A DNA stretch of 64,000 nucleotides, taken from positions 1,798,001-1,862,000 of the forward strand of contig JAYWIR010000007.1 in the NCBI GenBank assembly GCA_036172245.1. Reading direction: 5' to 3'. Position 1 is the first letter of the stretch; each line of letters opens with the position of its first letter. The notes under the pieces were generated by a model that was given only the letters and a program-made list of their open reading frames with translations, did not search any database and was not told the origin of the DNA. The position numbers and the translations under genes were made by a program. Below, in pieces: positions 1 through 64,000 of the stretch. This DNA comes from Raillietiella orientalis. Taxonomy: Eukaryota.

Positions 1-1664
1 CGAGAAACACAAAAGATGTTTCCGAGATCTTTTTTTGAATGCGAACGTCGGAACTTTCGCTTCCTCGCTCCTTCTCCGTTGCAAAGCTTTTTATCCTCCG
101 CGATGAAGGTGTCCCATTCCTCGACGGGAGAAAGGCTGCCGCGTTTGCTGGCTTCGAACCGCGACCAGGAGGAACGGGGCTGCGTCCCGAGCCTTCTCGA
201 CTTCTCGAAGGGAACCGAATTCCCCTCGATCCACTTCCGCAGAGACGGTTGCCAACCAGAGCCAGCCATCCGACGTGGACCAAACGCAAGCGAACGAGCG
301 GGAAGGAGGGGGATCCTCGGAACGGTCGACCTCAGTCGAGGGGGGAGGGAAGAGGGTGGCGACGGAGATGCGCTGCCACTACCGAGTCCCTTGTCGCTGT
401 CGCTGGTGCTCTCGAGGACCCCGTCCAAGAGGAAGGAGAAGACCCGCGGCGAATTTGGTGGTTTCTCTGTGTGCGCGAGGGTCATCTGCCCCTCGCGACA
501 AGCAGCCGTCCGTGACTCGCCAGGACCGATGAGCTAGCGAATAGGAGCAGGAAGAATGGTGGCGTCGCTTTCGGCCATGTGCGAACGCGTGTTCGTGTTC
601 TTGGTCTCCACCTCTGCCGAAGGAACACGATCTCTTTCCCACCCGCTCTCCCGCCTGCAGGAAGCAACCCTGCCGGGGAAACCGCGCTGCCGCGGCGGCT
701 GACAAGCACGTGGAGCAACCTCCACGTCCGCAGGCCGTCGCGGCTTCTTTCGGACGAGGAGGAGGAGAGGTGGGCAGCAGACGTGAAAACGGGGGAGGGG
801 GCGCACAGAGGTGTGCGTCTCGTGGACGGGAGGGATGGGCGGGGGGCCTCGTGAGGAGGGAAGGACCCCTCTCGGAGTACCAGTCTGGGAGTTTGCGCTG
901 GAAAAGCAGGGGCCAAGATCCGCGGCGCCGCTGCTGCGACTGCAAGGGCGCGAGCGGCCGGTCAGCTCCGTAGCGCTCCGCCACGCACGTTCCTCGGAGC
1001 TTCCGGTTGGAATGCCGGCTGGAACGAAGAAAAGGAAGAGTTCGTCCTAGGGAAGGCTGGCGACTATCGATCGCGATGCGCGTGAGATGACGCGCGCATT
1101 TCGGATTTGAAAAGGGGAGGAGGGCGTACCAACCATGATGCCGCCGTCCGCATCACACGGTTCGGAAGCGAGAGAGAGGGCAGAGAGATATACTTTTGTA
1201 CAGAGATCCTTTTTCCGTACAGTGCGAGGATCGCATCCGTACACTCGTCCGAAAGGCCGCGTTCGCGATGTGGGAGTTCCGGACGGGCGAAAGCTTCGCC
1301 TTCACCCCAAGGGGGTGCGCGGAGGAATCGAGGATTCTCCGCGTAGGAGCAGGCACGGCTTCTCAAGGCAGGTCATTCGTGCCCCGAGGCGCGATCCACA
1401 GCATCCTGTGTCGCGTTCCTTCACCCTCCCTCGAAGGCGCCGGTACCACGACCAGCGTGGCATGCAGCATGGCTCCACCGCGTGGCAACTGGTTCCTTCG
1501 CACTCCGAACCAAGGCACTGTTGGACACGAAACCAGGCTTTTCCTGCGATCCCGTCCGGGTGTTCGGGAGCGGGCAGAGGCGGGGGATTGTTCAAGCGAA
1601 CGTTGAATTCTTTGGCTCTTCTGGAACAGATTTTCCTCTTCTTCACCACCACCATGCCTTTCCA

Positions 1665-1692
<28 letters not shown>
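1665..1692. repeat. (GT)n microsatellite
   Basis: Read directly from the sequence. Confidence 0.95.
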
Positions 1693-1697
<5 letters not shown>

Positions 1698-4600
1698 GTT
1701 TTTTTAGGGAGGGCGGCGGGAATGGGGGAAAGGGATTGCGCCCTGCTCCCAGGAGACGAAAAAAGGTCCTGCTCCAGAAAGCAATTCTTGTCGCAGCACG
1801 CCTGCGGCGACATCGCACTCTGCAGAGGACGTGTTCTCTGGCGTTCTCCGAGTGGTTCAGTCCTTAGACGAGGGAAGACGCCCCGTCCGAACGCGAAAGG
1901 AATGGCCGGTTTCTTGCCCTTTCTCTCCTCCTCCTCCTCCTCGCTGCCGGCACGGAAGGACGGGCTCCCGAGGCACTCGCTCCTTCGGTTGCAGCTGGCC
2001 TCGCCCAAGATCCCCTGCCGGACTCCCTTCCTTGCCTGGTTCGCTTCACTAGAGGATCGGCCGTGGGAAGGGGGAAGGGGGTTCCCAGTGATCTTTCGAG
2101 GAGCGGCGAATGCTGCTGCCGTCTTCCACGTTCCCTCTGAGGAAGGCAGCTCACGGGCAGTCCAGTTCCCCGGTTCGCATGGTGGCGGCGCTCTGCGGCG
2201 GATGTGCGGGGGGCGGCGCGTGACCTCGCCGAAGGCAGGGGATTTGTTCCGTCGGAAAGCCACGGTGGAGGCCGCCCGCGGGTCCCGATGGTGTGTAGAT
2301 GGAGCCCCCCCTCTCCCCCGCTCGTGACTCCCGCCGATCGAAGCGCTCCGCAGGAAGAGAAACGGAGAATTCGTTCCCGGCGGAACCGTTCCTTCCGTTG
2401 TTATTTGCGCTAGTGAAGAGGAAGTCAAGGAGAACCCGCTGTTCTCGTTGCGTGGCTTCCGGCGCTTAGGCCAACGAAAGCCACTCCGAATATCCAGAGC
2501 GTGAAGGCATTTTGGGCGACTAAGGGTGGGGGGGGAGGGACAACAGATGACCTGTCTTCGAAGAAGATCGCCGTATTGCCGAGTAAGAACGTTCACGATA
2601 AATTCGGTCCGCTTCTCCGCATGCGTGTGTGACGAGCACTCCTCGCAACAGTAGCTCGGGGATGGAGATCTTTTCAGGAGAGGAATGAAAACACATTCGA
2701 TCTTTGGGGGAGCAACGGCGATTTGCTGAGAGGGAAAAGATGCGGCGGCTCAAAGATGCGCTTCCTCGTTCGGGTGACGTAAGAGTGGCAAGCGCGTTTG
2801 GAGCGAGGGGAGCACGTGACCCGAGCTGTGCAGTCGAGTCATCCGCAAGCCTCTCGAAAACGCTGTCCGTCTTCTGCCTGCACCCAGGGCCTTGCAGTTC
2901 ATCGTCAGCAGAGGTGGGGGGGCGTCCTGCCCTGCAAGGCGTGGCTTGCAACCCTAGGGACAGGTGTGGCCAGCTCCTACTCGTAGCTCTCGGCATCGCA
3001 ATTTTTCTGGCCTTCAAGCGCGGTCAGCCAGACTTCCAGTTTTCCAAGAGATATCTGCAGAACGCATTATCGATTCCAGCAGTGGCTGTTGACGAAACGA
3101 ATAATCACGGTCGCTGTTGCAATCATTTAGGCAGTTGGCCACTCTGTATGCAAATGGAAATGCCTAGCGAGACAAGAACACACACACACACACACACAAA
3201 AAGGAATGCGAGCGGAAGCCAGTAAAAAATTCGCCTTCGTTTAGCATTTCGGCAGTGGAGCCGTTGGTTAGTTCCAACCACTCTGCCTATTTTCTTTAGA
3301 AGGACTTGCCGAATCGCTTTTGTTTTTCTTTTGCTGCGCCCAAATAAACAAGGCTCATGAGGTGGCTGCCGGCTTGATGGTCTCAATCCATCAGCCGCCA
3401 TTACCGCCAGCTCCTCTCTTCCAGAGCCTTAATCCTGACATCCGAAACTGTATATCTTTTTTTGCAATTTGAGAGCCGGCGATGCCGATTTCCGAAAGGC
3501 ATCTCCCATCTAGTATTAATCTTATTGACACGGTCCGGTGGAACTTGGAATTTTTTCTTTTTTTTTTCTTGTTTTCGATTTTAGACGACGGCGTTTAGAG
3601 GCAGACTCTCCCTGTTTTCCCTTTAGAGAGTGAAGAGATGGAAATCGGGGCTCTCTAATGTGAGTTTAGGAAAAAGCTGCACGCGCGCCACCTAGGTCAG
3701 GCATTTCGAGTTTTGCCCAGTAGCGAGTAGGGAGACACCCACCCATCGGCACACCTACGTTGCGTGGACGTGCCCCAGAGCATGCACTCTCCTCTTTACA
3801 AGTTGACGGGACATGCGCTCCGCTCGAAACGGCGGTTCCTCCGCCCCTCTGTCATCCAGAGCGAAAGGTCACACGCACCTGGAACGGAACGGCTTTTCCC
3901 GAAAATTCCTCGATTCCTGTCGCGAGTTCCACGGTTCCCGAGCTCATCACCATGATGGTTGTGATTACGACCGGAACAATTACACCTGTGTGCCCTGTGG
4001 GGTTTTGGTAATCATGTAAAACAAACAAGCAAGAGGAGTAGTCGGAAGAAATGAATGGCTCGGACTGACATGACGAACAGCGTAAAAGGATGTTCGTAAG
4101 CAAAACGCCCGAATCATGGAGATGCAGGATTTGGGCATTTCTTTGTTTGAAAATAGAAGGGAATTCTGGGAAGGAACCGAATGACCGGCGAAAGTTCAAA
4201 GGAGGATAAGAGTGTAGGGAAACGAACTACCAGAAGCGAGTTTGAGCGGAAAACACTCAACGCCCTCTGGAAAGGCGTTTCCTCTCCTTGAAGGAGGAGA
4301 GCAGGCTGTCTGCGCGAACGACGTCAAGCAATGCCCGCCATTTCTTCGCACCCACGGGAGCATCCCCTTTTTCGTTCCTTCCTCGTACTCTTTTTTTTCT
4401 TTCTTTCCTACGCAGCCTTCACCCTGATTATCAGCGGGGCTTTGTTCGGCGATTTCCCTTTGCCCTGGCATTCTTCGGCTCTCACACCCTCGCAAAGTTT
4501 CCTCACGGACGCTCTTAGTCCATCATCGCTTCGATGACATGGGAGAGAAATTCCGGCCGGATCGGGCGAGACGTTCTTGGGACGACGGTTTTCCTGGATG

Positions 4601-7168
4601 CTCCTCGATTCCCGAATCGGACGTGGCTAAACGCGGACCCGTCTGCCTCATCACGCCTCGAAAGCACACTTTTCCCGAGACCGTTGAAGCAGATCTTGAG
4701 ATCCATGCACACGCAGCATCCGCTGGGTAACAACTGCTGCAAGACATCGGAATCCAATCTTCCTTGCTTGCACCGCAAAGCACGAGGTGCTTCGTGCCTC
4801 GTCGGGAGACAAGACGCTCTCGCGTACACTAAACTCGAACGTTAGTGAGACTGGCACCCCTTCTTTGCACCTTCAGCCACTTCGGCTCCTTCGGTTCATT
4901 CCCGGGCGTTTATCCACGCTGGATGGAAAGAAAAGGCAACTTGGCGAGATCCGCGGGTTCCAGTTGGGACATTCGAGAAAGTTGCTGCCGGAATCAAGGC
5001 AGACATACCGACTGAACACGGAGTGTGGAGGCTTCAGTGTCTCACGTATTGCTCAAGCAACGAATGATTTTCATGAGATCACCGTGGCTTGCAGCTGCCT
5101 CTGACGCATCAGCGCCTCCATTTCCTTTTTCTTCTGCGCCTACTCGTAATTATCCTCTTGCAGTCGACGTTCGTGTTTTATGGAGACGGGCGATCGGACA
5201 CAGCATGCTTGCTGTGGGCGGTGTCATAGGGGACCGAGGTGGGACGAGCTGCCTTGCAGCAGACAACGCGAGGCCCTTTCTCTTCTCCCGAAAAAGACTC
5301 AAGGAACAGGCGTGTCGGCGGGAATAGCCCTTGACGTGGTTACTCTCCCACCTGCTTTCTGCGAGCTCTGGCAGAGTGGATCGATCCGGAACAGTCTCCG
5401 CTATCATCTTCGGAGTGTGCAGGTCCCTGCGAGGAAAAGCCGACAGGATTGGCGAATCGCAGACTCCTTCGTCCTTGTGATGGCGCAGCGTTTCTGACCA
5501 GAGAGATTCGGTCACGTTGGTTTCGTTTCGTGCCCTGCAGTCAATGCAGCCTCGAGAGGACTGGAGGCCCCTAGAACCTTCCCGAGTCTGCACGAAGAGT
5601 GCGTTTAGGCCGACTTCCGCCGGACGCGATGGTTACGAAGACCACTCTATCTTGACTTCTCATAATTCACCTGAGCTGGGGATTGCGTTTAGCGAATTGT
5701 CCTGAGTGGATGCATGGAGCTGAGGGAGCGCAGACACTCCTGCTGGCCCTCAGCTTCTGCTTCCAAGCAATGATTTGCTGACCATCCTAGCAAACATGAG
5801 TCACTTCCTCCAAGTCCTCTCTGGCCGCCTGAGCAGGCTACCGAATACTTCGAGAGGGGGAACTGCCGCAGCTGCATGTCCTGAGGAGTGTCCCAGTTCC
5901 CGGAAGTGAGGCGCCTGGAATCTGCAGCCCGAGACTTGCTCAAGTGAATTCTTATGCAACACTCTTGTTAGATCCTTAATAGCGAACACGCTCGCGCAAC
6001 GTCCTCCTCCCGGAACGTGCAGTCCCACTTTCATTCCTCATCCTGGATGAGTGACTTGCTTTCCATTGGCTACTTTGAGGAACCTCTCTATTTGACTTGG
6101 TTTTCCCCTTCCTCTCCTAGTTTATTCGTTTCGTCTCTGCCATAAGGTGTGATGCGCAAATTTCATTACCATCCCGCTATCATGCCTTGAGGGTTTCTGC
6201 CTTTGGTTCCTGGAGTGGGTGCCGTCGAACCGTTTGGTCGAACTGCCTTCAGCACCCCATAAAACCTACCCATATCGGCGAAATCCGAAGAACCTCTTCG
6301 GCTCTCGAGAGGAAACCTAATTACGTTCGAATTCATTATTCACTCTTATTTTATTTGGCTGCTCATTACGACCTTTATGCAGTCTGAAAGACTCCAGCAC
6401 ACTCTTAATTCTGAATGGGCTAATTTGCTGGATCCAGTCTGTGGAGCCTTCTTTTGATGTCTGCTAAGCATCGTTCCCCTGTATGTGTAATTGGGAGAAA
6501 TGAGGATGCGGAAAACATGTGAATTTCTTCTTCGTGAGAATGTGGGGGCTTTAATCTAGATGTGAATTGGAGATGGGTACTCTCCTCCCTCCCCCCCCCC
6601 GCCAAGCCCTTGACTAATGCATGAGGTCCATGGTTCCGCCGGATCTGTGTGAGGCCTTGCCATTTTGTGTGACCTACTGCCACACTTTTCCGTGATCTCC
6701 AAGGGACGTTTCCCGATAGCTTTTTGAAACATTTGATGATGCCAATTACGTCTGAATCTTGATTCAGTCGCTGTTTGCTCTCCTTATTAGCGCGAAGAGA
6801 GTTTTACGGCATTCGACCAGCGCAGGAACGGCAATTGATCAGTTTCCTCGAATGCAAACACAATATTTAATCAGTGTTTTGTTTGATTGGATGAACATGG
6901 AGACGCTGCTCCTCCGGAGAAAGCTGATATTCTCATGGTGTTTTACGATGATCATGAAAAAATAATATGGCCGAGTTATCTGAAAAGAAATGAGATTAAT
7001 GTGCTTCTTATTTCAGGAAATAGTTCGTTGGAATTGACTGAAGCAATGTGGCAGCAAAAAAAAAAAAAAAAAAAGAAAGAAAGAAAGAGAGAAAAGGAAA
7101 AAATGATTAAGTTTCGTGTTTGGGTCGATTTTGATCGTAATGAGAATACAGAAATTAATGTTTGCGTG

Positions 7169-7223
7169 TGCATGCATGCATGCATGCATGCATGCATGTG
7201 TGTGTGTGTGTGTGTGTGTGTGT
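7169..7223. repeat. Compound microsatellite (TGCA)n + (TG)n
   Basis: Read directly from the sequence. Confidence 0.95.
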
Positions 7224-7409
7224 ATTACCTGAGAAACTCGTCGGGTGAACGGCACATACGAATGGTAACTCAATAAGTTCTCTCTGTGAAAGACAGAGGA
7301 GGCAGCCTGAGATGAATTTCCACATGTGAGAGCTTCTAATCAATACGCTTTACCGGATTGAGATTATTTATTGCCTACTGAAACGGTGGCAGGAAACGAA
7401 TTGCCAATC

Positions 7410-7870
7410 AGGAACGCTGCAGAGCTGCAAGCAACCGTTCCTGTGGCCGGGGTCATGCCGCCCGTGCTCCCAGGGTGGCCGTGCGCAGGTCCCACCCACC
7501 TGGTGGGCATCTGCGTGCACGCTTTGCATGACCTGGGAAGACTCCCCGAGACCCCTAGGGTCGGCCCGCCATCGCAAGGTTTGTGCCGATCTCGCTTGGC
7601 CACCCGCCGCTCTCCATCGAGTTCCGCTCCCTACTTATTCTTGCCAACGATTTCCAGGAGTTCTGCATATTACTTGGCAGATAAACCCCGGGAAAGAATC
7701 TCCCATTCAAGCTGGATACACAGGGCCCTCATGGGCGTTCGTGCCAAATCTGTATGGATGTGTAAGAGCGCTCCGATTCAGTACAAATCCATCTATCATT
7801 TTGCAAATTCCCGAAAGTGTTCCTCTGTGCTAATTTACCACGAACGCTATCTCAGCTCCTTGGGTATAAA
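7410..7870 (+). mobile_element. Highly decayed LTR-retrotransposon (Gypsy-like) integrase relic
   Basis: Motifs spread across frames: TLQSCKQPFLWPG..CTLC; F..LGHPPLSI..ILANDFQEFCILLG...PF..TQG. Confidence 0.4.
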
Positions 7871-10800
7871 TGGAGGAATGACAGGCAGATGGGAGATGTG
7901 TGCATATCTTTCTTCCCGTTCGGTCCAAAGGGGCCCCGCCCAATCTTTTCTTCCGACCATTAAATTCCAAATCATGTAAATGCATTCAGGTGATGTGCAA
8001 CATAGCAGGTGGCGTGCGTGTGCATCAGTTTTACACAGATGTGTGTGTGTATATATATATATATATATGTTTGCCTCTGAGAGTCACTTTTTGTAATTGA
8101 ATTCCATCTTAAAGGCCCAAACGTGAAAGTTGAATTCTCGGTCCATGCACGCTCCAGACAGTCAATTTTACTTAAGGCCAATAATTGGGGTCTCTTACAT
8201 CTTCATCCGCGACATCCCGGGATTGGCCAGTGGAGAAATTCCTGTACGAAGGGGAGGGAGAGAGGGGGGGGGGACAAAAGCACGGGGTTTTCATCTATAC
8301 TATGGCCTAACGAAACGCTTAAAATTTTCATACCCGGGACGCGGGTCCGTTCCGAAAACATAAAGATTTACGATCACCGCGTTTCTATTTTTCCTTCGGT
8401 GGGAATAGCAATAGAATTGCTTTTCCATGTAGCGACCGCCGTATTTCCGAGAAAGCTGATGTCTCCAGGCTACGGAGATGCTTGCCTGCTGCAGTCATTT
8501 TCTTTCCGCGCTGCTGCCATCTCAGTTATCAGATTTTTGATGGGAAAGGATTCTTCGCGGAAGGTCCTCCCTCCTCCCGAACGCTTGCTCCGAGGAAGGG
8601 ATTCGTTTGTGAAAGCGAAAATGCCTTATTCGCACTTTTGATCTATTTCGAAATTTTCCACTTTGCTGGGGCTTTCAAAAATCCATGGAATCCAGGAACA
8701 TCCTCAAGGAAATGGCAAGAGGAACACGCGTAAACCTCGGTACCCTTGGCTTCATCCCTTTTCGAAATCCTTTTTGCTGCTTTTCATTCAGGAAGGGAGG
8801 GAGGGGGTGTTTTCCAAAAGCTCCGTTCGCCGAAGTTGGGAGAAGCGCGTGCAAAGCGTCAAGAAAGGATGGGTTATACCGTCGACACGAACGCTACCAC
8901 TTTGCGGGGGGGTGGGGGTTGGGGGGAAAGGGCGATCTCCCGAGGGCTCTTGGAATCGTCACCGATGGGTGCTCGGGGGAAAGGTGGTTTCTCTGCGCGT
9001 TCTTCTCAGTGCTCACTGCGTGCCTGAGGGCACGCAGGCGCGGCTCCCTCCCAAATGCAACGACGAAGCCCAACTACGAAAGACCGGAATTGTGTTTTCA
9101 TCTGCGAAAAAATCACTTTCGTTTTCTTCCGTGCAGCACAGAACGGAAGAGACGGAAAGGCACCGATACTCGGCCTTCGGAGGGTGGCAGCAGCACACCT
9201 TCAAGAAAAAAAAAAGAAAAAAAAAGGAAAAAATCCGAGTGTCCCTCCCTCCCTCCCCCTTCCCCAGTAGGAAAAGAAAAAGACTGACGGAGGAGAAAAC
9301 GAAGCATCCTGGACGAATCGTAGCGTGGATACCGTGATTTGCGAAGCGTTGGTAGACAGCGTTCCGTTTGGTTGTCAGATGGATTCCAGGAATTTTCATT
9401 ATTTAAACACTGACAAACGCACAGTAACGGGTATGAAGTGGAATTGGCAGGATGCACAGGAAGGCTCCATCCTCACCGAAGCAATAAACATCTCTGGGAT
9501 CATTACTGCTTTGGTGAGGAGGAGGATCGGAAAAGGAAGTGCGAGCGAGGCCTAAGAATACTCCTGCAATTCCCCCTCCCGGCGACGTCGACCTCCCCCT
9601 CGCCGAGTGGGACGGAGGCGCGGGAGTTCATCCGACACGATCACCGCCATCCCTGTGCTTCTCGGCACTGTACCGTGGATCCTCCTCCGGGTCCTCCCCA
9701 CCGAAGCACACGGCCTCCGTGATTCGGTGCCAGATTTCGGCACCGGAGCTTCGCTCGGCGCGTCGGTTCTCCGGCGAACCGGTTGAGCCTCCATCTTCGG
9801 AATACCTCCCATCCGCCCAGCCGAGCTCCAGCGGCACGGATGAGCATCTCCGGGTGCCCGTCTACCGCCGCTGCCGCCTTTCGCTTTTGGTTTGCCGCGT
9901 CGCAAAGAGTGTGCGCTCTGTGATCCGCTTCGCAGTTCCCCGAGACCGTGCTGTTTATTTCTGCGGAGGCAGGGCGGCATCGCCAGCATCCCTGATCTTC
10001 GCTGAACGGAAGGCTCCGCGTGCTGTCCGGAACAGCTTCGGATCGTCGCTCCTTCGTGATAAAGCCACCGGAAACGTTTGGAACGTAATCCTTTTTCTTT
10101 TTCATGAGGGAACACATGGAGACGTGTAAAAATAAACATTCGGCTGGTATTCTGAGCTCGGGGCCCCCAAAGGCAAGAGCTTGCAGCCTTAGGAAGAAGC
10201 GTCCTGGCAAAAATAATCCAACCCGTTTTTTCCTCCCCCCCCCTTTCCCCCCTCTTTTTTTTTTTTTTTTTTTTCTCTCTTTTCTCACGCCGAGACACTC
10301 GAATTTTCGAAAAAAAAAAAATTCGGCGAGGATCGATGTGTCCGGGGGTGGGGTGGGGGGACGCGACGTGGGTCGAAGTCTGCCGCTTCGGACAGTCAAG
10401 TGGCTTGCCAAGCATCCACGCGATTCGCAGCCCCCATCCAGGAAACTCCCGTGCCGAGGAGCAGACTGGTGAATGCCTGAAGGTCGACACGCCTGTGCAA
10501 CATGAGGGATCGGTGCCTGGAGGAGCAATCGGAACCCACTTTCCGTAAAGTGAACGGCAAGGCGCATGGCCCTTGGAAAACAAAGAGCAAAGCACGTGGC
10601 GACCTGGGGTCGGCGGCGACTCCCGGATCCCAAGATCCGAAGCGGAGGAGGATCCCGCCAGACCGGGATGCTGCACTTCTTTCTTTCGGAAATGCCCTTG
10701 CAACAGCGCTCATCCTCGTCCGCTCTCGCTCCTTTCCTGCTTCGGTGTTGGGAATCTCGCGCTGCCCTCGGTTCCTCGGTCGCAACGGGGAATTTCCTCC

Positions 10801-11454
10801 GCCCTGGAGCACGTCGCGAAGCATTCGGTGTCTTCTTAATTAAGCTCCGCTGCCTCCAACGCGAAGGCTTGGAAAATTCAGCAGCCGTTCGACCCCCACC
10901 TCAACGTTCGCACATGCGCGCGAGTGTTGTTGAAAGTCCGACGCACGCGAGGACGCTGCGTATCTACTTGAGAGGGTTGGCCCTTGCGGAGGACCGGGAA
11001 CCGTGGGCTCAGCAGGGAACGAAAGAACAGGAAGATTCGAGAATGGCAATCGCAGCCGAGGTCGCGTGCAGAAGGGAGGAGAGTGCGGGCATGTGCCTGC
11101 AATCCCCTCTTGTGGGCTTCGTCTTTCGGCAGGATTCGGCCACGAAGACGACCCCCCTCACACCCGCCTGGGTGGCGAGGAGAAGGGAGAGGAAACGTAG
11201 GTCCTTCCGTTCTTGAAAGCGCGGGGAAACGTTCGAATCCTCGAACACGGGGGGTGAGGAGAGCCTGGCGGGTTTTCCTTTTTGCGACCCGGGAAGGAAG
11301 GGTGTCCCTCCCACGCAAAAATGGAGAACTTGCCTCGGCGAACGGACCCATCACTCTTGTGGAAGGAGTTGGGTGGGAGAGCTGCTGCAGGGCGGGCTGG
11401 AGTGTCCGTTGGAAACTTTGCTTCCGGTGAGAAACGCCCCTCTGCGCACATATC

Positions 11455-11487
<33 letters not shown>

Positions 11488-14400
11488 CCCCCTTCCCGCG
11501 CCCGCGGAACGAAACCGAGGCGAAAATGGGACGAGCGAGACTTTCCTCCCCTGAGCGTCGGAAGCGGAAGGCCGCCGGGGTCCCCGGAAAGATCACGCGC
11601 TCCCCCTTCGAGAAGCAGTCGCGACCAAGTCAGGTCGGTCGCTCGCTTCATCCCCGGTGATGACGCCGGATACCCGGGATCGATCGCAGCATCTTGGGCG
11701 TGTTGCGATTTCCGCTGCTGCTGTTTGCTCGCCGAGTAACCGAAGTCGCTGCGGGCGAAGGTTCGGCGGCGGACGAGGAAGGTCCGTCCTCCGTGCGGGC
11801 GAAACGCTCCCTCAAGACCTCTTTCACTTTCGGGGCGGTCGGACCGCTTCTGCTTGGCGGGAATCACTTCCTCCATCCCGGCCGGCACGCTGCTGGTGCC
11901 GCCGAACTGCAGGTTCGGGAGAGGACAGTCGATTCCCCCCCCCCCCCCTCTTCGCCTCTTTTTTGTTTTTCTTCCAGGAAAAAGTTCGTCTGGAAGCACG
12001 CGATTACGGGAGTTGGCTGGAGGATCAGATTATCGCGTGCTCGGTCGAACGGCTGGCGAAAAGCGCAAGCAGGCAAGCCGGAGAGGGGGGGAGGGGGGAA
12101 AGGGGAGGAAAGGGCGCGGAGGAGCAGCCAGCGGGATTCAGCAAGATCTGGAGGAGGAGGAACGCATCCGGGTTTTTATCGCTTTCCTTTTAACTTTCCC
12201 TTCGGCGCGGCGCGCACTCGGGAGATGGGCGCGCTCGCCGGCCATATCTCGGTGTCCGGTTCCTCTTGTTCAATTTCTCGTGTTTTCGTCCGCAGCCTCC
12301 CCGTGAGATGGTATCTCGAAAGTGGGGTAGGTTTCACCCTGTTTGCCTTTGCTTATTATCGTCATTCATACTCTTCATCTTGTTTGCTTACGCTAAATGC
12401 AATTGTATTTAGCGTAAGCATCCGAAAAAGAGATAACTGGAGATCTGCGGAAGCATTAGCGACTCGGAACGCTCCCCGTAAAAATTGAGCGGTGCTCTTC
12501 TAATGTAATGAAAGAGGACCGTTGCGGAGCAATCGAAATTCGATTAATTCCTCAGGACGGAAAGAACGGATGAATTAAAATAAACGCATCCCGGGATGGA
12601 GAGCAGCGGATCGCTGCAGCAACTTTGGTCCGATGCGCCGTTGCCGTAGCAGCGAAATGCGGTTTTCGGATTATGGGTTGCGTATATCTTCGCGAGCGGC
12701 GCACAGAGGCGGAGTGGGGGATGGGGGAGGGGGGAAGGGAATTTCAGGATGCGCTTTCAGAGATGGAAATGGATGAATTCATCACCCCGAGCGTGTCATA
12801 AAGTCGTTCGCTGCCTTTTCGGGAGCCGTGAAAGCTGATATTTATCAAGCACGCGTTAAGCGCTCATTTAGAAAAATAAACATCGAGCAAGCCCAAAGCA
12901 ACCGTCCCCGGAAAAGTTTGGAGCTTTCGGTCAGCGGCCCCACACACACACCCGAGGGTGTTCCTGCCCGAGGTGTCGCTCGCGAAAGCGCGCTTGGGGA
13001 CGGATTCGACCAGGAAGACGCGCGAGCCGCCGCAGCTGCTGCGTGCGACCTGGTCAGTCCCGCTCGGGGATCGAGCGCGCGCGCCGTCCTTTGCGTGCGA
13101 GGTCAAGACGAGGTTTGCCCTCGTCTCCGGTGATGCCCCGCGTGCTGCGTCAGCTGCGTTTCCCCAACTTTTCCTGCGACGCGTGCTGGCAACCCTGGGC
13201 TGCGCGACCACACTTCCACTGCGACACCACGGTGGTTCGCGGGAGAGCCGAATTCGGGGTTCCGCTTCCGGCTTCGGTCGGTGCCCGCGCTTCCGTCGCG
13301 GTCCACTCGCGCTGGACGGTGGCCACCGGAGGCCGGCCGAGTCCCTGCTTCGCGCGCAGACTCGCTGCCTCCCGGCTAGAGGAATGCGTGAAAAAGTCAA
13401 AAAGCAGGAAATATTCCTTTTCCCAGCCTTCCTTTGCGTGTGTGTGTGTTTGCTCTTTCCTTCCTTTCTTTTCTTTTCTTTTTGCTGCTGCAGGCAGTGA
13501 CGTGAAGGGGTCACCATACTTCTTCCGCCGGCTTCTCTCCGAAGCGTCGCTTTAATTGTTTCCTTATCATTTAATAAATTGCAGTTTCGTTTCGTTTCGG
13601 GAGGGATTTCCATGGGAGTTTCGGGACGCTGGGACGTTCGGGATAATCCGCGAGTGCGAGCGTTCGTTTGCAGCTTCCGTTTCCTTTATCGGAAGAAAAT
13701 TACTGCGGAGTGCTATGGTGACAACTTTCGAAGCACTCGAAACTGCGAGCGATTTATTTCAAAGTCTGGTCTCGTGCCTGTAGGGACGGCGACCTGGAAC
13801 CTGGAAAGTTTAGCAGGAAGGAAAGGAAGCAACGGGCTTCCCGAATTTGGATTTTTCTTTCTTTCTTTCTTTCTGCCTCTTTAAAAAAGTACAACAAAAA
13901 AAAAAAAAAAAAAAAAAGTTCGGTAATGAAATTGATTTTGGAAAAATAAGAAAAGTAATCGAAAGGCAAAAAACTTGGCGTCCCTCCCCCTTCCCGCCCC
14001 CCCCCCCCTTCATCGGAATGGAAAGAGACACCGGGCAGGGCGGCGGTGGTGGGTGACCCCTGGATAAGTGAAAACGAAAGCGTCAGGCCGACGTAGACGA
14101 CTTGATTGATGGCGGTCGCTGGAGGCCGTTCGAAAAAGTGACCAGTTGGGAAGGACGAAGTGACGGTCCCAAATGGAAAATCAATTACGGGGGATCGATA
14201 CGAAGCGGAATGACCCTTCCACGACCACTTTCAAAATGTGGGCTTCGCGGTGCTCCAAGAACGAGCGGACTGACGCTCTTTCGCTCCACGCGACTGCCAG
14301 GCCAGGGAAGGACTTCGAGCACGTGATTGGGAAGAGGCTCCTCCGGAGGAGAGAGCGTGATTGATGATCCCGCATTGTTGCCGGTCTGTTCCTGTGGGAG

Positions 14401-17400
14401 GATTTTGCATTGTCTGGACCTCGATGTTTCGGGGGGGGGGGAGGGGAGGGGGACTGCAAGCCGGCAGTGCTGAAACGCGCTCGCTGGAAGGCCCCCTTCC
14501 GTTATTACTTTGGATTATTATCCCCCCCCCCTCCCCCCAAAGAAATCTTACATCTACGCGAGAGCAGTCACGGAAACGGCAGGATGTGATGATCTCTCTA
14601 CTTAGCATAATGACTGAATCTCAAAAAGCCGTTGCGATGCAATGATCCCGGGTCCGCAGCCAGTGAAGGAGGCAAGCAAAAGGAACGTCTTCTCCCTTCT
14701 CCCCCTCCGAGGCAAGATGCACGTGCGTCCGGGGACGTGCATCTTGTCTGCGAGACCTCGAGCTGCTTCCCAGGAAACGTTCTTCGATCCTGCTTCGAAA
14801 AACGAAAGCGCACTTGACAACGTCAAGGGATATCAAATAAAATTCTGAATGCGCATTCATCAGAGGAAGAACGAGCGGTCCAGGATTCCCTCGGAACTTT
14901 TGATTAGTGCCCCCAGCTGCTCGCCAGATCTCCCGGAATCGAAGTTCCAGCTTCCGTGTTCACCTCTTGGCGTTTCCTTTCTTTTTTTTCTTTTTTTTAA
15001 AAAAAAAAAAAAACAAAAAACAAAAAGCAAACAAACAGAAGAAGAAGAAGTATGCGGAAGCGGAAAACGATCCTTTTTTATATTTTTCTTTTCGCCTCTG
15101 CTTCCCTGCACCATCTGTGAATGCCATCGGAAACTATTTTTGAGAGTTTTCGTCCATAGCCACCCCGCAGCAGCCCCTTCCTGCTTCAGGGCAGTGGTCA
15201 CACGTGAACAACGCTCACGAACAACGTTCAGGGAGGAGAAGATGCCAAAACTGGAAAAAGCTACTTTGATCGATCCATTTTGAATGGACGAATAGATATA
15301 TATATATATTCCTGCACTTCAACATGAATCGAAGTTGCTTCTGTATTGGGATGAGCAGGCTCGTGGAACCTTCCCCGGAATACACAGAAAGAGGACAAAT
15401 TCCAAATCGTCTTCCCGAGTTGCACGCATATGCGTCTCTTCCCGGCTTGGGAGCGTCTCTTAACAGAAAGTGTTGTTGTTGTTGTTTTAATGGCCCCGAA
15501 TCGAAAACGCCTTAGAATTCTGAGCGCCACGTTTCTTCCGACGCCGCACCGATCCATTCCGAGGTCGCGTCGGTTTCTCCTCCTTCGCAGACTGAGATCT
15601 TTTCGTCATTTCCCGCTTCTTAGTTTTTGTTTTGTCTTGCCTTGCCCTTTGTTGCCGCTGCTGTTGTTTTGTCTCTGATTCTCTGGAAGCTTGGAAGGGG
15701 GGGAGGGGATGTGTGGTTCGTGGCTGTCGCTTTTTTTTTTCTTCTTCTTCTTCTTTTTTTCCAATTTGTGAAATTTGTCTCCGGCCCGACAAAAGTCCAC
15801 ACCATAAAAGAGGTTCCTCGTAAGTGGGTGAAGCCTCCCGCAGCTGTTGGCGTTCGTTTGTTTGTTTGTTTGCCTGCTTGTTTTTCCTGGATAAGTCGTG
15901 GATGCGCCACGAGGGCAAAAACTGTCGCTTCTACTGCACCCCCTCCAAACATCGGAACGCTGAGGTCGGCGGCGGCCATAAGCGGGTCGGATTCGGTTTT
16001 TAGGGGGAGGGGAAACCCAAACCGAATCTTCGGACCAATCAGTTGCAGATGACTCAGCGCCGGGATCCGAAGTCCTGGAGCGGGGTTTGTTGGCATGGCT
16101 CGGTGTTGGTGACCCGGAGCGGAAAACCGTACCTTGCGCGCTGGCGCGTCGCCTGTGCCACCGAACAGCGGGCTCGGGATGCGACACGTCGGTGGCACGC
16201 GCACAGAGTGCGAGGTGCGTTCCGACCGCCACGGCGGTCTCGCGACCCTCTTTTGCGCTTCGAACGCGGTCCACTGCCTCCCAAGAGTTTCTTTCTCTCC
16301 TCCCCGCATCATCGGCTGGGCCGAGTCAAGCTGACGGCACGTCCGGTCAGCTCCCCGTTCAGGCGTCTCCCCGTTCCGTCAGAGCTGGAAGCCGCGCCGA
16401 CGGCCTGCCCTGAGTGCGCGAGCGACGACCGTGCTCTTCGCGAGGTGCTGACGACGAGTGGCGACGGCGCGCCTCCGCTCCGAAATCCCACGGTTTCGTC
16501 TTCTTCCTCCCCTCCTCCGCCGTCGCCTCTGCGTGGGATTCTCGCTGCGCCTCCTCGGAAGGTCCCCGCGTGCCACTTCGAGCGGTCGGCACCGTGCCGG
16601 AGGGATTCTCGCGCCCCTTTCCGAAAGTCCGCGTCTGCGCTTCCCACGCCGAAAGAAAAATCCCAGCAGCGTCACGTGGACCCCGGTTGGAGGGGGGGGG
16701 GGGGAGCGAAACCCCCCTCCCCGTCGCGGGGGTCGTCGTCGCCACGCGGGACGGCGAACGGCAAGCAGCCCGGAGCTCCGCAGCACGCGCGGGGACGTCG
16801 GTCCGCCTGCGCGCGTGAGGCGACGCCGAACGCGCGACATGCAGCCCGGGGGCATCGTCTCCTCGCAAAGCCGCCGGAGGGACCCCCCTACATTCGAATA
16901 AAGAGCTCCCGGGAGATGCGTTGGTTCCTCCCGCCGCCGTCCTGCCTCCCAGAAGCATCTCTCCGGATGCCGCCTTTCCCGATCGGGAAGGGGACGAAAC
17001 GAGCAAGCGATTGGTTTTCCGATTTCCCCACCCCCACCCCCTCCCCCGGACACGTCGGGGCATCCCTTGAAATCTAAGGGAAATTCGCAAATTGTGGCGG
17101 AGCACGTGATCCTGCCACGCTCCGTTTGTCCGCGGATCCGCCGGGTCGCCGGTGACCGGCGGGGCTGATCTCGACAGCGAGAGGAGGATGGGAGAAAAAA
17201 AAAGAAAGAGTACATAAGAATAAATAAAAATCTCCGGGAGGATCGGGAAGAGGCCACTGTCCACTGGAAGGAGTCCTTCGCTCCTCACCAGGATTCCGAC
17301 TAGGTCCCGGGTGGGGCCGTCGTCCGTCCGCTGGCCGCAGAAAGAGAACTGCAAATTTCGGTTTTCCTATCGCCTGCACTTTGCAGCGCCTGCGGCCATC

Positions 17401-20400
17401 TCGGGCGTCGACGAAGAGACCTCGGTTTGGGCGGAAAGCGTTTCGCAAGAGACGGGGGGGCTGCGTGCGGGCGTGGGCGGCGGGGAAAGGAAGGGGGCGG
17501 GCAGGTTCGGCTTGCATGCCGGAAGAACCGTCCCCCTTGGTTGCCTGGGCATCGCTCGGGCTGCATGCCAGGGAAGGAGGGGAGGGACAGCGAGCGGGGG
17601 TGGCGGTGGCGGGAACGGTTTTCGCGTTGCCGGGGACCGTGGGCGACGGGGCGGGGCCGAGCGACGCATCCGATCCGGACGCCGGGAGGGGACGCGTTTT
17701 TCATATCAGTTATTTGTTATTAATATATTACCTTTTAATTAGAAATGTTCAAATGAATTTGTTGGGGCAATATATTCCTAAAATATTTTTTATGCTGATG
17801 AAGTGAATTTAGAATTTATGTATCTTAAAAACAAGTAGTAGTTTAATAGAATATTTTATTGACATCAAAAAGGAAAATTTCTGGTTTTAAGTTAAAACTA
17901 ATATGACAGAAATATAAGTATTAAATTTAGGATTTCATTATGCTTGAAGCTGTTAGTAATAATTTTTACATGTGAACATAATGAAGTATATATAAATTTT
18001 AAAAATGAAATATGTAGTATTTAATTTTAATTATAAAAAAGATTGAATTAGTAATTATTTAAAATTGTGATGCGGTGGGAGGGGGGGGGGGGGGAACACT
18101 CGCGGAACCCAACGAAGAGCGTGCGCGCGCGCGTGTGTGGGTGTGAGGGGGAGGGATCTCGGGAACTGTTCAGGGCGGTGGGGGAGGGTCGTCTTGCTGC
18201 TGAAGCGAGAGTTTCCGCTCCCCTTCTTTCGACCGTCCATCCCATGTGGGTGGTCTCACCGGCTCGATGGAAGGTCGGTCGCTGTTGCACGTCTTGCGAC
18301 GACGGGGTGTCTCTCTTCCTGTTCTTCCTTGGGAGGATCCGCAGTTGCCGCGCGGTCCATCCCAGAGGCGGGGACGTTCCATTTCCGTTCCGTCAGCCTC
18401 CAAGCAACACTGGAGCCGGCTCCCCTCGTCCTGGAGCCCAGGACCGCAGGAAAGGGTGGGAAGGAGAGGCCCGTGGACCCGAAAGCGAACCGCGAGACCT
18501 CGCCGCCGCGGACTCCGCCCATTTCTCCTCCCCTCCGCGAAATCTCGGACAGGAACCTCCAGGGAGCTCCCCCCGCGCCTGTCCCGACCTCCCGCCGGCG
18601 CGCGCGCCCGCCTCGCGGGTTCGCCGCGACGTCTCGAACGCCCTCCCGCCTTCCTGTTCGGACCGTCCGACTCGGGTGTTGGGAAGGGGAAGGAGGTCGG
18701 CCGCTCCCCGGAAACGCCCCCAGGCGGCGTTGGGGTGAAAACTCTCGGCGTCGCTGGCGTCTTTGTGGATTCTTCCAGCCGGCGTGGCTTCGGAAGCTCC
18801 CCCTCTTCTTCCCCCAAACTCTTCTGTCCTCCTCCTCGCCCCTCACCCTCGTCCGTGCTCGACGTGCTCGTCTTCCCCTTCCGGTGCGTCGTCGCGCAGA
18901 GACCCGCGCGCCCCTTCCGAGAAGGAGTCTCGCCCCGTGCCTCTTCGCCTTCCCTCGTGGCGCGCGGTCCCTCCCGCCCTCTCCCCTCGGACTGCCGCCG
19001 CCTACGCACTCCGCCGGGATTCGCTCGCCCATCTCCTCTTCCCCGCCGATCCGCGGGTCCACGAACAGCTGTCGCTCCCGGAAGGAGCAGCTCACTGCTC
19101 CTCCGCACTCTGGAGAGGCGTTGGTACACCAGCCCCGCGGCACCGGCGACGGAGGGTCCTCCGCCAGGAGGAGGGGGAAAGGGAGGAGGGACGGCCCCAT
19201 TCTCGCAACCGGAGGTGAACCCCGAGGGGAACCGGCACTCCTGGATTCCTCGAAGGGCATCCCGCCGCACTCCGCGGGATGGACCGACCAGTGCCGTCCT
19301 GCGAGGGAGCTCGTAACCCGTTCTCGGTCGTCGCTCCTTTCCCCCCGGACGGGATTCCAGCCTGCGACTCTCGGTGCCACGCGCGGAGAGAGAGAGAGCA
19401 CAGCCTCCAACGCAACCTCCAGCCTCGGCGCCACCACTGCAGCTGCGTGGTTCGCAAAGGAGCGTTCGGCGTCAAACGTGGCGGTGGCTCCAAGCGCCAG
19501 CTGCGCCGTGCTGGCAGCTGAAGGTGGCCCCGGAGCTCCTCGCCGCTCCGGAGAGAGGCCCCGAGTAGGCGGAGCGACCCCGATGCCTGGGGCTCGCCAC
19601 CGGACTCGAAGACGACGCGACCCGGCCGCTGTTCTTCCGTCTTCTCTGCCTCTCCTGCTGTTGCAGTCGAGCTGCAAGGCGGGCGCCACGGTCCGCTAGT
19701 TTGTTGCGCCACCCCACAGACGCTCCCGTCCCGTGACTGTCCCTCGCGCAAGAAAAGGCGCCGCCGCGGATGCGAAACGCGCGCGGCCGTGGCGCGGGGA
19801 GATATGCGAGCGCCACGAGCTCCTGTACTTCCGCTGTCTGCCCGGGCAGTGCCACCGCCGCCCACGCCGCGAGAAGTTTCGCCGCAATCCCAGAAAACCA
19901 ACAGTGCGCGCCCCTGGGGTGGGGTGGGGGTGGGGTGCGACCCGGGTCGGGCGACCGCACGGGACGACTGGGATAACGGGGGTCTCGCGTTCCCGGATCG
20001 AGCTCGGGACTAAAAATAGACGGCGGCTTCTTCTGGCTGGGGCGCCTCCGCCGTGCCCGCATCTCCCTGCCGCGTCTCCAAGGATACACCTCCTCCTCTT
20101 CCCCCCCTTCCCTTATCTCCAAACGGGAACGCGTCCTGCCTCATCAGGTAATGTACCGAACGGTGGGATCGATCGAAGAATCGCGAAGTGGAGGTCGCTC
20201 CCCTGCCCCGGTCATTCCGCGGGGTGAGGCGCGAGCAGGTGTCTCCTCTCCTACCCTCCTTCCCCTTGGGGCAGCACGAGGGGGAAGCGGTTCCAGAGGC
20301 CGTCTCCGGCGCGTCCCCCCTCTCCCCCACCACCCTTCGTGGAACCCTCACGGACCGGGCAGCGCGCCAGGCCACACCACGGTAGGGAGGCAGCCCTAAG

Positions 20401-23400
20401 CGGTCGTGGCCATCAGGAGGCCACCGGGCCGCCCACAAAGCTCTCGGGGAGCGCATGCGCTGCCCTCCGAGGGGCCGCGCAGGGAGTCACTCGCTCTCGA
20501 CCAGCGGGGCGCCCCTCTCTGCCGAGGCCGCGGTGTGCTTCGGGGATCCGCCACTTGGAGGGGCTGGCGCTGCGCCCGGGAGGCACCACCAGCTGGGGGG
20601 TGAGCGTCCTCTCGTAGGCTTCCCGCAGAACGGTTGGGCGGGAAGGCTGACGGGAGCGTCCGAGGCCCTGCGCTTCTCCCTACAGGGCAGTCTCCGAGCC
20701 GGCGCACGGTCCTCCCCTTAGAACCCCGCGGGAAGCGCCTCCGGGTGCCCCGCCGGAGACGCAGCTCGACGCTTTGACTCTGCGCTGCCCACCTCCCCCG
20801 TTCTTGCCTGGGGCACCGGCAGCACCCTACACGGACCTCCTCCTCCCCCATCTCCATGGCGCCCGCGGCTGCCCTAGAAGAGAGAGGTGGAGCGCCGCTG
20901 GTGGGGGGGGAGGTTGACTCTCTCTCGGATCGTCCTTTGCGGGCCACGGGTGGCCGCGAGCCCAGAGAGATCCCGCCTCCCGCTCCAACGGGCGACCTCC
21001 CGGCGCGCTCATGGCCTGCTGGAAGAAGGGGTGGGGGTTGGGGGCTCCAGTGCGAGGCTCTCCCCTCCCACCCTCCATACCTCCCTCCGCCGCCCACTCG
21101 CCACGCGGAGAGGCCCTCGGCAGCGGCCGCAACCGCAGCCCGGGTCACCAGCATGAGGGCACGATGAATGAGGGGGGATCGGGGTCCGCGCGCCCCGTCC
21201 TTGCTTGACTTTTGACCACCGTCGCGGGGGGGGGGGCTTGTGCTTGGGGCGCTAGCCGCGCGACCCGGGAGGAGAACCGCGAACGGATGCTTTAGGGGGG
21301 GGGAAGAAGGGGGAGGGAGAACCTCCCGGACTCCTGCAGCAGCGGAGGGAACCCGGCACATCCCCGGAGAGCTTCCGACTTCCCCGGACGCTGTGGCGGG
21401 GTGGGGAGGGTGTGAGGTGCATCCCTGGGTTCGCGATCCACCCCTGTGAAGAGTTGCTGGGTGGTCGGTCCGGGAAGCGAGGGGGTAGGGAGCTGAAGAG
21501 CACTCCTGAACCCCGCAGGGTGCATCCAAGGGAGGGACGCCGCAGCACGAAGTGCGGAAAGGGCGGAGGGAAGAAGTCAAGGTCCACCGTCCTCTGAGGT
21601 CATCCTCCTCTTCCCCCCTCCCGCGCGCGCTCGCCCCTCTGGTCCGCGGACCCTTTCCGGGTCACCCCCGAGGGCTCCAGACCACCTCCCCCCTTCTACC
21701 AAACGCCGTTCTCCTCCCCCGCCGGGTGCAGCGCCCCGAGTTTGCGCGGACGGGGAGGAAACGGCGGCGGGAGGGCAGCTCCCGGGGCCTCTGCGATTCG
21801 CCTGCTCCCCTCCGGAACTCCTCCTGCGGCGCGCGCGGACAGGCGTTCCCGTAGGAGGCTCCCTGATCTCTCCCTCCGCGCGCGGATCGATAGCGGCGCC
21901 TGGCAATCCTGTCCGGAGCGCCTCGGACCGCGCTGCAGAGGTTCCGAAAGAGGCGATCCCGGGCACTCCGCGGCGCCCCTCGCCTGGTCGAGTGAACACT
22001 CGCTCGGGTGGGGGGGGGAGGGAGGACCCTCCCTGTTTCCCCCTCCCTCCCCTTTAGCCGCTCTCCCTGAAGCTACTCCTCCCCCCTCCTGGAAAAGGAG
22101 GCGCCGCCCGACGAGGGGGACTGGAACGGACCCCCGACTCCCTCGCCCCCTCCTCCGCTGCAGCGCGGGCCGGAGCTCCCGTTAATGGAGCGCCGGCCTC
22201 TCCGGTAGCTCCTGGGAACAGCAGCAGCGACCTTTCCCCCCCCCCTCCCCCCGTAACCTCCCCTAGAAAATTCGCAAGGTCGGGGACCGTCGTGGTCCTC
22301 GCCTTCGTTCCCTCCCGACCACCCCCTGGGGCCACCGACGGCGCTGAGGGGAACGGACTCGGGGGCGGGAAAGAAAAAGTCGGGAGGTGACTGCCGCGGG
22401 GGTGCAGTCCCTCGAGGCGCGAGCGCCCGTCGAAGTGGCGAGCGTCCCGGGCCCCGGCCGCCGGAGCCGCGTGGGTCGGAGGATGCAGGGCGGTCGACAG
22501 AAGGAAGGGTCATGCGCGTGCGCGCGCGCGAGAGAGGGAGAGCGGGAGAGTCCGATCGATAGAGCGACAAGCGCGTCCCGGCCTCGCCCCCGCCCCCGCA
22601 TGTGCGTGCTTGCGCGCGCAGGGCAGTGGTGCCGGGGGGGAAGGGGGGGGGGAACGTGGCAACACTGCCATCGCGCCGCCGCCGCCGCTGATGGAGCGAC
22701 TGAGAACGAGTGACCTTGAAGGGCGCAGTCTCGGCCGATACCCGGCGAACGCTGCGCTCTTAGTGGGCGTGCGCCACGGGAAGCGCCTAGTCCTCGGTGC
22801 CACCAGGGGCAGCGGAGTATGCGCGGCACCCGTTCGCGCGCGTGCCGGTGTCGACGCTGGCACGTGCGGCGAAAAGTTTGGTGTGTGTGTATGGGGGGAG
22901 GGGGAGATCATCCCACACTCCCGGACGCGGGCCACGTGGTGGCGCCGCGGTTCGATTCGTGCCGGAGGGAAAGGGGTGAGGGTGAGAGGAACCGCCGCGC
23001 CCACTTCCCCGCAGCCTGGCTTCCCGCGGAAACGCGGACGTAAACGTGACCGCCTCCATTTCCCCTGCGCAGGCGGAAGAAACCACACGGCTGGCTCTCT
23101 TCCCGGTCGGGAGCGTGGGTAGAACGGGAATTCCGGAGGAGAGCCAGCCTCCCACGACTCCCTGGCGACCGCCTGGACGATGGTGGCTATTGGAAGCGGG
23201 TGATCCGAGGAGGGATCCCGTCGGCAGCAGGGGTACGCCGCCCGGTCGGTCCGCGTTGGCTCCGGGAGGGAGGGAGTTTCCTCGGGCCCGCCGACGAGAC
23301 GGAAGCTCCGACGGAGCTGCCGCCGCCGGATGGCTGTAGTGACCGCCTGCGTCACATCTTCGTCCTCCGGAGAAGTCCCCAGCAAGGTGGGGAAGCAACG

Positions 23401-25630
23401 CGGAGCGGAAACTCCCGGGGACCGTGGCACAACTTCCGCGCTCGCCCTCCATGTGGCATCGGCAGCGGATTCTCATCCAGCTGAAGCGGAGGACCCGCTG
23501 AAGCAATTAGGGAGATGGGAGCGGCGGCGGTAGGGGTTGTCCCGGAAAGAGCGATGGATTCGGGTAGAAACCACGCGCATCTCTTCCGCTCGCGGCCTCT
23601 TCCTCTGGACGAATTCTTCCTCGGTTGATACATCGCTTCCCCTCTGGAAGATGTCCGGTTTCAGGAAACTTCCCGTTTCGTTTCCTAGGAACCCCATTCG
23701 ATCGCAGCAGAATCTTCATCCTTGGTATCGTCACGTGTACACGGAATGCACGGAAGCTGCTCCTCCTCATCGCCGCCTACCGTACGCTCGAACCCCTCCC
23801 CCCTCGTGCTTTTCCCCCGGTCGGTAAAATGGCTGCCAGCGTCCTCGGCAAAGAAAATGGCGGTTCGCGGTTGCGGCGGTGGTTCCTTTTATGGATAGCA
23901 CGATGATGATGACAAGCGCGGAGAACAGACGACGTTCGCGCGCCTTGGAGACGCCAAGGACTCTGCGCGTGTGCTCGCGGGGGTGAACGCGAGTCGGCTT
24001 CCTGCAAATGGCAACTTGAGAAACCTCGACCGTGACACGCGGTGATCCTCCCCAGGAGGTGATCTGCTCCGGAGTGCAGCTGCAGAGATGCCTTGAGCAT
24101 TTTCAAGAACGTGCTGATTTCGAACCGCAGAATAAGTCGGCAACACTGAAATGGCCGAACGAATGGAGGCGCCTCGGTCCTGGAACGGTGCCGTCGAGAG
24201 GGCGTGGTAGTGCGCTCACCGCTGCACCCACCCGCCCACCCGTGCATACTAAAGAAGCTCCTGCCTCCGTCTTTGTCGGAAATCCAAGAGTCGCCTTTTT
24301 GTGACCGTCATTTGGTTCGCTTTATCTCATTCCGTTTCATTTGGTTTTTGTTTTTCTTTTCGCTGCCGGTTTAAATGAAATTAACTGTAAGATGGCGAAG
24401 GTTTTCTCCTCGCGCATTCAGTGCGGAGTGCGTTTTTGCAGCACCGACGCTTTCGTTTCTTGCGCATTGCTGTTTCTGCTGTTATGAATGCTTGGATGAT
24501 GAAGCATGTAATTCTTAATGGCAAAGATATAACTCTGTAATGGACATGAATGTTTCCCAGGGTTGAAACATTTCCTCGCCGAGCGACGATACCACCCTCT
24601 TCCTTTTCCGTTTGCGTCATAATGGAAACAGAGCTCTTCGTAGACAGATAAGGGTAGCTGGGGTTTGTTCGTGCAGACCGTTTTTTTATGTGAAGGGATG
24701 GATCCCAAGCGTTACTCGTGTTTGTTTCATTACTATTATTGCCATCCTTATTATTACCTACCGTGATGCAAAGGGCGCCTTGCGAAATCAGAAAGGACGC
24801 AGCCAGTGTTCCGTGCAGTGCACGTTGTGCCTACACGTAAGGAGCGTCCGCAGTCTCCGTTGCTCCGGGAAGCGCCACCGCGTGCTTGTGGCTGCTGAGG
24901 ACGTCTCTCTCCTACCGGGGAGGGACGGTTCCATGCCCCGAATTTTCCCGCTGGCCGGCCCGGCGTCCATCGAGGTTTTCATAGCAGTAAACTCCAGATA
25001 ATGCTCTGTTGATAAGAGGGAGGCAGCGTTGGTGGCAAAGATACGTATAATTGCATCAGAGGCAGTTTAATCGTTTTCGCGTCCGCGTCGCTGCAGCGCA
25101 GGAGGAAGCCAAAATTTATGGAATGCTGCTCTCACACGGAAAAGAGCAAACGCCGGAACCACGCACAGTTGCTGAAATGCCCATCGCCAGCGAGTGCATG
25201 GCAACGATGATGAAACAGCGAGCCCGAGGCGTTTGTCGAGAACTCACCTTCTGTTTCCCCTTTCTTCTACCCCAGAAAGGAAACTCGCAAAAGAGCCGGC
25301 CGGAGCTGAGGAGTTTCTCGGATTCAAATTATGAATAAATAGGTAGCGCATGTGCGATGGCGCAGCGCCACTCCGAACCCTTACCGAGTCTGACGTCACC
25401 AAAGTGAGATGTTTCCAAGTAGAGGGATCAGGAAGCAGGAAAAAAGATTCTGATTCCCCCGTAAAGTTACAGAGTCTGCAACTTTTATTACTCCTCCCAA
25501 GGAATGCTCGAGATAATGCAGCCTTTCTGTTACAGAATCCTCATCGAAGAAACTGAATTATTCTTGTCTTTGATTTGAGTCACTTCTTCATTTCCAAAAA
25601 GCGACAAAATTCTGAAATTTCTCATTCACG

Positions 25631-25666
25631 TATATGTATATATATATATATATATATGTATATGTA
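25631..25666. repeat. (TA)n-rich microsatellite
   Basis: Read directly from the sequence. Confidence 0.9.
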
Positions 25667-28089
25667 TTCTCTTCCAGATCCTGGGGTAGAAGAAACAAAG
25701 GAAGTCCAGAAAGTCTCTTCCTATGGTGGAGCGAACGATTGTTATCCGCCATGTTGGGATCAGTTGCAAGCTGATGAAGTAACTACTCTAGAAGACATTA
25801 TTCAGACCAATAGCTGTCATGATTGGTATTCCCATGTATTCTATCCGCATTTCTGGGATACTGTTTCCGAGACAGTCGAAGAAACATGTGTGCCAACAGA
25901 TTTGAGTTACTGGTGCCAAACAGATAGTGCTAGCAACCCTTTCTGGTTTAACGTTTTTGCGCTCTTCTTGTTATTTTGTTGCTTCCCAGGAATCCGGTGA
26001 TTTTATTCCCAATCTTTCTTTTTTGAAATGATCTCCATATTAGATAAATTTCCAATAAGTGGCCCCATGATAGCCTGTAGGAGCAATCCTTAGTGATTCA
26101 ATTACGGCAATCCCGTCCATTGGTTCTTCTAATGTTGATTTCCATTTCCAACTTGCTGGTCACATTGGCAAGATATTTTTGTACGAAATAGATTAATCTT
26201 CTCCTATTTCACGGGTTCCTTAATGATTTTATGGATCATCAGGACACCATCGAGGAAAATCCCGAATTGTAAATCAGAGAAGTGTTGTTGAGAATAAACG
26301 AAGCCTTTTCTTATTCTCTTTATTTCATATGCATTTATGAGCTGCAGATGACGAGCAGGTTTTCCCATTTCCGGTGGAAACTGAGAAGATGTCATGGACG
26401 AAAGGCTGGGAATAAAACGTATCATCGGCAAAGAATGCGAAATTGAAAAAAACAAAAAACAAAAACAAAAAAACATCGCAAAAGTGACTCCTCTCAGAGC
26501 ACTCATAAACCTTAGAAATCCACATCTGGAAAGTATTTAGACGACGTTCTTGGAATCACCAGCTGATTAGTGGATCAGTAAGAAAAACGAATGCTTCTTT
26601 CCCAGTCACAAAAAAACGGTACCCAAATGGATGCAGCACAACTGACTGACCGCCTTCTCTGAAGATGATTTGATTTCCCTTAATGAACCCTATGAATACA
26701 TCATGCGAATTCCATACACCCAGATGTCCGCTTTCAATGCAGTAGGTGATGTACATGGACGTACGGCAGCCTGCTCGTACTTATCAGGGAAAGACCACCT
26801 GCCCTGCAATGACTCGCGCATCCATCAGAAACACCTTAAAGAAAAATAGGAATGACGAAAAGCACGCACATCCCCGTCTTGAAATGAAACACTTTACATT
26901 TGACCGAGAAGCTTATATATTCTCGCGGGCACATTCTCGTGATCGAAGAAATTTTTTCTTTCGCTCTCCCCGCTCGGATGTGTGTTCTTCTCGACCTTCC
27001 TTTGACTTAATCGATCTCTTGCCATTTTTTCTTCTTTTCCATGTGGTGGGGTTTCTTCACAAAGCAGCGTTTCACACGGCAGGACCGTGTCGTGGGGTTT
27101 TGTGTGTGTGTGTGTGCATTTCGTTTCGCAACCTGCCTTTTGTTATCTTTTCACATTTCGAATTGTAATTCCTCCTTCCGGTTCATTATCATCCAGTGTA
27201 CAGGTCGCCGCTGCTATTCGTCCTCTGGTCGTGTGGAACTTCCTTTGGATTTTGCATCCTCTTCACCTATGTTGCAATGCTGGAAGTGCACGCAGATTTG
27301 GGACCGTGGCTTCGGCACTTCGTGGTTTTTTTTTTCTTTTTTTTTTATCGACGTACTTAATGTATCCACAGTTTTCGAGTGACTGCACAAAAAGCAAAGT
27401 ATACACGCATTTCCAGCCAGTTTCTTTCGTTTAGTTCAATACTTGAGGTGTGTATCCTAATTGCCCTACTCTGCCCTTTCTTTGTTCAGCTCATGTCGGT
27501 CCGGTTGAGGAACATAATCGAGCATTTGTTTTGAAACGAATACGGTTCTTACCAGTTTCTGATCGTAGCCTCTCAATTCATACTTCGGCTGGTTCATAGA
27601 TTTATCCATTTTGGAGTGCAGGAATGCCATTGTCTCATTGCATATTTAGGGAGTTCTGCATAAGTTCAGCTTTGCCAATTTTCAAGAATGCCATTGTCTA
27701 GTAATTCTATTACAAGATTTCTGCATTTCGGAATCTCAGGAAAATATTTCTCTTATTGCATAAAGGTACCCTTACATAAATTAAGATACCATTTAAGCTT
27801 TATTCCATGAAGCTTAAACAGTATATAAGTTTGTCCCCTAATGAAGATGGATTTTTTGAATAGACTAAAAGTACATTTGAAGTTTGTAGGCAGTACATGC
27901 TGATATTTTTTTCTTTAGTTGGTTTTAATTGTATTTATATCGATATAATCACTAGATCTTATACTATTCTTCTGCATAAATATTCTCAAATTAACGAGAT
28001 ACCATGGTCGAATCTTTCGGCGGCTGACTTCAATTCTTTATTTTGCCTTTGATTGTATGATTACATTTTTCTTTTTAGTTAGGTTATTC

Positions 28090-28227
28090 ACTGTCTTTAT
28101 GCATATATGCCTTTATCCAATGTATACATGACTTTTTGATACCAAGGTTATGCTATAATTAAAAAAAAAATGATATTCTGGATGTGGCTCAGATGGTGAA
28201 CATAAAACCTAGGCTGGTATAAAATAT
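28090..28227 (+). repeat. Left arm of 138-bp near-perfect inverted repeat (partner 32113-32251)
   Basis: actgtctttatgcatatatgcc...cctaggctggtataaaatat is the reverse complement of 32113-32251, apart from two differences in the central A-run. Confidence 0.97.
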
Positions 28228-30030
28228 TTAATAAAATAATTCTTTGGAATATCACCTTACGATTGAAATTATTCAACAAGCATACATCGTTTTTCAAATT
28301 GGTTTCATCTGAATTTTTGTATCCTTATGCTGAATGGTGATTTCAGTTATTGCAACCCTATTACTATGTAGTTTCGTAGAAACATTCTTCTCCCAAGAAC
28401 TGTTAAGTCGTTCTTGGAAGTGTATTCTTCAGCATTGACTTCTATAATAGCGTACAAAACTCACATTCTCTTCGAATTTACTCCCCATCTTCATTCTTGG
28501 TAACATGTTGAAAAAGCGATTAAGGTCTCACTACTTCAGTAGCATATATGAAAACTAACGAGAGCTAAATTTTAAACAAAAAGTTACTTTGCAATGCAGT
28601 AAGGGTTCCGACGAATCGTATTCCTTAACGGATGAAAGATATTCCTTTCATTTGATTTCGAAGGCGAAATTCAGAATATTTAACGTTTCTGATTATGGTT
28701 TTCCATCCTTGCGTGTTCTACTCTCATGGATCAGTTTCCCATATTTCATTATGCGCATTTTTTTCTAATATTTAATGTGGATGTAGCTATATGTAAACTA
28801 GGATATTCTAAATTCATCTGTAAGAATATAATTCTGTGTACTCAGCGTCTAACTCGGTGCAAAAGGGAAAACTATTTCAATTCTTTAATGGTTTCAAACT
28901 ACATTAGTAGACATTGTGCTTTGCTGACTTGAAAAACCATTTCGTTTTCCAATTTTCCTTATTGCCATCTTTCGATGAACTGGTGCATTTCTTAATTATT
29001 TTCTATCCATAATTATATTCTCACAGGTTTCATTTTGTGCCTTTCATCTTTACAGCTGTTTCCATAGAAGTACACTTCCTGCTCAAAATCTTATTCGAAC
29101 CGACTGCCTCATCTAGTCGCTTCTGGAAACCAGCAATTGTTTTTTTTTTTTTTTATCAACTCAAGCAAAAACTGTTTTTTAAGCCAACTTAAGAAAAGGG
29201 AATTGTAGCGTTAAGGTATGCAAAGGAATGAATATTTCGTCATTAAAATAAGTTTAAGAACACCCCGTTGTGCTATTCTATCCTCAAACCAAAAATCACA
29301 CCCGAAAAAAGTGTGGTGCGACTGCAGCCATAATACTCGATTTCGAGCAATTTGCTTCTGTATAGGGAGGACTGTCGTGAGGAATTTCAGCTACCTGAAA
29401 AGGAAAGATCGTATCTCAGGCTTTTTTAAAATTTTGCTTCTTATTTGTAAGGAAAAATTGGATTTCTATCGGTGCGTGACATTAAAAAGTGCCGATACCG
29501 GTGGTTGAGACGTTCCCTCCGAAAGTTGGCTAAGTCGATAAAGTACGGTTTTCGTGGTCGTTAGTGCAAATTGGCTGGCACATACGGTTGTTACAGATTA
29601 CTGTAAAAGTATTTTTGCCTCTTTTCTCTCCAAATCGCCGATGTACTTGTTTGAAATCGTTATCGTTAAACATGTTTTCCATACGAGTTGAGGTTCATTC
29701 ACACAGTAAATTTTCAACTTATTCAGTTTCCAACTTCATGTCGTTTGATAGGATTAAGAAACCAGTATCGAAGGCATTGGAATTGCTTATTCAGAGTTCG
29801 TTGGGAAAGTAGATAGTTGATTAGTACGAACTCGTTTTATCAGCATCAACTTTGTATACCAGGACGTGTTAAACCGATGTGTGGAAAGTAATAGATTTAA
29901 AATTTATCCATGGAATATTGACATAATAAAAAGCACCATATTTTTTGTGGTTACTGTCTTTATTCAGTGAAGCTCAAAAATGTTTACATTCAGCATTCAT
30001 CGCATAGTAATACTCTTGCAGTACTAAGCC

Positions 30031-30052
30031 ATGGATCACGAGGATTCTCCAG
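30031..30052 (+). CDS. Nck: Candidate alternative first coding exon of Nck (MDHEDSP-G), within exon 30022-30052
   Basis: It has a tcttgcag acceptor (AG ends 30021), a gccATGG Kozak context and a CCAG|gtataag donor in phase 1. That phase matches the acceptor at 32920. Confidence 0.55.
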
Positions 30053-32112
30053 GTATAAGCATATTTTTATGTTTTTGTGTTCCCCCCCCCCCCTTTTTTT
30101 TCCCCTATAAATCCTGAACGTTTATGTAAACAAATGTCAAATCATTGAAATCCAAAAGGAAATGCTGATTGGGATGGTTAGGTTTATACTGGACATGCAG
30201 CTCATAGCCAAGCAGCTTGCATCCACACAATTGCCCTTTGAAAATATGTCTAACAACAGGGTTTCTTAACAAAAGTCATAATTAGAATAGCATGTGATCG
30301 ATATGTTTAGGTGCACGTGATGATTTCCCGGTAATGAACGCATCAAACATCCATGATGTTGATATCTTGGGGATACGTTAGTTGGTGCTTATTCTTTTCT
30401 GTAGTGTTGCTCCTTTATTTAAAGGAAGCTATCCTCACTCTATATGTAATAATCTTTAATATTTAATGTTTTTAAATAATTTGAAAAATTCTTGGATTGA
30501 TGAAAGTAAGATGTGATCTGCAAAATCAAAGCTTTGCATTTAGAAAGTTTGATAAGAATAAGTTGGTCAGAATTCCGGTGATTCTCTTGATGATGCTGTG
30601 AAACGTTCAGTTGACTTGAGGAGATTATGTCTTAAAACAAAGAGCTTTTAAGAAAGATTTATCAAGATAATAAAGTGAAAGATATTTATAAACAAACAAA
30701 AACATTGTGTATTAGGGGAATAAAATGAATTTATAAGTTGTTGTCATTCTTATATTTGAAATATGTATTGTGAATGAATGATAAGATTGAATGGATGCCC
30801 TTCTAGACTTGAAAATGAAACGATTTGGAATGCGTTTTGAAAAAATCTTTTGATGATACTAGTATAATTTCTTAGGTTAGTCTACTCAGAATGAGAAAAA
30901 AAAAAAAAATACATACACCAAAAAATAATGCATTTTGATTGCTTTGGTGTTGGAAACGAGATGTGCAGTTCTTTTTTTAAAAAAAAAAAAAATAATAATA
31001 ATTACAGACACTGAATTCCATATGTGCAGATCAGCAAGCTTTTCTTTGGATCCTTTTAAGTAAACACTTTCTGAAGTGTTTCACCTGGGAACAATAAAGT
31101 GTTTTTAATGTTTAAAGTTGTTAAATGGTGTGTGATGCCAAAACATTGGATACTGTAGTTTACTCTGGTGGGTTTGGACTGTTGGAAAGATTCCCTTAGT
31201 CATGTAAACATTAGTATTACAGTGCTTTACTGATTTTTATATGTTCATATTCCAAGTTAATATCAGCTTTATAGACAAAACCTAAAGTAGGTGTTTGATT
31301 ATGTTTTCCTTGTGTTGTATCTGCTTGCATAGTTGATAGTATTTCCAAATGATTTGAGACCATCTTATCAGTTTCAAATTATATAAGAATGAACATTTTT
31401 AGAAGGTTACATGTAACAGTGAAAATTGACTTTATTGTTGTAAAGTTTTCATTTATTTTGCATTTGATTCATCCATAAGTATTTTCAATTAAGTAGTTAA
31501 TCAGTCTGCTTTATTTTTGAGTCTGATGCTTTAATAAATTCATCAGACTTGCACATTCCACAAGGCAGCTATTTTTAAAAAATTTTGTTTCAAACAAGGA
31601 AGCCTAAACAGAGATATTTTCAAAAATATTTTGGTTTAAAAAATGTAATTTTAAAAACATTTCTGTTTAAAAAAAAAAACGGTAATCCATAAAATAATTG
31701 TAATTTCATTTTATGCCCTTTGGACCAGTGTTTTTTCATGTCACAATGTGAATTGAAACTTTATTGTTTTTGATGTATGCAATTGCATAGCTTCTTGCAG
31801 GGGGCTCTGGACTATCTTTCTGTTTTGTGTTTCTAAAGAGGTAAGGTAAGTGCCAATGTGAATTGCTAGGAAGCTTTTCAGAAATCAAGAATTACAAGTT
31901 TCCCTGGCTTTTCATAAATTAATGTTATAAGAAAGTAAAGATGTGTTTCCTAAATCTTCAAATCTTATTCCATATTGGAGCTTTCAGTTATTGCCATTCC
32001 CATATTTAGGTATGCATATCTGAAGAAATTGTTTAAAAATTCAAACATGTTCATTATAAGGAAGTTTGTTTGTATCAAAAATAACCATACTAGAAATTTC
32101 AAAGATAAAATT

Positions 32113-32251
32113 ATATTTTATACCAGCCTAGGTTTTATGTTCACCATCTGAGCCACATCCAGAATATCATTTTTTTGTTAAATTATAGCATAACCTTGGT
32201 ATCAAAAAGTCATGTATACATTGGATAAAGGCATATATGCATAAAGACAGT
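32113..32251 (-). repeat. Right arm of inverted repeat (partner 28090-28227)
   Basis: atattttataccagcctagg...ggcatatatgcataaagacagt; the arm ends about 57 nt upstream of the acceptor at 32308. Confidence 0.97.
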
Positions 32252-32352
32252 ATGCATGAGGCAGTATCTCAATTCTGTGTTCATCAAATCAGACAAATGT
32301 TGTTTCAGATTGTTTGGAGAACACTGCTGCTGTTCTTGAAGAACTTTAAGAT

Positions 32353-34156
32353 ATGAGCAGCCTTAAAATGAGTAAGTAACTATTGAATGAAAGTTAATAA
32401 GTGTATTCGAATTTCTTTTAAAAGTGAGCCATTTATGATGGAATGCTCAGGAATTTGACTGGTTGATTTTATTTTGTCATTTGGCTTTAGCAGCTCTCTC
32501 AGTCATTGCATTGAATACAAGTATCAGAGATTGAAGTGATTGCAAAGTTAATCATTGCCTGATTGCTATTCATTAATGTGTGCTTCTAATTTAATGGTCA
32601 TGAAATCTTGGGAATATGAGTAGAATGTTTTCTTACTAACAATTCTGTAACATTTGTCGCATATCAAGTTTCAGAAGTTCGATTTTGTTTGTCTTTAATT
32701 TATTTTTTCATTATTTTCCGTTTTATTTTGCCTTGATCTGATCTGGACTGATTGGTGTGTGTTGAGTTGTTCACTGAATCCTAGCAAGTTCTCAACTTTG
32801 TTCATTTTTTGAATGCATGCTTTTCTTTCTGACTTTCATTTTCTGGATGCATTTTCTTATCTCCTGACAAAAGACCAAAGAGTTCACTGTTGTTTTCCAG
32901 TTATATTGTTTTGTTTTAGGTAAAACCAGTGTTGGTGATTTGTGCTACGTAACAGCAAAATATGACTATCTTGCCCAAGGAAGTCAGGAGTTAGACCTAC
33001 ATAAGAATGAAAAATTGTTGCTGCTTGATGACTCTAAAAATTGGTGGAAGGTGCAAAACAGTCGCAATCAAGCAGGATATGTACCAAGTAATTACGTTAA
33101 ACGAGATAAGCACTCTATCTTTGACAGGTAGTTGAAGGTTGTGTATTTTTTTTGTCATTTTCTGTTTTTTGGTAATTCAGTATTAAAAACATTGGTAAGA
33201 CAAAGAAAGGATCTGGTTGCCAGACTCTTCCATCAGGATCTCCTTCCCATGAGCAAGATTCTCCTCTGACTACACGCTGTCTGCCTGTTGATCCTTCCGA
33301 AGGTCTTGGATTCGCAGTAGTTAAATACAATTATCAGGCCCAGCAAGCTGATGAACTCTCTCTGCTTAAAGGAAACCGTGTCTTAATCCTGGAAAAATCG
33401 AATGATGGCTGGTGGCGTGGACAATTAAGTGATGGCAAATCAGGATGGTTTCCCAGCAACTATACTCTAGAGGAAGATGAACAAGTGCATACATATGCAC
33501 GTGCCGAAAATGTATTGGATATTGTGGTTTCCTTATACAGTTTTGTAGCTCAGAATGACCAAGAGCTTAGCTTTAGCAAGAATGAAAAACTCGAAATTCT
33601 AGATCGACCATCATCAGATCCTGACTGGTACAAAGCCCGCAATTCCAAAGGACAAATTGGTCTTGTTCCCCGTAACTATTTGCAAGAAGTGCATCGAATA
33701 GAACAAGATCCGTATGAGCCTCACAACGATTGCATGAAAGAAAATTCCAACAGCCGTACACCCGCAACTCTAGGAGCACAAGACAAGATCTCATTGATGG
33801 TCAAAGATTGGTATTATGGTAATATATCGAGAGCCCAAAGTGATGCTTTGCTCAGTGAATTTGGAAGAAACGGCGATTTCTTAGTACGTGATAGTGAAAC
33901 CAATGTAAGTCGAAAGTTTTCGTGTAAGTCGTGTTTCATTTGCTTTCAGACTGGGGACTTCTCAATTTCTGTGAAAGCCGCAGACAGGAATAAGCATTTT
34001 CGAATTCAGGTCGAGGGCACTCAGTATTGCATTGGACAACGACGGTTTCCATCCATTGATATGCTTATTAACCATTACCAGCGTGCTCCAATCTTCACCA
34101 ACCAGCAAGGGGAAAAATTATACTTAGTTCGACCCCTGCCACGTTCCAGTCTTTGA
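32353..34156 (+). CDS. Nck: Nck/dreadlocks SH3-SH3-SH3-SH2 adaptor protein; 4 coding exons 32353-32371, 32920-33127, 33181-33904, 33950-34156 (1158 nt, 385 aa)
   Basis: The spliced translation reads [45 protein letters not shown] (SH3-1), [30 protein letters not shown] (SH3-2), [32 protein letters not shown] (SH3-3) and [47 protein letters not shown] (SH2). All introns are GT-AG with consistent phases. The first coding exon is the least certain. Confidence 0.96.
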
Positions 34157-35147
34157 CACAATCAGCAAACCTGTGAGGATTCTAGTCTCATGATCAAAGC
34201 CTTATCAGCAGGCTGGTCATAACTCCCAAATTTCATGCATTGCATTCTCGCCTTTGTTTAGGTGTTATCTATCATCATGCTTTAAGTTTTACTTATGCTA
34301 GCAAATGTCAAAATACATTTTTTTATATATGTTATAGCAGCTGATTTGATGCAAATGTACTTTAAAGTATGAAAGTACTTTAGAGCCCAATAATTTTATC
34401 CATTTTGCTGGTGGCAGTGGGGTGGTTACTGCTTCAGAATTATGCACCGAGGATGACTGTTGGCGCCGTGTGCAAATGTTAGTTCAAATCGATACCTAAA
34501 CTGCAAAATGCCCCCATGTTATCAGGACCACGGTTCTGGTTAAGCCATCACTTTTAAACTTGAACTTATGCCTCCCCCAAATTTTCAAGTTTAAAGTTTT
34601 ACAAATACATACAAGCTACGATAATGTAGAAAAGTCGAAATTCAATAGTAGCGGACTGTATTTACATTAGTGTGAAATTTGAAGTGAAACTTTATTGTTA
34701 TGACTGACTGTCACTCTGTAGAATAATGATGCGGTTCCAAACAAACCATCTGCGATGTTTATTTTTCTGTCTTTGGGAATCATTAGTAATGTGCATCATT
34801 AATGACCAAATTTTTGCACACAACAGAAGAACATTGATATGTGTCAACAATTCCTTCCTCCCTGCTCTCTCTTGGCAGCAGCCTTTCGAAAAAAAATTTT
34901 TATTGCCTTCTATAACAACATCAAATATTGAAATGGGAGCACTGGCTTTGCTCCTTAAACACGTACCACACTTGTGAGTAGATTTGGAAGTTGTCTATTC
35001 AAATACGATTGGATAAAGGATTACTTTTGACATGATATATATGGTTGTACCTATCAGCACAGTTTATCTGCTTTTTATTTTTCCTTTAAAATGTGCTGAC
35101 TGTCAGCATTTACCATTTATAATGGAAGTGTTAGTTATCCATTTATC

Positions 35148-35196
35148 AATAAATATATAATTGCTTTTCGAGTAGTACTTCACTGAAATTTTGCAA

Positions 35197-35200
<4 letters not shown>
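35148..35200 (+). terminator. Candidate Nck polyadenylation signals (AATAAA at 35148 and 35195)
   Basis: Two AATAAA hexamers lie about 1 kb after the Nck stop codon. Confidence 0.45.
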
Positions 35201-35227
<27 letters not shown>

Positions 35228-35720
35228 AAAAAACGTTCTGAAATTCATTTCGAATCTATTTTTGGAATTGGAAAATAGATTTTTGTTTTTTTATACTAAA
35301 TAAGTATGTCTTGGGCAGTGATCACTTTGTTCAATGAGAAAATACATCAGCCTACGGTGATGACCATAATACTGTTCGAGCATTTGGCTTGAAATGATGT
35401 CTGTCACCTTCTTCTCAATTACTTTGCTGCAAAACAACATTCAACAGTTTCATTGGAGTCTGGTGAAATAACGGGCACAGCCTCTGGAATAAAAACACAG
35501 CACGTCTTGACTCAGTTTTTTTCCCCCAAACTTACAAACTTAGGTCTGCCTGATAGAATGTTTCTTACAAATCTGTAAAATTAATATGGCTACTCGGATG
35601 AGATTTTTGCCTTCCAAAATTTCGACCGGGCTACATAATTTATCCTGATACAAGAATGCAAAGAAATTAAAATTAAATAATTTGTGAACCCCGAAAGGAA
35701 ACACAGTATCATCAGAACGT

Positions 35721-35726
35721 TTTATT
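35721..35726 (-). terminator. Candidate LRCH polyadenylation signal
   Basis: TTTATT on + (AATAAA on -) lies about 360 nt downstream of the LRCH stop codon. Confidence 0.45.
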
Positions 35727-36083
35727 ACATTGCAAATCCATTATACTATGAAAAATAAATGAAAAGGGTACAAGTGGTGGTAACTACATTTTTGTGCTCG
35801 CATGACACTGTCATGAAAACACTTGACATGAGATCTTTTTGGCTACATTCATTGTGGAATGTTTCCGGTATTTGGTCACTAGATTTGTAATAAAACGCCA
35901 ATAACGCAAACAAAAAGGAAGAAAAGGGACTGCACCGCCGTCACACTCTCCGACTGCGATTATCCGTTTCAAAAGGTTCAGTGGTTTGAGCGAGGCTTGC
36001 GACAAGCAGGAGCAGAGCTGAGAAAGGAGGAGGGAGGAGAGGGAAAAAAGAAAAAAATGCATCCGGAACTTTCATGAGAGACT

Positions 36084-39000
36084 TCAAGGCATGAAATACA
36101 AAATTAAGCACGTGGTGATGAAAATTAGTATGCGCAATACATCTGCCAAGAAAGTGGCTCTACGGTTCTGGACGAACAGCATGCGTATCGAAAGCAAAGC
36201 ATTTATGGTGAGACACAGCTTATCCAATTGTGGCAAGTTTTCCCCTAGGATATCTTCGACACTACACAGGTTTTCCTAAAATGCAAAACAAAGTTCCTAG
36301 AAAACAAAAAAAAACAGAAGTGGTCCAATCGAGTTAATGGGAAAATTTTTCAAAATATTTTTGATATTCTCACAAGAGGGGGGAAAGGGGAATGGAGCAC
36401 AACACGAATGCTCTTTCGCTAAGGTGTACACGAGGCCGTGGATTACACGTGTGGCACGCTCATCGATCGAGAATGTACATGAGATCCATACGGAATGCGG
36501 AAGAGCGAAAAGCGGAAATTGGCTTGAACGGAAACGCGCGTCAGCTGTGAAACGTCGAAACTTATTTCAGCAAAGAAATGAAACGACACCCACAAAAACA
36601 AAAAACAAATTAAAAATCCGTCGTCTGCCAAGTGAAAGCAAGACGTACCGCAGTGGGCAGCTACGGTACACGTTGCGTCAAAACGAGAACAGGCACGTAC
36701 ACTGACCAGCAACTGACTGGTTTACGTGTTGCCATTAAGCGACCTTTGGTCAACTTGGTGGAAAAAGTCGCTTTCCTTATTCACCAAATAACCCGTGGCT
36801 AAAATCCCGGACCTTAGCAACGCCGGGAAAAAAAAGGACATGGAACCACCAGACTGCACAAGTGGCTGGTTGCTGCTTGGGGATCCACGCGTGGCACACA
36901 CCGGCATCGCAGTGGCGGAGCACCCCTCGGACCTAACGAAAAGGCCGTCGAGTCTTCCGGTGGACACGAGACGAAATCATTCAAGTTCCACGGAGGCAGG
37001 GAAACCACAGCAACGGAGCCGATCATCCCCTGAAGCCAACTCCTCCTCAAAAAAGACAACGGAGAAACAGGAAGCGAAGGCATCAACCACGTATTCTTCA
37101 ACAAGCCCAATGTCCGCGATGGAGGCCCGCAGCAAACGGCACCAATCCACATTTAGATTTTCAGTATGGAAGGAAGTCGCAAACGATGCGGTCGAGCAAT
37201 CCCAAATCGACAAACCTCATGACCTCGCCGTAAAGAAGAACAGCACAGGATAGCACGGGGTTCCCACATGGGGGTCGCTGACGGGAGAAAGCAGCAAACC
37301 ACCACGGGTAGTTCACCTCGCCTACAGTAGGAAATAGGAAGACAGCACCCAACACTTTGCTGCAGTTGAGGAGACCGAGCAGTTCCGGTTTGGTCGCGCG
37401 TCACCGGGCGGAAAACGAGCCGCAGGCACACCGCTCGAACTCCGAAGTTTGCTGATCGCACGCTTTGGTCAACTGCCACGAGTCGGTTCCGAGTTCTCGC
37501 GGCGACAGAACACTTTCGGCCGCTCCCTACAAGTGCATGCGTGCTGCAGACGATTTGGCCAATACCTCTGTGCTCTTCGCCACTGCACATATTGCTTTCG
37601 TCGAACGCGCTGCACCGAGTAGAGTGCTGCTCGTTCATCAACCATTTTTCTTTTTTTTTTTTACGATAGGAGAGTATCGAATGCTCGAAGGTTGCCTGGA
37701 TACAGCCTGGAAAGCCATGGAAACCTCCTACAGAAACACTGCTGAATCGAAAACCCCAATTCCATTTTCTCCCAACACGACGAAGTGCTTCACTTGGGAT
37801 GAAACGCTTAACAAGCGCGATGTGCTCGAGCAACACCGGAACACAGCATTCAGTTGGTTAGAAAGGTCTTGGTGAAAGAAGAGAAAACTCCAACTGCTGT
37901 CGCAAAACTTCCTGGCGCGATTTACGACACTTTTTCAAAAAGCACACGTAGTGGTGAGAGCAATCTTTGGAGGGCAGGTGAAGCAACGCCAACGCTCATC
38001 GGAGGAAAGAGCGCATCGGATGCCACTGCCCTTGCATCTGAGCATCCTGGCAGCGAGTAACGAGTTGCTGTTCACACACTATGCTCAATTTGATGCTGGA
38101 TGGATGGACGTGTGCAAAGATGGAAGCATCGCAGAGCAATGAATTAAATCACAAAAGTTGCATGGATGCTGATCGTGGCGGATGATGTAGAAAACCACTA
38201 GTAGAATCCCTGATGGAAATCCTTCTTTTCTGTCTTCGCAGTTCTTCGACACGGTTCCACGCCACCCGAGGGTGGGTAATTCTTCAAGATAGGAGGTACC
38301 CTGGGAGAGACCCCCGCCCTATGAATCCAGAGAGGACTCCTCTCATGCATGGGGAGGGATCCCCGGGAATGGAGATCACCTCCACTTTGGTTGTCTCCGA
38401 AGGGGAATCCAGAAGGAGACCTCCTTCCTTATTCTCTCCGGAGGACCCCCTGGGGGTCCGCTCCATTCTTTCTTCTCTGAAGGGAACCCGGAAAGGATCC
38501 GATCCTGGAATTTCTTCTCCGGAGGGATCCTCGCAAGGGATCCACTCTTGTTTTTACTCTTCTGAAGAGAACTCCGGAGGGACGCTTCCGGAATTCAGAA
38601 GGACGCAGCTTCCCCGAAGGGATCGGCTCGCTTCTCTGCACTCTCGCTGGGGAAGTGGTGGCGACACACCTACTCCATCAGTACGACGGGGAGGGTTCCC
38701 TCGAAATGGAGGGTCCGCTCCTTCACAACCGGAGGAGAGTTCCCACTCCGTGATTCCTGGAAGGACCCAGAGGTCGACTCCCATTTGTCCCGGGTTCAAG
38801 AAAACAACCTCCTCAAATTTCGCGCTGGACTTGAAGGGATCTCTGCTTTACAGAACCCACTTGGGTCCAGCAAAAAAACTGCTTTTTTGCAGATTCACTT
38901 CACGCTTAAAGATACCGATGCATCTTCACGGCTGCTGGTGTCATATGAATGCACGGGGAAGCTGCAAGCAACTATAAATTTACAGAAAACCAAAAAAAAA

Positions 39001-42000
39001 AGAGAGCACAATGCTTCCAAAAGGAAAAAACACTTCCTGTTCAGCCCGTTATTTTGGATCGACATCATAATGGAATGCATCATGCAAAAAGAACTTGGTG
39101 ATGATGAGGCATCAAAACTTTGTCACTTACGCTGGCAACCCAGAACTACTGCAGCAAACTCGGTAATCGGTGATTCACCCCCCCCCCCCCCAATCTAAGG
39201 ATTACCGCACGTTCAGTGCCGATCACTAGTTTTGAGACAAAATAGTAGGTTCTCACAATTTTGGACTCACTACAAGTACGAAGGATGGTCCACAACTGGT
39301 CAACTTAAACTTCAATAGATAATTGTTTATAATTGTTCCGCAAACTCCAGATCAGTAAGGTCACCAAAGCCATCGGAGGAAATGATCAAAGAAGGCGAGC
39401 CTTTGCAGACTGCATCGACATTGAAATCTGGATACCCGTCTTCACATTTCGTTTTTTTTAAATACGAGTGGAAATGGGAACGCTCCGTGACGCAAGTCAA
39501 TAAAACGGAAACTTCCCCGACCAACTCCTGGCTCATATGAGAATCCCGTCGATAAAGAGGGGACAGAAGGCGACAAAGACGCTACATAGAAGCTGTTTTT
39601 GACGTCATGTACAACTTGCTCGTGGAATCAGAAAAGGTGGAGAGAGAGAAAGGGAGTCGCAAATCCTGGAAAATTTTGCGAATCGCAAGCTGTTGTTCAT
39701 TGAATGCAAACTTCGACATCAAGATTCGATTCACTTGCTGCTAAGATGCGGGAGCCTTTTAGTTCCATTGATTTTTTGCTTGCACAAGAAAACCGAGCAT
39801 GACCGCAAGGTTTCTAGTGACCGGCTCGTGCAGCAATACGCGACCACTTTCCTCCCTGAACACTCCCGGCAACTGCATCACGTTGGTCCAGCAGTGAGGC
39901 TCTGCAGCGGAGAACAGTGCTCTAACACTTACGTTCACACCGAAGTGTGTACTTGACCTGAATGCTCTGTACTTACCGGTCTTTACATACAAAAATGCAA
40001 ACAAACAAACCTTCAGGAACACAAGATGTGAGCAAGGAAAGGTGGGCTCAGAAGTCTCCTCGATACAACTCCCAATGTTTTCAACAGAGTGCTCCGTCGC
40101 AGCCTGCGATCAATCTCCACTTCGGAGTCATGTGGATCGAATCCATCAAAGACACGCATGCAACCCACAACACGCAAAAATTATGAGTCCAACTGAAGCT
40201 TTGTGGCACAAATTTCAACGACTAAGGTGTAAAGCACTAAACCGTGAACCCTACACGTTCATTTCCAATTTTGCAATAGCCGCATGGGTACTTACTACTT
40301 CGTGTATTACAAATATGGAATAGTTCTCACGAAAGGCATCAAAACATTTTTTGAATGCAAATGCAAACCTGGAATTGCTTTGAACCGATGCAAACCTTGT
40401 GTACTAATGTGGATAATAAACATAATTCGCTAAAAAGACAGGTGAGACCCACTTCACAGTATGCCAACGAAGCACACACCTTCTGAAGGGATTTAGCAAT
40501 AATTTATCACAAACAGTTCATACCGCACTTGTGGTTTACCCATACCTGAGTTAAGCAATAAATTTAGTTTTCACGTGGTAAAAGCGCATTCGTTCGGGAT
40601 GAAGCATAAAACCTTACTTTCACCCATGTTCTACGTGATGCACTAACTTTTTTTTTTTTTTTTATTACGACGGCCCTCACATTTTTATCGAGGGTTCACC
40701 TTAATCCTACAAATTTTTCCTTTTAGTTGCCAAGCACACAGTCTTTAAATAAAAGACACAAAAGGGAACTGTGTTTAATGCAGTTGGCATAAGGGCACAA
40801 TTGAAACCAAACAAGCACCCAACTTGCTGCACACAACAAAAATCATATCGACGACCATGAAACATAAAGCAGCTTTATTTACAATGCTTTTGGAATGAAA
40901 ACTATCATGAAACCTTTTAAAACTGCTCATCATTCTACAAGACGATTCGACGATTTTTTTTGATCCTCTGAATAAAAAGAAAAATCCCCACACATCTTAA
41001 GAAGCCAAGAAACCTCAAAGTGGCAAATAAATGAATTACTAAGAGAGTGCTGAACACACTTGGCTGGCTAATGGATTGGCTTGGTACATTTTCAAAAAAC
41101 AAACAAACAAAAGAAAAAGTCCGTAGACAACTGCTTAGCGCAAACCAATAGGAACAACGAAATCTCATCTGCTGAAACGAATACAAAACTAAATAAGGAA
41201 ACGAATGCAGAATTTCCCGGAAATGTTCAAGAGGTAATTCCCACATGCTACAATATTTGTGTTCACCGTTTGGAAAAACAAAAAACAGCAATTAAAGGCA
41301 ACGAAATGAATAAAACAGATGCAGTTATCAATGAAATATGCGACTGCAATAAGAAAACTCACACTCATGAAAGTAGATTAAGGAACCTAATTTTGAGGGT
41401 AATGTGAAGATCCCCAATTTAGATTTTGAACAGCGATTCAAGCAGCAGCTCTTTATGATTTTGAAGTCGAAAAGATTTCATACGCTTTCACTGTTTTCAA
41501 AAACAGTGAAGAGAATTTAAAATATGAGGAAACGTAAACTGTTTCTTTTTTGTTGTTAATATGCTTAATCATTGCAATCTGTCATAACAATACCGAGGTA
41601 ACATAAATTAAGACACAATGAATCCGCTGGAACACAATCATACCAAAATGAATTTTCAGATACAAAATTATATACGCGTAGAATAAGTGTCGAGTTAATA
41701 CAAATCATGATTCTAAACCTCGAACAAAAATTATTTTCCTTGAAATAATTTGAATAAGAAATCAAAAGAGGATTCAAATGGACTTAGGTATGCAAACAAA
41801 TGAGATCAATAACAAATAATCTGAAACAACTCACCTCAGATACACCCAGCTGACGACATGCCTCCAAAAAATTTTCCACATTTCTTCTCCTTTTCGCTAT
41901 ATTTAGTTTTGGCTAAAAAAAATCACAATTTTAATAGAGTTTCATTTGCACCTTACCCATTAATGAAAAACATAATGAGAAAGGAGGCACTGAGAAAAAA

Positions 42001-45000
42001 CAGAACAGAATCTCACCACAGCAGGTGAAGGCACATGAATAGTTGCAACTGATCGAGGACGGATGGTGTTTACCAAGTGACATAATACTACACCATCTGA
42101 TAGAGCAGAATGCAAGTCTTCTGGCAAAGATAATTTCAAAAGACACTCTATTTTCTATAATAAAAAAAAAACTTGTATAAACTATAAACAAATACAGTAA
42201 CTTACCAGTTTCATTTCACTGATTTTGTTTGCCTCTTTCTTCACTTTCATTTCTTTTTTCTCCAGGGTGAATGCATTTCTATCTTTATCAGACTGACAAA
42301 AACAACCATTAGAATTCTCATAGGCATTGGCTGATTCTAAACACAAAGCATCACATTCAGATCTATTTGTCAATGCAGGAACAGAATCATGTTGGCCAAC
42401 GTCTACAGGTGGATGAAAAGGCAACGTATGCAAATTGATCTTTAAGAAGGAATCTAGCTTTGCACAATCAGTAAGGAAAAATTATCTCACTTTTGATGTG
42501 CAAACGGAATTTGTCTGTCCCAAATGAGAGGTACCAATGCCATCCAGAGAACTAACTGAATTTGTGTTCACTTGATTGTTTTTATACACAACTGAAGATA
42601 GCTTGGAAAAATGAAATGAAGCAAAATGAATACTTAATTTGAAGAATATAAACAATCAGTGCTGATCAAACCATAAAATACGTTAAATGTGAACATATAT
42701 ACACTGAAAAGTAGCACCAGAGAAATGTATACTCACAACAGAAGCCAAACTCTTATTTGGAATCTCGAGTAGTTGAGAAGAATTATTATTTCCGATCTCT
42801 ACTTCTTTTTTTTTTTGTTCTTTTGCCCGTTGGGCCTTAAGAGCCTCCTTGTATTCTCTGAAGGAAAACATAAAGGATGCTCCTGAAACCTGAAAACTAT
42901 TATTCACCTGTATGTTTCTATATGGTTTGAGGGCGTAGATTTCCCATTTCTGTCAAGTACTGCCGCTTTTCCTCTATCACATTCATCCCCAAGGACAGTA
43001 TTTTTCTTATAACTGAGCAACATCATACAACAACAGTGAGAGATAAGGATATGCTCACCTATTTCTATGTATATTTTCATCAAGATGGCTACTCTCCTAT
43101 AATACAAATAGAAAAATCGCATTTCGAAATAATCAACAGTAAATACATATTTAAATAAAAAGAGTTTGAAGTTTGATTCAAGTTTTAAGTATGATTCAGA
43201 CTTGATGCGGATCATGAATAATCCACATTTTTAAATAAAACTATCGCAATATACCTAAGCCGGTAACAGTTTCTGAGGACTTTTTTTAATTCACGAGATT
43301 TCTGTCTACATGGCATCTCTTTTCAAATTTGGCGCTGGTTAAACAAAACTGTAGATCATCACAATCTTATCATGGCAATATTTTACAATTACGAATGCTT
43401 TCCGCAGGAAAAATTAAGTAATCATTGCCTTTCTTCTTTTTGGCAGCATTCTTGGGCATGCTATCCAACAAATGCAATTCAAAAGTAACCTTGCCTTGAA
43501 GCAAATTACAATCTTTCAAATTTAAATCCAAATAACATGGTACGTTATATGGATACTTAATGGTGAGACAGCTAATATATCTACCTCAACTTAACTGAAA
43601 GCAAATCACTACTGTAAACAATAAAAAAGTCAATAAAGTCAATAAAATCAGGCTATAAAGAAAAACTGGTCAAAGTCGATTATTATCACCTTAAATGAGA
43701 GATACCAAATGTTCTTTTTGGTAATTCATTTTCTTAAAACACAAATTTAGGTCAAGTCTTCTTTAACAACAAAAGAAAAAACCTCTAAATAATGTAACAG
43801 AAAACTTAGAAAAAAAACATTTGGTTTTGGATGTCCCTCCTGTAAATCACAAAGTGACAAAAGCAACAAGTCTCATCACCTTCATCACAAAACCCCCAAA
43901 CTTCAAATCTTGCATTCTGCTTTTCCAAATAGAATTATCATTGTTTTCCATAACATGCTAAACTTTTAAGGGGAAAAGTTTCAGATTTAACAGCTTTGCA
44001 GTGTATTCTTTTACTGAAATCTTAAGAGAGTGCTACATCTAAAATAATCCATTTTTTACATCTACATATTTTCGCTCTCATGCCTAATGTAAATAGCCTT
44101 ACTTTGCCATCATTTCAAATGAATTCTAAAGATAAACACAGCAATAAAAGTAGTCTATGATTTCATTTTCAAAATTTTGTTTATGATACGATATTGTAAA
44201 TAAAAATCTCAAAATTAATATGATGCATGTTAAATGCAACTCTGAAGAACATACAACACACAACAGTATTAAGAAACAAGATTCAAATTTGAAGAACTTT
44301 GATCCACTTTCATTAGTGGATTTCTATGACATCATTTTTGCCAAAAAGAAGAAACAGATGGGCAACCTGCTATAATCAGTTAATGCTTTTATTCTTGTTT
44401 TTCATTACTTCAAGTACAACTGTTGGGACTGTTGCAGCAAATTACGGGACTATGGTTTCGTGGCGATTTAATACCATCAATACACATATAAATAAGGAAA
44501 AGAATTATTGCATTTTTAAGAAAAGCATTATAAAGATGGAGGTGCAATATTTTTTTGAGGAAATGAGGTACATAAACATTATGATACATGCTGCTTACGA
44601 CTCTTACATAACGAAGTTTAAATAAACTTACTTATGAAGTTTATGTGCTAATACAGAAATCTGAATGAAAAATTGATTTATTTTGCATGCCTGAGACAAA
44701 ATTACAGAAAGTATTTTAAACTTACAACGTATTTTTGATATGGAGTATTTTTCTGGTCTGTAAGGCGTCTATTGAAAACTGTGTTCTGATGAGTGGATTC
44801 AGAAATGGGTTTTATGAATGACGAAGTGGAGTTTTTTTTTGCATTTAAACTTGTTAAACCTGCTTCAGAGACCTACATAAACGCAAAAATGTTTAATCGC
44901 CCCTAAGCTGAAACCTTCGTTTTACACTTTATATTCAGTATCAACTTCGAATTTCCTTACTTTATACATTACTGTAAATAAAAAAAAAATGAAAAAATGA

Positions 45001-48000
45001 AATGAAACTACAAATGTAAAACCTTTCGATTTTAACAATATAATTAATTTCAGGCTTCAAATTGCTTTGTAAAGATTTATAAGCCTGAAAGGAACCCATA
45101 TTAATCAATCCACATTCATGACTAACACCCAATGTCAACCCAATGAACCATAATTCACAATGATGTGACATACCTGTTCAGGGGTACAGCTGCCATTTGA
45201 GGGTAAATAACATGAACCATATCCCCCATCCAGAGGAGCACGCACTCTATTGTGTTCAATTTCGGAATATCTGATTTTGCAATAAGACACAACATTAGTT
45301 TATGGACATGAATGCATGCAATCGAAATTTATACATGAAAAGTACGAACAAAATTGAACGCCTCTCACTTACATATTCTCATATTCATTTTGGGTTCATG
45401 TGAAACTGATCACAGGAATGAAATTGGTAAGAAAAACTGAACTTGACAAATGCATTGAGAAATCAAGAAAATGACAAACACATTATTATCCAACAGATCT
45501 GCTTTATTGGCAAAATCAACGTTATTTTTTCTGAGAAACGCAACTGCTTCTTTAAATACTGATTTAATTATTTCACATGCAATATCTAACTTAATTTCAG
45601 GCATTATTATGAACCAGAGAAACTCACAAGTTTTGCAGTGTATGATTTTTGGGAAACACATAAACAAATATGAATATATAAAATCTAAAAAGAGAAGAGC
45701 ATGCACATTCCATTGGCTACACACAACACCAATACATCTCTTTATGCAATAAATACCTGTGGACTCACATCCAGGATCAAAACAACAACAGATATAAGAT
45801 TTGCTATACTTGATTACATGAAATCTTTCAGATGAAATCTTTCAAGCGCTGAAAATTTAGAAAATTTTATCCTAATATTTATTAGAAAAACGTAAACTTA
45901 GCCTGGAAAACAAACTATGCATAAATAAAACCTGCTTTGGAGCAAACATATAGGAAAACAGATATTGAAATTCCAAAAACATCAAAAGAGATCTAAAGCT
46001 GAATCTTTCCATCCACTTCCCCTATTCAGATATGAGTATGTAATTATCCACTTTTTTCAATTACAAATAGAAGTATGATTAAGGAATGAATGGTAAATTT
46101 GCCTTGCTGCTAGTGAGCACAACGAATAGCATTTACTATATTTGCAAAAAAAAAAAACGCACTCAGTTTTTTTTTTTTTCTTTGAGAACATGAATTATTT
46201 ATGGATTTGTATTCCTCAGTTTCTGTTTTATACTTTTGGCCAGATTCTAAAATAATTTTGCTAAAAAATCTTTAAAAATTCCCAACAGTTTGCATTAGCT
46301 TATGAGATTACTTTCACTGTTTTCATTTAAAATGCTCTCACAAAGGATAAAAAATTCGATAAAATGCTAAAATAGAAAAACTGAATGGTGGCTATTGATT
46401 TCTGAATGACCAATAATTCAAATTCTTTCACAATTTCTGGTAATAGCATACATGCAGTTCTACATTTGGGGCACTGCATTTCAATTTATATAATATGTCA
46501 AGAACTTCCTAAGATTACTGATGAAATTTCAACTTTTCAATATCCTCCATTTTGAATCCTCTTCATGAAGCCACATGTGGGCAATTAATATAATATGTTC
46601 AAAGTGCATACCAGAATTCTAAACTCCCATGTATAAACAATTAATACAATCTGCTGCATGTTCGAACTGAGAGAGTGAGCATGCAAATGGAAAAATGAAA
46701 ACAATCAACTGTGATCACATTTATATCAGATAATATTTATCTACTAAATTTGCATTTAGACATTTTATATGCCTGGTGACTTCCCAGATTTAACAGTGTT
46801 TGAAACATCCTCATTAACTTCTTGCTTGAAAGGATAAATCACTTTGCAAAGTGATTATCCTGATTTTAAAAAAAGAACTATCACACAGTGTCAGAAAAAC
46901 GAAGCATGCCGATGCTATAGATTAGACATAAGATTTAAAATTAAGAATATTTACAATTCTCTTACTGAGTTATTATGATTTTCGTATCTACCAAGTATTC
47001 AAATCGTTGCACCACATGTAAAAAACTAGCTTATAGAGACTGAAGCATCTCAAGCATTAAAATCAGAAATCTTTGAATAAAAAAAAAAAAAACCATGCAT
47101 AATAGTGTCCAAAACAATAATCCATACACAACTCCAGAATGATCCTTACTGATAGATTGAAAACGAAAAGCTTGTGTGCAAATAGCAATTGTGACCATTG
47201 TGATGACCATACACTTACAACATAAATGATTACAAGTGCAATTACATACCCCAGATTTGAAGCTCCAACTTTTCTCAAACGAATATTTTTTTCGCAGCTG
47301 TACTTCCTTCTTTCTTCTCTGACTGCTTGGACTTCCAGAAATTTGAACACATGTGCTAAACCTCGGCGGCAATACTGAATAGATAAAGCTGATTAAAAAC
47401 TAATAATCATCCTGCATCATGTTCATGTTTTGTTTTTCTGACAGAATTAAAGTGCAATAATTAACAATGAGGAATAAAAGGTGCTAAATAAAATGGACAC
47501 AATGCCATCTTCATTACATAATGAATCATATAGATGGAAAAAAACACATGCAAAAACAAAATCTTCACAATATCTTCCAGCAGATTAAGCCAAAAATCGC
47601 AATTTAATTTTGCAATATCTACGTAAACTATGTAAACTGATGACAAAAAGAACAAATTGAATTCTCCAAAATCTTGTGAAGTTCTCCGAAAAATATGTTC
47701 AGCTTTTTTCTAATTAAAGTATTAGTAACATACGATTGCATAATTTGCTTTGAGAGTGAATTCCATTTAAGCAAAGTGCAAAACAAATAAAATAAAAGTT
47801 TTAAATACAGCAATCTATAAATCAACAGTTTCTAAAGGAAAATTGTAATTGAATGAATGCATGTAAAAATAAGCTTCTGCAACAGAGATGAAATAAACAA
47901 CATATGGAATGAACAAGTCTAAGAACCTTTCACAGAAATCCGTTATTGTATATTCCCCATCAAATACTTCAAAATCTTATTAAAACAAGCATATAAAAAT

Positions 48001-50428
48001 ATAGAAAAAAGTTCATTTCAAGGAATAAATAAAACATAAGTTGATAGAAATAATTCATACTCAAAACATTTCATGTTATCTAATTGGTTCCCATTTAATT
48101 CCATCTCAAAACTACCCTTAAAACTTTCATGACTTAAGAAATTCACATGTTAAATATTACTAACTGCCAAAGAAAAACTATGCCTACTTGCTTATTTCTT
48201 ACTTGCAAGCACAGTTTGAAGCAAATTTCAACTCACTATTATTCAGTACTCATACTTAATTTTGGTAAAGCATAACAATAATTGAAAAGAGTCTACTGAC
48301 ACCATATCATTCAAAAGTAAATCAATATTCTGATCATGCACAAACTTTTCAACAATCAACATAAAACAGTTCAACTTTCATTAATTAAAGACAACATTGA
48401 TAACCTATAAATTAAAAAAATATTTTAGGTGTGTAAACCATAAAGATTCGTAAAATACTGAGAAAAATGAAGTTCAAGTAAAAAGTAACATGATTTTTGA
48501 AAAAACTGCACATAAACACTCCAATGTCAGATAAATTTTTGACTAGGTCCTTCCTTAAATTAAATAAACTATGCATTAGAAGAGGATGAAAATTATTTAA
48601 ACTAAACAAGATGGAGAATCTAAATCCAGTTAGAAAATCAATTACATACAAAAAAGAAATGAAAGAATAAATAAACACTTTTTCTTTTTTACTGCTAATT
48701 CCCATCATACGCTATGTATTTTACTAGATGTCTGCATATTGAAAAGTGAAAGCAAACTGGGTACAACTTACTGCGACAGGAGGCACAGATAGAGGATTGT
48801 CATTAACGTTTAAAGCTATTAGAGATGTCATGTGTCTCATTTCCAATGGAAGTCGAGTTATACGATTTTCAGACAAATCAAGTTGTTCCAAGGAAAGACG
48901 TGTAATTTCTAAAATATTAAAATGGCATTTGTATTATTTTTTTTTTGCATAACTTTTTTCTTTAAAAAAAAAAAAAAAAGAATTTCATGAAATAACAAAA
49001 ATTTTCTTCCATGCAACTAAAACAATTCAAACATAATGTATTTTCTGAAATTGCCCAAAATTAGCAAATGTATTTTTATATCTGCAAACAGAATATATTA
49101 GATAACTGAGAGAGAAAAGCCATACTCTCCTAGCCATTTCATTTGCAATACAATTTCCATATGCATTTAATTCCATAACTTCCATTATAGGCATTCATAC
49201 ACTCCATAATCAGTGCAAGGAATGAACTTACCATGTGGAATTTCAATCAAATAGTTCCTCCTTAGATTTAAGGATTTTAAATTTTGAAGATTTCCTATCT
49301 GTTGAGGCAAGTGTGCCAGTTCATTACAGCTTACATCTAGTTGCTGCAAACTCTGCATACAAGAAATCTCTTCAGGCAAGCTAACTAATTTATTATTACT
49401 AATCCTAAGAATTTGTATTGGAAGGTGGCACAACTCATCAGGAATGATGGTCAATTGATTCCGGCTGAAATAAAATATCCACAGTTGTTTCCACTATGTT
49501 ATTATCTTAATGGTATGTAGACATCAATTAAAACAAAGAAACGAATTATTTAAATGATCCATCTCAAATAAGAACTATGATTTTACTATTAGTATCTTCA
49601 CATAATAATAATATAATACATGTAAACATAAGTATAATATTTTTCTAAAAATCATAAAACCGATATAATTTGAACAATCCTTTAAGTATGGAGTATACGA
49701 AGTGTTTACATCACCAGTAAGGCATACAACCACTTCATGAAAATGAAAGTTTGCATTTAAACTGAAAAACAAATTTTCTATAATACTGGGCAACCAAATC
49801 ATGAAAGTCCCCTATGAAAACAAATGCACGTATTTCTGTCTAGTTTAACATGGAAATTTAATTAAAAGTGCAAATAATACTGTGTAACAGCATAACTGAA
49901 AATAAGGATCATCCGCTACAATCTCTTTACAATATCAGACCTATAAGGAATGTAAATTTAATCCAACGAAGCGCCGCGTATTTCATAATTTGATAAATGA
50001 TTTTCAATAACTACAATGGGGAAATCACTAAACTTCCATACCTTAGGTTTAAGTAGACTAGACACTTCAGATTTATCACAGACTGAGGTACACATTTCAC
50101 TTGATTGCAATACAGATTTAGGCTCTCAAGAAAATAAGAGTTGAAAAGAATCTCTGGTATTTTACTAAAACAGTTTTTTGACAAATCTGGAAACCATATA
50201 ATGTATTTTAAAGAACCACTGTACATAAACCAAATGCTAAAATTGCTATGAATAACAATTACCTATTGTAATTAAATCACTCAGTTCATAATGAAGCTGT
50301 TCTGGAAAATCTTTTAAATTTCTTCCACTCAAATTCAAATCTCCGGTAAGTTCAAAATCACAAAATAACTTTTCTAACGACTTGGCTATTTTTATTTTGG
50401 ATCTTTCTTTTAATGGATTACATGACAT
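36084..50428 (-). CDS. LRCH: LRCH: leucine-rich repeat and calponin-homology domain protein with C-terminal TM segment (about 675-690 aa). Exons 50428-50263, 50186-50042, 49464-49232, 48908-48772, 47374-47250, 45270-45174, 44872-44726, [junction unresolved: either small exon ~43301-43255 plus 43012-42908, or 43005-42908], 42857-42737, 42601-42491, 42439-42206, 42154-42017, 41912-41835, 36275-36084
   Basis: LRRs: LNLSGRNLKDFP, DLSKNCF, LNLSRNQL, LRISNNKL, LDVSCNEL, LNLRRNYL, LDLSENRI, LNVNDNPL..PP. Family-like linkers: RGLAHVFKFLE, DGGYGS, TYREYKEALKAQR. CH domain: LPEDLHSALSDGVVLCHLVNTIRPRSVATIHVPSPAV|PKLNIAKRRRNVENFLEACRQLGV. Last exon: ENLCSVEDIL...VLRILIFITTCLILYFMP*. Splice sites are GT-AG with matching phases. 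Confidence 0.93.
36790..38140 (+). mobile_element. Possible decayed R2/RLE-type non-LTR retrotransposon 5' part in the last LRCH intron
   Basis: LGIHAWHT (C2H2 finger-like) followed by RWTRDE (Myb-like), and a later CWMDGRVQRWK resembling the pre-RT region. Heavily degraded. Confidence 0.3.
39320..39990 (+). mobile_element. Decayed hAT-like transposase relic in the last LRCH intron
   Basis: Across frames: LFRKLQ, KRKLP..Y, RYIEAVFDVM, RFDS..FSSIDFL, and TLPATAS...ALQR...LRS..DLNAL (dimerisation-like). Confidence 0.4.
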
Positions 50429-51129
50429 ATCTCTAGAAATTCTACATTACAGAGTGCCACCAGGGGAATATACCAAAATCACAGAACATGAGTTACATAA
50501 ACATAAAATGAGCTTGCAATCACTGGTAATGCAAATTTGCCTCTGAAATCCGTAGGGTTTCTCATCATCAGAAAGCATTAGTTTTTGCTGAAAGCACACA
50601 AATTAAAATTTGATTACACCTTACTGGGATAACATGTCATGACTACAATCACGTTTTACGATTTCATTGCAACCATTTTCTAGGCTTTTGACTTTTTTTC
50701 CATATTTCTGTGTGCACTTTACCCCCACACCAACGAAACCATGAACGTACGAAAAAACACCTCCAGTGTGCACACTCCGAAATATCTTTTCAACCCCTAC
50801 TTCATAAGAATACAGAACTGCTGTATACAAATCCATTCTTTCGATTTCTTTCCGTCAGAAATGGCAGCACAGAACACTTATTGCTAGAAACGATCCATTC
50901 TATGGCAAGAGCAATGCACGCATCTGCAATTTGAGTAGCTCGCAGCTTTACATTCCAAACCGTGCTCATATATAATTTATGCCCTTTTATATCCGACATA
51001 TCTTTCAATACATCTGGAAGTAATTACTGTCCATGAATTTTATGACTACCTTACTACTAGACGTAAAGACCACACCGATAGTACAAGATGCATGTCCAAA
51101 TCCACGTGAAACCGATGAGCCCTATTTAA

Positions 51130-52437
51130 CCCTTAACAACCTAGTAGTATCCAAGGGGCACATTTTCAAATCGAATTATATGTGCAAAATCAAAAGTATT
51201 TATTTCATTGAGGAATTATTTTGTCTAATTTACTCCTCTTTGTGTAATTTTCAAAATTATCTTACCAATTTTTTTTTTAAGAAAAAAAAAAAAAAACATT
51301 GTTTTTTTTTATTTTGATAGTTTACCGAAAATTCACCATAACTGGGATGTGTCCATTGGACACTCTTTGATGTAATACCGTTTGAACCTGTTAAAACCTA
51401 CAAGTAAATAATGTGAAAATTGCGTGCCGTTACTAATTTTGTTTATTCCATCAATATTTACTGACATATGCAGACGTGTAGTAGATATTATTAATTTTAC
51501 TTATTTTTGGTGTAGTTGTTTTCAAAGTTTGTGCTGCCATACATATCTTATTTAATCTTCAGTAATTGGTAGTGATAAAAAATTGCCAAGTTAAAACTTT
51601 GTGAATTAATTTTTATTCTGACTTGCATACTGATTAATTTTTATTTTATTCTGACTTTACGCTCCCATTTTTGGGGATTTAGAGGAATGGTTAAGCGTAA
51701 GATGGTATTTCATGACGAACTCCGACGTGCTTTAGAAGAGAGTGACGACGAGAATTATGTATTTAGTGAAAGTGATAGTGAAGACGAAGGTTTTATTACA
51801 GATAATGCCTCTGATAGTCAAAGTAACTTCACAGAAACAGCATCTGATGAGTAGATGATCAGCAATTATACAATGATGACGGAAATGCAAACGAAGAGGA
51901 ACAAGAAAATAATTATAACAATCCGATTGAAGAATATGAGGGAAAAGAGGGAGCCAAGTGGAGAGCAACACCGGAAAATATGAGAAGACCTCCACGGTAT
52001 AACAGAATCAGGGACGGAGTTCATAAGGTCGTTCGCCCACCAAAGTAATTCAATATCCTATCGATATGTTCAATTTATTTTTCGATAGGAATATGCTGGA
52101 ACGTATTGTAAAACATACCAATTCCGAAGCTAAAAGAGAATTGGGAAATGAATGGAAGCCAATAGATGCAATCGAATCACAAGCATTTATAGATCTACTA
52201 TTGCCTACTGGTGTTAATAAACGGAGCAACGTAGATTTTATAGAGTATTAGGATACGATATTTGGTAATCCAATATTCCGTGCGACCATGGGGAGAAATC
52301 GATTTGCGTCTAAGTTTTCTAAGATTTGACGATAAAAATACCACATTGTTTATTTCATTTTAATGTAATTTAGAGTAATGTGTCCGTCGAACACTACCGG
52401 TCAGTTACGCTAGGAAAACATACTGGGTTGTTAAGGG
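51130..52437 (+). mobile_element. Non-autonomous (internally deleted) piggyBac DNA transposon, 1308 bp
   Basis: TTAA TSDs at 51126-51129 and 52438-52441; TIRs CCCTTAACAACC(T/C)AGTA. Related subterminal 18-mers occur at 51347 and 52378, and an internal transposase relic is present. Confidence 0.93.
51687..52340 (+). pseudogene. piggyBac transposase N-terminal half, with stops and frameshifts, truncated before the catalytic core
   Basis: An acidic N-terminus (LEESDDENYVFSESDSEDEG) is followed by MFNLFFDRNMLERIVKHTN..AFIDLLL.TGV..EY*..FGNPIFRATMGRNRF..LRFDD, typical piggyBac transposase motifs. Confidence 0.88.
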
Positions 52438-52757
52438 TTAAATGTACACGTTGAAACGAACAAAAATTCAAGGCTATTAAATGAAGAGAATAGCAACCTT
52501 TCTTTATAAATGAATGCAAATGAAGTTTTCAAATTTTCCTTCAAAAGCTGTTGCATCTTTTCGCCCCCTCATTTCTTGAAGCAGTTTACAAACATCATAG
52601 CAGTTATTAAGTTTGTTATATTCCGCTGACCCATTGCCTCAACTTTGCTGAGGTAAGTATTCACGATCTTCATTCCAGGTACATTCCTGAACGATTTAAT
52701 TCCAGAGTTTAAATTTTAAACAGCAATCGAAGACAAATACTGCACAGTCTTAAGTTG

Positions 52758-54500
52758 TTTCACACCCGGGTGGGCCGGGGAATTTATTTGAACAATAAGC
52801 ATACAAAGTGTAGGGCCATTGGCGCTACAAAGTTCCAAAGTGTTTGGAACCTGCTGAGTAACCGGCAAGGTTTGCCACTGCCACAGAGGAGGAAGGGGCA
52901 AACAAAAATAAAAATAAAGCAAAAAAAGCACTATATACAAAAAAATGGGAGGGTTAAAGAAGGGATCACATTCCGTTCGAGGCCGTCCTCTGGATCCTTT
53001 CCAAGATGTTGGCAAGTTCCTTCTGAATGTATCCCAGATGCAGCCATCTTGCTGTCGTCCTCAGAAAGCTCAGGGCGAAGCAGATGGCACCTCCATCGTT
53101 GCGTCCTCTTGTTAAGTAGCTCCAGGCCACCACAATTCCACGTTGGCAGCACAGAGCTGATAGGGAAACGGCGTCGTGCGCTTTAACACGTCTCTGGGGA
53201 AGTTCGTTGGTGCATCTAGGGCTGTTGCGAAACGCAACCACAGGAATTGGAGGAAAACACAGTCAATAAGCATGTGCAAAAGGAATTCCCGTTCCCCGCA
53301 CCAGCATCAGTTTGGGTCCACAGCCCCCCATGTACAGTGAGATCGGCGGGCGTTTCTGGGGAGGCCCCAGGTAAACACCAAAAATGCCGAGTCCTGCCAC
53401 TTAAGGGGGAGGGGCTGATTGTTCTTCTGCGCTGAGGGCTACTCGAAATCTTACTATGGGTTTCCCAGCAGCTCACCCCAGCGCAATAGTCCCTTCGGTG
53501 GGGCACTTGGGGTCGTAACATCGGTTAGCTGCCCCATGGTCCAACCACCTAATTCCTTCTCTTTGCCGAAGATTTCACAACGGACCTCCCATTTGGACGT
53601 CTGACTACTGCTCAGGTTCTCCCTGAGGTAGAGCAGAGTCGCGGCTAGGGAGGTTCTTTCAGATCACGCACGCGTGGTGGGCTGCACGATGACATCCTGT
53701 AGAGAACGGTTGTTGTAACAGGAGTGCAGCAGTCGCTGCCGCATCTCCGGGATCGCTTCGTTCTTCTGAGTCCATGTGCGGTTTCCTGTAGCCAGACACT
53801 ACTGTTCGCGGGATCGCAGAAGACCCATCCCATGTTCCTCCTCCTCAGCGCGGTCCCCCGCCGAAGCTGCAATCCGCAGTGGCAGATGTTGCGGCCACGG
53901 AGCGCAAGGAAGGAGGCGAGTTACGCCTTCCCGGTGACCTGTTCGACGAGGAGGCGAGCAGGGTCGCACCAGGTGGTGCCCCAAAACTTCGCTACTTCCT
54001 GCCCTTTACTGGGGCTGAAGCTCCAGCCGCTCAAGCATCAGGGGGCCGAGACCGGCGTCCCAGCGCGGAGCGTCCCAGTCCTTCATACGGACTCGGGACC
54101 TCCCTTTGCTCCAAAGGGCGATTCTTAGGTCGTTCTTCGTCTGCTTCTTGATCCCCTCAGGCAGGAAGCAAACAAAAAGCAGGGGACGGAGGAGGGGGAC
54201 CACGAACGTGTTCCACATCACAACCCGTTCCGGTAGGCAAAACCTGCCTCCTTGGAACGGACCGATCGCCGACTCTGCCTTCTGGAGGCAGTTGGACCAC
54301 GCCTCCGCCGGAAGATAGTCCCCCAACGGCACTTCGATGTAATTGAAGTACCGAACCGTGGGTGTCTGCAAGCGGATCCAGTCCAGATGCTCTGCCGACG
54401 CCGCATCGACTGGCATCACGGACGACTTCACTCTGTTCACCTCGAGTCCTGTTCCACATCTTATCGGCTCGAAGAAACTTCACGTGCCGACGCGAGACGG
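52758..54500 (-). mobile_element. 5'-truncated decayed L1/Tx1-like LINE copy (RT C-terminal region to 3' end)
   Basis: VNRVKSSVMP..DWIRL..YFNYIEVPLG..AWSNCLQKA..ERVVMWNTFVVPLL..DAGLG; T-rich 3' UTR and the conserved terminal hairpin at 52761-52788. Confidence 0.85.
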
Positions 54501-54529
54501 ACGTGTGCTTCTCTCACTTCCCACCTTGT

Positions 54530-55150
54530 GGTTCTTTTCGTTTAGTGAGTGTGTTGTGCGGAGATTCGGTGGTGGATAGGGCAGCAATGCCTGATACCAC
54601 ACCACCACTTGATATCATACCAAAGAAGGCCAGGGGGAGATGTCTGCATCTCACCCAGAGGCAGTGGAATTGGGGGAACTGGCCCCTCCAGAATCGTCCC
54701 TCGCGCCGGCGAGGGCTTGGAACTCAGTGGCCGCAGCGCCTACGCCTGCAGCCATGGCTGAGATAAAAGCCTACATGGAGGGTGGTACAACCCATCACTC
54801 TCCTATAAGGTAGGGAACTTATATTCTCCTGAAAGGCACGTCCCATCAAGGAGGTCGTCCGCAGTGAATTGCACAAATTCTCCACGGTGCACGCTCTGTA
54901 AGCGAAGCCCACTCTCTTCATGGAGTTCGACGGGCCTCTCTACGGTCTGTAGGCAGCGTGCGTCACCGTCCGCGAGCGCTGTATTTGCCCCACAAATTAC
55001 AGGAACCGATGGACCTGTGGTACATGGGAAAACCCAGGTACTGCGGCTTCTGTAGCTCCTCTGTCCACCTCAAAAAGAGGTGCTCGAATGTACAGTGCCA
55101 ACAGTGAAAAGCCACGGGGCACACCAGTCAGGTGTGCCCACCAAATACCG
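54530..55150 (+). mobile_element. LINE ORF1 (gag-like) fragment with two CCHC zinc knuckles
   Basis: CGFCSSSVHLKKRC..QCQQ*KATGHTSQVC at about 55040-55140 resembles the ORF1 knuckles at about 57870-57950. Confidence 0.7.
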
Positions 55151-55569
55151 TCCGCGCTGCATCTGTCAGAAATGGCAAAAAGCGCGCGGCCCCAAAATTT
55201 AAAAAATTAGCAGCGAAATCCGCCGCGAAAGATAACGGCCACAAAAGACGCGACCTCCGCGCCAACGGTCAAGGCCATCACCAAGGCTTCGGCGGAAAAT
55301 TCCGGGAACGTAAAAGAAAGTAGCCAGGAGCCTCGTTGGCTGGTGGTCAGTCCAAAAAGAAAAGAAAGCAGAAGCAAAAAGGCGTCGTGAAACGCAACAT
55401 GAACACTCCGCGTAGCGAAAAAACAAAAAGCTGCAGCGTGGTTGTTGCTTACCTGTTTGTGCCAGAACCTTCATTCGAAAACGAACAAACCATCTGGGAA
55501 CAAAGTTACCAGGCAAAAGGAAGAGAAGTTTAAGTGGAGGGCTCCCCGACAAGCAGGTCGGACACACTG

Positions 55570-57050
55570 AGTCCGGAACGGGAGGGGGGAACAATAAATA
55601 AATACGAAAAGATGCGGAGGGGCAGGGACAGGAGTCTTTGGCTTCGGTCGTTCCATCCTTTCAGAACCGGTGCTGAATTCCGGAGACCTCCTTCCTGACT
55701 TCACTGATGTGAAGCCACCTGGCAGCCATCCTCATGTTGGACGCTGCAATCCTGGTGATCTCTTTTGGAATCGCTCGCGACTCCAACAGGTGGCGGGCCA
55801 TGACGATGGCGTGGATGCAACTGATCGTTGCGATGGCCGCACCTAGCGAGAGGCTTCCGCACGTGAGGAAGCGGCGCATGGCGTCCATTGCAGTGTCCCC
55901 CTGGAGCAAGAGCGCTGAAGGCAGCCTCCGCCACAGTCCTTGGAGGGCACTGCAGTCGAAGAGCAGATGCAGGAGTGATTCCGCTGCTCCGCACCTTCCA
56001 CAGTTCGGGGAGGCGACTTCCCTGGAAACCAGGTGCACGCGCTGATTGCAATGGAACCCCCAATGCAACAGAAGAAGCGCGGTCTGTTTCCATCGGAGGG
56101 GGAACACAGATGCGTTCACGCATGAAGGAGGGACCACAAGTTCTTCAGGGGGCACACTCAAGAGTTCGCACCACCGAAGGAATCCCTTCGCACAACCACG
56201 AGGAGTGGCAGCGTCTGCTAGCTCGCTCGTCTTCCAGCCACTAAACGGTCTTATTTCTCCAGCAAGCCTGTAGGAGACGTTCCCCCTCGTGGGTAGGCAA
56301 CTGTCGTTCCCCTGTGCTTGTCCTGAGGGCAGACAGCTCTGTGGCAAGGGACGTGGAGGCCAGGCGAGTCCACTGGTCCCGGTCCTGCAACACATCCTTC
56401 ACCGGAGGCAAGGGGAAAGGTTCGCTCAACGAAGTCCCCCAAGAGGAACTTCCTGATGCGTTGCCCAGAACAACAACACCTCCTGCCACCAAGTGTTAAA
56501 GGTGGTTAGGCGGCAGGAGATCGACGAATGTGATTCCAGGAGCGAGGCGAGCTGCTTCAGCGGGAAGCCGAAACCTCTGGTGGCGCGCTGGGAGTGCGGC
56601 AGCAACGAAAGTAGTCCATCGCCTGGGTACAGCGCCTCAGCAGCAGGGGCGTGGGAGCACGGCACGGAGTCGTTTATAGCTTGGCACAAAGTGCCAGCAT
56701 GCGGAACTGCACTAGCAGCCCAATTCTGTCCAGCGTAAGGATGCTCATGTCGGCATTCCGACGCGAAGCCGCCAAGTCCTTGAGGAGTATCCCGGACCTC
56801 GCAGGTCGCCACAGAGCGTCTCAACAGGCGTTGCACCCGGAGCTTGACCGAGTAGGGACGCGGACAAACAAAAAAGATGGGATGGAGGAGAGGAGCGACG
56901 GAGGTGCTCCACATGTAGACCCGCAAGACGAAACTGCCACGTTGGAACTGGCAGAGAGCGCCGATCCGGCCTTGCGAGGAGTCGGACGTGTTCTTCGTTC
57001 GCTCCGCGAAAGGGAAAGGGCTCGGGTTTTCGAGTCGGTGACCCGGACGA
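55570..57050 (-). mobile_element. Decayed L1/Tx1-like LINE 3' portion with C-terminal CCHC (zf-RVT-like) motif
   Basis: MWST.VAPLLHPIFFVC..QGLGG; FLRWCELLSVP..LLHWG..SPNCGRCGAAESLLHLLFDC; T-rich 3' UTR at about 55570-55640. Confidence 0.85.
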
Positions 57051-57109
57051 GCTGCGCTCGAAAGGGTTGTTAACTCGCAAGTGCGCCCCACCTTTAAGGT
57101 GCATATTTT

Positions 57110-60100
57110 TCTCAATTTTTTTGTTTCCGGCGTGGTTGTGTGGCTAATGTGGTTTGTCGACATGGGAAAGAAACCAGTCAGCAAAGACCCGCCTGCCACT
57201 GCACTGAAGGAGAAGCAGACCGCTTCGTAAGAGGGAAGTCAGGGAGGCTCCGATACGAGGAACGGGGAAGTCTCCCCTCCCACCCCACGCTTGTGGAGCG
57301 ATGTCGCCGCGGCAGCAGTGGCTAACAGGAGACCTTCGGCGGATGCGGAAATGCAGGCATATATAGCCTGCATTTCCATATAACTGCATTTCCAGCCTGC
57401 ATCAATTCGATACAAGATAAATCATCTACCTATTAAGGGGGAGATCCGCGAACTCGACAACGAGCTCACAAGGGTCGAGGTACGCGAGGGAGACTTGGAG
57501 TCCCTTATACTGTTTGAGGGATTCGAAGGCTTGGAATTGGTCTGCAAAAGTACAGAGCTCATCCAGCGTCTTCTTCGAACACCATTGAGCATCGGGGGAC
57601 GAAGGGTTTTCCCTTCACGAAGGATCGGTCTTTCGTCCTCCACTTGAAAGGCATCCGGTCGGACGTGTCCGACAGCGATGTGATTGGGGCTCTGGCAGAT
57701 CACGCCACAGTGCACACCCTTGACGGAAAGGAAATCTTTTGAAGAGTTTCAAATCTGCGTACAGCAGGCTTGCTGCGGAGCGCGTTTCCGCCGAAAGGGA
57801 AAAACTTCTTCATAAAGTGGAGATCGGCGGAAGAAACTAAAACTCTGGTTTGTGGGGAAATCCAAAGTTGCAGCGAGTGCGGCGCAGCGGGGTATCTCAA
57901 GAGGAGGTGCCCGAAGATTGAGTGCTGCGGCTGCAAGCAGCTTCAGCACTTGAGGCTGGTAAGCGTGCAAACGCAGCAGAAGCTTCTTGTCCAAATCAAA
58001 AACAGCCCTCGACTCGCGATGCGACATCCGCAGAAAAAGAGGACGCTCCGGAGGAAAGGGTCATTCCTGGAAAGAACCCTGGGGAGAATCCCGGAGGAGA
58101 AAGACGGCTCCTGGACAACGGTATCCAGGAAAATGAAGAGCAGGAGTCGACGCGGGCGCCTTCAAGTGCGCATGGAGGAACGTACTCCATACTCCAAAAC
58201 CGCGCAAAACACGTCCGGCCCATGCAGAGAACAGGTGGCGCGTCGCTCTGCACGGTTTTTGAGGGAAAACGAGGTCATCCTCGAATGGTGCGAAGATGGC
58301 GCCCCTGTGATTGCGCCCTCAAATATTGCACAAGTAAGCGCAACTGAGGACGCGACTGCAAGGAGGCGTTGCCTACGGCAACAGAGAGGAAACTGCGAGT
58401 CGCAAGCTTCTGACTCCGAGAAGGAGTTTGATTCCGTTGCGGCTGCAGGCGATGCTCCATCTGTCGCGCGAGGGCGTAAGCCAAAGGAGCGCAGGGGTAA
58501 GGCGACGGACATGGAGCAGGAAGAGGACAAGGAAATGGCCTCACCAGACACTTCCAAGGATGGCTGCAGCAGAGAGAGCCATTCCAGCTGGAACATGGAC
58601 GGTCTGCCGGCACTTGCTGCATCCATGCCCCTCCCACCAGAAAATGAGGCGGCTCCCTGCCTTGACGCGCAGCCTCGCTTTCGCTCGTGGCCTGCTCATC
58701 ACCTGTTGGAATGTCAACGGGCTGCACGACGGTGAGAAGAGGCGCACGGTGGCGGAAACCTTGCGCTCTTTCGATCTTCCTCTGCTTTAGGAGATGCACC
58801 AGATCTCCCAGCAGAAAGTCGAGGATATCGAGAGACGTGCGAGGGGCAAGCTACGTTGTCAGAATGGCTCAGCACACTCGTGTGGGGTGGCCTTCTTTTT
58901 GAAAGCGTCCGTAAAGTGTGCCGTGCTCTAGAAGCGTTTAGACGAGGAAGATCGAGTATGGCACCTTCTTCTGGGGTGGTCCAACTAGATTTAACTCGTC
59001 GTCACAAAGCAGTTTAAGCGCCTAGCGGTAGGCAGAGGCACTATGCAGAGAACTATGCTGTTCCGGGAAGTATGGAGTCAAACCTGTACCTCGCGCGAAT
59101 CTGGATACGGTTGCAATAGCGGGTTGCAGCGGAGGCCCGTAGGGATAAGATCGCCTGGATGGACTTGGTGAACAGTACTCGCAGACAGGCAGAGGCTCCA
59201 GTTGCTCTCGCGATCGTGGTCGACTTGAACAAAGACTCAAGAACGATTTTCACCCGGTTTTCGCCGGGGCATTTATTGAAACAAACTCTAACACGCGCTG
59301 TGGCTGGACCAGTGATGGATGACCACGCCCGATGAAACAATACAGAGCCTGCTGGGTAACCGGTTCACAGACCGGTACGGTCCACCACAGCAGCAGGGGG
59401 AAGGGGGAACAAACAAAAAACTAAACAAAAAGAAAAGAAAACGTGGGAGGGTGCGGGAAGGAATCACTGTTACTGCTGGGGCCGTTGCATCCTTCGCAGG
59501 ATGCCGGCAAGCTCCCTCTGTATTCCTGGATCCAGGTGGGGCCATCGCGTCGCCCTCTCCAAAAATTCGGCGGCGCACTGGATGGCACCCTTATCGCAAG
59601 GTCCTCCCGTTGCCTTGATCCAAGCGGCGACGATCCCGCGAAGGCAGCACAGGGCTGCTAACGAAGTCGCAGGCCGAAGGGCGTCGGAAACGAAGAGGGC
59701 AACAAAGCATTCGACTGCGTGAGTCAGGAGATCCTTCTAGAGCTCTTGGAACTCCTTGGACTTCCACTTTGCTTGTTGCAGTACTGGAGCTCACCATGGC
59801 GCGACGCTTTAATAAACATTGATTATAGACGTCACCACGTTTACGGCTGGTGCCCCGGAAAATCAGGCAAATTGACAGCCTGAGTCCCATCTTGTTCAAT
59901 GCCTACTTCTAGTTGGTGCTGAGCGAGTATAGGACAACAGTGGCCGACCTGGCGACGTCTTGCCCGTGCACGCCGGCCGTGGCGACCTACGCTGAGACCC
60001 GCTTCTCCTGTTGCCCAAATCCACCCCGGTGACGAAGCTCGAGGAATTCTTCGAGCAGATACGTCGGGAAGCGATCTTGCGCGTCAATAGAGCAAAGTCC

Positions 60101-61781
60101 ACAGTCGTGCCGGTGGGAACGTCGCTGGAGGGGCAGTCGGATTGGATCCGCCTGAGGATCCCCATAAGCAGGTCCTTTAAGTACCTTGGTGTATCAGTGG
60201 GCGGCTTCTGCGCTGCACAAGCGTGGTCCAGCTGCCTTCAAAAAGCAGGAAAGATTCTCGGCCCGTTCTGGAAGGCAGGTTCTACTTTCCGAAGCGGGCC
60301 TCGATCTGGAGCTCTTTCGTGGCTCCCCTACTCCGATCGCTTCTTTTTGTTTGTTCCCCTCTCATCGAGACGAGACAACAGGACGACGGACTTTTGAGTA
60401 AGACCTTCTGGGGCTTGTTGCGACCCCGCGTTCGCCTCAAGGACATTACTTCTCCCCGGATGGATGCCAAACTCGGCATCCTCACCCTGGAAAGACTGGA
60501 GCTCCAGCTCCATTTTCGAAGACTCGCCCTGATGGAGAAGACATGGGACCAGCAATGATGTCTGCCCGCTCGCCACATTTTGCGGTGGCATCCGGTTAAG
60601 AGGAACCAGTATCCCTGGTTTTTAGCAGCCGGAAATGGACGAAGCTCTTAAGGTTTCCTCTGAGACAGCTTGTCTCCCTGCTATAACTTAACAAGTGGAC
60701 CTCCTACCGCCCTGTGAACTTGAATGCTTGGCGGCAGGAATCTGTGGGCATGTGGGCTCGGCTCACTAGCACCAGGCCTGAAGATCTCGTTCCGGTTTAG
60801 CGATTCGGCGGGATGCATTTGCTGAGAATCGTCGACGAACCTACCAAGTGGTCTCGCGCATCCGCCACATCTTTGGCCGCAGCGCTGTCTTTCCTATGGG
60901 AAAGCAATGACAGTTGCTTACCGTCTAGGTGGGAGTTCTCTTGCAACATCGATGGAGTGGGAAAACTCCTAGGCGCATTCTTCACGAAAGTGCTAGCCGA
61001 CGCGGCCATGCCCTGTTTGCAGACGAAGGGATTCCACTGATGAGCCTACACTTTGAGTGTGCTCCCGGAAGAACTCTGTGTCCCTCTCCTGTGTTTAGAT
61101 TCTTCTGTCCTCCCTCTCCGATGGTAACACGACATGGTGCTGTTCATGCATTAGGATCTTCCCTGAAACGAGCGCATGCAACACGTGATGAGTGAGAGTA
61201 TGTCTGCCGAGTGTGTCAGGTGCAGGGAGATCGAATCGCTCTCCCACCTGCTAATGAACTGCGGCGTCATCCGTCCTTGGCGAAAGAGGCTGGTTTCGGC
61301 CCTTCTCCACCCGGAAGATGTGTCTGATTATTTGCTTCGTCGCTTCTTCATCCAAAACGGCTCTCAGCTGCCACCGTGATGGCGACTTTGTAGTGCATCT
61401 GAGGCATCCTCACCGCCCAATACTCACTGGAGTTGCATCAGCAAGAGCGAGAGGCTGTCTGCATCGCTATGGTCTTTCTGACGAATGCAAGCAGGTGGCC
61501 TCGTCTGAAACAGGAAGTCAACAGGGAGATCAGCAACGAACAATTTAGAAGATAGGCAGCAATCCCGGTGTCCCCTTCCCCTCCCACCAGAGATTCATTT
61601 ATTTTATCATTTCCTCAATGATGCAGACAATATCTTCTCTGTCCTGCGAGTAGGTGAGTCCTCCCACGATGAACTTCTTTTCGTTTATTTTTGTTCGATT
61701 CACAGAAGACAACGTTCCTTGTTTTTATGTAGTTTTTTTACTTTTTTATTGAAATAAATGCCCTGACGCAACCGGTGAAAA
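57110..61781 (+). mobile_element. Near-full-length decayed L1/Tx1-like LINE (ORF1 zinc knuckles, APE endonuclease, partly deleted RT, CCHC, 3' UTR), interrupted by a nested antisense copy
   Basis: ORF1: CSECGAAGYLKRRC..CCGCKQLQH. EN: LITCWNVNGL..KRR..LL*EMH..GVAFFL. RT: KIRQIDSLSPILFNAY, LRVNRAKS, FKYLGV, AKLGI. C-terminus: CVRCREIESLSHLLMNC. The terminal motif is at 61753-61781. Confidence 0.88.
59247..59740 (-). mobile_element. Short 5'-truncated copy of the same LINE family nested antisense in the 57.1-61.8 kb element
   Basis: Terminal AATAAATGCCCCGGCGAAAACCGGGTGAAAA on -, and a 3' UTR similar to 52760-52970 (cctgctg(a/g)gtaaccgg; gg(g/a)atcac). The 5' boundary is approximate. Confidence 0.75.
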
Positions 61782-62105
61782 GCCTTTTGAAGGCAGGCCG
61801 ACCACGCTTCTGACGAGCAGAAGTCTCCCAACAAAGCGCCAAGGTACTTGAAGTACCTTGGCGCTTGGGGATCCCCAGGTGTATCCAGTCGTCCTGCCCT
61901 CTCACGACGCACCCACCGGTACTATCCTGAACCGCGTCCTGTTGACTCTCACGCCCGCAACCCGGTGGATCAGCTCAAAGAAGTCCTCGAACCTTGCTTC
62001 CTGCAACCCCGCGAACGGTAGCGCCTGCCTACAGGAAACCGCCCGCACGTGGGGGAGGAGCCAGGAACAAGGCACGGAATAGGTGCGCCGGTTCCTGTTC
62101 GTGCA
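61782..62105 (-). mobile_element. LINE RT fragment
   Basis: RFEDFFELIHRVAGVRVNRTR..VPVG; YFKYLGALLGDFCSSEAWSACLQKA. Confidence 0.8.
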
Positions 62106-62109
62106 CAAC

Positions 62110-62992
62110 AACCGTTCCACGCTCCGATGTATCCTGAAGTATCCCGGAAAAAATGCATGGGCAGGAAGAACTCCCCTCGCCGCAGCGCTGCCCTCCTTCA
62201 GGGAACAACTGAGCAGCTTCATGGCTGCGAAATATGAAGTTGAGGTGAACATCTCAGGAAGTGAAAAAGGACTGGACGAGTGGAAGACGGGCCAGCTCAC
62301 CGACGCTGTGACCGCGAGTACACCACCTTACGGACTCCTGCGCTGGTGCGAGCCGCTGGATGTTCCGGTGGAACACCATCTTCCGGTGGCCCCGGTACTT
62401 ATGGACAACCGCACCCTCCCCATGAAGTGACAGAAGTCGGCGCTGCTGCATTGGGGTCTCCCATAGAACTCCCGCCGTCACCACTGGATGCGTGTGTGTG
62501 TAGACCCCAACTGTGTGAGGTGCGGGGAACAGGAATCCCTCCTCCTACCTGCTAGTGAATTGTGTTGTTGCCCTTCGGCCCCTTTGTGGACGCTTTGCTG
62601 CAACCTTAGGATCCCCCGGTGGCAACTCCAGGGACGTTTGAAAACCCCTCTTCTTTCGCGACACCCTTCGGCCAGCAGCCTCCCTTGCAGCCTTGTGTTC
62701 CCTACACGGTATCGTCGCAGACTGGAGCAAAGCGACGGGAGAACCCAGCGATAGGGATCCCTATCGCTAGGTTGCCATCCATTTCACCATCCAATTCATT
62801 AGAATAACGACGCGATGGTCCCACCTGGAAATGAACATTCAGTTAGACCTTGCCGGCATCCTGGAGAGGATGGACCGGACTGCCACCAGCAGACAGTGAT
62901 CCCTTCCCGAAGCCCTCCATAGTGCATTTATTTTTATTTTTTGTTTTCTTTTTTTTTTCTTTTTGTTTTCCCCCTCCCCTCCGCTGTCGTTG
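62110..62992 (+). mobile_element. LINE 3' fragment with CCHC motif; its terminal motif appears displaced to 63488-63517 by a nested copy
   Basis: GLLRWCEPLDVPVE..LLHWGLP..DPNCVRCGEQESLL; GTGATCCCTTCC followed by a T-rich 3' UTR. Confidence 0.8.
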
Positions 62993-63470
62993 TTTTTTAC
63001 CCAGATTTCCGAGGCATTTAATATTAAAATTTTATCAATGAATTTATAATAAAGTCTTTAAGCTTTTGTTCGTGGTTCCGCCTGTCTTGCAACACTTGTC
63101 TTTACCGGCCCGCAGGCAGGTAAGGTGTTCACCTCTGGTGAAGGGGATGGGAAAACCACAAAAAAAAATAAAATAAAATGAAGAAAGAAAAGGGGAGGGC
63201 AATGTTTTTCGGGAAGGGTGAGGAAGGGAAGGGATCACTGCTCGCCGCGGGTGGTCCTCTGCATCCAGTTTTGGATGCGGACAAGTGCTGGTTTTAGAAT
63301 TCTAAGCCGGCGCCATCGGGTAGCCTTCTCCATGGAGATGACTGCCCAGTGAATGGCATTCCGGCTGTTGTGGCCGTAGTGGACCGCGCCAGTCTGCCTA
63401 CCGGCGACCCGGCAGGTGTCTTTGAAATTGGGCGTGGTTGGACCACTAGTCCAACCACAATTTTCTCTGT
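62993..63470 (-). mobile_element. Short antisense LINE 3' fragment nested in the 3' UTR of the preceding copy
   Basis: Terminal ATTAAATGCCTCGGAAATCTGGGTAAAAA on -, a T-rich UTR, GTGATCCCTTCC at about 63230, and MEKATRWRRL..LVRIQ resembling the ORF2 C-termini of sister copies. Confidence 0.7.
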
Positions 63471-63555
63471 AATGAGTTTGTTTTAAAAATAAATGCCCCA
63501 GCGCACTCGAGAGGAAATAGAGCCTTGCTTCCGGGGTGGACATAGGCAGCAGAAG

Positions 63556-64000
63556 TTTCTCACCCGGATAGGCCGGGGCATTTATTATTGAAATTTTTAT
63601 ACAAAAATTTTATAAGTCTTGAATAAGTTTTGTATCGTGGTAGAACACTTGGCTCTACCACGCTCGGTAGACTTGTCATGAACCGGTATTAAGACCGGTG
63701 AGGTCCTCTCCAGGGGCGAAGGGGAAGAGAGAAACAAAACAAAAAAACCAAAAGAATTGAAAAGGGGAGGGGAATGTAGGAGGAGAAGTAGATCATCTGC
63801 GTAAGCTGCCACGGACGGCGTACACAGAGAGAGGTTGGGCAGGTTGATCAGTGTCTGCCTGTACGCTCTCAACACTAACTCGAATTAGATGCTGGAGTGC
63901 AGAGGGCTTAAGCTGTTTGCCCTTCCTGATGCCTCTGCGTAGAGCCACACCGTACACGTGGCAGTCGCTGAAACAAAAGTCGACTAACGCGTGGCGCCAG
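63556..64000 (-). mobile_element. LINE piece: 3' end joined to RT core (YADD), internally deleted; continues beyond the window
   Basis: Terminal AATAAATGCCCCGGCCTATCCGGGTG. RGIRKG..(S)PL and VAAYADDLLLL (YADD at about 63792-63803). Confidence 0.8.

Follow-up and report, generated by a model that had tools for sequence, protein, structure and literature searches.

Human L1 depends on poly(A), and, to our knowledge, the way in which L1-type enzymes choose their RNA and their start site has been studied almost solely in this element. Structured 3' ends in L1-clade LINEs have already been published (Ohshima, 2012; PMC3472496). Poly(A) terminates L1-1_CR of Chlamydomonas, as it does 224 of the 233 L1 families of flowering plants; tail-less L1s are precedented, nine plant and five algal families being listed as lacking a 3' repeat (PMC3472496). 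LINE1-1_ZM (monocot 1a, with ZmSINE2/3) and L1-1_CR share an L1-type ORF2 with the elements analyzed here, and the plant and algal stringent L1s, with a far more conserved 3' end and a hairpin showing compensatory changes and a conserved loop, are comparable as well (PMC3472496, PMC3747384). In the plant stringent L1s, however, SINE partners share the tail (PMC3472496), whereas the elements described here are tail-less and have an exact end and, past AATAAA, a last hairpin with invariant arms.

Similar traits are scattered over other systems. UnaL2 (L2) and SART1Bm (R1) possess 3' UTR stem-loops linked to self-specific reverse transcription, but they belong to other RT clades, have TGTAA repeats or need poly(A), and leave variable tails (PMC3747384, PMC7265360). 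Site-specific insertion and an accurate 3' junction are seen for R1Bm and R2Bm, and the R2 RT binds a structured 3' UTR; unlike our elements, these target 28S rDNA, R2 uses an RLE endonuclease, and downstream target homology aids accuracy, which in our case is a rival reading (PMC7265360, PMC10499050). Tx1 in Tx1D and Tx1-Mar are, like our elements, animal L1-group LINEs with family-specific targets within other mobile elements, but the targets named for the Tx1 clade (DNA or LTR transposons, RNA genes, microsatellites) do not include sister LINEs, and the SINEs proposed to be mobilised have poly(A) tails (PMC4494074). Human L1 ORF2p, the best solved-structure match of our elements, has a stem-loop surface that helps to define the start of target-primed reverse transcription (TPRT), but it needs approximately 20 A's, makes A-specific contacts and leaves variable poly(A) tails (PMC10830416, PMC7617806).

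Here, we analyze L1-like LINEs in a 64,000-nt stretch of Raillietiella orientalis DNA (contig JAYWIR010000007.1; hereafter the window) and across the genome. Hairpins at the 3' end of LINEs, including those of the L1 clade, are already known. A literature search, with most subscription papers, Repbase and supplements outside its reach, found no description of the present tail.

Results

The hairpin-ended copies are several families inside one L1-like clade (median RT identity 62%) and not, as the original prediction had it, one L1/Tx1-like family, although their placement among L1-like LINEs was borne out by ORF2 and RT. The domain search of an intact ORF2 of 1,215 aa (locus L037) revealed Exo_endo_phos (E 5.5e-11), RVT_1 (E 2.3e-22) and, below the cut-off, zf-RVT (E 0.021), and no RNase H; a separate ORF1 of 553 aa carries CCHC knuckles. 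The elements thus possess the features of the L1 group (L1 and Tx1), i.e., an APE endonuclease, an RT, a C-terminal zinc finger and a separate ORF1. Human L1 ORF2p was the best solved-structure match (E 8.5e-52; R2 only 7e-16) in a comparison whose named RT references were L1 and R2, other APE clades lying outside it. None of the 120 matches listed, nor their clusters, included a named Tx1 sequence; these matches were 20-34% identical and almost all without a name, and the Atlas clusters were generic RTs. L1s of ticks and other arthropods are the closest relatives outside this genome. In a quick RT tree, which carried long-branch warnings, the R. orientalis RTs formed a branch of their own. 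A Tx1-type trait, target-sequence preference, is present, with families reusing fixed positions in sister elements. The elements are from ~120 nt up to 5.6 kb long, and their 5' truncations, together with candidate target duplications of 10-17 bp (n = 28), show that they move via TPRT.

The 3' cassette has the consensus AATAAA-YGH-CCCGG-N4-7-CCGGGT. A relaxed pattern yielded 2,140 exact matches genome-wide and the originally predicted pattern 352, with 0 in the reversed control in each case. A search using protein sequence only located 80 ORF2 C-termini, with 31-98% identity to the query; the cassette lies 3' of 79 of them, the remaining one having an internal deletion. This position, along with its absence from empty sites, identifies the cassette as the element's end; the idea that the motif is a target site, a check named in the original prediction, was rejected, as neither empty sites nor 5' junctions contain it. 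AATAAA is present in 185 of 195 ends in the pattern-selected set and conserved in 77-79 of 79 ends per position in the protein-anchored set, and the element ends 24-25 nt past this hexamer. Positions 3-4 after CCGGGT read CA in 90, AA in 40, TA in 33 and GA in 23 ends, CA being inflated by family sampling, and the T fraction over 40 nt downstream of the ends is 0.20, with no U-rich downstream element. The window gave no Rfam match at gathering thresholds. Eight metagenome matches to the tail were judged to be chance, none being near ORF2-like sequence (best E 0.098), and seven of them were near-copies of one unrelated stretch. No SINE-like head was seen by eye upstream of 51 ends, a small sample of the >2,140.

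In the window, the six ends predicted earlier are all present as quoted, but they represent several families, and a seventh, decayed end had been overlooked. Three copies differ from the consensus at no more than one position, whereas none of 20 block-shuffled versions of the window contained a match at ≤3 mismatches. At up to 6 mismatches the shuffles gave 2-12 matches; the three 4-mismatch copies were accepted on their position, where an element 3' end is expected. Copy 1 (52759..52788, minus strand; consensus scan) consists of AATAAA, the terminal hairpin H3 and a GTGAA end, beyond which lies AT-rich host DNA; the 5' arm of its upstream hairpin is gone. It terminates element A, whose decayed ORF2 (52975..54476, minus; tblastn) corresponds to residues 701-1214 of the intact copy. 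The seventh cassette (55446..55475, minus), strongly decayed, was recognized by eye and fails the 6-mismatch scan; it belongs to element C, with a decayed ORF2 at 55664..56959 (minus; residues 770-1208, weak zf-RVT match). The upstream hairpins of element C are still recognisable despite this decay.

Element D (57255..61367, plus) comprises an ORF1 remnant (57255-57961), an endonuclease (58623-59015) and an RT to the C-terminus (59704-61367), and is the host of copy 2 (59247..59277, minus; loop CGAAAA, end GAAAA). The latter is 5'-truncated and inserted antisense near ORF2 residue 585, and retains hairpin H2 (59300..59328), the H1 apical stem-loop (59359..59376) and an ORF2 C-terminal remnant (59497..59694; residues 1138-1205), all on the minus strand; elsewhere, copies of this type insert at ORF2 residue 587. 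Element D ends in the decayed copy 5 (61753..61781, plus), after which the antisense RT of another element follows. Residues 908-1208 of the element E ORF2 lie at 61963..62872 (plus), and its hairpins H1 apical (63388-63405) and H2 (63434-63458) at 63388..63458 (plus). Copy 4 (62994..63022, minus; ATTAAA variant), with its own H1 apical at 63102..63123 (minus), sits antisense within the H1 region of the element E UTR; we read this 3' UTR as probably split by copy 4 and ending in the decayed copy 6 (63488..63517, plus), the flanking repeat being degenerate. Copy 3 (63557..63586, minus; loop CCTAT, end GAGAA) is accompanied by H2 (63636-63662) and H1 apical (63682-63699), which together span 63636..63699 (minus).

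The upstream hairpins predicted at 59359, 63682 and 63102 are indeed present, 82, 96 and 80 nt from the hexamer. Both hairpins of the original description exist, but the conserved hairpins are three in total (H1, H2 and H3). Among 20 representatives, two-sided changes occur at 5 of 6 pairs of the H1 apical stem and at 8 of 10 pairs of H2, and these compensatory changes agree with the proposal that the upstream hairpin keeps its pairing while changing sequence; they show that the predicted H1 and H2 stems are maintained as structures. For the terminal CCCGG/CCGGG stem (H3), two-sided changes were found at 0 of 7 pairs in 20 representatives. Of 19 representatives folded, most had an energy only ~1 s.d. 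lower than that of their shuffles (+0.8 to -4.1 over the whole set). Since the H3 stem is invariant, covariation gives no proof of its pairing, and H3 could be a sequence signal in the main lineage. Its loop length varies (5-6 nt, protein-anchored set) with the arms remaining complementary, and family-level changes are wobble-compatible or fall on a bulged base.

All families end 5 nt past CCGGGT, i.e., 4 nt past the last pairable base, and host DNA begins 6 nt past CCGGGT. In the protein-anchored set (61 of 79 ends), identity to empty sites is 0.13 at position 5 and jumps to 0.97 at the next base; the corresponding values are 0.15 and 0.87 in the 92 of 195 ends that were testable, for which the empty site was picked on distant bases only. 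The 28 candidate target duplications start at position 6 in 16 cases, at position 5 in 8 and at position 7 in 4. The junction distance is constant at host ORF2 residues 71, 80, 172, 284, 311, 367, 502 and 587 and over 122 flank classes (195 ends); same-family copies are non-independent events, and the shuffles ignore relatedness. That the end is fixed to the nucleotide across families with different targets had been overlooked before.

The A run from position 4 comprises 2 A's in 113 of the 195 ends, 3 in 38, 0-1 in 42 and ≥4 in 2, the third A agreeing with the 23% frequency of host A at position 6. Only 1 of the 2,140 exact matches has ≥7 A's, which is below the 0.3% background from chance A runs. 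Hence, the predicted lack of a long poly(A) tail was confirmed (modal A run, 2), and a hidden poly(A) was ruled out by the A-run counts across the 2,140 matches and 195 ends; the 3' junction lacks the poly(A) tail of variable length that marks relaxed, mammalian-type L1s. The sole long-A copy (L151) has no duplication in its locus and may represent a chance A-rich site. Where families end in A, the host carries A at position 5 in just 13 of 86 cases, and A:T priming is therefore unneeded in these families. In one family, 22 of 30 copies have a terminal T, and in four cases the host base is not T, so this base is inherited and not tail-derived; host T at position 5 was found in 6 of 10 known cases. 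Positions 6-9 are family-specific (purity 0.77-0.93).

A second lineage, with an RT ~30% identical to that of the main lineage, has a 3' end composed of AATAAA, a different covarying hairpin and then 3-4 A's; it ends in pure A's, 32 nt past the hexamer. The terminal hairpins of the two lineages have in common at most a C-rich/G-rich stem. The stringent-type LINE trait, a 3' stem-loop with compensatory changes, is accordingly seen in H1, H2 and the terminal hairpin of the second lineage. This lineage of like layout had also escaped the earlier reader.

Discussion

Our results suggest that the hairpin sets the start point of copying, in a variation on what is known from other LINEs. We postulate, as a reading that is narrowly the probable one, that the cassette serves as the cis-acting 3' end for an L1-like LINE radiation spanning the genome and that its terminal hairpin is a ruler for the RT start. 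ORF2p would bind the structured 3' UTR, and cDNA synthesis would begin at a set distance of four bases 3' to the stem. RNA lying beyond this start would be skipped, whether it is read-through sequence or a poly(A) tail attached 24-25 nt downstream of AAUAAA, a signal probably retained for a stable, translatable mRNA. Such a ruler is consistent with the cassette at 79 of 80 protein-found C-termini, the identity step at positions 5/6 and a distance that is the same at eight host ORF2 positions and over all flank classes, while the inherited T and the rarity of host A argue against tail or A:T priming. The two-sided changes in H1 and H2, and a covarying hairpin in the equivalent place in the second lineage, point in the same direction, as does human ORF2p, in which a stem-loop binding surface exists and an unpaired stem leads to heterogeneous TPRT starts (PMC10830416). 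The lack of two-sided changes in H3 and its modest folding energy speak against a ruler; moreover, in human ORF2p the stem is separated from the active site by 15 nt of single-stranded RNA (PMC10830416), compared with 4 nt here, which calls for a different geometry or for opening of the stem. H2 was rejected as the ruler, since its distance to AATAAA differs between families.

The family-specific positions 6-9 and the host T at position 5 are also what would be expected if, in the style of R1Bm and R2, the transcript extended into the donor target duplication and annealed to the nicked target strand, thereby setting the junction; the hairpins would then merely recruit ORF2p, and the 5-nt distance would be inherited, not measured. 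Families do reuse fixed sites, a consensus of 4-5 nt persists immediately past the junction in dispersed copies, the position-5 T is both inherited and host-enriched, and, with no U-rich downstream element, cleavage might be inefficient. For R2Bm, 3' homology makes the start more accurate (PMC10499050), and R1Bm is said to require downstream target sequence (PMC7265360). Nevertheless, we find this pairing rather unlikely: the distance outlasted many target switches (at least eight host positions), after which donor pairing would initially be inapplicable, an endonuclease preference suffices for a consensus beside the nick, and donor-type bases were not enriched in the 3' duplications of 37 candidate pairs, albeit in a noisy test. 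Hence, the genomic signs on whether downstream target sequence might pair with the primer are indirect and go in both directions.

Alternatively, the hairpin between AAUAAA and the cut might only position host cleavage and polyadenylation, so that host factors, not the RT, would read it and ORF2p would begin copying on the initial one or two bases of the tail. The conserved AATAAA, an end lying within the 10-40 nt window past the hexamer, the bases at positions 3-4 and the pure A's ending the second lineage would fit such a role, and RNA structure lying between a signal and its cut reportedly draws the two together (PMC5707805). We regard it as quite improbable, because tail-primed reverse transcription predicts varied A runs, yet runs of ≥7 A's fall below background, and poly(A) polymerase cannot supply the inherited T. 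It is very improbable that the terminal inverted repeat is an unfolded motif for RNA or double-stranded DNA binding with incidental symmetry: the invariant stem and weak folding z-scores would agree with it, but the arms stay complementary around a loop of varying length, family-level changes respect wobble pairing or the bulged base, and the terminal hairpin of the second lineage covaries.

Returning to the ruler, it is possible, if somewhat doubtful, that an old L1-type branch swapped poly(A) priming for a hairpin-plus-four-base ruler, free of tail and target pairing, in two lineages so distant in RT, and that this freed them to change targets with exact ends. The clade supplies thousands of natural junctions, intact ORFs and many target specificities with one fixed end, and thereby allows a direct test, in an animal element, of Ohshima's stringent-ancestor idea that ancestral L1s were structure-guided. 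Builders of retrotransposon-based gene-insertion tools might also be interested in a short RNA tag that gives exact, tail-free junctions in combination with a target-specific enzyme of the APE type. An ORF1 relative with 62% identity was found on a JGI contig.

A hairpin cassette marks the 3' end of an L1-like clade

The window carries a decayed LINE nest on both strands from 52.7 kb onward, in which all six ends and three upstream hairpins of the original prediction lie where they had been placed, along with a seventh, decayed cassette end (55475-55446, minus strand). The cassette reads AATAAA-YGH-CCCGG-N4-7-CCGGGT; the best three copies have 0-1 mismatches to it, and 20/20 block shuffles gave no match at ≤3 mismatches. 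Element D carries copy 2 in antisense orientation and terminates in copy 5; element E has copy 4 antisense in its UTR and terminates in copy 6. A further element's 5' end and ORF1 remnant (54497-55185, plus strand) sits antisense within the RT of element A. Across the 210-Mb assembly (G000; window at C7:1798001-1862000), exact matches numbered 352 for the originally predicted pattern and 2,140 for a relaxed one, with none for either reversed control. A protein search of 400 kb from LINE-rich contigs located 80 ORF2 C-termini, thus selected without the motif; the cassette was found 157-316 nt past the ORF2 stop in 79 of them. These LINEs insert into one another, which means that further copies of a host element show what the empty site looks like; the motif is absent from such sites, so it is not a target site. 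The cassette belongs to the element and is its 3' end. Dispersed copies are mainly 5'-truncated, some to <250 nt, and carry target duplications; inspection of 51 ends by eye, a weak test, revealed no SINE-like head. Three near-identical ends with identical flank at ~3.65-kb spacing (L112-L114, G000:C84:117-129 kb) represent a tandem duplication.

An intact copy found 5' of one genomic cassette end encodes an ORF1 of 553 aa with CCHC knuckles and an ORF2 of 1,215 aa with an APE endonuclease, an RT and, at its C-terminus, a weak match to a zinc finger. The best solved-structure relative of ORF2 is human L1 ORF2p (E 8.5e-52; R2, E 7e-16), while its database matches reach at most 34% identity and are almost all unnamed. 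The only close outside relative found is an ORF1 relative, P0178 (62% identity, 2.1-kb JGI contig). Since 80 RT fragments yielded 25 representatives below 85% identity (median 62%), what had been taken for a single L1/Tx1-like family is a clade with many families. In a quick tree, 24 of the 25 formed a single branch (SH-aLRT 100), and the 25th (~30% identical) grouped with them with support of 91, under a long-branch warning.

An exact end without a tail

With positions numbered from the base that follows CCGGGT, empty-site identity rose from 0.13 at position 5 to 0.97 at position 6, the first host base (61 of 79 ends with a match), and from 0.15 to 0.87 in 92 of 195 distinct ends, for which the empty site was picked using positions 16-55 only. 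The 28 candidate target duplications (10-17 bp, some of which chance may account for) started at position 6 in 16 cases, position 5 in 8 and position 7 in 4, and the distance from CCGGGT to the junction was constant over at least eight different host positions. Position 4 was A in 186/195 ends and position 5 in 160/195; the A run from position 4 had a length of 2 in 113 and of 3 in 38 of the 195, the frequency of a third A fitting the host A content (23%). The predicted lack of long poly(A) was borne out, with seven or more A's in only 1 of 2,140 exact matches. L151 (G000:C46:276586) alone among the exact-motif copies has a long run of A's (~15), and no target duplication was found within that locus. 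In one family the last base was T in 22/30 copies; among ten cases with a known host base, T equalled the host in six and differed in four, two of which use a related empty site and not the insertion's own duplication. As this T is not the host's in four of ten, the last base is donor-inherited and not always a poly(A) base. The T excess at the host position in the same family hints at pairing.

RNA structure of the 3' UTR

Upstream of AATAAA lie two conserved hairpins, H1 (outer and apical stems) and H2, and after it the terminal CCCGG/CCGGG hairpin, H3. RNAalifold, run on 20 copies (17 of the 19 cluster representatives and three window copies), predicts apical H1 and H3. Two-sided changes, counted on a structure named from these same sequences, affected 3/6 pairs of outer H1, 5/6 of apical H1, 8/10 of H2 and 0/7 of H3; hence, the compensatory pairing proposed earlier holds for the upstream hairpins, and the terminal stem provides no covariation evidence. 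Paired cells amounted to 81.6% versus 74.8% after shuffling (0/500 shuffles as high), in a comparison that does not control for relatedness and in which H2 is out of register in some families; slid registers gave 28-42%. When H1 was anchored by its 5' arm and loop only, pairing of the 3' arm was 82% versus 68% shuffled (19 clusters, 0/5,000). Folding z was ≤-2 for the H2 regions in 8/19 representatives and about -1 for H3 in most. In H3 the loop, 5-6 nt long, takes many different sequences, a bulged base varies, and C-to-U changes preserve G-U pairs; this indirectly suggests that H3 forms a paired stem.

A second lineage with the same layout

The distant RT noted above, ~30% identical and with at least 150 matches, belongs to a second L1-like lineage, represented by L101:1-2200 (G000:C129:40001 onward) and loci L172-L185. 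Past AATAAA and four further bases, its end has a hairpin that differs from H3 and covaries: the arms CCCCA and TGGGG enclose an inner three-pair stem and a 3' bulge, and 3-4 A's follow. This form is common to 13/13 distinct tails downstream of an L101-type protein C-terminus. Therefore, the layout of AATAAA, hairpin, about four unpaired bases and end is common to two distant lineages with different hairpins. The tail pattern had 216 matches, compared with one when reversed and two with a non-complementary 3' arm, and empty sites begin directly past the terminal A's. The loop-closing pair was G-C instead of C-G in ~22 of the first 100 matches listed (by eye), probably reflecting a single event or very few; changes from A-U to U-A and from C-G to U-A occur in single copies. 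The UTR of this lineage extends only ~95 nt 5' of the hexamer. Most of its copies examined occupy one site within another repeat.

How the end may be set

We postulate, at slightly better than even confidence, that ORF2p binds the structured 3' tail and that reverse transcription would start on the 3' side of the terminal stem, four bases away, the RNA beyond that point being skipped whatever its sequence. Work on human ORF2p describes a stem-loop binding surface, heterogeneous product lengths upon stem unpairing, and 15 nt between stem and active site (PMC10830416); given this spacing, the geometry here would differ. It is also possible, though we think it unlikely, that transcripts reading through the element's end pair with the target once it is nicked and set the junction: such pairing has been reported for R2Bm from in vitro work (PMC10499050) and is also stated to occur in R1Bm (PMC7265360), and a U-rich downstream element is absent 3' of cassette ends. 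Less likely still is that the hairpin serves only to position host cleavage; structures lying between a polyadenylation signal and its cut site reportedly draw the two together (PMC5707805). ORF2p measuring from the stem, read-through pairing and hairpin-set cleavage can operate jointly.

These ends would work like those of stringent LINEs, which are known already, the L1 clade included: Ohshima (2012) describes a monocot L1 lineage whose conserved, covarying 3' hairpin also occurs in partner SINEs (PMC3472496; reviewed in PMC3747384), and nine plant and five algal L1 families without a 3' repeat (PMC3472496). Human L1 depends on poly(A), according to PMC7617806, PMC12503042 and PMC3649969. 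No description of the present tail was found among the main texts searched, chiefly those of open-access articles. The cassette end is real, abundant and well defined; it is set apart by having no tail at all, by an end exact to the nucleotide over many target sites, and by a layout that recurs in a distant second lineage.

Insertion sites and surroundings

Families insert at fixed positions of sister elements' coding regions, chiefly antisense (locus L037:3970-9660; loci L081-L120). Among 57 ends, insertions in ORF2 comprised 25 antisense and 5 sense, and one family is always sense at ORF2 residue 172; reused sites often carry head-to-tail stacks. Tx1-clade elements targeting other transposons are already on record (PMC4494074).

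Full-length 5' ends have GGACGTG (L037:3965-4000 and other junctions), which we take to resemble a downstream promoter element. In three families a host A in CAG(T/C) context lies 27 nt 5' of GGACGTG, while two other families misfit; judged from these sequences, the insertion target might supply the initiator.

The sole host gene identified in the window is a Nck/dreadlocks-like SH3-SH2 adaptor (SH3-SH3-SH2 exon, 33176-34156, plus strand), whose nearest Atlas clusters are mainly arthropod. A pair of ~140-nt inverted repeats (28090-28227 and 32113-32251; 98-99% complementary, ~3.9 kb between) is probably a young DNA transposon. GC content shifts sharply, from 0.47-0.70 at 1-24000 to mostly 0.29-0.39 at 26000-52000.
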